The notes beneath the pieces were generated by a model, which saw nothing but the letters and a program-made list of their open reading frames with translations, made no database searches and was not told where the DNA came from. Both the position numbers and the translations under genes were made by a program. DNA of 64,000 nt from Trichoplax adhaerens (taxonomy: Eukaryota; Animalia; Placozoa). This document shows positions 1 through 64,000 of the stretch, piece after piece. Where the stretch lies: the NCBI RefSeq assembly GCF_000150275.1, contig NW_002060943.1, positions 4,794,008 to 4,858,007 on the forward strand, written 5' to 3'. How positions within the stretch are numbered: position 1 is the first letter of the stretch; every line of letters begins with the position of its first letter.

Positions 1-611
1 TATCAGTTTATACCTTGCTTATGATTACCATCGAACGCTATATGGTGGTGACTAATGCAATGTATTACAAGCGCCATTTAAAATTGCGGGGTGCATGCAT
101 AGCCATGCTGATCGGATGGATATTTGGTCTTACCTTGGCCACTCTACCACTACTCCATGTGAACAGCTATTCTAAGACATGTATTTGCCTACCATCTGAT
201 ATCGATACGCTTGTTGGTAAATTATATATGGCCGTGATTTTAACATTAAATGGAATGGCTACCATTCTAGTTATGGGTTGCTATTTACACATCTTTTACG
301 TTGTCCACTATTCCAATAGCGCTATTACTAGAAATACCGCAAATCGAACGGATTTAATTATTGCTCGTAGAATGTTAATATTGATTTTCGTTGATTTCTT
401 ATGTTGGGCTCCCATCGCCGTTTTTGGCTTAAGTGCTGTTTTTGGCCTGAAATTAATTTCAGTTAGCAAGGCAAAGTTCCTTATGGTCTTTATTTTTCCG
501 CTAAACTCCTGCATGAATCCTTTTTTATATACTTTCTTTAGCAAATCTTTTCATAAAGATTGTAAAGCGTATTGGAATTGTGTTCATAGCAAATTACGTC
601 GAGATTCATAA
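1..611 (+). CDS. 3' part (TM3-TM7 and C-tail) of a class A GPCR, glycoprotein hormone receptor/LGR-like; 5' part lies outside the window
   Basis: Frame is open from position 3: SVYTLLMITIERY (TM3), ECL2 SYSKTCICLP, TM6 IARRMLILIFVDFLCWAPI, TM7 FIFPLNSCMNPFLY. These are LGR/FSHR/LHCGR-type signatures in one uninterrupted exon. Stop TAA at 609-611. Confidence 0.9.
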   Translation, partial: SVYTLLMITIERYMVVTNAMYYKRHLKLRGACIAMLIGWIFGLTLATLPLLHVNSYSKTCICLPSDIDTLVGKLYMAVILTLNGMATILVMGCYLHIFYVVHYSNSAITRNTANRTDLIIARRMLILIFVDFLCWAPIAVFGLSAVFGLKLISVSKAKFLMVFIFPLNSCMNPFLYTFFSKSFHKDCKAYWNCVHSKLRRDS

Positions 612-2668
612 AAGTAACGTGATTGATAGCATTTCAAAGCTAATGAATGAATTGTATTTGATATGGATATTAGCAGATATTGACCGCTGTTGTACAATTT
701 TAACTTTAACATGAGCATAGTAGCTTTACAAGCCATATTATATCAAAATACAGTAACATCAGAAACAGTTTGTTCTATGCCGACAGAGAAGAATATTTAA
801 TCCGCATTAAGAAATAATATTTACTATAAGTTTGTTGTCTTGAAATAGCAAAGAATAAGAAGGACTGTAAGTAATTTCGTGCATGCTTCGGAAAAATGTA
901 GTGGTGTCCTTATTTCTTACTAAGAATATAAATAATTATACTGCAGTTCTTGTGGCTATCATAAGAACATTGTAACTCCAAGTACTTTTGTCTTATTTAT
1001 TTTTAGCTAAACTTACTAATTTTGATTGCTCTTGAGTGAGTATGTGTTTGTGTGTTCATGTATACAAGTATGTATTTATTATGGGCATAGTTTTAACGCT
1101 TATATTTTAACTAGCTACCATATTGTTTGCTTAAAATTTTTAAGCATAGTAAATGTAGTAGAACAATTCTCTAGGCTCAATTTTGTAGCAAGTTATCGCT
1201 ACTTCTATATTATCTCTTGTATAATATTTAATAGATGCTCATAGGACTTCTGTCCGTATCTTTACCGTAATTGGTCGAAATTTAGTTAATATAGCGGTGA
1301 AATATCAATTTTATAGCTATGATCCTTAGCTTTATAGTAAATTCTTACGTTTTGGCTCTTGAATGCTTCGAGTATAATTTAAGTAAATAACAAGCTTTGA
1401 CTAGATTAAGTTGACGCCGTGTTTAAAAATTTACTGAGCTCATAGTGATACGAGTATGTGCTTAATGATAATGTTTTAGTATTTACAAGCAGGTTTGTAC
1501 TAGGATAAATCAGTATCACTGAGGTAATGGAGCTGAGGAACAAGCTCTGGTAAGACTAGAGTAAATTCCTAATTAGTATGTAAAACTATTTACTAAAAGC
1601 TACTAGTGATAAAGTGTTTCCAAAATAATGAACAAGAAGATAGCTAGATTAGGCATTAGGACTAATAGATCTAGTATGGTAAAAAATAAGGTAAACATGG
1701 CACCAAATCTACCTTGAATATTATAGTAATACTTAGCTAATTCATTAATAAAGTAACAATCGTGGTTAAGATCTTCAATCTTAGTTAAGCATCTTGTGAC
1801 TCACTGAAACTTCACCATAAATCATTCTACAAGCTAAGTTTAAATCCAAGTTACAACGTAAATGATTGACATCAGAAGCATTTTTGGAATACGAGTCATA
1901 ATATAGAAAACTCGGACTATAAATTATCCCTCAATTAATACGGAAATAGCGAGGCTGTTCCTGCATACGAGTATTTTATTGACGCAAGCATTATCCGCTC
2001 ATTGCTTTAATTAATTCAGGTAAACAACAGTATGCATACTAGAGTATCTAATTTATAAATTTCTCGATTCAAAACAAATGACCCACCGATCCATGCTAAT
2101 GAACGTGTTAACTACTGGTAGATGTTGTATCGAATCGTTCTCTCTAATAATATATCCTTTATCGTTATTTCCTTAATAAGCGTATAAAATATAAGTTATT
2201 AATTTCCTAGACTAATCACAGTTTGAAAAGTAATACATTTCAATTAACTGCTTAAAGGCCAACAATCGACTGTACTGGATTATCACTCAAATTCTGCTTG
2301 AGGCTCATGTTAAATTTCTATTTTCATTTATTTGGCAATTTCTATAATAGATAATGACTAATTCTACTGATCATGACTTCACCATGACCAGGCATTAAAT
2401 TGCTTAATAATTTTATCGATAGAAAATTCCATAGATAAATTTTTCAATGGCAAAGAGATGATAACATTAATAGCAAACTTTAAGATAAAAAACAGCATAG
2501 TTTAAGTCATCAGTTTCGAGAGTGTTAACTTTCAATTAGTATGCTGACTTTTGTCATTTACGTAGATAAAAAGACCCACATGACTTTGTACTATACAGCA
2601 GCTACAGTTATAAATCGTCATACGATAAGCCAGTGCTTGACGACCAGAAATACGTATTAAAGATTTTA

Positions 2669-5600
2669 TTACATATCCGGAATAGGAGGAGATCTTACTG
2701 ACTCAGTGGATCCAATACTAGCAGTGGTTGCAAATCTGGGTTCTGGCTTGTAGCTCTTTGCTTTCGGTGTAGTACCCCTACCCATAAAGCCCCTGATTAA
2801 ATCTATTGGAATTGGGAAAATAATGGTTGAATTCTTTTCACTTGAGATTTGCGTTAAAGTTTGCATATATCTTAATTGCAATGCCGCTGGAGAAGCAGCA
2901 ATAACATCGCCAGCCTCCTTTAGTGCTCTTGAAGCGTTTTGCTCTCCTTCAGCCGAGATAACCTACGAATCAACGCCAAATTTTAATTACAAAACAGTGT
3001 AATCATTTCGTTAAATCGTCGACACTATTAGGAATCTACCAATAATATATCTAGGTCGTTCATATAAAGATATTTGATACCTTAGCTCTAGCTTCACGAG
3101 AGGCTTCAGCTTCCGCAGCCATAGCACGTTGTAATTGCACAGGCAAGCGAACATCTTTCACTTCGACTCGTTCAACTTTAATTCCCCAGGCATCAGTAGC
3201 ATCGTCCAAAACTGACTGCATATGAAATTGAGTTATATAATAAGAAAAACAAGAATCTTCCAATTTAAATCTGCCATATGATTAACATTGCGAAGTTATT
3301 ACGCTTCATAACTTGCAGCATACCTGCATTTGATGACTAGTCGTTTCTCGATCTAATAATATTTCAGACATGTTTTTGGTACCCAAAACATTTCTAAGAG
3401 TAGTTTGAGCAAGTAGGCGCGTTGATACATCGAAATTTTCAATATTCATTACAGCCATAGTAGGATCACAAACGCGATAATAGACAACTGCATCAACTGC
3501 AACTGTCACGCTATCTCTAGACAAAATCTGACATATATTGCAAATAAAATCATTTAATCAATCTTTGCATAAAATTTTCCAATAGTTCCATAAAAACAAT
3601 TATTTCTCTACCAATGTGATTGTAATATGTATAATTCAAGATACAAAATTGCATCCAGAGTATTACCCACAAAGGCAATTATCAATAATAATTACGATTT
3701 CTATCGGACTTACTTCTTGAGGCGGAATATCAAAGGCGACAGTACGCAAGTCGATTTTGTGATATTTATCAGTACAAGGATTTATCCAAAATAATCCTAA
3801 TTAGACAACATGAAATAGGTAGGATCTTACTAAAACTACGTTAATATCAAGCAAGTCATATTAGAATAGACGCCATAAATTTAGTAATTTGCAGCTATTG
3901 GTGCTAATTGATAATGAAGTAGCATTAACGTGATCATGGGAGTCAAATCTAAGACATAAATTGAGTCATAGCAAAATATTTATCCAATTACGTGACGCCT
4001 GATTCACCAAACTTCTCAAGTACAGTACAGCTAAAAAACGACAAAATTTGAACGAATCTCAATATACGCTAGCCGCTCGTACAAAAATTGTGTTAATCTA
4101 TATGTAGAGACGGGGCACTACTTACTGAAATTTCTATAAGATAGAAAGAGAATCCTTCATTTGCAACTTATGACTTTTCAGTAACAATCAAGAGTTGTAC
4201 ACTACGCGGAGAGGGTAACCGATAACTAATGTGCTTTGCTTGGTATCGTACGTATTGCAGTTGAAAGCAATTGTCAATAACTTTAATTTACTTCAATTTT
4301 TAGATTATCAGGATAGTTTGTTAAATTAAATAGCAATCAAATCTTATACCTGGTCCTCTGGCACCACCAGAAAGCAACCTGCCTAATCGAAACATTACTG
4401 CCCTTTCATATTCTTGTACAATCTAAGAAAAAAACATTACGACAAAGCTTGCATCAATGAAACAGTGCTGACTAATGGTAAGGACGTATTATGGCAGAAA
4501 ACCATTTCGAAAAGAGATTAAATGTGAGAGGTAAATATAATTATTCATTTCAGCATGTATTGCAATGTCTAGCTTAGCAACTGTTCACTGTAGAACGTTA
4601 GAAGAGTACAATGAACAATAGGCTGGCCAAGATCCAATCGAGAAGTCTTTGTTACGTTAAAATTAGCCAACAAGCCCATAATCGGAAATAACATGACTAA
4701 GTGTCCTTACATAGACATGGTTGGCGATAGCATAGCTTTCCGTATTTTATCCAGGATTGTAACGAATGATTAAATGATTTAAAATGTAATTTGTTTGCTT
4801 ACTATCGCATGAGAGAAATTAAATATGTTTTACTGGTATGTAGCATACTAAAATTAGCAATTACACCATCTGGCTGACCGATATTTTACATAGTCAATTA
4901 TTGTTGACAAAAGATACCGTTAAAAAATAACGAACCTAACCTCCAAAAATTTCAGCATCACTACAATTTTATATCCAATATCCACTATTAATGGGGCCTT
5001 ATTACTGTACTGAAAAGCAGAGCCTCTAAAGTACTTCATCCGATGATTGTGAGGACATTACTAAAAATTTCTACAAAAAACCCCTTGCTGAAGTGTACAG
5101 TAAGCTACAACGATTTATACTGTAGAATTGTAACAGCAAACAAACGGCCTAACTACAGTATAACGGCAATAAGATGAATCAAGAAATTTTGCCATGATAT
5201 ATTCCATCTGGCATCACGACCATTGCGAACTGAATGTGCATTAGATCATGTGTGTGTAAACGGCATGTGTTAAATTAAAAATCGAACGGTAACTTTGCTA
5301 GTTTAGAAATAGCACACCGAATACAATTTATCTATTTATACACCTGATTATGGTTTGATTTGATTTAAACGGTTTAATATATTGAGTAGCGTGTCATCAA
5401 CAGGACATAAAACATTTCCTACCTTAATGCAATGGAAGATCATGATTGGAAAAGTGATTATGAGAAATATGTAGGAGATAATCAGAATTATATTTCCACA
5501 AACTCCGTAGTTAGATTGAGCTTCAGCATCTAAACGGTAAAAATTATTTTTCAAGTTAAGTATTGTATTAGAAAAGGGAAAAATTGACAAGAGTGCTTAT

Positions 5601-6477
5601 CGGTACATGGCTTATTTAAAGAGATGGACCATCTAGAGCAAGATAAATTTGGACGATATTATACAGTGTGTATCATGTACATCTTGGAATGACTTATGAG
5701 TGCAGAAATGTTACTGTAACAGCAAGATGGCATTGTAACGAAATAAGTTTCAAAGTATTATAGTTAATCATCTACGTTGTTATGGAAGTCAAGTGTTTCC
5801 AAATATTCAGCGAAAATCTTGTCAGTGAAGTATTGACACACTGTATTTTTAAGAGTATCTATCGTATGAACTTTATAATTTGTTGTTGTACATATTCAAT
5901 GTTTCATCATAATTTGGCTTGAGCGATGAAAATTCAGCAAGGTGCCAATAAGACCCTTGCTGCCTATATATAAGATATACTATGCCATATATCGTTTTTG
6001 CGTATTTAATAACTTTCAAGAACTTCAAGATGTGTACAGTACAACAACATCATCGCTGTTTCTATCGATCGGCAATTTGTGAACAATTAATCAGAGATGT
6101 TAGCGATAGTATGAATTTTGTGGTGTATCAATCACTTGGGATCTCATTTTTAAGAAAATCACTTTTTTCAATCATTGTTAGCAAAGCATGATTGTGGAAT
6201 AAACTGGTGATGATGTATGATACAGTAGTACGAGTTGTATTAAAGTTACCTGTTCGACATACATCCAAAAATTGTACAAATGATGATGAACCTAATTACT
6301 GTATCACTGTCAGTAAATACTGTCTACGAAAGTTGACGAAGAGGATCAATTCGATTAAAAGTTTAATCGAATGGATTCCTGTAAGGTTAGATATAGATAT
6401 GTTTTACCTCGATTAAATACTGCCTGCTCTGAGCGTATAGGAAGTTCACGGAATCCAATTTCTTCTTTAGCAGCCAT
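2669..6477 (-). CDS. Stomatin-family (SPFH/band 7) protein, paralog A, ~321 aa, 7 coding exons
   Basis: Exons 6477-6408, 5529-5423, 4422-4350, 3796-3714, 3527-3324, 3215-3081, 2962-2669; all GT-AG and in phase. Motifs: YGVCG, hydrophobic hairpin with Pro (ITFP), [80 protein letters not shown]. Confidence 0.93.
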
Positions 6478-8019
6478 TCCGCTACTAATCTAAAGTAGTG
6501 GAGAATAGAATTAAATTATATTAATCCTATGCAAGAGGTCGTTTCAAAATTGATTTCCAAAGTCGGCCAAATCAACTTGCTAGCGTAAACTAAACTACAT
6601 ACGAATATTGATAAACATTTCAACTTGATCACTCGATAGCTAGCAACTTGTATCAACTTCTCTATAGGTAAGAATTCATAACAACTGCATTTTAATGACT
6701 ATTTTCTATTGCAGTAGCGATCTCAAATGATGGATGATAAAGTAAAATCAATTAGTTCATCCGTCCTACATAGGTTGTCCTTCAACATAGAAATAGCACA
6801 TGAAAGGCGTTGATCTAAAGCCATGTTTTTGTTGTTGGATTTAATTTAGCAATAACGAATCTACCTACTGCATGTTGTACCTTACCTCTCAATTCTACAG
6901 TACTACACGGGCTGGATTGAGCGCTTTGCCACGTTAATCGGGCTTACAACTTGTATCCAAATATCTACAATTCAATGGCTGTCTATTCTAATAGTCACTC
7001 TAGTCTATACTAAACGATTGGATCTGTTTATCTTCTACTTGAAAAGAAAGATAAAGTGATTTCAAAATTTTTCCCTTACTATTCAGGCAAACCTACTGTA
7101 TACAAAGCTTCAACATGGAAATACTGTTGGTTACTGTAGACTAATGATACAATAGACTATTCAATCAATCAATCCAGTTGGTATTACTACTGTGCTCTCC
7201 TGTAGTCTAGTGTTAATGTGTCCTGTAGGAATACTCGTTCAATGTCTGGGTGGACGATTGCAATCGCTGGACTATTACTGTCTATCCTACTCCTACTCTG
7301 GTCGCGATGGTAAAATAAATGAAAACAAGACACAGTACTTGCGCACTTGGACAGACTATCATTTACTCTTATAGTATTGATTAACAACGGTTGCATACGG
7401 CAGCACAGCATGGCAATATGCCGGTTGCTCAATTGGTAATTGTCAATCTCCACGCATCCTTATGTCATGATATTAACTACTGTAACAGCTCGGATCCACC
7501 TCCTCCATTGAATGTGCTACTTGAACTCGCTCATCAATAACGATAAAAGTGTGAAGGAAATGATCAAGCATGATGGTAGTGCAGTTTAGATGGATTGAAA
7601 TACAATCTATTGCAGACGAGATCACCTCGCTTACCAATGGATAGCTATCATCATTCATAGCTCATGAGTTTTGGCCGTTTTGCAGTGAACGTCAGGTTCA
7701 CTCTCCTAATCTATCTTCAATTTCTCTATTTTGCAGCAATATCCCACAATCAGATGATAGAATGATTCAGATTGAAATAGGTTCAATTTCTTGTTCACTT
7801 TCCAAGCGTGCAAAGCAGGATTTCCACTTGGCTTGGAAACTCGCTTTGCTAAGTAGTGTACTGTAGAGTTACTAGTACTATTGTTTTTAAGTCATGTGAC
7901 TAAGCCATTTTAGTTTGGCAGGCGAAGGAAGGGACTACATGACGTCATTGTATTACGGTATCGTACCGTAATGAACCGTAACGTTAAGCGAAAGCTTAAA
8001 ACACCTTCTACTGTACTTT

Positions 8020-8200
8020 CGGTACGGTATACACTACAGTACATTTTTACATAACAGTACAGTACACTGCACTTGTCACTGCTGCACTGTACAGTACAGT
8101 ACGCTGTACACTGATAGTACAGCGTGCATTTTGCTATGCAATGAAACACAAGCCATACTGTGAAGCCTTCCGTATCGTTCGTACAGTCCAATACAGTTTT
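8020..8200. repeat. TACAG/CTGTA/GTAC-rich palindromic low-complexity cluster in the divergent stomatin promoter region
   Basis: For example acagtacagtacactgcac...ctgtacagtacagtacgctgtacactg; a weaker second patch at ~8490-8545. Confidence 0.7.
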
Positions 8201-8649
8201 AGGATGGGCTACTATTCTAAAAATAACACTGTAGGCGTCACATGACCTCATGAAGAACTCTATAAAAGCCAAGCTTGAAGCAGCGATGATTGTCATCCAA
8301 AGAGAGATTCTACTGTCACGTACTGCATTGCATTGTACACTGTCAAGTAGTATTGTTACCATAGACTGACAAAGGAGAAGTTCGTCTTCAAAACAGTTCA
8401 CCTTCCCAACCACTACCGTGACTCCTGCTTCAAGAATAATAAGGGTCAATTGCCGTATTTTGTCTGTCCGTCGCCATTACCGTATCATTCAGTACTGTAC
8501 CGTGTATACAGTACTTGGATAGCCAGTTCTACAGTGTATAGACAGTAGCGTAACAGTTCACACTTGGCTTTCATTAGTGCACCAAGTTTTTCCTTCGCTT
8601 GCTTACCCACTTTGAAATCTTCCTTGGAAACTCGCTGGGAAATAGTAAA

Positions 8650-11600
8650 ATGGCTGATAAAGGAGAAATATCTCAGCGCGAAATAAACCCTAGAAGTGAA
8701 AGTGTTGGCTTCACTCGACGTAAGTTATTTTTTTTGTATCCAAAATAAGAAAAGAGGGGGAAAGAAATGGCGCAAACTAAGCTGTACATTGTTGACACTC
8801 ATAATACCCCAAGTCGGTTCCATCACGATAGGTTGAGCCTGTGTGGACGATAGGTACACACCAGGATAAGTAAATTATATTATTCATGGCGCTATCATAT
8901 GAATTCATTAAATACTATATGCTGAGAGTTAGCGCAATGAATTCAATTCTTGGTAGTACTGCTGTAGTTTGGAAGCGTCGATAACATTAGACAATATATG
9001 GCAATGAGCGCATTCCAAGCTGACCCAATTTCGCTAGTGGGAGACATATGGAAATTGCATATTGCATTGCTTGAATTGTGGATACAGTATAGTATATACA
9101 GTACGATATTGATGAATCAAGTCAATCAACCGTCGTTCAATGATTATCTCTTAATAGAGTGGCAGTAGTCGAACACAGAAAAAGCAATCTTAACCCTTAA
9201 TCACGATCGACTAAGAGTGGAAACGTAACGGTGGCCTTCTCCGCTGTTGCAAGGACTCGACTGTCAGGCACTCCCACTAAGATACTGCAGAATAGTAATA
9301 ATAATTATTATTACAAGAAGTCCCCGGTACTGCCATAGGATGAGTGGCCAATGCTGCACATTAAGGATATTGCAAATTGCTCCAAATCCTTCACAATTTC
9401 ATTTTACTCGTTTAGAGATTGGTTCATTTACTTTCATAAGCTACTCTGCAGTACTTTGCAGCAGAGACGACTTACATTACCATATCAACTAGTATCGTCT
9501 AGTCAGCTGCTGTACCTGTCCAATGGCCATGATAATAGCCTGTAGTAATAGTGAGTTACAGAAAGACCGTCAAAGCCAATGCCGGCAAATATCCCTACTT
9601 TTAGATCCCTAGCTGTACTCCACAATCAATTAAAAAGTGTAGTCATTCTTTCACTGTACCATAGAGATCTGTAAAAAATCGAAATCTTATTCACCCGTAA
9701 TTAATTAGTATTTTATAGCCTACAGTCAACTCAAGTAGATGTGAAAATACGAGCTACTCATCATACAGCAGTTGGAATCTGATTGTTTCTTCTTCCAAAA
9801 AATTACTATGTCATCAAAAAAAGATGCTACAGACTTTTAGAACAAAATAGATATACCAAATCAACTGTGCCTATATTATATCGTAGTTAGTATGGACAGG
9901 ATTACCGTTATTATTAAATACTAACTTAATGTGCTATTGACAAGATTGTGTAGATAGTTATTTTGATGAAACCCTGCTGAAAATGTAACGTAATCAAAGT
10001 TCTTCCTACAGTATTACTTGGTGTACATTAGCTACATATAATTCAACCCGGTGGCAAGATATATTTATTGAAATATTCAAGAATGAAGTCGAAATCAAGC
10101 ACGATAGGACGCGGCTATTTTAAATTCACTTGCCCTAATTTATATCATAGATATTTTGATTTATCCAAATTTTAAACGTATCTGGACGTGAAAGGTGTCA
10201 AGTTATCAAGTGTCGAAACATGCGTATAACAAGCAATCATCACTTCTCAACTCTGTTACGCTCTATCTTATCTGGTAGAACACTGTAGTTAGGCATCACT
10301 GCACAACCTACCGTAAAGGCAATCATATTCCTCAACTACTGTAGTCGAGCTTATGAGGACATCTTGTTTTTTAATTTTGAAAGTCACTTAATTGTAATAC
10401 AATTATGTTCTACCTCTTGTGAAACAATCGTAGTCGAAGAACGTACTGGATGCATGTGAAGAAATGCTCACATTAAGAACATCATGCAGCAGCAGTTGAG
10501 TAATTAAGAAAAATTGACCTGTACTTATTAATTTAAGAAACAAGAAGTAAAGCAAATTTCTGTTACGGTATGCTAATTATAATTATTATTGTATTCGGTG
10601 TACGCGAGTCTCTTTCTACGTATTGTATATTTATGGGTACAGTAATACCCCTCTACCAGGGCATCGGTGTTCATTTTCTTCACCAGTCTACTCGTAGCAG
10701 TAAATAGTGATCCTGCCACTTGGTATTACGGAATTGGGAATGTTAGAGTCAATAGGTAAAATACTTTTTTGTCTTGACTATATGTCAATGCAATATAAAG
10801 TCCCGACAAGAAAATAAATATGAATAGTTAAACCAGATCGATTGGAGTGATTTTGACAGTGACGTCTGTATAGGATAGCGGCCGTTGCTATGGAAGAAAA
10901 TTTATTAATTAGCATATTTAATATTAATTAATTAATCCAGTCCAACCCCATGGAAGCCCTGCAATCTAAGATTACTGTACTGCCAATTATTTGTAGTAAA
11001 GATTACTATATTTTCGTACTGCGCAAGTCTCAATACCAGTAGATTTACTCGATGGTTGCACAATCCACTTCGACACTATATTGTACTAGACTTACGGAAA
11101 GTAGCGTAAACTAAATACTTACACTTTTGGTTCTTATGTTTACTGTACAGTATACTATAGCTTAGTAGAACTGTAAATTAATATCAATAAAGAGTATCCG
11201 TATATCGACTGGTGCTCATTAACGAGTCGAACGACCATTTTACACGCTTCAATTCTACTAATTATCGTATTTCATAATGTCATTTGTACGGTATTTTGTT
11301 CTCTGAATTATTCCTACCCGTCATTGAGTCGACTGCAAGTAGACAATTGATAATGGTTAGATGTGCATGTTAGACTATTCTAAGTTGGGTGATACTTATT
11401 TAAACTTAATGTTATAGCGTCATAGTTTGTTGAGCGAGCACTGTATCCTCAACATTTAAACGACTAGTGACTATGGTAATACTATTCGCAATCGTGTCAC
11501 TTGAACAACTTTGATAATTAAAATGCATTAAAATATTTAATTTTATAGCTCCTTCGACTGAGGAAGGATATGGTTGCTGTGGAATTATCCTAATGGCGAT

Positions 11601-13334
11601 TTCCTTCCTGGTAATGTTAGCAACCTTACCAGTCTCGATTTTCATGTGTATCAAGGTACGTATTATTCCTAATGGAGATAGCGGATGATTTAACAGTATC
11701 CTGTAATGGAGGATCTTTATAAAATTATTATCACAATCACCATTACGTTTACACGCATAATAGGCTAGCAATTTATAATTTTCTGTACAACAGTTTGTTT
11801 GAAGATGACATATTTCTCATTGAATAACTAATAACCTCAGTTGCTGTAACCTCACGACTCTAAAATTTTTTTTATTATACGAAAATGTTTCAAACAGGCG
11901 TTAATTCTGCTCAAAATGTAACATATGCGGCTAGCTAGATCTTATGTACACAATATTTTGAAAGATGACAAACTACACGTCTATTTATTAGAGTCGTTAA
12001 AATCCAAGTATTAAGTGATCGGACATTACCTGATTGTCTAATTCCATAACTCTTTAGGTCGTACAAGAATACGAAAGAGCTGTTATTTTTAGATTGGGTC
12101 GCCTTATGCAAGGAGGGGCTAAAGGACCTGGTAAAGCATTATAAGTGAATTTACATATTATGCCTGATTTCTACTCATGTACAAACCTACGATCGCAGTA
12201 ACCTTTGTATTCAAAGTTTGTAACACATTATATTTGCTGATACTAAGCCTGATCGTTTTACATTTGTAGGGTTGTTTTTTATTCTTCCATGCACAGACAC
12301 CTACATTAAAGTCGACTTGCGTACCGTGTCCTTCGATGTTCCACCGCAAGAGGTAAACTATAGTGCTCTCTATTGATTACCATATACAACAGAACGCAGC
12401 AGTAAAACGTGCATTGGTACTACGGTAGTTATCGATATGGTACGTTTATTAACCGAGATTATACTTCATAATAATGGAATCTATGGACTTTGTAAAATGT
12501 AGATACTGTCAAAAGACAGCGTAACTGTTGCTGTGGACGCAGTCGTTTATTTCCGAATCTTTGATCCGACGATGTCTGTTACTAACGTTGCCGATGCAGA
12601 TCGTTCCACGAAATTATTAGCACAAACAACCCTAAGAAATGTTTTGGGTACTAAAAATTTGACTGAAGTTTTAGCTGACAGAGAACAAATTAGTCATTAT
12701 ATGCAGGTAAGAAAATATTTATTTTCTTAGAAGATCTACTTACTGTTGAGTGTATTTGTAGTTAAATTAATATTTTCGTCTGGTAGTCCATCTTTGGCCA
12801 ATATGTCTAAAACTAGAAGATAAGAAATTATGAATTGACTTGTCGATTGGTTTTTAACATTGCTATTTTATTTGACAAAAAGACTACATTAGATTCAGCT
12901 ACCGATGTTTGGGGAGTAAAAGTCGAACGTGTAGAAGTAAAGGATGTCCGCCTTCCAGTACAACTCCAACGCGCTATGGCCGCCGAGGCGGAAGCTACAC
13001 GAGAGGCTAGAGCTAAGGTACTGTATGCTATTATAATTTCACAAATGAAAGTACAAAAAATAGTAATGCTCATCGACTTGTTTGCGTTTAGGTTATTGCG
13101 GCTGAAGGTGAACAAAACGCTTCAAGAGCATTTAAGGAAGCTGCTGATGTAATATCTGCATCGCCTGCTGCCCTTCAGTTACGTTATATGCAAACATTAT
13201 CCCAGATTGCATCGGAAAAGAACTCAACAATTATATTCCCATTGCCCATTGAATTCATGAAAGGTTTCATGGGTAATGAACAACCTTCGCAGGATCAAAC
13301 TATGGTGAAGGCGCCTTCAGTTTCTAAACTTTAA
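8650..13334 (+). CDS. Stomatin-family protein, paralog B, ~304 aa, 7 coding exons
   Basis: Exons 8650-8719, 11549-11655, 12058-12130, 12270-12352, 12503-12706, 12883-13017, 13092-13334. Exon lengths (70/107/73/83/204/135) and motifs match paralog A. Exon 1 MADKGEISQREINPRSE aligns with [17 protein letters not shown] of paralog A. Confidence 0.93.
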
Positions 13335-16000
13335 CTCGTGTTATGATAATTTGATAATCTATAATGGAAGCCAATTAATGGTACTTTGACATGTTTTGTT
13401 AACTAGCCGTTAAAATTCAAGGTAAAGGTGAAGTCCTAACATTTTCATTGCTGATTTATGAAGGCATATAGCATAGCTAAAGCTATTCTTTGGTGTAACG
13501 GTCTTCCCTATTTCTAGCCACTTAAAAGCTTACTTAGGTAGATATCTATAAAGTGTCGTGTACTGGCTCAACTTCGATAGCTTTATATTATCTAGTCATC
13601 ATCATATTGTAATGAAATGGCTGTTTCATCGTAGACTCAATACTAACTGTAGTAATTATCTTAACCATCTTATTCACTTACTGCGTAATACAGTAAATTG
13701 TTCTGAATGCGTGCGTATGTTGTCGAATAGCGTGATAGTTTTGACATTGTACGCCCCTAATGTACCTATGATTTCTCAATTTAAGTGGCTCAATAAAATA
13801 TACGAATTCCTGAATGAAATAATTCATTTAAAGATTTTCTTGAATCTATTGGATTATTCAAAGAGAATTGGATGTATTAATCATGCCATGAAAGTAATTT
13901 CAGTAAACAGTTCTGAATTTTCGATCTGTCGGTGTTAAGGCAGAGAAGCAGCCGCTTAACTTCTGTATCTCATTGTCACGAAAGTAATCTTCGGGACGTA
14001 TACTTTATTTCTATGTTACGTTCTATATATGTTTATATCTCAGAAATGTTTTACGGTCTCCTTAATTGTAACTATAGTGGTTAACAGTCGATATCCTTAA
14101 TTTAGGATTACGTAGACTAAAGTAGTAATCGCCAACCAGTTAAACTAGATTGTTGTATCTATCACCTCCAAAGTTCTCAAGGCTCAAACTACAATTTCTA
14201 AGTTTAGAGGAAATATCTTAGTAGGATAGCTTTGTATGTATCTGTTAAACTAAGATTAAAGCTTTGATTATTTTAAAAATTGATACAGTAAATTTAATAG
14301 GATATTTGCCTTGGAATATCAATTGATTGCTATTCCAAATAGCAGTAGTACAGGATAGAAATTAAGCTCTCAATCCTTGTTGCAGGTTAGGGCTATTACC
14401 TAGCTCTTAACACTCATGAATACGGTTTCAATGCGCATGGTGACCGATCATACTTGCACAGATAGGAATACTGATCGTAACACCAGACATAATTTTACAT
14501 GGTTGCTGTTAGATACAAAATGATCATATCCAACGAAGTATCAGTCACAGCATTGGATTTGCTTAGTGAAAGCTTGTATTACATATTTTCAAGATAGTAA
14601 TAGTAAGCAAATTCGCTATTATGTCTGGTTAGATAAAATATCAAGGTACGAATATACTTATATGTAGATAATTGAATCAGCAACTGCTGCTCAGTATCAG
14701 GGTAAGCCTGTTTTAGGTATTTTATACACTGATAAAGGTTGCTATTGATATATCAGTTACAAGTACTTTTGCTGTTTTGTTCCTGTTCGTTACTAAATGC
14801 GATTTAGTTCTGTAATATTATATTTACGTACATGATATGTACAGATTACGAAACTGTTATTGTTACTCCGAGAGGGCATCATAAATTTTTAAAACGCATT
14901 TCTGGGAAGTTTATATTGTACATGTATCAAGGTCAAGTGTACTATATGTTATGGCGATAAATATGTGGTCGGTAAAGAAAAATAAGTGGCCATTGCGATA
15001 TTTCTACGTAATTGCATCATTGTTCTTGGTTATCACATGTATGAATATTTCGATTATTAATAATTAAATCTTTATAATATTGATACCATTATCAATTTTT
15101 TAAACTTTAAGATTTTTCTATTTGGATAATGACTACAGCTATACGAATGTAAAATAATAATTACTGATATTTTATTGGCACTCTTCATAATATAATACGA
15201 TCCTGACATAGGCGAATTGTGGAAACTAAGTTTTTCACGATATTATGACAATATACTGTATGGGTAGGCATGTATTTATCTACCACTATATGAATGAATA
15301 TTTATATATCCTTACTATCATCAACTGATTTCAAGGCCTCAAATTTATCGCCTTTCTAGTAGTTAAGCTTCTGCCAACCACTTTAGCTTTTCCATTTGCA
15401 TGATTACCACTATAATGCATACGTTAAGTAATGATAATAACTGGTATTTTAACTAATATCTAGAAGCTGTATTATTCTTTTTTAGAAATAATTGTAATAG
15501 CTAAACTTTAAGATATTACCGCTATCCTAATTAGCCGTCTGTATTATAACTATGCGTTATTATTGCACATAATTATTCATAAATAGTTTGTGAGACATCG
15601 CATGTATCCTATGCCTTGATGATCATACCTTTATCATGATGATAACATACTCTTAACGACTTAACGGCAATATTTATCACACCTCCGTAGCGTAGTAAAC
15701 GAAATCTAATGATGAGTAGCCTAGCCAAAAACACTATTGTCTTATTTGTTATTATAAGATACCTTGAATAATGTAGCATAACTGCCTAATCATCGGCATA
15801 GTATGACTATTCTAAACACAACTATGCTTGATGCCTAAGTTGCGGCAATAGTTGAAGGATGTTATAGTAGAAACGTCAAAATTAATGCAAGTGAAGGGTG
15901 GACTGGATTGAAACACAATTAAAAGTTGCATATTTTTAACAGTATGGCACTGTGCAACACCGTAGCTATAGAGAATTATTCAATCAAATAAAGAATAACA

Positions 16001-16013
16001 GTCGCTTAGCAAC
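16001..16013. promoter_or_regulatory. Candidate RFX X-box upstream of the TPC-like gene
   Basis: GTCGCTTAGCAAC fits the GTY(N)CY-n-RGYAAC X-box pattern. It lies ~1.4 kb before the ATG and ~480 bp before a strong donor (gagtaagt, ~16485) that may end a non-coding first exon. Confidence 0.35.
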
Positions 16014-17373
16014 CAAATCGGTTGGATTTCCATTAGAAGTAATCTTACTCATACGATAGGTTATAACAATTGCAGATATAGAGACAATAGAAAAATAACA
16101 AATAAAATAATTTATTATGATCACGTTAGATAAGACAATGCTTTGTCTTTAAAGTCATTGTCATTTAACTGATAAATAATTTATGCATGGAATATTAAGC
16201 AACTTTGTATTTTTTCTTCACTCTTTCTCCCGTATTTTATCTTATATCCTTTGTACTAGTCGCTGGCTGTATAGAAAACACTGTCTACATTTATGTGGAC
16301 ACATATAGTATATGATTTAGTACAAGTAATGAAAATGGGCAAAATAGCCTAAAAAGCAGTAAAACAATTATTTTGCAACAAGACATAACTAACGACGAAA
16401 TATTATTAATTGGTATCCTAAAATTTTTCTATTATTCTATTTCTAAATTTGTTATCAATATTCAATCAACGACAACGACATCGAGTAAGTTTTTTTCTGC
16501 AAATGTAAAGATTGATCAATTAATAGAATAGGTGTAAGGGTTGATTCTTTCTATATCTGATAATAAGCGTATGCATTTAGCCATCGATTAGCTCCATTAT
16601 AACATTCATACAGGTTGCTTTAAATAACAGAAAATTAAACTAAGTCTACAGTAGTTCAAGAATCCAGTGTTATATCATCGATATTTAACATCTTTTTCTA
16701 ATATGTTATCGAATACAAAATTAAATTTGCTGCTAAATATAATATGAGATGAAACTTATAGCACATCTTATCTATAGACTATAGTTAAGGTTCCTAAAAT
16801 ATTTAATCATCGCCTTTACGTATATGCAGAAACCTTTTTGATTTTCCGATTAAATTTATCTAGACTTAAAGGCAACCATTGCTTACCTTTATAAATGTGA
16901 TCAGCTTTCGACATTGATGCAAGCAGTTGTCGATTACAGCTTTAATATGCGATAAGAGAGATCTTACTGTTTATTTATGACTATGAATATTCCATTTACT
17001 AAATATATCCTATAAATTAAGCCAAATTATTTTCTAGTTTATTCCTATAATTTTCCTTGATTACAGTACTGCAAGTTTTTTTCTTTAATATTGCATTCTG
17101 ATAAACGAAATTGAATTCATCACAGATTCCAAGTCTACGCCAGATACTGCATTATTTATTTCTAACTTGAAACTTCCGTTAGCTCGTCGGAACTAACTGT
17201 AGAGTATCAAGATTGTGTTATAAACAAAATCTTGTATGAAAATAGAATCAAACTGCGAAGGTTCGATCAACTACATCATCGCCTTGTATTTTGTCGATAT
17301 TATAAATAGTACTGATTAGCAAAGTAATTACTGTCTATTTCCATTGCATTCAATTCAGGCTTGTAGGTATAAA

Positions 17374-20300
17374 ATGCCAAGAAACAGCGTTCACGATATC
17401 GAAGCTAACTGTATCGGCAGAAAAAATAATGTCTCCAATCATAAACGGAAAAAATCTACAATTTCCGAGCCAGTTAGCAATCGTAATAGTATTGCGTCTT
17501 GGCTAGGACTTAATCAAGATAAGCATTTATTTCCTAATAGAAGTTTCGAACGTCGCCCATCTATCGAAAATTTTGGACGTATTGGATTTATTGTACCTGC
17601 TTTAGCATTAGTGCCTAAAGCAGACGGTGTAAGTAGTCTGATATCACTTTAAATTAATAATTTTTTTTTTACATCTGGCTGCAATATCATACCATAATCG
17701 AATAAAGCGTACTTAGTCAAACACAGCATAAACAGTATACAACGTTACCGCCTGTAGAGACTAAAATACTCTATTCTATAAATGAATCATCCACTTCGAT
17801 AAGATGATTTTTCTTCAGTAACACATCATTCATTAGGATTTAACGAGAACACAACACCATATCATAAACAGAGTATTGAATTATCTTTAAAATAACATTA
17901 TTCTAGGGCTAAAAGGTGATAACAATTTCATGGCTTCTTCATTAAGTTTTATACCTGTAGAGGAAGTCAGTCGCATGGCATTCATCATTAATAATCAAAT
18001 ACTGCTAATCATTAGATTACCTTTATTCTTATACTAATATTAGAAATCTATCCAAATTGATTGGATAATTCATATCAATCGAAAAGAATCACTGGGCTAG
18101 TTATGATATTACCTCAACTTAACTGTTCAATAACACCATATGGAAATAATCATTACGCATAATCGGTTACATAAGGATAGAAATTCAGGAGTTAGTAGTT
18201 TGATAATTTCGTATCTTAAAGCAATATCACTAGCTTTTTCACTAATTCTGATATCTGTATGGAGGCTATAGACTATTAATTGATTAACAGGCCAGATCTC
18301 TTATTTAAAGAACTTACTTAGTGAAAATAGTGAATTGGAAACAAACTTAAAACGTGCCTTTGTTAAATCCAATTACCTTCTTAGAAACATCGAGTAAAGG
18401 AAGATCTGATAGTGGATAAACTCTTTATCTCCAGTACAATTATGTTTAACCGTCATGCATTTTTTAACATTTATAGTTCGTTCTAGTAATAAGTCGATTG
18501 TAATCATTAAACGACCGTATCATAGCTATAACCTACAAGCTTTAATATCTTGCGAATTATCTTGCTATGAAATCGGGTAAAACATGGAATACTGTTATCG
18601 TTTACGAAATTCCCATAGACAATGTTTCGGTATAGATATCATATACGATTTTTGAAGTACTTCAATATTATCAGCATTTAGAGTCGGTTAGTCCATCTTC
18701 GCAGTAAAGTTATAAAAATTAAAATTATCTTTAATATCAATACTAGATCGAGTTAATATCGATAAATGCTATGGAGTATCTCACTACTAACGAATAGTTT
18801 CCGTCGGACCTAGAAGATGAATTAATATTGCCATAGTCCAAATTTTTTTAAGCGATTATCGCTAATATTGTCCAATTTAATTTGGAAATTCTTTTTTCTT
18901 TTTACATCGGAATGGTATTCGATTAAATTATTTTAGAAAGATGAATTTACTAGAAAATTTGACTTATTACAAAATGAAGAACGTCAACTCAAATTAGCGG
19001 CGGCACATATTGACGATGCCTTAAATCTAAGGTAGCGGATAAGATAAAATATACGATTACTATTGTAAGATCACATTTAAGCTATTATTGCACAATCGTT
19101 GTATAAGTAGTTGCTTTCAAGATTGGGTTTAACAATTCTAGAAGCAATATTAAGACATAGTAGCTGTAGTTGATAACTTGATAGCTTATATTCAACAGGT
19201 ATTTTTTACCTACAACGATCGGTATTCATTCGTTAAAAATCATATTGCGTTTAACTAACCAATTAATGGAGCTAATTACCTGTTTTCTCTATTTATCACT
19301 TAAATGCGAATAGAGGTCGCTATGGCAAAGCTAGAGCTATGTTTAAACCTAAAACAGCTAGACTGTGCTTTGAAATCTTTACTAGTAAATGGTTTTTATT
19401 TCTTGTGTATGTCAATATCATACTACATACGGCATTGCAGTTTGCTGAGCCGCCATCAGTGAAGTAAGCCTGATATAATTAATCTTTAATATGTATCTAT
19501 TATTTCTTCTATTTTCACCGATTGTCCCATTGCAATTTGCAATCTAGTATTTCTTTTGGCATTGTTATGCTTATTTAATGCTTTATTAATGACATTTTAT
19601 TAGGGAGACCTATCCTGTAGTTATCGCTTTAAATGCAGTATGTATCCTCATCTATGTCGTGGATGTTTCACTGCAAATAGTATTTTATACGCCACACGTA
19701 TTTTGGCAGTTAGATGAAATATTTTGGAGACGGTAAATTAAAATTCTAATTGCTTTATATATGATTTCATTCGTTAGTGATAGATAAACTTTCGTTTTGC
19801 TAATATCAATTTTACCAATTGTTATAACACTATGATTTTTTTAATTCTACAGAGTGGAATTTGTCTTCACGGTCTTGTTTACAATTGATTTTATTTGCCT
19901 CAATATCAACGTGCATACCGAAGCAGTAAGTATCTTGACGATCCGATACTAAATAGAAAATTAATTTAAAAATGAGTGAATAATGCAGTACGCTAATTTA
20001 TCATGCGCTAATTGATCATTTAAGCCATAAGATGGCTAAAAATTAATTATGTAACTCAGAACACCGCAAACCAACATGTTTCGTTTAATCGCCTAACAGA
20101 TTAATTTACTATTAATTCATAAACAATCACAACATCAATTATTGGGTTTGAGTCGCGAAGTAATGAAGTATTAACGCAACCCCCGGCTGTATTTTTGCAT
20201 TACTATATTAGTAGCCACTACTATTAGTTTTTGAGATCATTTGGTCCATAGAAATTTTAAATTAACATTACAAGATTCAATATCCCTAGCTGGCTGAAAT

Positions 20301-23300
20301 TACTGCTATATCCAGAAACAATTTTCAATTCTATATGCATACATCCACAAGAAATATACGTAATCCCTATTTGCGGCAAAGGAGTTCTTTCTAATATAAA
20401 TACAGTTTTTTAAGTATATAACGATCTAGTTTGAAGTATTATACTATGTAAAAATAAGAATTAGTGATATACTCGTATATCATTCAATTACCATCGTAAA
20501 TTAAAAATCATAGTTTCTTTAGTTAGATGCAACTTTTGAAAGGAAATCGAAGCAATCTCCGCATGAAAAGTAAACGATTCATTAGCCTAGCTTCGTCTTA
20601 GGAATATATATTAAATAACCATTCTCTTATTCTTTAATATCGATAACATTACCTGATTTAATATAAAAAAACAGCCAGTGTTCAATATTAAATGATTTAC
20701 TTTTTAACTAGCATATTCATGCAACAAGTCGTCGCATTTTATAAATTTTATTGATTTCCAATTAACAGTATGTTCCACAAGTATTTCGATGCCTCCGAAG
20801 TTTGGGATTGATTTGCAAATCACATAATGTTTCCCATATCTTAGAGGTATTTCAGATTGTTTGGCCATAATTTTTAATACAAATTAGAGATCGACAAAAC
20901 ATTACAATCTATAGCTAATCGACGTACGTCATCTATTCGAAATCTAGGTTTTACTATCTATTCTGAAAAAGCTCGGAAGTGTAAGTTTAAATTTAAATAG
21001 TTCACTTTACTTGGCTTAAATAGATTATAAAATAAGTCAGAAATGATTCAAAAGAACACTTTTCATCATAAAGTGAAATAACATTCAATTTTGTGCGTAG
21101 GTATTTGTCACGACATTCTTCTTCATCTTAATATTTGCGGCTATTGGAATTCATACGCTTTCTGGATTTTATCATTGTCCAGGGTAAGATTCTAACATTA
21201 CATGATTTTTTCGTACAAAGATATATTAAAGATTGCTAAAGCTTAACACGCATAGTTTCTATAATATCAAATATATGGTACAGATTACTTGCGATTTGAA
21301 ATAGGGTGATTTCCTTTATGGGAGTCTTAAAACTACATTAAATAAAATTTATATCGCAAATGATTTATGTGATTATCAGTGTACAATGTAAATATATGGC
21401 CATGACTAATAATATCATACATCCAATAAATAGTTTTGATACTGTAAAATGTATAATTTAAATATCGTATAGAAACATGATATCTGTTTATATGGTACGT
21501 ATACTATTCATTTGCTTTCAATTAGTTAAATTATGCTTTACGTAGGATTTCTGCGATATCAAATATGTAAATTAAATTTTATAGAGGATATCTATCTTCA
21601 CTTAAATATATGTCATATATAAGAAATTCTATCATCTTATTATTGTATGTTTTATTTTTTTAGATATGTATTAATATTTATACAGGGTAGCTTATTAAAT
21701 GGAGTATTTTTCTAATATTTTTTCGCTAATTTTGTAATTCTGTCCTAGACTTAACAGCACCGCTGGTATGAATGTATCTGCTTTGACTAACTGTTCCGTG
21801 GGCTCGTTTAATAATGGAATCTACATAGGGTAAATAATATATGCATCATGGCCAACTAATAGTATAATGGAACTAATGCTATGAAAAATTAATTGAACAT
21901 AAAATCAATTTTAATAATGTATCTATTCAATACCTTTATTTACAAAATTATAGGTTCAACGTAATTATATTATTTTTTTTAATTATTAAATAGAGCTTTC
22001 GATAACATTGCCATAGCTTTTCTTCGCCTCTTCGTATTACTAACAACGGAAAACTATCCAGTAAGTTGTCCGCCTGTCACAAACCAGCTTCGTGACAAGA
22101 TAACGTAAAACAAATCTCTAAATTACTATAGTCTCCGGGATTCAGTATCCCTTAACTACCTCACAAGAATTTAGACGCCTTTGATTCTACATTAAAACAA
22201 CTATACAATTGAGAACTACTTTATTCAACTATCTGACGGGCTTATATACCCTTCTACAGCAGTTAACATTCACGAGTCATCTTATAAAAATACTTAGGTG
22301 AGAACATCTACTAACTAATTTTTTACAGTCGGACTACAATATGTCCATTCACAGAATCATTTCAGAGCATATTACAGCACAGCATTTAATTTACTTTAAC
22401 ACATTTATAATTAGAGTAATTCGTATTGTAAGTAACTAGTTGTAATATATTATCACTATATTATATTAACTAAATTTAGATAGCTATTTCTTCACGGTAG
22501 TTCGTACCGTGACACCGCCCTATTTACTGTTAGATTACTTGTTACGGTACCCTACAATAATTGCCTCGATCCATCTCTTAATACATCACCTGAAATTATA
22601 ACTATAGGATATAATGATCCCAGCATACGATGTTAGTGCTATACATGTTGCCTATTTTTGGATTTTCGTCATTCTGGGAGTATTCTTCTTGACCGCTATC
22701 CTGTTAGCTATTATCGTTGATAGCTATTGGTGAGATATAGTTACAAAATTTGTAAAAATTAAGTGCAATACCTTGTGTAATCATTTGATAAATAATTTTA
22801 CTAAAGTGCTACTACAATAGTGTCGTAATTCATCTTTGTAAGCACTGGTTGTCAGATACTAACAACGTCGTTCAATAATGACAGGGAATTTTCCAAGAAG
22901 CATGTGAAAAAGGAAAGAACTCGAGAAAGGGCAGAATTAGCTAAAGCGTGGAATTTGATTGATCCTCTTGGTCAAGGTATATTGCAAGATTTCTTAGTCT
23001 CGTACAAATTGGAATAGATATCCCATCAGGCTGGATTGGAGTTTATTACTTATGATATTAAATCGATTAACTTATCCAATAAACTTTTTCTATGATTAAT
23101 TAATTATAGGAGCTTTACCGGCTAGCGATCAAATCTTTACTGACCTATTTAAATTATTAAAACCTAAAGTAAGTCGTCAATAAAATCTATTCTCTTTACT
23201 ATTTTAGAATCTTCATGAATAAAACCAGCAACTAAAAGCAAATGAAATTTCGAATTTTAATTTATCTATGCCAAAAAATGCGATTAGCAAGAATTTGTAA

Positions 23301-26300
23301 ATTACGTTTCCCATAAAATATGTATGGAACTAAAACTTTTAACGAATTTACCTGTCTATTTCCAGAACACCGACGATGAAAATTTAGAGCTGATTGATTA
23401 TGTTGCTGAAAGAGGTCAGGAAGATATGATTGACTCTTATTCATGGACGACGAGATTAAGAGATGTAAGTTAGCAATAGGAAGATTTGGAATTTTAATAT
23501 CTGATTTTCTAATGATTCTAATGATTCTGCTATGATTAATCTATTTATTGTGACAATGGATAGGCATTAAGTTTTGAATTTGAACGAGAAAGTCAAATTG
23601 ATGAACTCGTAAGTTAACATTAATTTTTCAATATTATTTTTTAGCTCATAATAGACTATTATATATTTTTTTCATACGGAAATGAATAGCATCATGATGC
23701 AAAAAATGATTAAAATCATTTTTCTGTCTTTCCTATAGAATGATTTACCAAATTGCCCTCAGAAAGCCTTTCGCTTGATGCGACTTATTGTTCGCTCGTC
23801 GTACTTTTCCTATGCAACGCTTTCCTTAATATTTTTGCATTGGTAATTTTAACTTAAAATTTTGATTAATGCAACCTAATTTTACTTCCCTAGATATATA
23901 CACTAAATTAAAAAGATGATTAGTTTATAATTTAAAATTGATTGGTTGCTTCTAGTGTACTGTTTGGTGTCCATTGGCGTGATATGAGCTCCTTGGCTAT
24001 AGATATTGTCCAGTGTAAGTATTCTGACGTATGAGTAATGCGTCTTAGCTTTATGATCGCCCTTCTGGTTTACATTGCTAGCTCACCAATTTAATGGGAT
24101 TAGCTAGCGTGGCTAGTAGTATGTAAAATTGACGATTCATCAAATTTTTGCGTATTCTATCAATGTAGACTCTTTTATTAAACAGATAAACTATTAAATG
24201 GATATTTATTTCCAGCCTTTTATATATATCTTGGTATTCAAATCTATAAAACTGCTAATACTCCATAATCAAGATATTTTATATACTGTACTTTAGTGTC
24301 TTAACATATAGTTTCAAGTTGATATAGATGATAAGATTTTGTACACTAATTTCATAACTCTATCATTTTTCCATAGATATTCGAAGCGGTATTATTGGCA
24401 TTCTTTTGGTAATTTTGACTTAATTAATCTAAATGAGTATTATAAAGGTAGTGAAAGTTAACTAGATAATTCTCTCTATGTGTGATTAGATTGAATTAAT
24501 CCTCAGGGTTTTGGCAGAAGGAAAAAATCTCTTGGAACCAATGGAAATTTTAGATATTGTTTGTGTGAGTTGATACCAATATGTAGCTTTTAATCGTTGA
24601 TGATTCTTTAAATTCTTGACGAGAAATGTATGAAAATTGATCCTCGGATCAGTTATAGCATTATTAGTGCGATTTTATTGCTATACCACGTATTCTACTT
24701 TTTTGGTTACCATATAGAATATAACCAGCATTGTAACCAACATTCTCTGGTATTTCATGCGTGATGAATATGGCCGAGGTGTTTGTATTGCTATTTCATC
24801 TGTGGCAATTATTATCCGATTGGCATTTAATTCAGTTCATGTAAGTAAAGGTAGAGCCTTATTTATTTAATTCTATCTATCCATATGAGATCTATGTATT
24901 CCTTATATTGCACTTATCATGATCGTGTCTTATAGACAAATCGAGCTGTCTCACTCTTTATCAAGATCTATCCGGTTATGTTTGATTTGATCCAGCTGGT
25001 AGCAATTATATTGTAAGTATTGAATCCCTTGAGACCTAAACGCAGATTTCTATCTATCGATGTATTGGATATAGTGAAATCCAATCGTTGTAAACAGGAG
25101 TAATTTTACAATTATCATAACAATTCTATCACAACAGTGCAAATACTAGACACACTAACTACCTGGATGCTATAAGTTAATTTTGCGACCTGATTTACGA
25201 TTATCGATCATTGATATAGTTTTTAGTAGTTAATCTGTGTAGAGTTCATAACTCCAAATTAAATGGCTTAAAATTCCTTGCTACTAATACCATTGTTGCA
25301 TACAAAACTCAATTTGATTTAGTGCCGATGCGTATTTAGCTTCACATATTGCGTATACTTGAACTTTGTTACCTATTCAGTATAATTTATTCTATGGATT
25401 TCTGCTGACAGAGAATTTGCTTGATAATATACATAGCGAATATTAAATTAATTCTGATTATTAATTCTTCACTTTTCAACGCTACCAATTCACAGGTGTG
25501 TTTTTGCTACTATTGGAATGGAAATATTTCGGCTGGATCAGTTACGGCATGGCTATAGTATAGATAAGAACTCAACCAATTGCGGTGTAGGATTCAACAC
25601 TTTCGGGTATACTGTACTTTCTCTCTCTTTCAATATCGCACTCTTAAACTAGTAATGATCATGACATGGAGAAATTAAAATATCTTGACATTAAATAATG
25701 CAAACCAGATGTTCCTAATCCTGTCATATTTCTATCTAACATCGCATAGCATAGCGATAATTGCTTGCTGTTTGTTTCCTTAGATGTTCCCTATTATCCG
25801 TTTTTCAAATTTTAACCACTAGCAACTGGCACGAAATCATGAATTCGGTAGATTTTCTGATTTTATAACTACGATATTCGATTTTGAATAGAATATACAG
25901 AAATCATAGCCTAGATCATAGTTAAATCTGTATATGATTGTTTGATTTAAATTACAACATCTGAGGTATGAAATATCGGCGAAATAATTGTTCTTAGAGT
26001 CAATTATATTCCGACATATGGTTGAGGAATATGATTAAGAATGGGCAACTAAGATACAGTATTTACCGCCGAACTACTGTACAACTGCATATTAGGTTAT
26101 AATTATTAATAAGAGCACATGCCGGTAGTCTAGAGAATTTTATTATATTCCTTACGAGCTGTTAAGCAATTACTGAATCGCTCATCTTCAGCTTGCAATA
26201 GGAATAGATCGGAAAGTAAAGCAGTTTGATTTATAAAAGTGTAACTAAACAGTCAGTATCAGATCTAGTTTTTAATCAAACGGTACTTTATATGTCTTTA

Positions 26301-29300
26301 ATCGTTCACAGATGATGATTCTACAGAATTTAGTATGCTACTTTCCATGATTTCGAAAATTAACACGAATCAAAGGCTACGCTAGTTGCTCTGTAACTAT
26401 TACCGACCATCCATAAAAACATATAGTATGTAAACCTTAAAGTATTGAAATTTTTATTAAAACGCCCTAACAAGCGCTATACTGTACTGTATCGCGAGAC
26501 ATTGCGAATTTCCTTATTAGAAAATAAATGATCACTCTCGATATTTTACTGCCATAATATTCAAATTAATGGCTAATCAATTAATGCATGAATATCTAAT
26601 AATTCATATTAATCGCGATATTGAAATTGAACTTGTTGTTTCTTGTAAACAATTTTTAGGCCATCATAGAGTTTAGCTATTGGGCATCACTTTACTTTGT
26701 ACTTTGCGTACTTATATTTAATCTTGTGATAATGAAGTAAGCATTTAAGATTGTACTTTGATCAATATATTGCTGTTAAAAAGAAAATAGAAGTCTGAAA
26801 CTATTTGTAAAATTTATTTCTCAGCCTATTTGTAGCCATTGCTATCGAAGCATTCAATAAACTCACCAAGGATGATGATGATAATAATGCCCACCAAACT
26901 CAAAATGAAGTCAATGCTAGTGGAGTGGTAGAAGTGAGTTATTACTTATAACTTAGCGTATTAAGATTGATTAGTAAATGTTAGAAAAAATGTTAAGCAT
27001 CATTTTGAAAATTATTGCCTCCTAATCATATTTTCCGCACCAGAAAAGCGTAGCGCAAAACATTGGCAGCTTTTTCGTATCTGTTATGGCTAGTACAAGG
27101 GTACCGGTAAGAAGCCTCATCAGTCCATTCATTTAAAATCGATTTTAAAAAATCCAAATTAGAATGTTGATATTGTTGTTTATTAATGGTTTCCACCAAT
27201 GTGTATCTGCTTAGATTCAAACTGAGTCGGGAGATTTCACAAGAGAAATGCAAAGACCCGGCTTTGGAGATCGGCGACCATCTATTACTCCAATTGGCAA
27301 GTTGGTTGGAAGGAGATCCAGTTTAAAGGTAGTTTAGAGAATCAGAGTATCGCATGCCAATGTGTGATAGTATCATGCTATAAATACTGATGGATCCTAC
27401 CAATTTGTCCATATTTAAATATTAGCCAAGCATTAGTCCACAAGTAAAATCACCTTCGCCAACCATTCCTCCCCAAATCGATGAAAGTTCAGAGGTAAGA
27501 TTACCTGTTGGCCGTTTACTTTCCAGAGCATCCTGTTTCTTCGTAGCCAAATTTTATTTGAATGCTAGTACATTATTCAGTTGAACCCTACCATAAATAT
27601 AATTGCCATCTTTATAAACAGGAGGATGAAGACGACGTGAAAAATCTAAGCTTACGAGAGCGGGTAAATGCATATAAAAGTTGCAATAAATGCCTTTCAC
27701 ATCCGGAAAATAGCTTGATCAACTCGTGTTGGTGTTTATTACCGAAGCGGCATAATATTGAGATAAATTCTAGTCGTGAATATTCATTGATAGGACAACA
27801 AATAGAAATAAGATCTTCAATTTATAGTGATCGCACAGCAACCAATTCCTATTTTATCTTTTATTTATTCACCAAGCGTGAACGTATGCTGAAAAAGAGG
27901 ATGAAACAAAAGAAGAAAAATCACAGTAAACAATCGAAAATTATGCGAGCTATTACACCTTTTAAGGCTACCAAAGACACTGATCTTGATTTGGCTGTTG
28001 GTGACGAAGTGGTCATATTAGCTAAGGTAAATACTAGCAAAAACGCACTCAAATAAATTATCCATTATTGCTAAATCCAAATGTATTCATATTGTTTAAC
28101 AGAAATTAAATGAAACAGAAAGTAATTTTATTTCATGATCAGCACCTGCAATATCACATTTATTTATCGAATACCTACAAATTGCTTTGTTCCATTTAAT
28201 TGACGACGATCGTAAAGGAAACTCAATGTAGATCAAACTTATGTGATGTAGTTTTCATACATTGAAGACTTACGAATAGTTTATTATTTGCCAACTACGC
28301 TTTACGAAGACTGTAGAACAATTGTACGCTTATTTCAAGATTAACTTGTGCAGCTTTCATCTATCACCATCTAGCAGAATATCACTTTACTCACACCTTG
28401 CTAATAACTATTATTAAAAAAGGAAACTTGATTTAATTTCAGATTATATAGCTTTCGTTGATCGTTAATGGATGGTTTGCATATAGTTTATAAATTGTTA
28501 CTAGCGCCTTATTCCTAAATTAAAGAGAGTTCAACGTAGTCTTATTTTGAGATGAGTTCATCCAATGCCAAAGTTAAATGATCTAGGACTGTTTTTGTGA
28601 TAAGCAAAGCATCCAATTACACTTGCTAACTTATTTCTAATAGCGTCTTAGTGTCAATTTAAATCCACATTTAGACCTTCCTGAAATATCTCAGTCGAAC
28701 CAATGGCAAGCTTTTACCGTAGATTGTTACTTTTGAAATCCTAAGATTCATAAAAATCTATAGCCCATTATTTTGCATAAACTCGTACTCATGATGGATG
28801 AACATGGCCATTACATTATTAAATTTAAATAAGCTTTTATATCATAGTATTTATATGATTTCATTTTATAATGTTGTCAATGTTCAATCTAATTACAGCA
28901 AGATGACTGGTGGCAGGGAATGTGCAGAGGAAGGACGGGATGGTTTCCAGGTAACCCATTTTAAGTTAAAAAATTGGGTCTAGTAAAATTTCGTAAATAA
29001 ATAATAACTGCTATCTAATCTTCACTTGTCTTTCCTACTGTCTAAAATGCCGGTCGAATTGCAGTTTGTATCGAATGATATTTAATGGTACGCCCATTTT
29101 CTAATCGTTCATTTATATTACTGTTTAGCATCTCATGTGGCTGCTGCTCCACCTCAAGATCATAGTAAGTTGATCACTAACAACCGTAAATCGGATTCCC
29201 CTCGAAATGAGCAAGGACCAGATTCTCCTAAGCAACATCAAACTGCATGGGAAAATAGCCCTCACGCTATACCTGATCTTGAAGATCAAAATACGGTAAA

Positions 29301-30106
29301 CATATTTTATTATGATCAATTATACTGCTATGCTTTGTTGGCTAATATGAATTGATGATGTACCATGATAGAATGGTAATATGGCCACACTTCCTACAGA
29401 AAGAAGTAACAGCTTTGGAAATAGGTTAGTCATCCAATGTTACTATCAGGGTATGATTTTATCTTCCTAAGAACTATACACTATAATAATTTCTAATATT
29501 GTAATCTGTTTTTCTTAAATGATTAATAGTGGGCCAAGAGGTACAGGACATAAACTCAAGGTAAGCTATACTGTTTAATTATTAGATGGATTTACGCCGT
29601 AGTTATTGTAGCGTACTTCTGCTGATCTTTCATAATAGAAAAATCTCTCCATCTTCAATATAAACTTCATTTTTATTAAAAACATAACGTATTCGATAGA
29701 TGAAAAGGAAAACTGGTCTGGACTGGAGAAGAAATATTTTGGGAGAAATGACTGTGATGAATGCTGAAGAGGTATTGCAGCAGCAAGGAATAACTAATAT
29801 CGAATAGAATTAAGGCATAGTGATTTCAGAAATAGAATATTAAGACCTACTCTATAGAAGACTTTCATTAAATTGTGAAATTTTTAGATGCGAGAACTCA
29901 ACAAAATCATGAAATCGGATTTAATGAGAAGTCGAAGTGGAAGCTTTAGAAGTCAAGTAAGTTGATTTTTATAAGTTATAATTAATAATAATCGTTCCTA
30001 GGTACTTAAGCGTGCAAAATACTACGTGGATGTCGTCTGTATCTTGTGCAACTTGAACAATTTAATCAATATGAAACCATTTATGTTGGAAATTAGCAAC
30101 AAAAGG

Positions 30107-30137
<31 letters not shown>

Positions 30138-33060
30138 GCAACAATCACCGACATCTCCAATACAACCGCAGGCATCAAGCGATATTCCAAGTGCAGAAGT
30201 TCCACGAAGGCCAAAAAGATCTTCTTTAAATAGGTTAGTAAAATGAATGTAGCAATCTATATTGAAGGTGTCTCATGGATTTAGGCTTTAAATTATCGAT
30301 TTATATCAATCCTCGAATCCGTAACCCTAAATCAATTACAATTTTAAGAATTAAGCAATGATCTTGAGTCATTTTGCTAATCTAATTTTTTCTCGATGCT
30401 TTCTTCAACTCTATCTGCTATAGTAGGCAATCATCCGTTGATAGATGTAAGTAAAAAAATATCCCTTTTAGTTCTCAGTATTAAGCAGACTCACTAACAT
30501 TATCGTTATAGTCGGCTACCAGTTGTGCTAGTTTGATCGATGAGAATCGGTTATACTCTTATTGAATAGTATCATCAAAGTTCCAGAATTAAATATATAG
30601 TAAAATTGCTGAAACTTTTGATAAATACTAACATACTTGTTTAATAATCAACAGCTGAAGTAGCCCAAAAACACCATAGCTTACCGACAAGGCCAAAACC
30701 ACTTCTGCAGACGCATCCACTGCATACATCTGTTGAATCACCCGACGATTCATCATCTCAGGTATTAGAATCTCGCAAGATTGTTTATTTTCTCGCTTAT
30801 ATATTGTTCAAAGTAATACTATTAATGTTACTCATGAATCAATGATACTACTACAATAATAATCTTGGATTACCTTTAAAACTCGAAAAAGCATAAAATA
30901 ATACGAACATCAGTCAATTTAGTTTTAGATTTATTACTCTTGAAAATATACATGACTATACGCGTTTTAAAATTTATAATGCCTTTGCGTGATTGGATTA
31001 GGTTGCTCCTCCTGTTATCGCTATCGATCATGCTAATTCGCCAACACCGACACTTGAAGAACATTCTCCGACTGAGAAAAGAGATTCAAGTAATGAATTA
31101 TCGGTTAGTATGTCGCCTGCTGAAGCTAAAGAGAAGCGCAGAAATGAGAAAATGAGAAAAGCGAAGGAAAGTAAATCCGGTGAAATGCCAGACTGGATGA
31201 AGAAATTTATTTCGTCAAATAACTTAAACATTACCGAAGATGTTATGGACACTAATCAATTGGATAGTGTTAAGGAAGAGACGTAAGTTTCGATGTAAAT
31301 GATATAAATATTCACAAAAAATCTTCGATACAGCAACAATACCAAAAAATAATCCGTTACTAGCTTGTAAATTTCGCCTATATTATACATTAGTCGAGAT
31401 TCTGCACCTTAATCCCATGCTATTACTTTGAGTACGATAAATGATCACGAAACACAGCAATAATGTAATTAATAACTGTTTACGTAAAAATCAAGTTCAA
31501 GTAACACTCTCTCTTTAGGTTATTGATCTATCATAGTATTGGCAGTGATAAGCTTTTCTAATCTATCTTATCAACGATGTTATCATCAAATATTATCTAA
31601 ATTATTTATATAACAACTGATTTTAAAACATACTAAAATTATAAACATTAGCAGCCTATCTTATCTATTATATTGCCATCAAAGGACTTTAATCGATATT
31701 TATTTACATGAGAACTTAGGAAAAGTAGTTTTCCCTACATTAATTAATTATAATATCATGGTATATGGGTTATGCAGTATTAGCATATGAATTTTATTTA
31801 AACCTATAATACTGTAGGTAACGGATTAATATCTGAGTGTTACTTATTTATGATCAGATAATATTAATTTTCGCTTACACACTTATTAGAATGAGGAGCA
31901 ACATATGATTACCAATGAAGAAACCACAAATAAACTATCAAATAGATCTCTTATAATGTTATTATTACAAATTCCAGAACAATCTTATTTTTATAAATAT
32001 TTTAAATGATTACCACGTTGTAGACTGTGCATGAAATTATAGAAATACTAACTGGTTTCATGATCAATTTAAATAATATAGAGGAGAAGATCATGAGAAA
32101 GAAAACTCAAAAGAAGCTGAAACAAACTCTAATTCAACTACAGTAGATACACAAGATGGCCATGAAGCTGATTCCATCAAAGTTAACAACAGTACTGAGC
32201 AAAAATCCGATGTTAATATAACAAGTTCGTCCGCTCTGTCGATTGATTCTAAATCACTACAGGCTGAACAACAGCTTAATGTACAAGAATCATCAACCTT
32301 ATCACCTTTTGCATCACATTCAACTGTTCAAGATAGTAATTCTGTACCTAAATCAGATAATCACCATTCTGATGTAAATAATAACATCAGCAATATTAAA
32401 ATTGATGAAGCGAAAATTCAAAATGATGCGCATAGCGATAAACTGTCATCACAAGAAATAAATACCCCTGATTCTGCTGTAACAAGCCCACATAGCTTCA
32501 ATTATGGGTATAGTTTTGAATCAAATTACAATGGCTTGACAAAAATTCACGAGAATATTATTGAAGAAGAGGAAGAAGAAGAAGTAGATGAAGGAAATGA
32601 TGTTGATATTACCGCTTTAGCTATGGCTCAACTACAAATGCAAATGCAAGCTAATAGAAAAGCGTCCGATGCTACAATTGATGAAGATACACGATCAGAT
32701 ATTACTCAGTTATCCAACTTCACCCTTAAGGAAGACACTGGATTAAAAAATGACAATATACAATCATGTGAAGTAGCCAATGATGATCACTGCGAAACTC
32801 CACCGAATGCTCTCGATACAATTGCTGAAGGAGAAGAAGAAGAAGAAGAATACAACCATAGACATCAGGAATCAAAATCAGCCAAGCCATCGCAAATTCC
32901 AGAAAAAAATTTAAATTTCAACGATAGTAATGATAGCACAGCAAAGCAAAGTAATACTGCGCAAAATACAACTTTAGGATTAGGCAATCAATACAGTAAT
33001 GGCTCACTAAAACTACCATCATTATCCACGGCACCATATTCCAATGATGACACGGTGTAA
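17374..33060 (+). CDS. Two-pore-channel-related cation channel (2x6TM) with degenerate EF-hand linker, SH3 domain and long low-complexity C-terminal tail; ~41 exons, roughly 1,560 aa
   Basis: Exons chained by hand with consistent phase. N-terminal LAAAHIDDALNLR; pore I AFDNIAIAFLRLFVLLTTENYP-DIMIPAY; IS6 FFLTAILLAIIVDSYW; linker AWNLIDPLGQG; pore II FNTFGCSLLSVFQILTTSNWHEIM; IIS6 NLVIMNLFVAIAIEAF; SH3 RAITPFKATKDTDLDLAVGDEVVILAK-QDDWWQGMCRGRTGWFPASHV; last exon 32082-33060. Tail exon choice is less certain than the channel core. Confidence 0.85.
30109..30144 (+). repeat. (CAA)n trinucleotide repeat encoding a Q12 tract in the channel tail
   Basis: CAA x9, CAG, CAA x2, directly after a ttag acceptor and in the Gln frame. 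Confidence 0.9.
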
Positions 33061-33850
33061 ATAGTCAGCGAACTATAAAGTTCATATATTTACGATCCTT
33101 TCGACGATAAATTTCTTATTTTCGATAGCATTAATATTTATCATGTATCATGTATATCTTCAACTATTTTTAAAATTACAATCTTGGGTATGTAATGTTT
33201 AAATTGTTCTAATTCAACCACAGTTAGCAGACGTTACCTTATGTCAGTCTGTTCGTTTTATTAATGAAAGATGGAAAGACGTTTGTTTAATAACCATATA
33301 CATCATGTTAATTATTGCTCGATATTTGTCAATTTTAACAAGCGTTAATAACCTAATTGTTAAACTATATAACAGTTGTATATTCTAATTGTAATTAATA
33401 TTCATTATAAATGAATTAATTATAATTTAGTAGCAATTCTTGCCTATTGTCAATGTTTGTTGCGCTAAGAGCCAATAATAATGACAATTTAAATTTGCCA
33501 TGATTTAATATAAAATGAGTTCCCACTTCATTATGAACATCATATGATGTTCTTAGACTCTGTTCTTCATTTCAATTGGGATCTCATAATAATTAAGTTT
33601 AAATAACCACAGTCGGTAATATACTTTAGATACGTTGGCTCACAATTAAGTATACAGTAGTACTAAAGTAACTTCTTCATTATATTCTTTGTGTGCGTCC
33701 TTTGATCACAACAATTCATACGTGCAATATTTGTAAAATAATACTAATAAGCAGACATATATAGATATTCCCACCATCATTAAAAATAAAGAACTTAGCT
33801 AAGTTCGTTTAAGATCTATTTTGTATACAATTTCAATTGGTTATTATTAA

Positions 33851-36800
33851 TTAAGCGTAATAGCTAGGAGATATTAAGAAATCACTTAGAGCGCTCAGCT
33901 GGTCGACTGTAAAATATTGTTTATGCTCTTCCCAATTATCCAAATGAGTACGCTTGAATTCAGAAACGACGGATTTAACAGTAGTCTAACATTTAGAATA
34001 ATAATGACTTAATATTAATATCGATAGAATTGGCAACAAATTTAAAAACTGATTTTATTTACTATTCATTCCTTAACAAAAACTTACATGATAGCCTAAT
34101 GTATAGCAATAATACCTTAATTGGAGGAGGATCATTTAATCGGTCGCCGATAAATATTAAGATCTCCGGTAACCAAGGAGGAACATCATATGGAAAGGCT
34201 TGTATACATGCAGCGAGACCCAATATTGCAGAATGGCGCCGGCTAATCACTTTCTTAACTAATATTGTAAAGCCAAAAATAAAAGATTGAAGCTTAAATT
34301 CATGTGAGAATACTCTACGCATATTCTATACAATATTTTTACATTCAGTCGATGGTATATTATGTCTACGCTTGATTTTCGTCTCTGTTACGACATCTCT
34401 AAATTTGGACTAAAGAAAATTTAATATTTATTCTACAAGGTGTCAATTACAATTTTTTTTTTATATCATCATCATCTATGTATTGAAGTTATGACAACAT
34501 TATCTAAGTAAATGGTAATACCAGTTTCACGCTTGTTACTTCTAAAAATCCACATCTTAGTAGTCCACTATAAGTTGTTGATGCCATTTCTCTAACCTAA
34601 TGCACGAAGACTCTTAATTTTCTCAGAAATTTAGGATAAAATCTAGCAAAATTGTCTTTAACCTCAATTTGCTCATCAAATATCAACTTAAGTAAAATGT
34701 CTTCAATAGTGCTGGTCGCTGTGGTATGCTCAAATAATAGAAAGAGATTTCTAAACGTCATAACCTGCATTTAGAAAATTAAACAGTTCAGATATAAAAA
34801 TTTTTTGATATATGATACGAACTAAGGAGAATTTAATACCTGAATAAATAACAACATACTATAACGGTGATGCCATGAGTTAGATTGTACTACCTACGCA
34901 TTAAAAAATTAGTTGGTCATTACATGCAGCAGAAAATAAAACAGCATAGACTAAAACTTACTTGTGTTAAAGCAAGCATAACAGAATCAACCGCAGCATC
35001 CGATAGCTGTGCTTGAGCTAAATATCCGAAAGCCTAGACATCGTGCCATTGATGTATTTTAGTTCATAAGGGCTTTAAACTAAAGCTAAATGTAAGATAG
35101 CACATTTCGAACTAACCAGTTTACACAATATTTGCAGATCTTTATCATCTTCTTGATTTTCCAATCCGATTAACTAGCCAAAACATTTATAGAAGATAGC
35201 GAATTTATCATCTTTAATCGTACTATATTGCTAGAAAAGGCATGACCTACCAGTGGTAATAGCTTGTACGTGGCAATTGAATACGGCTGCGGCGTTCTGC
35301 TGTTTTGACGGTTGCAAGATATTAACCATTCTAATACTAAATTATTATATATTTTCATGCGTTATAATAATAAACCATATTAATAAAGAATTATCAGACG
35401 GAAACCGTAAAATTATCTATTACAGGTTTCGCTTAGTCTTAATGTCGCTTGCTTTTCTTCAGGGTCGACAAGTTCTACATTGCCGTCGCTCCGCTTGTCT
35501 TCAGTAAATAATTTCGATAGCGACGGAAGTAGGCTTTCGATAAATTTTGTCGCGGTAGGACCTTTACTGACGTAGTTCTTTGAGATAGCCACATCAAATT
35601 TGAAAATATCCCGCAAAAGGCTGAAGGAAGTGTTGTTAATAGTAGAAAGAACATAAAATTAGTTATAAATGTTGTTTTAAATAGTTATAAGGAAATCGAT
35701 GATAGCTTCAATTATACATGTACATTGCAATTTAGAAAAGTTCTGAAAATAATTTTAAGGTACCTGCCAAGCGATGAACGAACATCTTTGTATTGGTGAT
35801 CAAGCCAGGGACTTACTAACTTAAGAGCTAAATTTTGCACCTCATAGCCTTTCCATTCCATGTCGGAGACGAAAATACGAATCAAGGATAATGCACTAAG
35901 AAAAAATCGATAAATTATCGTTACGTTAGAATTTTAAAATTTAATTAGAATCTTTATAGTTATATTGATTTAATAGCATAAAGACCTAGCATCAAGGAAG
36001 GATGCTTGCTCGCCAGCAAATATATTTTCGTTAAATAATAGAGAAAACAGACTGCGTAGTCGTTTCGGATCTCGATTTTTCTATGGAAAAAATGATAAAT
36101 ACTTATTAATATAATATCATCATCAATCACCGTAATTAGCGATATCTTAAAGGATGTAATTTAAGAAAGAAAACTATTATCACTAATGCCATACACTGAT
36201 TGTTGTAACAAAAGTACACCAATCATTTATCGTTTCTCTGGAGATTGAATTGAATGCTTTCCGCAACAGAGGAGTTAAAAACAACCATAAATGTTGCTCC
36301 TGTGAAGTAATATTTTATTAAGCTCATCTTGTAGTTTTACATATGAAATTTCCATTGTTGACAAAGCAGCACTTACTTTTTCGCTACCCCAATGCTTAGA
36401 GCCACGAACCAATCCAGCAACGATCTCTAGTGCACATTTTTGACTACTGCTATGCTATATAGATTTATAAATAATAACCTATCATTAACATTCATAACCT
36501 TTCGTTAGCATTTTTTGTATCGTAATGTCAAGTAATGTACGAGTATTACTACCATATGCTCCATGCTTAAATCTACCTCAGTATCTGCGAAAAGATTTTC
36601 AACGTGTCGCTCAAACAGCGGTAGTAATGAATCCCCGAAATTGCGAAATATACCCTGCAATTGTACATATTCGTATATAAATTAGTATTGGAAGGCAATC
36701 TAATCGAAATTGTATCTGAACAAATTAAAGACTTGATATCATGAAATAATATAATACCTTAAACATAGCATAATTATGCATATTAAAGGCTTCATCTTTT

Positions 36801-39800
36801 GAAATTTCTAGCGAATAAAGCTTGATCAGTGACTCGATAAATTCATGACTGTTGAGTACCGCATACATTGCTGCTTCATGCTACATTAGAAAATTTCAAT
36901 ATGTGAAAGAATTAACAAAATGAAATCAGGAAATCAAAAATATTTGTACAGCCACTACCTCAGTCATCTCCTGGATACCCCTATCAACTTTCGGTTGCTG
37001 TTCTAATGCGGCATGAGTTAGTATTGACCTGCGTTTGATAATATTATATATTAGGTACGATTAAAAAGAATTTTAGAAGTGTTACATGTCAACAATATTG
37101 TGTCATAATATCTTACCTAGGCCATACGTTATTATATCCTATGTATGGTTTATCGATAAGCGTATTACTTTTCCAGTCTTTAACGTCAAATCTATTATTT
37201 TCTAATGGGAAAACGAGCCTAGTTGGCGTAAAAATCAAAATATTAATATATTTCTGTTTTTTAAGTAAATCAATTGAAATAGCAAGGCAACGAACCAGTC
37301 ATTATTGATATCGCTCTCCTCACTTGATGCTTCAGCACATGCTATATCATAAAGTTGATAGTAACTCTATTAAATTCGACATGCATTTGCACGTGGCGGT
37401 AAAAATTGTCCTCCGAATAATTTACAATTGACTATACCTGCATTTTTGACACTGATTTCAATTTTCAAATGCTTTCTTTTTAATTGTTTACAAATACTTG
37501 CAATGGCGGACACAGCCATCTAAATATAGCGTAGGCAGTTAATAAAACTAGACACCATGCTACCTATGTATACATTAAATAGGAAGTACACCTTGCGTAT
37601 CTCAATAGAATCGTGGATTAAATTTTTCGTGAAAAGTGCTATTGCACGTGGTAGCAACGGGATATCGATTCGAATCAGTTGCGCAATAAAACCTATACAG
37701 TACTGTAGAAACTGCCACCTCCTATAAGCAGCCATTGTAAAATACGTGTTTTCATTTAGCGAATAGTCGAAATTTGATTTGATATTACAAATTTTCCAAC
37801 TTACATATTATTGTCCCCTGTTTCACATAAATCTAGGAGAAGGTTGACTAATTCCATGTATTGCCTATTTGAAATCGTGTAAATTACTTTTTTTGAATAA
37901 TACGATGAATAGATTGAACATAGTTTCATAAATACCTGCGATTACAGTTATTCATTTCTTCCAAAAATAAGTCACCATCTTTATTACTCACGCTAACAGT
38001 TCCTGTTAAAGCTCGTGCTGCTTCCCTACATTCTACCGGAACCTAAGTTAATAATTTAGTTGTGTTAATGCTGATTTATGACCAAGTAAATATTGTTATG
38101 TTACTCCATTAACTTATCTGACCTCATATTTTAAAGCTAAGGTTGCATATTCTCGACACATTTGCTGATAAACTTTATTAATTAATATTAGGATAGACGA
38201 TTTTTCGGAATGATCAGCCTTAACTAATGCAGGCCAAATCTGCTGCATGTTCTCCCATTGGTGACACACAAATTTACATGTATCGGCATCCGTTAGAACA
38301 AACAGGGCACCCTTTCGATACCAAAAAAAAATATGATTCATTTCATTAGTGGAATGTCCAGCTACAATACAACTGCTAAAAACAATGAAATAAATACACT
38401 AGAGTACCTTAAATTCATCATGGCTAACTGAATTGTCGGCTTTTAGTTTATCAGTAATGAAAGGAAGACTATATGTACAAGAAAATAAGATGCTCTCGTA
38501 ACACAACAACAGCAGACCTTGTGCCTCTCTTCTTATCTGTTGGAATAAGCGTTTTTCAATATTAATATAATATCTGATCAAATATTAGCTATCATTTATA
38601 CATGTATAATAACCTCGCAATAGTCGCAAACGGATAACTTTAAAACATCGCTAATCATCATTTGATGGAGTTCTGTCATCCTGCAAGGATAGATATGATT
38701 TCTTCTTTTCTATATAGAATATAATTCACAGCCGTCAAATTAAGGTAACTTCAATTCCCGCAAAAAATATAATGTATATACCAGGTGCTGGAGGTAGCTT
38801 TTCTCAATCACAATTTGCCTTATACAGTTACAGTGTCCGAGGAGCTGTAAAGCAATGTAAAAATGCGTATATTGTGGCATAAGCAACTATTCTAGACAGT
38901 CAAACCAATATCATGCTGAAAAGGTGAATACCTTATTACTTATTAGGCGCTTCCACCAATTGGCCAAGAATTCTCTTTAATGCAATAAAGACATTCAATT
39001 ACTAGGGAATTTTATTAGCTAAATAGATAATTAAAATACAATTTCTACCTCTCCTGTAAGTGGTCATTTTGTCCTCCATAATTAAATAAGACTTGATCGT
39101 AAATCTAACATAAAGACGTAATTTATACATTTTAATTTCATGTAATTTACAGTTACTCATAAAGACAAAATGTAATCTGTTAAGTATCTGATCGAAATAA
39201 TAAATGTAATTACCGATAGCATCAGATTAAATGACTTTGTATCATCCGTTACATGATCCAAAAAGTAACCTACAGTACAAAATTAAGAGTATAACCATGC
39301 GTGTTAAGATAATCGGGCATGTGGGTATACAATAAATTGAGAAGCATAGTAAAATTTATACCAATGGCTGTATGAATACAATTAGCGACAATTTCCCGTA
39401 AGCATACTGTGTTCTTAGAGACTAATGTTAGTAATAAAAAGAATTAGAGATGAAATAACATTGAAAAAATTGGTAACATATAAATTACAAAAAAAGTTAT
39501 CCATACATTTAGATGTATTTTCTGTACATAGTATAATTTCCTCGCTGTAGGGAACAACTGAGGGGACTCTGGAATTGTTTTAAAAAAAACATTAGCCTAA
39601 ATTACCAACAAAATACAAAGTATATATATTTCGTAAGAATTTTAGGTTAATAAGCGTTGTATAAACCAACAATGGAGATAGATATGGTTTGTCCCAAGGC
39701 GGTAAAGCTTCTCCAGCACCAGTGAGGATACAATAAATTATATGAAGACACTGGTGAATTTCTTCCCTATGAAAAATTATTAAGGAATCGTTTATAATAA

Positions 39801-42800
39801 CTTAATTTAGTTGAGTATTATTAACTTTAACATAAAAACCTCTTCATATTAATAGGGCCAGTTGTTAAATCTTGCATCTTGTTGGTTTCTTGAATTAAGA
39901 AATCATGCATGAGATCATGAGCAAATTCCATTTCAGCTTCTGACGGTTTGTGCCAATCAATCACTACATCTCGACGATCATAACATTTTGCCCAATCCTG
40001 CCACGTTTTCGAGATAATGAAAGTAAAAGCCCATACATTACAGAATTAACTGAATGAATAAATTGTAGTAATCTCACTTTAATAATCACTTACTTTAAGA
40101 TAGTTATATTGTGAAGGAGAATCATTAGCCATAGATCTATCACCGGGATATACAGCGGTTAAAGATTCCAATAAGGAACTAAAACCCTAAGTAGAATTGA
40201 GGAATAAAAAGTAATAAAGTGACGTATTCCCGATTATTTCTATTGGTAAAGTAATGGTATTGTACCTGACATGTAAAATTTGATGCCGTCTTAGATTTCA
40301 AGTGTATTGACATAGAGATAACTTTATAAATATGATCCTTATATTGAATGATATATCGGCCATCAGCTGTCATTAACTAGGTTTAGTATATAAATAGCAA
40401 ATAATTAATTAGAGTTTAAAAATAAACTAGCTAAAACGTGATGAGCATGCTGAGGCTCGAAAGACAGTAATTGTACAACGTACTTTACTAAAAACCAGTA
40501 AATACCAGATAAGTCCACTCTCCACTTGCTCTTCATCTACAAAATCGTCAGCTGAAATCAATATATATGCGATTAGTTATGAGAATATAAGTTAAGATAC
40601 ATAGCTTTATACTCAATTTTATGGGCTATTATATCTCATTGTATTACTTTCTATAATTTCAAGAATATTTCTTGAGTGATACGGTAGAAAAAGTTTTAAA
40701 GTCATTTCAGGTTGTGCCTGGTACAAAAAAAATGATGCATTTTAAAATATATTTTTTCAATGAAATTAAGCTGAATATTTGGAGTAGTATATATGCGCTA
40801 TTAGAATATCAATTTATGAACAATGCATAAAGAGTAAAAAGAGTACTAGTAAAAACAGTTGGAATATGACATACATTAGCAGCAGCTGAAACAATTGCAC
40901 AACATATATGACCAGCTATGGTATCACCAAGAATATGGCCTCTGACAAATCCAAATAACTTCTTAATAACTACCTAAAATTTTGAATTAATTATATTAGT
41001 TAATAATTAAATTTTCTACAGAAAATCTCAATCTTTTCTAAGATAAGAAATTTACCATAGCCAAAGTTCTTGAGGACTGACTTAATATTGTCATGAATAC
41101 CCTATAAAAACCTTCAGCAAATTGCCTGTCTTCATTATTAAATGAGGATTCACCATCAATAGTATTGTACGACTTTAAACTTTCGACGTTTGAGCTATTT
41201 TCAATCATCTCGAAACACCTATGTACAATACAGTTTGATATATAAAGGGATTAAGCTTTAGACGTAAAGTTCGTATGCTGCAATATTTATCATAAGGTCA
41301 ATACCTGTCTATGAACTGGATCAAAATATCTTCAAATCTAGCTGTTAACGAGCACAGCTCCTTTTCTTCCTATTGATATCAACACAAACTACGTTATTGT
41401 TGAACCGAAATCAAAATATTTCTGAGTTTGCAGTCAAAATAGAACCTCTGTAAGAGCCTCTTCACTAGCCAACATAGAACAATCCACAATAGGAATCAAA
41501 CCAAAGGCGGCCATGTAGAATATTAATGTCGTCTGTAACGAATTATTATTAATTCTTTAGTCAATAGATTATAACATCAATATAAAAATATCAGATTTTT
41601 ATAAGCTTCTATTCTAGATAATTTACGATAATAAATTTACAGAAGTCTTTAAAGAATCATTTAGATCGATTCCAGGAAGGGCTAATTCCAATAATTTCAT
41701 CAAATATGATGGTCCGGAAGGAAATCGAATTTCTTTATCATCAATTGTTCTACCAGCACTGGCAAGTGGTCGTGATACAAAAGCTGCACATACCATGGTT
41801 GCAATCACTTGGTGTGGTTCAGTCAGCGTAGTTAAACTAGCAAACGTCCTACAGAATGTGATGATATTAATTGAAATTGTACAATGCAACTATTTTAGCA
41901 CCTTTCTGAATGATATATCGTACAAAGAATTTAATACTAATAAATTTTCTACGTTCTATCATACCGATCTAAAAGAGGCGGCAGCATAATTTCAGGTCTT
42001 AAAATGGATAAATTCTGGATTATCAGAGCAACTTCATCGCTCAAGTGTTTAGTAAATAAAAGTAACATCGCTATTGGTCTAATGTTCTCAACAAAAGTAG
42101 TAATATCATCGTCAGTTATATGGTATTCTTTTGGAATTTTGGGTACCCAAGTCTTTTTCGGTTTTCGTTCCCTGAATTAAGAAATTCATTGATAAATCAT
42201 TATCTTACAATGTACTATTTCAGAAATGAATTGTCTTCTACAGTACGAATTTATAAAAGAATTCACTTACAATCGTAGGCGGTAGATGAACGCTGATGTC
42301 AAGCTACCGAGAAAATTTTGAATTTTCCCCTGTAAAATTATAAATAAAAATTACATTTGTTTCTTAATATGCTTATTAAAGATATATATATAAAAAACAG
42401 GGCTACATACCACCCAAGCGCCAACATTTGAAGGGTGACAAAAATTTTCAATCGCTCGTAACAGTTGATTAAGATAAAATTGGACCTTGGATTCTTTGTC
42501 ACCCTATCATAGTATTAATGAATCTGCTTTTAGTATGATTTATTTATTTTCCAATATACTGTGGAACAAGAAAGAACGGTTTAATTCTTTTAGAACAAAT
42601 ATCAATATAATAGTAATCAATGTAGTATTACCATCATGTTAATAATCCATTCAGCGCATAAATTTGCTTTATACATAGCATTTTTAGATCGTGGGACTTG
42701 ACGCTTACCCACAGGAAGATTGAAACTATTAAGGATTCGTTGAAATATCTACAATTGTTTATGATTGGATTTATTGTTAAATCTTGTAGTTTGTTACACT

Positions 42801-45251
42801 TACTCTATTTTGCAATTAGTTATAACTGAATACATTCAAGATATATGCACAATATTAGCATCTTCATAAGGTAATCAAAAGAAACCGGAAGTAACCTTTG
42901 CTAAGTATGGCTCCCAATGCACATATCCAATATTTTCTTTCGCTAATCGAACAAATAAGTACACCAGATTCTATAAATTAATTACAGTAATATCATCAAA
43001 TTAAATGATGTCGTACTGCAATATATGTTGCAATACTGTACGATAAATGGTAATAGAAATTGTAAAATTTACGAAGGTATTCAATACAAACCGCTTCCCA
43101 AGATGGAGAATTTAAACAGCTTATATATAAATTCATTAATTCATCAAACCACAACCTTGGATTATTTTCAATCAGTGTTAGCATTGAATAAAGAAATGAC
43201 ATAATATTATCCAAAAATACTGATATAGTTTACTAGCAAAGTATGACCAATATTATTAACTGCCGTACTTAAAGCCTTGGTTGTGCTCATGAGGGAGTAA
43301 AGCTGTCGGTAAAAAGCTACAAAAGTAACTAGTAGCTTTCAGCATTATTGATGTATCGAACGGATACATCATTGGTCTCCACTCCTGTAGCATTTCTTCG
43401 GTTGCAGACGCAGTAAAATAGCTAGTATATAATTGAATTGAAAGCGTTGAAAGTAGTTAATTTAAATCTATTCAACGAATATTAGAAACCATACAATTCA
43501 TCATAAATATTTACAAAATCCAATAAAAATAACAGCAATGGCATCAACTTACGTTCTTGTTGCCAGCATTAATCTAAATATTACCGGTTTGCAACAACTA
43601 CAAAATATTCAAAAGTTTAATTTTTAGAATGGCATTTAGTGTTGCCAATAATGGCAGGATCAAGCATGCCCAAGTACGGATTAAATATGTGTACTCATGT
43701 ATTCTAAGGTGGCTTATACGTATAATAGTACTTACGATTTGATCTTTTTGAGTCGTATGGTATTATTTTCATAATTGGTATAATAGACTTCATGATATAA
43801 ACGATATAGAGGCTTCCATTCTAGCTGTAAATCATCCCTAGATAATAATTTCTTTTTGCTAATGGAAAAATAAATTCAACTATCTTAATAGTGCTGTATG
43901 CCTATTTATTATTGTAATGCAATCAAATAAGTGATAACTTATAAACTATCAGATAACGAATGTCATTTACTGAAAGTTGTACGAAATTTACTAATGATAT
44001 GTAAGTCAGCATAGTTATTTTATTGATGTACTATCGTTGATATGTACTTGTTATGTACCTATTTATTATCCTAAATCAACCAAAGAAGTGATAAGTTATA
44101 AACTATCAGACAACAAATATCATTTATAAAAAGTAGTGTAGCATTTTACGACTGATACGTAAGTCAATATAGTCTTTCAGTGATGTAGCATCGTTGACGT
44201 CTACTCATTGCATGCCTATTTATTGTGGTAATCCAATCAAATAAGTGATAACTTATGAGCTATCACATTATGAATATCCTATGCAGAAAGTTGTATCCAA
44301 TTTTGCTAATTATACGCAAGTCAATATAGCTATTCATTGATGTACTACCGTTGATGTCTATCGATATACAGTAAGATCGAAAGAAGAGCTACAGGAAAAT
44401 TATGATTAATTGAATAGTATCATAATTATTTAACAAGTATAATAATGATAATTTACCTTAACAAGGAAATGAGCACACATCCAAATTGTTGTACAAGCAA
44501 AGGAGGCAGATCAGGAATTGTTAATAATTTGTAGAGTAATTGGACGAGTTTGATATGGTCATCCTTACTAAAGCGTCGGCCATAAGCATGGATGTAGCTA
44601 AAATACGATTGAATAACATTGAAGTATGTCCATATGAGTGTTGACTTTCATTGATATAGTCTAATGATTTTATGACATCAATAGGAAAGTATTATCATGA
44701 TTGGTAAAGAGAATTGCTTTCATCATCATAACTAGTGTAATCTAACATGAGCAATTCCTTCATTGGTAGGAGTCATATCGACAGTGTCAATCTTACTCCG
44801 GATGAACATTTATATACGACACTGCTATCTTGTATGTACTGTACGGTATAACATACGAATTGCCTGTAGCAGTATATTATTACTGTACTGATTTAATCCT
44901 AGTACTATACAGATGAAATCATCTTTCTGCATTCGTGTGAAGTTCGATCAACTTGTCGATGTAGGCAAATGGCTGGAAAGGAATTAAAAGTATCCAATCC
45001 TTAGTTTAATCTGTTATCGATGACAATACATACTTATCTAATTGAATGGACCAATGCATTGCTCCAGGTCTTAATTCACCATTCTCAACAGCCAAGGCTA
45101 AATTATGTTTGATTTTTTGGAATAATTGCTGGCTATTTGCTTCGATTTCTTCATAATATGGCAGCAATTGGTTATAATTTAAGCTCTCCTGTTGGAAATT
45201 GACAACGTCACTATTGCGTTGCATCTTTGGCTTAGTGCTGTTGTCATCCAT
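33851..45251 (-). CDS. PSME4: Proteasome activator complex subunit 4 (PA200/Blm10), many short exons
   Basis: N-terminal [16 protein letters not shown]...ELRPGAMHW; [14 protein letters not shown]; [12 protein letters not shown]; [10 protein letters not shown]; TLTEPHQ; [12 protein letters not shown]; [28 protein letters not shown]; [14 protein letters not shown]; C-terminal SPSYYA (HbYX motif), stop at 33853-33851. Confidence 0.95.
43898..44363. repeat. Three diverged tandem copies of a ~157-bp unit inside an early PSME4 intron
   Basis: Anchor aagtgataa recurs at 43929, 44086 and 44243; shared blocks cctatttatt, ctatca, aagtca, gatgta..cgttga. Confidence 0.9.
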
Positions 45252-45519
45252 AACGATCTGACGTTGACTTATCCTACACTGCTGCCAAGTCTATACGCTC
45301 GCGTAGACTCGAAGAGGTCCGACTGGATTATCGATTGAATTCAGTCCAACAATTTACTAACTGGGTAACTTTCAATGAAAGCGTCAAATTGCTTGCTAGG
45401 ATAGGCAAAGTGAAGAATGAAAGAGCGACAAGATGGAAATATTGCAAGTGATTACTAAGTACACTGTAGTGATTGCTTACGGCAATGCAAGTTGATGAGC
45501 GTCTGCGTAAAAGCGGTAA

Positions 45520-45920
45520 TCAAAGTACAAGTGTGTACACTGTACAGTACGGTTTACAGTACGCGTCATTGAGGGTGTCACCTAGTGTCACCCATAGAGT
45601 TAACAACTTCATGAACTCAATGGCGTCACCCTCTCAGCCACTATGTGAGGTGCTGACTGTGCCGTACACTGAGCTGTCTGAGTGGATATGCAGTACAGTA
45701 CAGTACAGTATTGACGCAACAATCGTTCTGTACAGTACTGTACTGTACACTGTATACTGTACACTGTACAGTACAGTACTGTACAGTACTGGAGTTTACG
45801 GTACAGTAGCCGCACCCCGGGTGGATGGGATTAACCAAAAAGAAAACCATCGCAGAATTGGTAGTCTAGTACTGTTAGTAATGGACTGTCGATCTGTCGT
45901 AGACCAGCGGGTGTACACGA
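45520..45920. repeat. TACAG/CTGTA palindromic array upstream of PSME4, containing a perfect 22-bp inverted repeat
   Basis: ctgtacagtactgtactgtaca (45728-45749) is the exact reverse complement of 45765-45786. Confidence 0.85.
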
Positions 45921-46040
45921 TGCTCTTCTTCTTCAACAATACGCAGTCATAATGATGGTGATACTGTATTTGTGTTATTTTAAAACTCGACCATTTTCAA
46001 GCCAGCATGTTGTGCGGACGGCTCAATTAATTTATTAAAT

Positions 46041-46330
46041 ATTGTAACCCCCGTTGCATAAACCACCTGCACCACCTAACAAATAACGTCATAATAAGCC
46101 GTAATCATAAACGATTATATCGAGGATTTGTAGAAAAAGTTTCATTCTGAACTCGGACCGTAAATAGACGAACAAATCAATTCAAAATTGCAACCACCCT
46201 TGCGTAAATCCACCTGCACCACCCAACACATAACGTAATAACAAGTCGGAATCAGAAGCGATTATATCTAGGCTTTGTAGAAAATTTTGATTTTCAATTC
46301 GGACTGTAAATAGATGGACAAATCATTTTG
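46041..46330. repeat. Two diverged tandem copies of a ~147-bp unit in the PSME4/NDUFAF5 intergenic region
   Basis: ccacctgcaccacc at 46063 and 46210; shared blocks taacgt, cgattatatc, tttgtagaaaa, tcggac.gtaaataga, acaaatca. Confidence 0.9.
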
Positions 46331-46422
46331 GCACTGTACTGAAGTTCAGACCATAGAGACATAAGACAAAAATCTTATTCTTACATTTCTACGGATCAGA
46401 CTGACAGCAAACCACCGTAAAT

Positions 46423-46450
46423 TTAAATAAATAAATAAATAAATGAATAA
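46423..46450. repeat. (AAAT)n microsatellite
   Basis: ttaaataaataaataaataaatgaataa. Confidence 0.7.
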
Positions 46451-46524
46451 TTGAAGTCCCTGCTAGCAGTCTATCAATGATTTGTGTTACGCACAGTTTT
46501 GCAGTTCCTGTGTCACACTCATTG

Positions 46525-46670
46525 TGTTACGTGTACAGTACACTGTACAGTGTACAGTGTACAGTACTGCTGTACAATGAGCGTACCGCACCGTACCGGA
46601 CCGGTCAGCACTTGATCTGCATCTGCTTCTCCACCGCGAGTCTAGACTGTATAGTCTACTGTATAATGGA
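46525..46670. repeat. TACAG/CTGTA palindromic array upstream of NDUFAF5
   Basis: Includes the perfect 18-bp palindrome gtacactgtacagtgtac at 46538-46555. Confidence 0.8.
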
Positions 46671-47190
46671 CTATCGCCTTGAGAGCCTTATTTGCCCAGT
46701 CAATCGTCTTTACAACCGTACGGTAAGGTTCAGGACTTGTACTCCAGTGAGTGAGTCAAATGTAGCAAAGGTTAATTTCAAAAGGACGTAACGTGTTACA
46801 AATCAACTCAGCCCTCAACCCTTCGTACCACTCGGCGGTTGCTACGTTACTTGCAAATTTGTTTTGCCCAAGTTGAAGCATCGTGTCGAAAAGAGAGAGA
46901 CAAAAATCAAAAATCAGCTTATGAAAGGCCTTTTACTTCATTCTTTCAGCTGTAGTTATCGAGAAGAGCTAAAACAGCAGCCAATGTAGGTCACCTAGCA
47001 TCTCAATTTGCTGGCCCCTGTTGGACATGCGATGCTTTTACCTGTACGAGTTTACCAAGTTGCAAGTTCTCTTTTGATTTCAATTTTTTTTGCACATGGT
47101 GTGGTCAGATCGTTGAGTTCCTTAACTTGAAGAAATCGAAAAAATTGACCCCTTAACTGAGCTTAGTTAGGTGAAGTTTGCCACACTTTA

Positions 47191-49472
47191 ATGGCTTATA
47201 GAATTGGTTATTGCAGCTTGGCCGCAACCAAGCGTTTTCTGCAGACAAAGTCTTCTGTACAACATGTTCGATACTTTACCATCTCGCATATGAGATGGAA
47301 CGATATGCCTTTAAATCAGTCAATGAACGTTTTCGATCGTTCGACAAAGTTAGCTCAGCGAGATCGAGCTGCAAAGGCAATCAATTTTTCGGATTACGAT
47401 TATCTTCGAGAGGAGGTTGGTGAAATGACAATTTTCTTTCTCAGATTTTTTTTTCTCATACTAGACCTCTGAGTGCATGTGTAGCATGCGACCATACGAC
47501 AAATTTTAATTGTAAAGTGTTACTAGCCCTCCTTAACGATGCATCTTCTGACTAATTATAATAGTGTAGTACTGTGTATTTTTATATACGATAGAATAGT
47601 TGTTATACTAGCGTACTGTTAAATGTAACTTCTTTACTCTATTATTAAGGTTGCCGATCGCATCGCTGATAGGAGCTTTGATATTAAAAGGTAACTTCTG
47701 AAATACACATATTGCCTTTCAAGCATTTTGACAAAATATGCAAAGCCTTAGTCTTTACTATATGTCCGCGTATTAACAACATTCATGTTAAATTGTCAAA
47801 CTTGATTGGGAATTTCTCTTAAAATTCTCTGACTATATCGTCGGTCATTAGATAGATCGCTGCCACAGAAAATTTGATGTACTGTGCAGTGTATAGGCAC
47901 GACATAAAACTGTATTAGATACATCTAAGTTAGGATAGTGTTTTGGTTTATTTTTTAAGTAAAGCTAGTATTAAATGGATGCTTTGATAAATTTGTCAAC
48001 TCTTTCTTTTTCAATGGAATTCCTAGATTCTTTCCAGTGGCTGTCGATCTAGGATGTGGAAGGGGCTATATTGGCAAGTATCTTGACAAGGTATTTAAAA
48101 CCTGGCTATTCCATGAACTTGTTGCTAATCAAATAGCTTATTGATAAATGCAAACTTGTTATACTAGGAAGTAATAGGAACCTTAGTACAATGTGATCAT
48201 TCCAAGGAATCCTTAAAGATCGCACAAATGCGAGCTGCATCTTTTGAGGTTCCAGCTATCTCAGTTATCGCCGATGAGGAATTCATTCCTTTCCCCGACC
48301 ATTCTGTAGATCTATTATTTAGTAGCTTAAGTTTACATTGGGTGAATGATCTACCCGGAACTTTTGCCCAGGCAAGTGAAATATCATAGCTTATCGTCTT
48401 CCTTGCAGCGAATTTTCAAAGGCACTTTACTATTTTGGGATAAGCATCGTAGTAAAGTACATTATAATTGATGTGTAATAATTTGAGTTCCTGCAATTAC
48501 TTGTATTTAGATTTTGGCATGCTTAAAGAATGATGGTGCCTTTATTGGAGCAATGTTTGGCGGCGATACTCTTTATGAACTACGCTGTTCTTTGCAATTG
48601 GCAGAGATCGAACGTAAAGGAGGCTTCGCTCCTCGCGTTTCGCCTTTTGCAGACGTGAGAGATGTAGGCAATTTACTAACACGTGCAGGGTATACTCTTA
48701 CAACAATTGACCTGGATGATATTATAGTCAATTATCCATCAATGTTCGAACTACTCGATGACTTGAAAGGTATTCAACGTCCTCATGTATACTTTTAGTT
48801 AATTAACCTTAACACAATTATTTTGATTTGGCTCCTTAGAGCTCTCTTATGATCAATCAATTTTAAGAGAGTCAAGCTGCAGCCATAAACTGAAAAACTT
48901 TCTCTTTTACACTGCCAATGCTTTTTATTGTAGCTAAGGTAGCATGCCCGTGGAAAGGACAATTACTTTGTTTAGCTCAGTTGCAGTATAATATTTTGCT
49001 TCCTTATTACACTGCAGTATACTGACTATCATTACTCTTAACCGATGGCCTATGAGCACAGTACATGAGCACATATATGTGCGGTTGCATTCTATAGTCG
49101 CATCTCAACAAAAATTTCATTTTATGCTTGTAACAGGTATGGGTGAAAGTAATGCCGCCTGGTCTAGAACAAACATCCTTCATCGAGATACAATGATGGC
49201 GGCTGCATCCATTTACAAAGCAATGTACGGAAATGATGACGGTTCGGTACCGGCCACTTTTCGAGTCATTTCATGGATTGCTTGGAAACCCGATAAGTCT
49301 CAGGTAACTTCATTACGAAATTGCATAGTAATAATGATAGTTAAGAGATCCTTACATATTCATTACAATTATTTCAAATCTGGTCTTATTGCAGACTCAG
49401 CCAGCTGAGCGAGGATCCGCTACAATATCAATGAAAGATTTAAGTGCTTCAGATTCGAGGAAAGGCAGTTAG
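47191..49472 (+). CDS. NDUFAF5: NADH dehydrogenase complex I assembly factor 5 (SAM-dependent arginine hydroxylase), 7 exons
   Basis: Exons 47191-47415, 47650-47690, 48027-48090, 48168-48371, 48511-48769, 49137-49303, 49395-49472. Basic mitochondrial-type leader; [16 protein letters not shown]; YDYLREEV; DLGCGRG; DEEFIPF; [13 protein letters not shown]; [16 protein letters not shown]; GMGESNA; VPATF; ERGSAT. Confidence 0.96.
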
Positions 49473-50242
49473 GCTTATCATTGTTTATTAACTATCATTT
49501 GCATCTCAAACAAATATTTACTAAATCTGCTACTGCGCTAAGCCAGTAACAGCAATAGGCTTATTTTCTTTGCAATGCTTAAAGTCTAATTCCTGGATAA
49601 TCCGCTAAGACTGTGCTTACGGATTTGCTACAAAATTTCAGACAATATTCTTGATGTGATTGATATTGCTGCAAAATAATGATTTGTATAAATATTTATT
49701 TGTATAGTAGACTTTTATCAAGTTTAAAAGGGATTTTAATAAGCTGTAATGTACTTTTGAGACAATTAAGTTATTTGTTGATCATCCTTATTTACGAGAT
49801 AGTTTGATTCCGATTACTGCCATGTGAATGTAATCTCCCTGGCAATTCCCGTTCTTATTAAAATAAAGTAAATATGCGATTACTGATATAGTCTTTATCA
49901 ATATTTAAAATTTTCGTAACATTTTGTCACGGACTACTCTCCTGACAAGGGATGAAGTAAAGTATTCTGTTCCTCTAAGTTGCTACTGTCAACCACTATT
50001 TTACTTTCCGCCTAGAACTTCCCTTCTAGACTGTAGTTACACAGATAAATTTCATAACGTCGAGCTACTTTTACTTTATTTCAACTAATTCGAACAACGT
50101 AATGTACTCGTAAAAGACTACAGAAATCATCTACTAACGAACAATATTTGTAGTCACAAGTTAAATCATAAAAGTTTAGTCGACCCAACTTATATTGGTA
50201 GAAATCTATCAAGACACAAATACTTAATTTCTACTGTATCAT

Positions 50243-52108
50243 TCATGGTGTAGTTGTACCGTGACACATTTCAATAACTAGTAAACGACAATATCTCCAA
50301 CTAGCTATTTTTGACGGAGATTCTAGTTGGTAAATCACATATCCATCATTTTGGACGCTATATTCCGTATAAGCATCGAATAACCCATCTAAAGCCAGAA
50401 ATATGTATAGCTAGTAAAATTTTACTAACAAAACGAGAAAGAAAACTCCCGTATTTTGGTGCCTTATATTCGCTTACCTTTAGTTGCTCCAGGTTTATAT
50501 GACGATCTTAATCGATAAATAGATTTTTGGTATAGCTTTTTTGACGAATCTGCAGACATAGATTTTCGAAAATCTAACACATTCGTTTTTAATGCCCCAT
50601 GCAACGTTATCTATAAGACAAGAGAATATAGATATTTACTTTGGCCATTCGATCAATAAATGACAACTATATTATGGTACCGTGTATGGGCTTTTAACCC
50701 TATGCATGAACTACTAAAAATTTAGTAATCCGTGCCCTATACTAACCACAATCAACATTTAAATTAGTAAAACACATAGCTCTATATTACATACTATCAC
50801 TGTATTCTGCATTCCCAAATACATTACTACCGTAATTAGCTGATATTATTACACATGGTACAGCAAATTAATCAAAATGCATTATATAAATGGTTTGCAA
50901 AAAACTTTACTGTGCATTGATATAACTACGCTACGATAGCCATTACTCCAGTATAAAATATTATCACACCTGACTTATACATAGTATTTCTAAATCTTTT
51001 TTCACTATATTCTTTACACAACGTTTCTGTCCGTTTTCAATTAGACGTAGTTTTAAAACTTTTCTGGACCTACACATAGAGTACGCTATCATTAAATACT
51101 TTAGTGTCTAAAATTATAAGAGTAAATACAGCTTGATATTGCTGGCAATGAAAAGTAAAACATTTGCTGTTGACTTTATAAATACTTTATCCTATGTCTA
51201 ACATGTAACTGATATCCTTATCTGTATTATCTTTCGATATGCTAATTATTAGATAGAGCTCTCGGCCCATTGAGTTGATCAGTTTACCGTCAACTAGAAG
51301 AGAATTTAGTTAAAATTCGGTATATGATTAAACAGATATGCTATGAAGGACTGTATTAAATAAACGCAGTAAGCATACTCCGTGTATACATTTTACGTAT
51401 GATTTAGTTTTTATTAGGCTATACAGAAGTAAGGAACACATCATTTTGATAGTAGACGGGTGCTACTTGCCATATTTATGTGAAGATGCTTAATTCACAG
51501 TTACGGATATGATAACTTTAATTTTATTTTTTTAATTATATAAGGCAGACGAAATTATTTTGCGTTAGTAACTTAGCTGTGCTACAACTACCCTTGTGAT
51601 ACAGAAGTAAATAAAATGACTATATTAATTTTAGGATATCTATATGGCTACTTTCTTAGCAAGCTTGAACTTTTATCCTCGGAATCATCATAAGTCTGAT
51701 GCAAGTAATGTATATACACCAAGTAGTATCACGCATAGCCTAAATTTAATGCCAGCTGGCTAAGTTATATATCCTATTGATCAACATAAACAAATTTCCT
51801 GCTCCACAAATATATTTCGATCGTAAAATTACTATTGATATTGAACTATCAAAGTAAGAGTTGAAAGTAAGCGATCTTTCAAACTCAGATACTATATTTT
51901 AACTACCAATTTGAGACATACAGTTAGCATGCTATATTGCTATGGAAATCACCTTACTTGTAGCGTATGTTTACTAGTGAGGTGTTTCAACATTATAATA
52001 ATTAATGAAAAAAATTTTATGACTATGACAAGCAATAAGTAATCTCCTTTTACTTCACAACTTACCTGTAGCACTGGCACATGTGACACGCTTGATTAAT
52101 ATTTTCAT
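50243..52108 (-). CDS. Divergent D-aminoacyl-tRNA deacylase (DTD1-like) paralog, ~170 aa, active-site motifs altered; may be non-catalytic, neofunctionalised or decaying
   Basis: Five exons (52108-52066, ~51294-51203, ~51069-50970, ~50610-50478, 50388-50243), all GT-AG with no stops or indels against the neighbour. Translation: MKILIKRVTCASAT VDGKLINSMGRELYLIISISKDNTDKDISYM SRKVLKLRLIENGQKRCVKNIVKKDLEILCISQ ITLHGALKTNVLDFRKSM... DGLFDAYTEYSVQNDGYVIYQLESP... Confidence 0.85.
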
Positions 52109-53889
52109 TCTTTTGTGCCGTTTATGTATAACTTAAATACTTTCTAAGACATTTTAAAAGTTATGTGCAGTACGGTTATGCTATTAAATCGTATTGAAAG
52201 ATGGCGTTAACGAATTTATTCCAAAGTTGATAAATAAATTTGTCGTTAATGGAAGCGATTAAAGTAACATTAAAGCAATGTGAGATACTACCTATAACAG
52301 TGAACTTTAGGCAAAAATATACGATGAAAATGATACCTCAGAGGGGAAATTAGTTGCCTGAGTGATACTTGTGAATATGTAGAAAGTTTAAACGATTCTA
52401 ATTTCCGTCCTCAACATTATTAATATGGACTTCGATCACTAAATCTGATTGAAGTCTGCTAGTGAGCAAAATAAAGCATGCAGTAATGCAATTGAATAAT
52501 ATAAGGCACAGGTCTCCTGACTTCCAAGATCGACATAACACAATGGGGGTAAAAATCCTATCTTATTGAGTATGGCTGACAGTATATCGAATTATTACGA
52601 TTAAGCATACTTTACTATTTACTATTATTGCATGCAAGTCCTAGCTTTCCTCATGGATTTTATAAACTTTTTAAATAATGACGAAATTATTCATAGGGAC
52701 ATGCCATATCTTTGTATCGCTAACAGACTTGTTCTACTCGTACTAATAAGATGCGTTATACACCAACACAATGAATATTACAGTTGGTATTTAAGCTTCA
52801 ATGCTCGAAGTATTATGCCATTTAATAGACCGTCAGCCAATTGGCAATACTGTAGCATAATACGGTATGTGCTTAATTAATTTTAAATTAGCTTTTTGGG
52901 GAACTCTTTTGCGATTAACTACTTTCAAGCAATTAGTTTACAGTCAAAACTTGAAAACTACTATTACACTGCAGTGCCAATACTTTACTGAGGTGAAAAG
53001 GTAACATGCCTGTAGAAGAGCAAATAATTTATTAATTATTTAGACAATTACAATGTTGATATAATGCCTTACTATCTGTAGAGGACGTTATTACATCGTT
53101 ATGCTGCCTCATCTGGAACATCGTTGATTGCGATACAATGTTAACACTGTTATATAGAAATGGTGATGATTTAACTCCAGCTACATTACTAATTGACTTA
53201 TTTTTTGGAATCCTTAGAAATCCGACAAATCTTAGATAGCCAATTTGAAATTACTAGTTAATGATGTGGTTAGAAAATTTTAAGTATTTGTCATATATAA
53301 TTATTTGCTGCAGTCTTAAATAGCTGAACAAGGATCAGTGTAGTAAAATCAAAAAACTACTTGCGCTTTTGTAGTTTAGGGAAAAAATACGTAGACTAGT
53401 TAGATTACTTAAAAAATTAACTTCCTTTATTACTACTATGCTAGTAATCATTATTTATTTGCTGCGCTGTTGATATTTAGGTGTTTCAATTTCATTGATA
53501 AATCTAGGTAGTTCTAAGTTCATATACAGCTTTTCTTATTAACTGAATGATTTTAAATGTTTACAGTATAGTAGCAACACTATAATTATAGGGATACACG
53601 TTTATTTATTTAAATCGCTATGTTTGTTGTTACAAATTGAATTATATATTACAAAAATTATTAAAGATGATTCAAGATATTCTTGCACGCGGATAAGATT
53701 GGTACTGATTATTCTCATTTAAAAAGATAATTAGGCTACGGTGGTTGTCGTGCGTGAATATACGTCCATATAGATGATGTCTTATCTAGACAGCCTTAAA
53801 TTCCTAGTAATTATCTTGCCCTTAAAACAATATACATGTAAAATTCACATGCGCAAGATCATTCACGTACGGCAACAGACAACTAAGAC

Positions 53890-55517
53890 CTACTTAGCGG
53901 TCTGAGGAGATTCTAGTTGGTATGTTACAGGTCCATCATTGCGGATATCAATTTGCATATAAGCACCGAATAATCCATCTAAGTCAGGAGTAAACGATTT
54001 CAATATTTTTAATATTTTAGTAATATGCGCGAAGCATGTTTCATATATTCAATATTTTATAATGCAGTCAGTACCACATCCACCGACCTTTAATTGCTTC
54101 AGGTTTATAGGAAGATCTCAGCTGCGATAAGAATTTTTCATAGAGCTGTTTCGATGAATCTGCAGCCATAGCGTTATGGAAATCTAGCTTATTTCCTTTT
54201 AATACACTATACAATGTGAACTAGCAAAAACAATAAATGGAATTTTTGTTTCTCAGAAGATCGATTACCGGTCGATGTAGTTCGTATTTTCTGTGTATGT
54301 TGCATTATTACTTATTAGCATTGCGAATATGTTGAAACTATCTATTCGGTCGGAGCTCTATCACTAAATGATAATTATTAGTAGACCATGCATGAGCTAA
54401 GCCCTAGAGGCCCATTCAATTCCAGTAAAAGTACAGTACGATAAGTGTATCCAACTAGCATTAAATACCTGCTATGCTAACGAGTTTAGCTCATCATAAT
54501 AGGATTGCAGTTTCCATTTCTAGAATGCCTATCACATACTTGACTGAGTTTATTGTCGTATCACTCACTGAGTCTACTTTCGTATAACTAGTGTCACGAA
54601 CAGGCACTACACATTGGCAGCCACTGCCATTTTGCTAATTACGCTGTACTGTATATATATCACTAATCTATATATTGTCATTACCTGGCTAACACATAAT
54701 ATTTCTAAATTTTTTTCCATGACATTCTTTGTCCAACGTTTCTCTCCATCTTCAAATAATCTTAGGCTTAAAACCTTCCTAGAACTGCATATACAAATTA
54801 TTTCAATCTATTCCTTTTCATACATTTTAAAACAAGAGACTGATTTAATATTAAGAGTACACCCTATTCACTTTAGGTAATCATAAGGAGAAATGATTAG
54901 ATTATTAAGAGATTTTATCTGACGTCTAACATGTAATCAAGATCTTTATCTGTGTCATATCTTGATATGCCAATCAATATACAGAGTCCTCTACCGATTG
55001 AGCTGATTAATTCACCATCAACTAGAATAGCATTATGTTTGAAATACATGAGATTAGTTACGTTAAGGCAAGCATTCATTCACTACGCAGTCTAACTACA
55101 GTACTACTTGATAAAAGCGTCACTGTACTCGGTCGTTTTTAAATGCATGCTATGATACAGCGTCTTTAATTTCGTTTTAGATACATTCACAGGGGGAAAT
55201 TATAACTAAAACTAACGTGCAAATACAGTAGTTTATACCGATATCTACTAAAATATCTGATACGGAAATAATATTGCTGTAGTTTACTATCACAGAAGAA
55301 ATTTAATAGCAAGCTATCGATGGAATCATTCCACCTTGAAATTGCAGAAACATATAGTCCTCTATACTGTAGTAACTGTACTGTACTGTAGACTACCTTA
55401 CAGTACATCTAGGTAGTCATTTACTTCTTTAGCAGTCGTCTACCGCATATCATCTCCAACACCTAACAACTAACCTGTCACACTAGCAGCTGTAACACGC
55501 TGGATTAAAGCTTTCAT
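53890..55517 (-). CDS. DTD1: D-aminoacyl-tRNA deacylase 1, ~151 aa, 5 exons
   Basis: Exons 55517-55475, ~55022-54931, ~54784-54685, ~54220-54088, 53978-53890. Translation: MKALIQRVTAASVT VDGELISSIGRGLCILIGIS... LRLFEDGEKRW... LCVSQFTL..LKGNKLDFH.AM... DGLFGAYMQIDIRNDGPVTYQLES. The canonical SQFTL and NDGPVT motifs are present. Confidence 0.95.
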
Positions 55518-55789
55518 GTCTTTCTACTAACTGTTCATATAAATAATAATTTTGAATTCGTTTTATTCAGGTCAGTCTGCCTTGCTTCTAAGTGTACTGT
55601 ATAGAATTGAGGGCTTATAGCATGCAAAATATGATTCGCCAGGTTTCATCAATAGTTATGGAGATGGTTATTGCACTACTAAGACATGGAGGTGTCTCAT
55701 ACAAACGTCCATTATTTACAGTTAAAGCTAAGCCAGAGCACAATGTCGCATACGCCAGCATTAGCCGACAATACTGTCGACCACGAATG

Positions 55790-56280
55790 ACTGTTATAGT
55801 GTACAGTGTACAGTACAGTATATTGTACATCGCACTGTACTGTACACTTGGGATTCTACCGTACTGTACAGTACAGTACTGTACTCAGTGGACATACAGT
55901 ACAGTACAGTACAGTACATACTGTAGATGCTTCTCCCAAAGAGACTCTAGTACAGTACTGTACTAAAACTACTGGAACCTTTCGTCCTGGAGGACTACAC
56001 TGCCAATTTCGAACAAGATAACTCTTCAAAGACGAACGCTAACGCCAAGATAGCTACTGGCGTCACTATAATAATGAAGCCAACATCGCTCTTTCTTCGA
56101 TGGAAATATTCTCTCTGCGGTATACTGTTCGTTGTATGACTGCAGTCGAACTTAGTAACAAGTGGCCACAGTAGCAGCTGCATCAACAAGTAACACACAA
56201 GAGTCATGTTGTATCGTACTACTGTACAGTCTACAGTACTGTGCTGCATGGCGCGTACTGTACAGTACAGTACGGTCAAG
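55790..56280. repeat. TACAG/CTGTA palindromic arrays in the DTD1/CFAP70 divergent promoter region
   Basis: gtacagtgtacagtacagta..., gtactgtacagtacagtactgtac, acagtacagtacagtacagtac, and a patch at 56215-56275. A further patch lies in DTD1 intron 1 (~55365-55407). Confidence 0.85.
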
Positions 56281-56317
56281 GAGCGTTAGTATACCTTTAT
56301 GCGCAGCTGCGAACAAA

Positions 56318-56331
56318 GTTACTATGGAAAC
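56318..56331. promoter_or_regulatory. RFX X-box upstream of CFAP70
   Basis: GTTACTATGGAAAC matches the X-box consensus (GTTNCY-AT-GGNAAC) and lies ~210 bp before the CFAP70 ATG. It overlaps a second half site (ggtaac, 56335-56340). Confidence 0.8.
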
Positions 56332-56541
56332 ATAGGTAACTTTGCAAGCATGAACAGGATGACTTGTTGTCATTTAATATTAACTGCAAGTACTGGTGTA
56401 GATGCTAAGCTGTTTGCTATACTGCATAAAATTACTATTATAGAAAATACTACTTTAATAATACTCGTATAGCCAATCTACAACAGATCACCTTTTACAC
56501 TTCACTGCAAATTAATCAATACGCAAAAGCGTTGATCAATA

Positions 56542-59500
56542 ATGGCTAATCAAGAAGATACCGAGAAGAGACAACGGACTTCAGAAACAATCACCATTTC
56601 TGTTGTACGAGGAAGAAATTTGGTAGGTTACTTCGCCTCTATTATTTATCATTATTAATCGAAAAGACATTAATCAATCAGTAAACTTCATAAAATCCAT
56701 AACATATATTGTATAATAATTGTACAAGTAAGGTGACAGTAAACGAAATTTAATTCTGGCTAATGATAGGTAGTGATTATATGCTGCCAAAATTTCATAG
56801 CAAATAACCTAATCATTGTGTAACTTAAATTTATTTTATAATCTCTATTTTTGTCTAAACCTTAGAAAAGTACGAAAAATGAAACGTTGACATCTACTGT
56901 AAAAATAGAATTTGGGCATAATGTAATTGGAGAATCCTCAAAAATCGAAGGAAAATCAGACTACACCGTCGATTATAATTATAATGCATCATGGTCGTGC
57001 TCCTTAATTGATCCCTTAGCTCTTGATGATTTAGTTTACAAGCCCGTTATAGGTAAGAGCAGCTATCTACTATGAAAATATCTGCGATAATATTTCGCTT
57101 TTGCTGAAATTTGAATTATCATGAAATGTGTACCAATAATTTAAACTATAATATCATTCACTCAAAGACGGTAATGCCTTGTTGTAATCTCATCATTATA
57201 TTAATAGTTAGCGTAACGGAAGTTTTATCACGAGAGAGAAAACAGAAGGAAGAACGAAGTATTTTATTAGGCCAAACTTGCATCGATTTGTTACCACTAT
57301 TGAAAGGTTGGTCAATTGATGTGGATCAAAGAGCTGCAATAGATTAATCAATATTAAATTATAATCACAAATACGCTCAATAAAAAATTAGGTGAGGAAA
57401 GGTTTACTGTGCGTCAACCTTTATTTCCACCCAATCCACATGCTGATGGTCACACCGATACATTTTCCAATGTAAGTGTTGAGAAATTGTAACCGCTGAC
57501 TAACAATATGATCATAATCAATTCTTAATATATATTCATGTATGCATGTACACGCTACTACTCAATCAACCTAGCTTCCACAGATAGAAGTGGAAATATC
57601 AACTGCTGAGCCATTACTTTCTGAGTCAGAAATTGCTGGAAGGTTAGATTTCGTTTAAAAATTGAAATAATTGACTATATTATAGATGCAATTGATCACT
57701 TGTTAATTTAAGTTTATAATTTCTTTTATTTCTATGAAATTAGTAACATGTTTAGCTTTAGAGTTGAGTCAGCTTACGCTGTTCCTGAAGTATGGCATCA
57801 GAGTAATTTAGCGTATCATTACGTAACTGCAACCCCTATTCCGGTTAGTCAAGATAAAGAAGTGTACGTTACAATTGCTAACGGCAACTTGAAAAGTGCC
57901 ATGGAAAGAGAAGGGCCTGGAGCTCAGAGAAAATGGGCTAGTACCATCAATATAACAAATCATGCAAGCTATATTATCAATAGGTGGATTAATAGCTGAT
58001 AACACGGTCGATTCATATATTGTAATTTATTAGATTTGTATTACTAATAGTTAGGTTATATAGCTTGAACGTCAATATTAATCTAAAGTTATAAATATTC
58101 TTAGCAACTTACCAGTCGTTCCATTCAAAGATGAAGACGGCGATCTAACAAAAAGAGAGGTAATCATATTATGTATTTTATGTGACTATGGCTGAAGTTA
58201 TTAACATATCATCATATATATATACATATGTATCAGGATCATCAATTTCGAGTGGAATGCGAAACCGACAGATCACGCGTTACCTGGAACGCAGAGAGAC
58301 GCTGCTGGATGGATTCAGATGCCGTTTCTATGTAAATTACACTCTTGTATATAAAAGATCTTACAGATGGTATTAAAAACTATTGTATACTTAATTCTTA
58401 TCTATTCTACTTATTTTTTAGCTTTAAAACTAGGATTGCTCATCATCGGGTTTGGCCTATTGAAATTATGAAAGTTTTACCACAAACACAAACAAAGACG
58501 AGGAAGGGTGCTCATGAAGAAGAACTATCAATACATTTCCATGGCGTTGCTTACGTTGATTTTGCTCCTTTATTATACCCTGGAGGTAAGCCAGCCGTAC
58601 CCTTAATCATTTACATGTAGCCGTCAATAACTTTCGTGCATCGATGTAATTAATTTCTATTTCGTAGCTCAAAGACTTCGTGGTGCATATTTAGTACAAC
58701 CCTTTTCAGAGAGTGAAATACAGGATAAGGTAATTTAATTCATCGTAAAAATGAAAATATGAATTTAAAATTATGTAACGACTCTGTAATTTAATCATGC
58801 AATATTTTTCAATCGTAGGTCGAACATCGTAGTATTGCTGATGAAGCGGCACAAATTGTTAGCGGTTTAAATCGCAGCGTTACATCTGCTATTGGCAAAA
58901 AAACTAAGAAAACTACACAGGTACGATCTTTGAGTTAAAATTAATTGGAGTTATAATAATGCCATTAATTGATATACGATGCTATTACTTGCCATAAATA
59001 TTTAGTCGGTTACCAATAAACAATCCGACGGAACTGTTGCTGATGGTGATGGAACTGGAACTGAAGCACAAGTATGTGTTATATCTGATATTATTTCTAA
59101 CAATCAAAGACAATCGTTAAATCATTAGAATTTATCCTAATTAAATAAGTAATACCTTTTATAATTTGATACAGGCTTATCTTGAAAATAAGACGTTCAT
59201 CATGATAGAGATATGCTTAGACAAACCGCTTGTACCTAAACGACCACCTTCATCTCTAGCAAAGAGGTGCTTAATAATAAATTATTGCTAGTAAAGATAG
59301 AATTAATTGAACTAAATGCCAATAACTTATGTTTACTTTGCATAGAGTTTCAGAATATATTCCACCACGATCAATTTTTCCAACGCGTATTAGAAGTGCT
59401 CAAAAAACTTTAGACAGTTATCACAAACAAGTTGATCACGTTGCCAAGTTAATATTAAATGAGTATCGGCTTCTGAATAAAGGCATTTTAGGAAATCATC

Positions 59501-62500
59501 ATATGCCTCAAGATACAGAAATTGTGGATGAGAGGTAACCATGTATTGACATTAGTACAGCTAAATTGAAGTTTACAGCATAAGTTTACGATGTATAATC
59601 ATTCATCTTAGGCGAAAGGAGCTACTTTACGAACTAAATACTTCTGGAAAGTATTTTGCTTTCAAAGAACAGATGAAGGTATACTCGTATATCCTGTTTA
59701 TGAACACGAAATTGAGTAAATGATATCGTTAACCTAACTAGAAATCATCAGATTATAATCTATTGTAATAGAAACGTTAATTACATCTACATTTAAGGCT
59801 ATAAGTCTTCTGATATTATCTTACGTGCAATATCATAAATATCTAATATATTTTTTATTGTAAAATATGTTACTTTGGCATTTAAATCAACCAATTCATA
59901 ATCTTTAATAAATCCTCTGTAAACAAAGTTAAGAAAGCTATGCACGTAATTTATTTAGTACTATCTTACTTCACAAACATAGTGAGATAATATTAGGTAG
60001 TCTAAACATTAAAATAAAAACGCGTTAGATGATCTAGCAATTTTATCTATATTATTTATTTGATATTCAATTAATTAAGTAATTACCGTACCCTTTAATT
60101 ACTCGGGCATTTTGGACACTACAGCATGCAATAGTGAAGGTTGTACGAGAAAAGTTTCTAATAACGAAACCTTTCGAAGATAAAGATCAACTTAATGTAA
60201 GCTATAATCATTTTAAATCCATAAAAATTATCGATAGCCAGTTTATTTCTTGAATCAAAATTATTAACTTTGTGTCTCTGATTAATTATGACTATTTTTT
60301 AGAATTTTCTGAGTGAACTATATTCTTACTTAATCGATGAAATGCATGTTGGCTTAAGCAAGGTTTGTTATGATGAGCAATGATATTCATTGTATCTAAA
60401 AGTTGCTGACAAAGCATTTATAGACGGTTAAATTAAAATTTCTATTAAATATCTATATGGCATAAATTTCAAACTGCAAGGCAATACTCAGTTTTATACT
60501 ACCTATATCAACTATTTAGGCATTATCAATGAAAGATGATGCACCACCTCCAGTTACTGTGATTGATGCAAACATGATGAAACACTTTGCTAAGGAAGCT
60601 GAAGTATGCTTACAGATATAATATTATCTTTCGTAAATTATAGATTTTAATCTATAGGTATCGAAATTAAGTGATATACAAAATCGCATTTGCAATAGTT
60701 AATGATCTACTTCCTTTATAATTTATTATAATAGGAGAATGGAAATTATGAACTAGCAGCAAGATATTATCAAGAAGTAATACTTTATAATCACATTTTA
60801 GCTTTAAGAATGGCAATTGTTTACATGCGAAATGATTATCATTTTTCATGATGTTTAACGCGTAAATGGATGATACGTAATTGCTCTATAATAATGGTAA
60901 TAATTTGTTTAATCCGTAGCGACTTGCATGTAATAAGAATGATCCCTGTCACTGGTTCGATTATGGTACATTTTGCTTACTAATCGGCGATATCAATAAG
61001 GTATTTAACTATATTTATTTACATATTCTAACACTTAAACTATGCTACACGGTAGCCTGGCTCAATAACTGAACTGATTTTATCTCATACTATATATAAT
61101 TTAAATTTCAATCATTAGGCGGAAGAATGTTTTAAAGAAGCACTAACAATTAATCAACAATTTGTACCTGGGTACAATATAGCATAATTACCTATCCGAT
61201 AGTTACTTGCTATACGATAGAAAACTAAGCTCTACCTCTATTTTCAGTTTAATCCTTTATGGCATTGTTTGTCATATGGATGAGCGAAACGACGAAGCAG
61301 AAACATTTTTAGAAGCGGCGACTACCGTGGAACATGATAATATCTTGGCATGGACAATCTTAGGTATAATTGCCGATTGCAATCTTGTAGCTAGTTTTTA
61401 CGTAATCAACCAGTAGTGCACGTATAAATACATAAGCAAAATTTTGATACATTCATTCTTTTAATGGGAATATTCTTTAGGTTTATTTTATAACAGTATC
61501 GAAAAGGAGATATTCGCCGAAATGGCATTAAAAGAAGCTTGTAGATTAAATTTATTACAAGCTGAAAAAATCGATTGCAATAATCTGGAAACGACCAGTG
61601 ATGATCATCAGCTGAATAGTGATGCTAAATTGAATAAAGATAAGGATAAAGAAATTGCTCTTGAAGCTACGGAATCACAAAGCATAGAAGCAGAAATAAG
61701 CCGAACTGTAGCTGAAAGTGACAAGCACGAATCACCAGTCGGCGATCATCAAATCCCAAGTAATTAGAATTAATATCATTTAAGTATTGATTCGGTAACC
61801 TTTCATAAGCCAACAATGATTTTAGCTTATACATTCACACAATTTGAATTTGCTATAAAAGGTACTCATTCCTTGGAAGCAGCACCATCGCATTCATTGA
61901 AAGTATCGAATACAACGAGCAAGAAGGGTACAACACAAAAACGAGGTAGTAGACAAGTAAGCAGAGGGAATACATCAACATTCTTACAGGGAAAATCTGG
62001 ATTATCGAATATCGCCGCTAACAAAAATAGAGCTCAATCAGCGCTTAGTGGCGGGTGGTCTAACCCAGACACTGAGATTGGTTCTTTCCCTGCTGGAGTA
62101 GTTCAACCGACTGAGATTCCTCCACCACCACCACGTCCTATAACCCCTATACCTGATCAAAGCACGTATATGCGTGCTGCACAGTTTCTTCTTCGAGTTA
62201 ATGCCTTTCAGGTATAACAGGTTTTATTCTTAAATTGTACATTTTCCTAGCATAACTTTATCAGGATCAGAAACACTGCTTCGGTAGCAAGATCCGCCAA
62301 AACTAGTTATGACTCTTTAAATAATTTCATTCGATTTTCTATTGCAATGACTGTAGATGTGCGAAAAAGCCTTAGGAGCAGAATTAATTCAGTATCCTAA
62401 AAGCGATCTTCCAACGCAGTATTACTTACATTTAGCTCAACTTAAGCTTCAAATGAAACAGTACGATGTGGCTGAAAGAAATATTGAAGAAGCTTTAATC

Positions 62501-63543
62501 CATGACTATACTGTAGGCATATGGGAATAATAGTCCAACTGAAAATTGAATAATAAGTAAATTAACTATTTCTATAATAACATTTTTATAAATAGAACTC
62601 CAATTGTTGGGCTATACTTGGCCATATCAAATACTTAACCAGCAATTATAAGGAGGCACGCAGCGCTTATGAACGAACTCTAGCTCTAATAGATACTGCA
62701 GATAATATGCATATTATCTATCTAAGATTGGCATCAATATATCTGGGTGAAAAATTGGTTAGTAGCAACGCTATAGTATTAGCACCGTAATTTTTTTAGA
62801 TAAATAGTATTGCGGATTTATTTTAATGAAATTAATTTCAAAACTTCGTAATGACCATCGTACAAACAGTATGAAAATGCCAAGAATACATTCTTGCTGG
62901 CTTGTAAGCATTCGCCATCCTGCTTATCCTGGCTAGGCGTTGGGATTGCTTGTTACAGGGTTTGTATATTGCATTAGCGGTTTCGTACTATAATTCTTTT
63001 ATGGTAATTTAATTAAACCAAAACAAATGCTGTTATATTATATTTTACTACTATTAGATGGGAGATTTATCGGAAGCAGAAGAAGCTTTATCTGAAGCTA
63101 ATGTTTTAAACAATCATGATGCAGAAGTATGGGGCTATCTTTCATTGGTCTGCTTAAGGGTAAGCAAATTGCGTAGCACTAAGTTGCTAAAATTATTGAA
63201 TAGCATTTTGTTTCATACAAGCTAATTTCAACTGTTACTATGATGTATAGACCAATCGGGAAGAGGAAGCTGAACAGGCTTATAAATATGCGCTAAAGGT
63301 AAGTTTCTCAATTTTGTTTGCTAATGTAGGTATGCATCTACTAGCTTATGTTAGTACACGCATTTCGCTTATACGACGATTCCAAACAAAATGTCGAGGT
63401 GATAATTAATGTACTAATCCTAGACTGCTTAAAACGTAAATTAGGTTGGATTATCCAATAAAGAATTACTTCAAGAGATTAATGAACAGCAGAAAGTGAT
63501 CGGATTTGGAAATCCTCTTGTATCTACTATATTATCACAGTAA
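56542..63543 (+). CDS. CFAP70: Cilia- and flagella-associated protein 70 (TTC18): N-terminal C2-like region plus TPR repeats, >25 exons
   Basis: [11 protein letters not shown]; [14 protein letters not shown]; VESAYAVPE; [16 protein letters not shown]; [10 protein letters not shown]; [17 protein letters not shown]; [14 protein letters not shown]; YYQERL; [10 protein letters not shown]; YLRLASIYL; [16 protein letters not shown]; [27 protein letters not shown]; C-terminal IGFGNP; stop at 63541-63543. Confidence 0.9.
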
Positions 63544-64000
63544 CATTATTTCAAATGGCACTATTTAACGATTGCATAAGATTACTAGTTCGAAAATGTT
63601 AATTAATTTTAAGGACATCGACTACGGAATGAACGACTAGTATATAATTTTTCTGTATGATACACATAATCTAACAATGATGATTGATAAATTTATAGTC
63701 AATGCTAAGATCGATATTTTACGAACTATAATTTTCGGTGAAATTTAACATTTCATATCATTTATTGTATAACATTCGACTGTACAATGTATTAAATATT
63801 GGTAGAGCATGACAACGTCGTTGCCAAATAAAAATCAATGATTTTAGAAATACGATATCCCCCACTTGTTCACTATTGCTTAAGTTAATGGCCATATAAA
63901 ACAAGGCGTATTTATGGTGATTTTATTATCCCGAATTCGTCCCTTGAGCCAAGAAGCTTACAGATTCCGACGGATTCTATCTGTAATATTCCAATACAGT

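What the first reader, a model, noticed from the sequence alone, without database searches (positions are those of the whole stretch)
50243..55517. Tandem DTD1 duplicate that is intact but has lost the Gly-cisPro chiral-proofreading motif
Seen in sequence: two five-exon DTD genes lie in tandem on the minus strand, and neither is in the ORF track. They are colinear, with no indels over 147 aligned residues and 91 identities by my hand count (~62%). All splice sites are preserved and many third positions differ. The upstream copy is canonical. The downstream copy changes the family-invariant positions: NDGPVT->NDGYVI (CCT->TAT at 50341-50339), SQFTL->SQITL, IQRV->IKRV, FGAYM->FDAYT, GLC->ELY, LRLF->LRLI, RW->RC. 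It also gains basic residues and a 23-aa tail. Established: DTD is a dimer in which the Gly-cisPro of one subunit inserts into the other subunit's site and rejects L-amino acids, and catalysis is largely tRNA-assisted. Inference: an open frame at this divergence suggests selection. The copy could be a deacylase with altered stereospecificity, a non-catalytic RNA binder, or a heterodimerising tuner of DTD1 (for example limiting Gly-tRNA(Gly) misediting).
Basis: partly seen in the sequence, partly recalled or inferred. Interest (0 to 1): 0.85.

Follow-up and report, generated by a model that had tools for sequence, protein, structure and literature searches.

The report
Trichoplax DTD1 duplicates lacking proofreading proline
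Next to its normal D-aminoacyl-tRNA deacylase gene, Trichoplax adhaerens has a duplicate that lost the proline the enzyme needs; a third copy 110 kb away shares the loss and looks kept by selection, but the duplicate in this window looks weakly constrained, unexpressed and probably decaying.

Summary
Two five-exon DTD1 genes lie in tandem on the minus strand, with identical exon lengths, GT-AG introns and 91/147 identical residues. Copy A is canonical DTD1 (TRIADDRAFT_19862), and all four of its introns are spliced in RNA contigs. Copy B (TRIADDRAFT_51789) reads SQITL/NDGYVI.

Copy C (TRIADDRAFT_51776, 110 kb away) shares P139Y, T141I, F79I and W62C with B, so the proline was lost before B and C split. 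P139, T141, F79 and W62 are invariant in 118 animal DTD1s, and proline-to-alanine abolishes activity in two DTDs.

C is under purifying selection (omega 0.16-0.32; omega=1 rejected). B and C have no indels in 441 nt, against about 12 expected from their introns. B itself is the degenerate member:
- omega is 0.57 or higher and cannot be told from 1.
- It has eight further changes at positions conserved in at least 90% of DTD1s.
- Its "23-aa tail" comes from a 1-nt deletion, and the frame runs into a dispersed repeat.
- No spliced RNA was seen in four runs.

Verdict: a real, undescribed Gly-Tyr DTD paralogue lineage, with B probably relaxed or decaying. Function is untested.

The parts
53890..55517 (-). 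Copy A: canonical DTD1 (TRIADDRAFT_19862 / B3RKW5), 151 aa, SQFTL + NDGPVT. Exons 55517-55475, 55021-54931, 54784-54685, 54220-54088, 53978-53890. The 3' UTR reaches about 53013-53123.
   Evidence: Model. It is identical to P0007. Spliced joints 53978/54088, 54220/54685, 54784/54931 and 55021/55475 are in RNA contigs. Pfam PF02580 scores 178.7 bits.
50243..52108 (-). Copy B: the Gly-Tyr DTD1 paralogue (TRIADDRAFT_51789 / B3RKW4), 170-aa open five-exon frame. Exons 52108-52066, 51293-51203, 51069-50970, 50610-50478, 50388-50243.
   Evidence: Model. The database models P0005 and P0001 cover exons 1, 3, 4 and 5. PF02580 scores 67.8 bits on those models. No spliced joint was seen in four runs.
50339..50341 (-). 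TAT codon (Tyr139) in place of the invariant cis-proline of NxGPVT. The following Thr141 is Ile.
   Evidence: Pro and Thr are 118/118 in other animal DTD1s.
50602..50610 (-). ITL at the start of exon 4. With the SQ that ends exon 3 this gives SQITL in place of SQFTL. A relative's contig has 50606 G>A, which changes this Thr to Met.
50308..50312 (-). Run of five A. One A fewer than implied by the H2 orthologue (which ends ...SKNS*) and by paralogue C (which ends ...SKSS*). This shifts the frame two codons before the ancestral stop, which would be at 50303-50301.
   Evidence: P0001 ends ESPSKNS. C ends ESPSKSS.
50243..50307 (-). Read-through tail of 21 residues plus stop. It is translated from former 3' flank and, from about 50269 down, from a dispersed repeat.
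49924..50269 (.). Dispersed repeat of about 345 bp, with at least 30 copies in the genome at 72-93% identity. It abuts B about 32 nt past the ancestral stop.
   Evidence: An expressed paralogous copy matches 50102-50266 at 93%.
55800..56000 (.). Dense TACAG/CTGTA array upstream of A: 16 per 200 nt against a window mean of 0.86. It is absent upstream of B (52109-53000) and of C.
   Evidence: The idea that such arrays mark promoters comes from an earlier unchecked note.

Best explanation
B is a real, placozoan-specific tandem duplicate of DTD1. It is one of two members (with copy C, 110 kb away on the same scaffold) of a Gly-Tyr branch.

The common ancestor of that branch had already replaced the cross-subunit cis-proline and part of its cradle: P139Y, T141I, I132Y, V76I, F79I and W62C. 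Proline-to-alanine alone abolishes deacylation in the P. falciparum and E. coli enzymes. The Gly-Tyr proteins therefore very probably no longer perform canonical D-aminoacyl-tRNA deacylation (inferred).

The branch was nevertheless kept by selection after the change, as shown for C and by the absence of indels. The ancestral Gly-Tyr protein therefore did something. Most plausibly it is a DTD-fold dimer with altered or lost editing specificity, as a homodimer or paired with DTD1 (inferred).

B is the degenerate member:
- weak or absent constraint on its protein sequence;
- further hits at invariant residues;
- a terminal frameshift in this genome;
- a repeat at its 3' end;
- no spliced RNA detected.

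B is most likely a redundant copy that is silent or nearly so and is sliding into pseudogene status.
For: Family size. A Pfam PF02580 scan of the whole genome finds four loci. C and D were modelled with the same 43/91/100/133 exon plan.

Shared loss. C reads SQITL/NDGYVI. B and C share 28 derived residues. P139, T141, F79, W62, G32 and V13 are 118/118 in other animal DTD1s.

Tree. The topology is (A,(B,C)) with aLRT 99. Branch lengths are 0.9 for the BC stem, 0.67 for B, 0.23 for C and 0.007 for A.

Selection:
- B-C dN/dS is 0.35 with dS 0.38.
- Omega for C is 0.16-0.32, and omega=1 is rejected. Omega for B is 0.57 (CI 0.30-1.07) under a clock and unbounded without one; omega=1 is not rejected.
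- Polarised counts are 8 synonymous and 24 nonsynonymous on B, against 19 and 12 on C.
- No gene-conversion tracts were found.
- Introns 2 and 4 of B and C are 73-77% identical with 6 gap events in 218 nt. That predicts about 12 indels in 441 nt on the B-C path; none is seen.

B-only decay. B alone has G26E, C28Y, D37N, F55I, G127D, M130T, Q6K and I23M at positions conserved in at least 90% of DTD1s. Its exons give the lowest Pfam scores of the four genes.

Tail. It is a frameshift relative to the H2 orthologue and to C, and it ends in a repeat.

RNA. A is spliced in X6, X8 and X16. B shows only unspliced pieces, in X16 and X4.

Literature. PfDTD P150A and EcDTD P138A are inactive, and Met141 and Ile143 form the base that holds the cis-proline (PMC3845328).

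Fold. C folds confidently as a DTD domain, pLDDT 91.7, and matches human DTD1 at E=5e-42.
Against: - B keeps an open frame across five exons, with all eight splice sites intact and no indel in 441 nt. Under full neutrality since the B-C split that is unlikely: P(no indel) is 0.002-0.05, P(no stop) about 0.2 and P(splice sites intact) about 0.07.
- Under a synonymous clock, omega=1 for B is nearly rejected (p=0.069).
- B differs from its H2 orthologue at only 2 of about 117 comparable residues. That is fewer than neutral expectation if the local dS equals the genome mean of 0.024 (PMC6057997).
- Absence from Logan contigs of four runs is not absence of expression. A rare cell type or life stage would be missed.
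- The frameshift alters only the last two residues. It could be tolerated, or it could be an assembly error.
Confidence: 0.55

Rival explanations
1. B is a functional, neofunctionalised protein expressed in a rare cell type or life stage. It could be a deacylase with altered stereo- or substrate specificity, a non-catalytic binder of tRNA 3' ends, or a heterodimer partner that disables or retunes one of the two cross-subunit sites of DTD1. Its high omega would then reflect adaptive change rather than decay.
For: - B has an open frame, intact splice sites and no indels, against 3-6 indels expected if neutral.
- Without a clock, omega for B exceeds 1, with only 8 synonymous changes on its branch.
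- Net charge shifts to +12, against +1 in A and +5 in C.
- The sister copy C shows that a Gly-Tyr protein can be maintained by selection.
- The A+C heterodimer model scores ipSAE 0.72 against a best control of 0.00. The three runs share at least 94% of contacts and partner pLDDT is at least 85. That mark was reached by 51 of 78 solved complexes and 2 of 108 mismatched pairs.
- An unspliced RNA-library contig over B has a depth similar to A's contigs in X16.
Against: - No spliced B joint was found in four runs, while A is spliced at depths up to 183.
- Omega=1 is not rejected for B.
- B's private changes hit fold-conserved residues such as G26, C28, D37, G127 and M130. They do not cluster at the predicted interface (2 of 18).
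- Many are G-to-A changes toward AT-rich codons, as mutation pressure alone would give.
- The terminal frameshift runs into a repeat.
- No TACAG array lies upstream.
- The complex test used C, not B. It can pass from memory of solved DTD dimers, and close relatives of a true partner usually pass.
Confidence: 0.27
2. The whole Gly-Tyr branch (B and C) is functionless. Loss of the proline marked the death of the duplicate, and both copies are unprocessed pseudogenes that happen still to be open.
For: - The changes hit residues that are invariant in 118 DTD1s and, for the proline, experimentally essential.
- Neither B nor C was seen spliced. The only C-derived contig retains intron 3.
- Neither has the upstream TACAG array of A.
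- C differs between H1 and H2 at conserved D91 and A128.
Against: - Omega=1 is rejected for C (p=0.006 and 0.0013).
- B-C dS is 0.38 with no indel in 441 nt on either copy, where about 12 are expected from their own introns.
- Both keep all splice sites and open frames.
- C folds with pLDDT 91.7.
- The H2 orthologue of C is also intact at 151 aa.
Confidence: 0.1
3. B is still a working D-aminoacyl-tRNA deacylase, because catalysis is RNA-assisted and the fold tolerates the substitutions.
For: - Catalysis needs no side chain.
- F89A, T90A, S87P and Q88A mutants of PfDTD are fully active (PMC3845328).
- Arg7, Ser-Gln, Asn-Asp-Gly and Phe126 are kept in B.
Against: - P150A and G149A in PfDTD, and P138A and G137A in EcDTD, abolish activity.
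- B also changes the residues that hold the proline in place: M130T, I132Y and V76I. It changes G127D next to the adenine-pocket Phe as well.
- Pro is 118/118 in animal DTD1s.
Confidence: 0.05

Closest known systems
Canonical DTD1 (D-aminoacyl-tRNA deacylase, Pfam PF02580; human DTD1 PDB 2OKV; PfDTD; EcDTD)
   Same: - Same fold family. Copy C matches 2OKV at E=5e-42 over its full length.
- B is 62% identical to the neighbouring DTD1.
- Same five-exon structure.
- Arg7, Ser-Gln, Asn-Asp-Gly and Phe126 are kept.
   Different: - The Gly-cisPro proline is Tyr.
- Thr141 is Ile and the SQFTL Phe is Ile.
- Cradle residues are changed.
- B additionally loses G26, C28, D37, F55, G127 and M130.
- Canonical activity is expected to be lost, by analogy with the P-to-A mutants in PMC3845328.
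ATD (Animalia-specific tRNA deacylase, annotated DTD2 in vertebrates)
   Same: It is a natural DTD paralogue in which the cross-subunit Gly-Pro filter was re-tooled (Gly-transPro), relaxing chiral selectivity. It sets the precedent that this motif can evolve a new editing function (PMC5802732, PMC7302879).
   Different: - ATD keeps the proline and has the PQATL and TNGPY/FTH motifs.
- ATD is less than 30% identical to DTD and dates back to choanoflagellates.
- B and C have SQITL/NDGYVI and are 62-67% identical to DTD1.
- On the tree, B and C nest with Trichoplax DTD1.
Young unprocessed (duplicated) pseudogenes and pseudoenzyme paralogues
   Same: - Tandem duplicate with lost key residues.
- Omega near 1 on its own branch.
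- Terminal frameshift and a repeat insertion at the 3' end.
- No detected mature transcript.
   Different: - No internal stop or frameshift.
- All splice sites are intact.
- The sister copy with the same motif loss is under purifying selection.

Membership tests
DTD (PF02580, D-aminoacyl-tRNA deacylase) | Sequence match to the Tyr_Deacylase profile above the gathering score (25 bits) | tested here: met
   The B database models (exons 1, 3, 4 and 5) score 67.8 bits. C scores 148.8 and A 178.7. Single exons of B alone fall below the cut-off, at 16-18 bits.
DTD (PF02580, D-aminoacyl-tRNA deacylase) | NxGPVT motif with the cross-subunit Gly-cisPro | tested here: not met
   B and C read NDGYVI. Pro and Thr are 118/118 in other animal DTD1s.
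DTD (PF02580, D-aminoacyl-tRNA deacylase) | SQFTL motif | tested here: not met
   B and C read SQITL. Phe is 118/118. However, F89A in PfDTD and F79A in EcDTD are active.
DTD (PF02580, D-aminoacyl-tRNA deacylase) | Conserved Arg7, and the invariant Met (Pf Met141) that hold the Gly-cisPro loop | tested here: inconclusive
   Arg7 is kept in both B and C. Met130 is kept in C but is Thr in B. The residue equivalent to Ile143 is Tyr in both. Residue roles are from PMC3845328 and PMC5802732.
DTD (PF02580, D-aminoacyl-tRNA deacylase) | Dimer with active sites built across the interface | tested here: inconclusive
   The A+C model scores ipSAE 0.72 against a best control of 0.00. The mark was reached by 51 of 78 solved complexes and 2 of 108 mismatched pairs. 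It was done with C, not B, and may reflect memory of solved DTD dimers.
DTD (PF02580, D-aminoacyl-tRNA deacylase) | Deacylation of D-aminoacyl-tRNA and Gly-tRNA(Ala), with rejection of L-aminoacyl-tRNA | not testable with these tools
   This needs a biochemical assay.
ATD (Animalia-specific tRNA deacylase) | PQATL and TNGPY/FTH motifs, and less than 30% identity to DTD | tested here: not met
   B and C have SQITL/NDGYVI and are 62-67% identical to Trichoplax DTD1. The motifs are from PMC5802732 and PMC7302879.
Pseudogene (unprocessed duplicate) | Disabling mutation (stop, frameshift or lost splice site) | tested here: inconclusive
   There are no internal stops and all splice sites are intact. 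There is one 1-nt frameshift two codons before the ancestral stop, relative to H2-B and to C.
Pseudogene (unprocessed duplicate) | Neutral evolution (omega near 1) on its own branch | tested here: inconclusive
   Omega=1 is not rejected for B (p=0.27 and 0.069). The absence of indels argues against neutrality for the whole branch.
Pseudogene (unprocessed duplicate) | No mature transcript | tested here: inconclusive
   No spliced joint for B was seen in contigs of four runs, while A is spliced. Contigs show presence, not absence.

The most novel reading that the evidence does not exclude
Placozoans maintain a second natural re-tooling of the DTD chiral filter, after ATD. This is a Gly-Tyr DTD1 paralogue lineage: C, and possibly B in a rare cell type or life stage. 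In it a tyrosine replaces the cis-proline. The protein would then act either as an editing enzyme with non-D specificity, or as a partner that forms asymmetric heterodimers with DTD1 and disables or retunes one of the two cross-subunit sites. This may relate to the high D-aspartate content reported for Trichoplax.
Probability: 0.25. Interest if true: 0.72.

Novelty: new variant of a known kind. Interest (0 to 1): 0.42.

Why it matters
The Gly-cisPro motif is treated as universal and indispensable in DTD. It is invariant in the 118 animal DTD1s examined here, and proline-to-alanine kills the enzyme. Until now the only described natural departure from the DTD motif was ATD, which still keeps the proline.

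A paralogue lineage that replaced the proline and its cradle, and was then kept under purifying selection (copy C), would be a natural experiment on three questions:
- what the DTD fold can do without its chiral filter;
- whether a cross-subunit active site lets a dead paralogue regulate the live enzyme;
- how proofreading factors diversify in early-branching animals.

For genome annotation, B3RKW4 and B3RKV1 should not be called D-aminoacyl-tRNA deacylases by homology alone. The published B models skip an apparently intact exon.

If B is merely a decaying duplicate, this locus is ordinary. The interest then shifts to copy C, which lies outside the window.

Tried and rejected
Steps not taken or blocked:
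B was searched exon by exon by reference (exon 4; exons 2, 4 and 5) and through the database models P0005 and P0001. Exons were joined only inside local scripts, for translation, alignment, dN/dS and the tree.
- Structure and complex predictions used copy C (P0008) as a proxy. No full-length B exists as a database protein.
H2 DNA could therefore not be fetched, and no H1-H2 codon comparison or check of exon 2 in H2 was possible.

Searches that added little or nothing:
- The representative search with B exon 4 found only the B cluster plus weak hits.
- Word-indexed searches with the H2 B model and with H2 copy C found only the three Trichoplax clusters. No Gly-Tyr relative was seen outside Trichoplax H1/H2, but other placozoan genomes may not be in those databases.
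- Expression look-ups in supplements found nothing for these genes (Gruber-Vodicka 2019, Najle 2023 and Kamm 2018). The single-cell atlas paper PMC6040636 is not held.
- No paper in the library combines Trichoplax with DTD.

Hypotheses rejected:
- Gene conversion between A and B, as an explanation of the synonymous asymmetry. No runs of shared sites were found.
- ATD membership, on motifs and identity.

Limits of the data:
- Enrichment of the shared B/C changes at the predicted dimer interface is not significant (10 of 28 against 36 of 147, p=0.10).
- X4 looks like low-coverage genomic DNA, with only unspliced scattered contigs. It says nothing about expression.
- The careful tree search did not finish, so the tree cited is the quick one.

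Full report
**What is there.**
The genome is 105.6 Mb in 1414 contigs. The window is part of a 13.26-Mb scaffold. Database proteins identical to the translated genes identify the organism as Trichoplax adhaerens.

Two genes lie head to tail on the minus strand of 50243-55517.
- A has exons 55517-55475, 55021-54931, 54784-54685, 54220-54088 and 53978-53890, encoding 151 aa.
- B has exons 52108-52066, 51293-51203, 51069-50970, 50610-50478 and 50388-50243, encoding 170 aa.

The first four exons of both genes are 43, 91, 100 and 133 nt. Every intron is GT..AG. The substitutions it listed are all present, including CCT->TAT at 50341-50339.

A is TRIADDRAFT_19862/B3RKW5. B is already annotated as TRIADDRAFT_51789/B3RKW4, but as a 131-aa model that skips exon 2. 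The Trichoplax sp. H2 orthologue of B (RDD38495.1, 126 aa) also skips exon 2.

**Expression.**
Contigs of four public runs from four studies were laid on 50100-55650.
- All four introns of A appear as exact spliced joints: 53978/54088, 54220/54685, 54784/54931 and 55021/55475. They are seen in two or three runs (X6, X8, X16), at depths up to 183.
- No joint of B appears in any run.
- Over B there are only unspliced pieces. X16 covers 50568-50928, at a depth similar to that run's A contigs. X4 covers 50597-50873 and 51004-51375, but X4 behaves like low-coverage genomic DNA.
- An X6 piece at 50957 is really copy C with intron 3 retained.

Contigs prove presence, not absence. B is therefore "not seen spliced", not "shown silent".

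**The key addition: B is not alone.**
A Pfam PF02580 scan of the whole genome finds four DTD-type loci.
- Copy C is at scaffold C1414:4733236-4735989, 110 kb from B on the same strand. It is TRIADDRAFT_51776/B3RKV1.
- Copy D is at C1399:453482-455628.
- Both have the same 43/91/100/133 exon plan and open frames.

C is 151 aa and reads SQITL and NDGYVI like B, but keeps GRGLC, LRLF and FGAYM. D reads SQYTL/NDGPTT and is very divergent.

B and C share 109 of 147 residues and 28 derived residues relative to A. In a tree with 58 other animal DTD1s, the Trichoplax genes group as (A,(B,C)) with aLRT 99. Branch lengths are 0.9 for the BC stem, 0.67 for B, 0.23 for C and 0.007 for A (this is the quick tree, because the careful search did not finish).

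The proline was therefore lost once, in a placozoan-lineage duplicate, before B and C separated.

**How unusual the changes are.**
Among 118 other animal DTD1-like proteins, V13, G26, C28, G32, D37, W62, F79, M130, P139 and T141 are 118/118.
- B and C share changes at V13, G32, W62, F79, P139 and T141. They also share changes at G87, K89, H93, A95, V132 and I134.
- B alone adds Q6K, I23M, G26E, C28Y, D37N, F55I, G127D and M130T.
- C alone adds only D91N, and its H2 orthologue keeps Asp at that position.

Ahmad et al. 2013 (PMC3845328) report the following:
- P150A and G149A in PfDTD, and P138A and G137A in EcDTD, abolish activity.
- The cis-proline is held by a hydrophobic base that includes Met141 and Ile143.
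- F89A, T90A, S87P and Q88A mutants stay active.

By that standard the F-to-I change is probably harmless. P139Y together with I132Y, T141I and V76I (and M130T and G127D in B) very likely ends canonical chiral proofreading. This step is inference, not measurement.

**Selection.**
Nei-Gojobori estimates are as follows.

| Pair | dS | omega |
|---|---|---|
| A-B | 0.82 | 0.29 |
| A-C | 1.28 | 0.15 |
| B-C | 0.38 | 0.35 (bootstrap 0.20-0.61) |

Polarising the B-C differences with A gives 8 synonymous and 24 nonsynonymous changes on B, against 19 and 12 on C (Fisher p=0.005). No gene-conversion tracts were found.

A three-taxon codon likelihood model gives the following.

| Model | omega C | test of omega C = 1 | omega B | test of omega B = 1 |
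|---|---|---|---|---|
| No clock | 0.16 | rejected, p=0.006 | at the upper bound | not rejected, p=0.27 |
| Equal mutational time for B and C | 0.32 | rejected, p=0.0013 | 0.57 (CI about 0.30-1.07) | not rejected, p=0.069 |

Without a clock, omega B = omega C is rejected (p=0.03).

Introns 2 and 4 of B and C are 73-77% identical, with 6 gap events in 218 aligned nt. A neutral 441-nt sequence would therefore have collected about 12 indels on the B-C path, and about 3-6 on B alone. None is seen. P(0) for B alone is 0.002-0.05. P(no stop) is about 0.2, and P(all splice dinucleotides intact) is about 0.07.

H1 and H2 orthologues differ at 0 of 151 residues in A, 3 of 151 in C and 2 of about 117 in B. 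The published mean dS of 0.024 (PMC6057997) would suggest omega near 0.3 for B and C. The local dS is unknown, however, and the test loses significance at half that value.

Together, the Gly-Tyr lineage was maintained by selection after losing the proline. B has evolved much more freely than C. It was frame-constrained for most of its history, but its recent state cannot be told from neutrality.

**The tail.**
H2-B ends ...ESPSKNS and C ends ...ESPSKSS. In this genome the run of A at 50308-50312 is one base shorter than the H2 protein implies. This moves the frame past the ancestral stop (50303-50301) to a TGA at 50245-50243.

A dispersed repeat of about 345 bp, with at least 30 copies, occupies 49924-50269. 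The last codons and the stop of the H1 frame therefore lie inside it.

The "23-aa tail" is thus a frameshift read-through into 3' flank and repeat, not an acquired domain. It could in principle be an assembly error. No run covered 50286-50471.

**Other indications.**
- A has a dense TACAG/CTGTA array upstream: 16 per 200 nt against a window mean of 0.86. B and C have none. An earlier unchecked note suggested that such arrays mark promoters.
- B's net charge is +12, against +1 for A and +5 for C. Many of B's private changes are G-to-A changes toward AT-rich codons, which mutation pressure alone could produce.
- A contig from a relative (X16) carries 50606 G>A. This turns the motif Thr of SQITL into Met.

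**Structure.**
C folds confidently as a DTD domain: pLDDT 91.7 and pTM 0.86. It matches human DTD1 (2OKV) at E=5e-42.

An A+C heterodimer model scores ipSAE 0.72 against a best control of 0.00. The three runs agree in at least 94% of contacts, and partner pLDDT is at least 85. That mark was reached by 51 of 78 solved complexes and 2 of 108 mismatched pairs. The interface includes residues 78-81 and 129-144 of both chains, that is, both motifs.

This shows that the paralogue still looks like a DTD dimer partner, not that it binds. Solved DTD dimers exist, and close relatives of a true partner usually pass this test. It was done with C, because the joined B protein could not be submitted.

**Comparison with what is known.**
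B and C are sequence members of PF02580, but they fail both signature motifs of DTD. They are not ATD. ATD keeps the proline in trans, carries PQATL and TNGPY/FTH, and is less than 30% identical to DTD (PMC5802732, PMC7302879). No paper in the library links Trichoplax with DTD.

Trichoplax contains high micromolar D-aspartate (bioRxiv 10.1101/2020.04.26.036582). That is context for a four-gene DTD family, not evidence.

**Verdict.**
A Gly-Tyr DTD1 paralogue lineage exists and was selected, which is a new variant of a known kind. The copy in this window is its degenerate member, most likely silent or nearly so and drifting toward pseudogene status (0.55). A live, neofunctionalised B is the main rival (0.27).
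- The more promising object is copy C, which lies outside the window.

**Limits.**
- The joined B model was not sent to any search, fold or complex tool.
- Only the one read-laying run used contigs rather than raw reads.
- No other placozoan genome was reachable.

Noticed in passing
G000:C1414:4733236-4735989 (L009:5237-7990, minus strand), 60.8 kb before the window start: Copy C is a third DTD1-type gene (TRIADDRAFT_51776/B3RKV1, 151 aa) with the same five-exon plan. It reads SQITL/NDGYVI like B but is otherwise well conserved and under purifying selection. It is the better candidate for a functional Gly-Tyr DTD paralogue.
   Followed up: yes
G000:C1399:453482-455628 (L008:3483-5629, minus strand): Copy D is a fourth DTD-type gene (159 aa) with the same 43/91/100/133 exon plan. 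It reads SQYTL/NDGPTT and sits on a very long branch (3.46 substitutions per site), so its placement in the tree is unsure. Expression was not examined.
   Followed up: partly
window 54784 to 55475 (minus strand): In run X6, copy A also shows an exon-2-skipping joint from exon 1 to exon 3. Its depth is 47, against 92 for the normal exon 1 to exon 2 joint. Skipping 91 nt shifts the frame. Both published models of B (H1 and H2) also skip exon 2.
   Followed up: no
window 49924-50269: This is a dispersed repeat of about 345 bp, with at least 30 copies genome-wide at 72-93% identity. It may be a MITE or SINE. A paralogous copy lies inside expressed contigs of 700-2000 nt in X6 and X8.
   Followed up: partly
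window 55800-56000, and 55200-55400 in intron 1 of A: A dense TACAG/CTGTA array lies upstream of DTD1 (16 per 200 nt against a window mean of 0.86), with a smaller cluster in intron 1. There are none upstream of B or C.
   Followed up: partly
window 50568 and 50606; 54723: The relative sampled in run X16 differs from the H2 reference proteins. It has T80M in B's SQITL motif and V66I in A. Its B contig diverges from the genome at 50568, inside exon 4, with a 10-nt loose end. This may be an allele, another strain, or a contig-end artefact.
   Followed up: no
window 52215-52430: Short contigs from X8 (an RNA run with spliced A) and from X4 lie 110-320 nt upstream of B's ATG. They are not joined to exon 1. 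They could be read-through from A, an upstream start of B, or DNA carry-over.
   Followed up: no
window 47191-49408 (plus strand): Exon-like ORFs of a plus-strand gene converge on B's 3' end. From memory the translations look methyltransferase-like (NDUFAF5-type). This was not tested.
   Followed up: no
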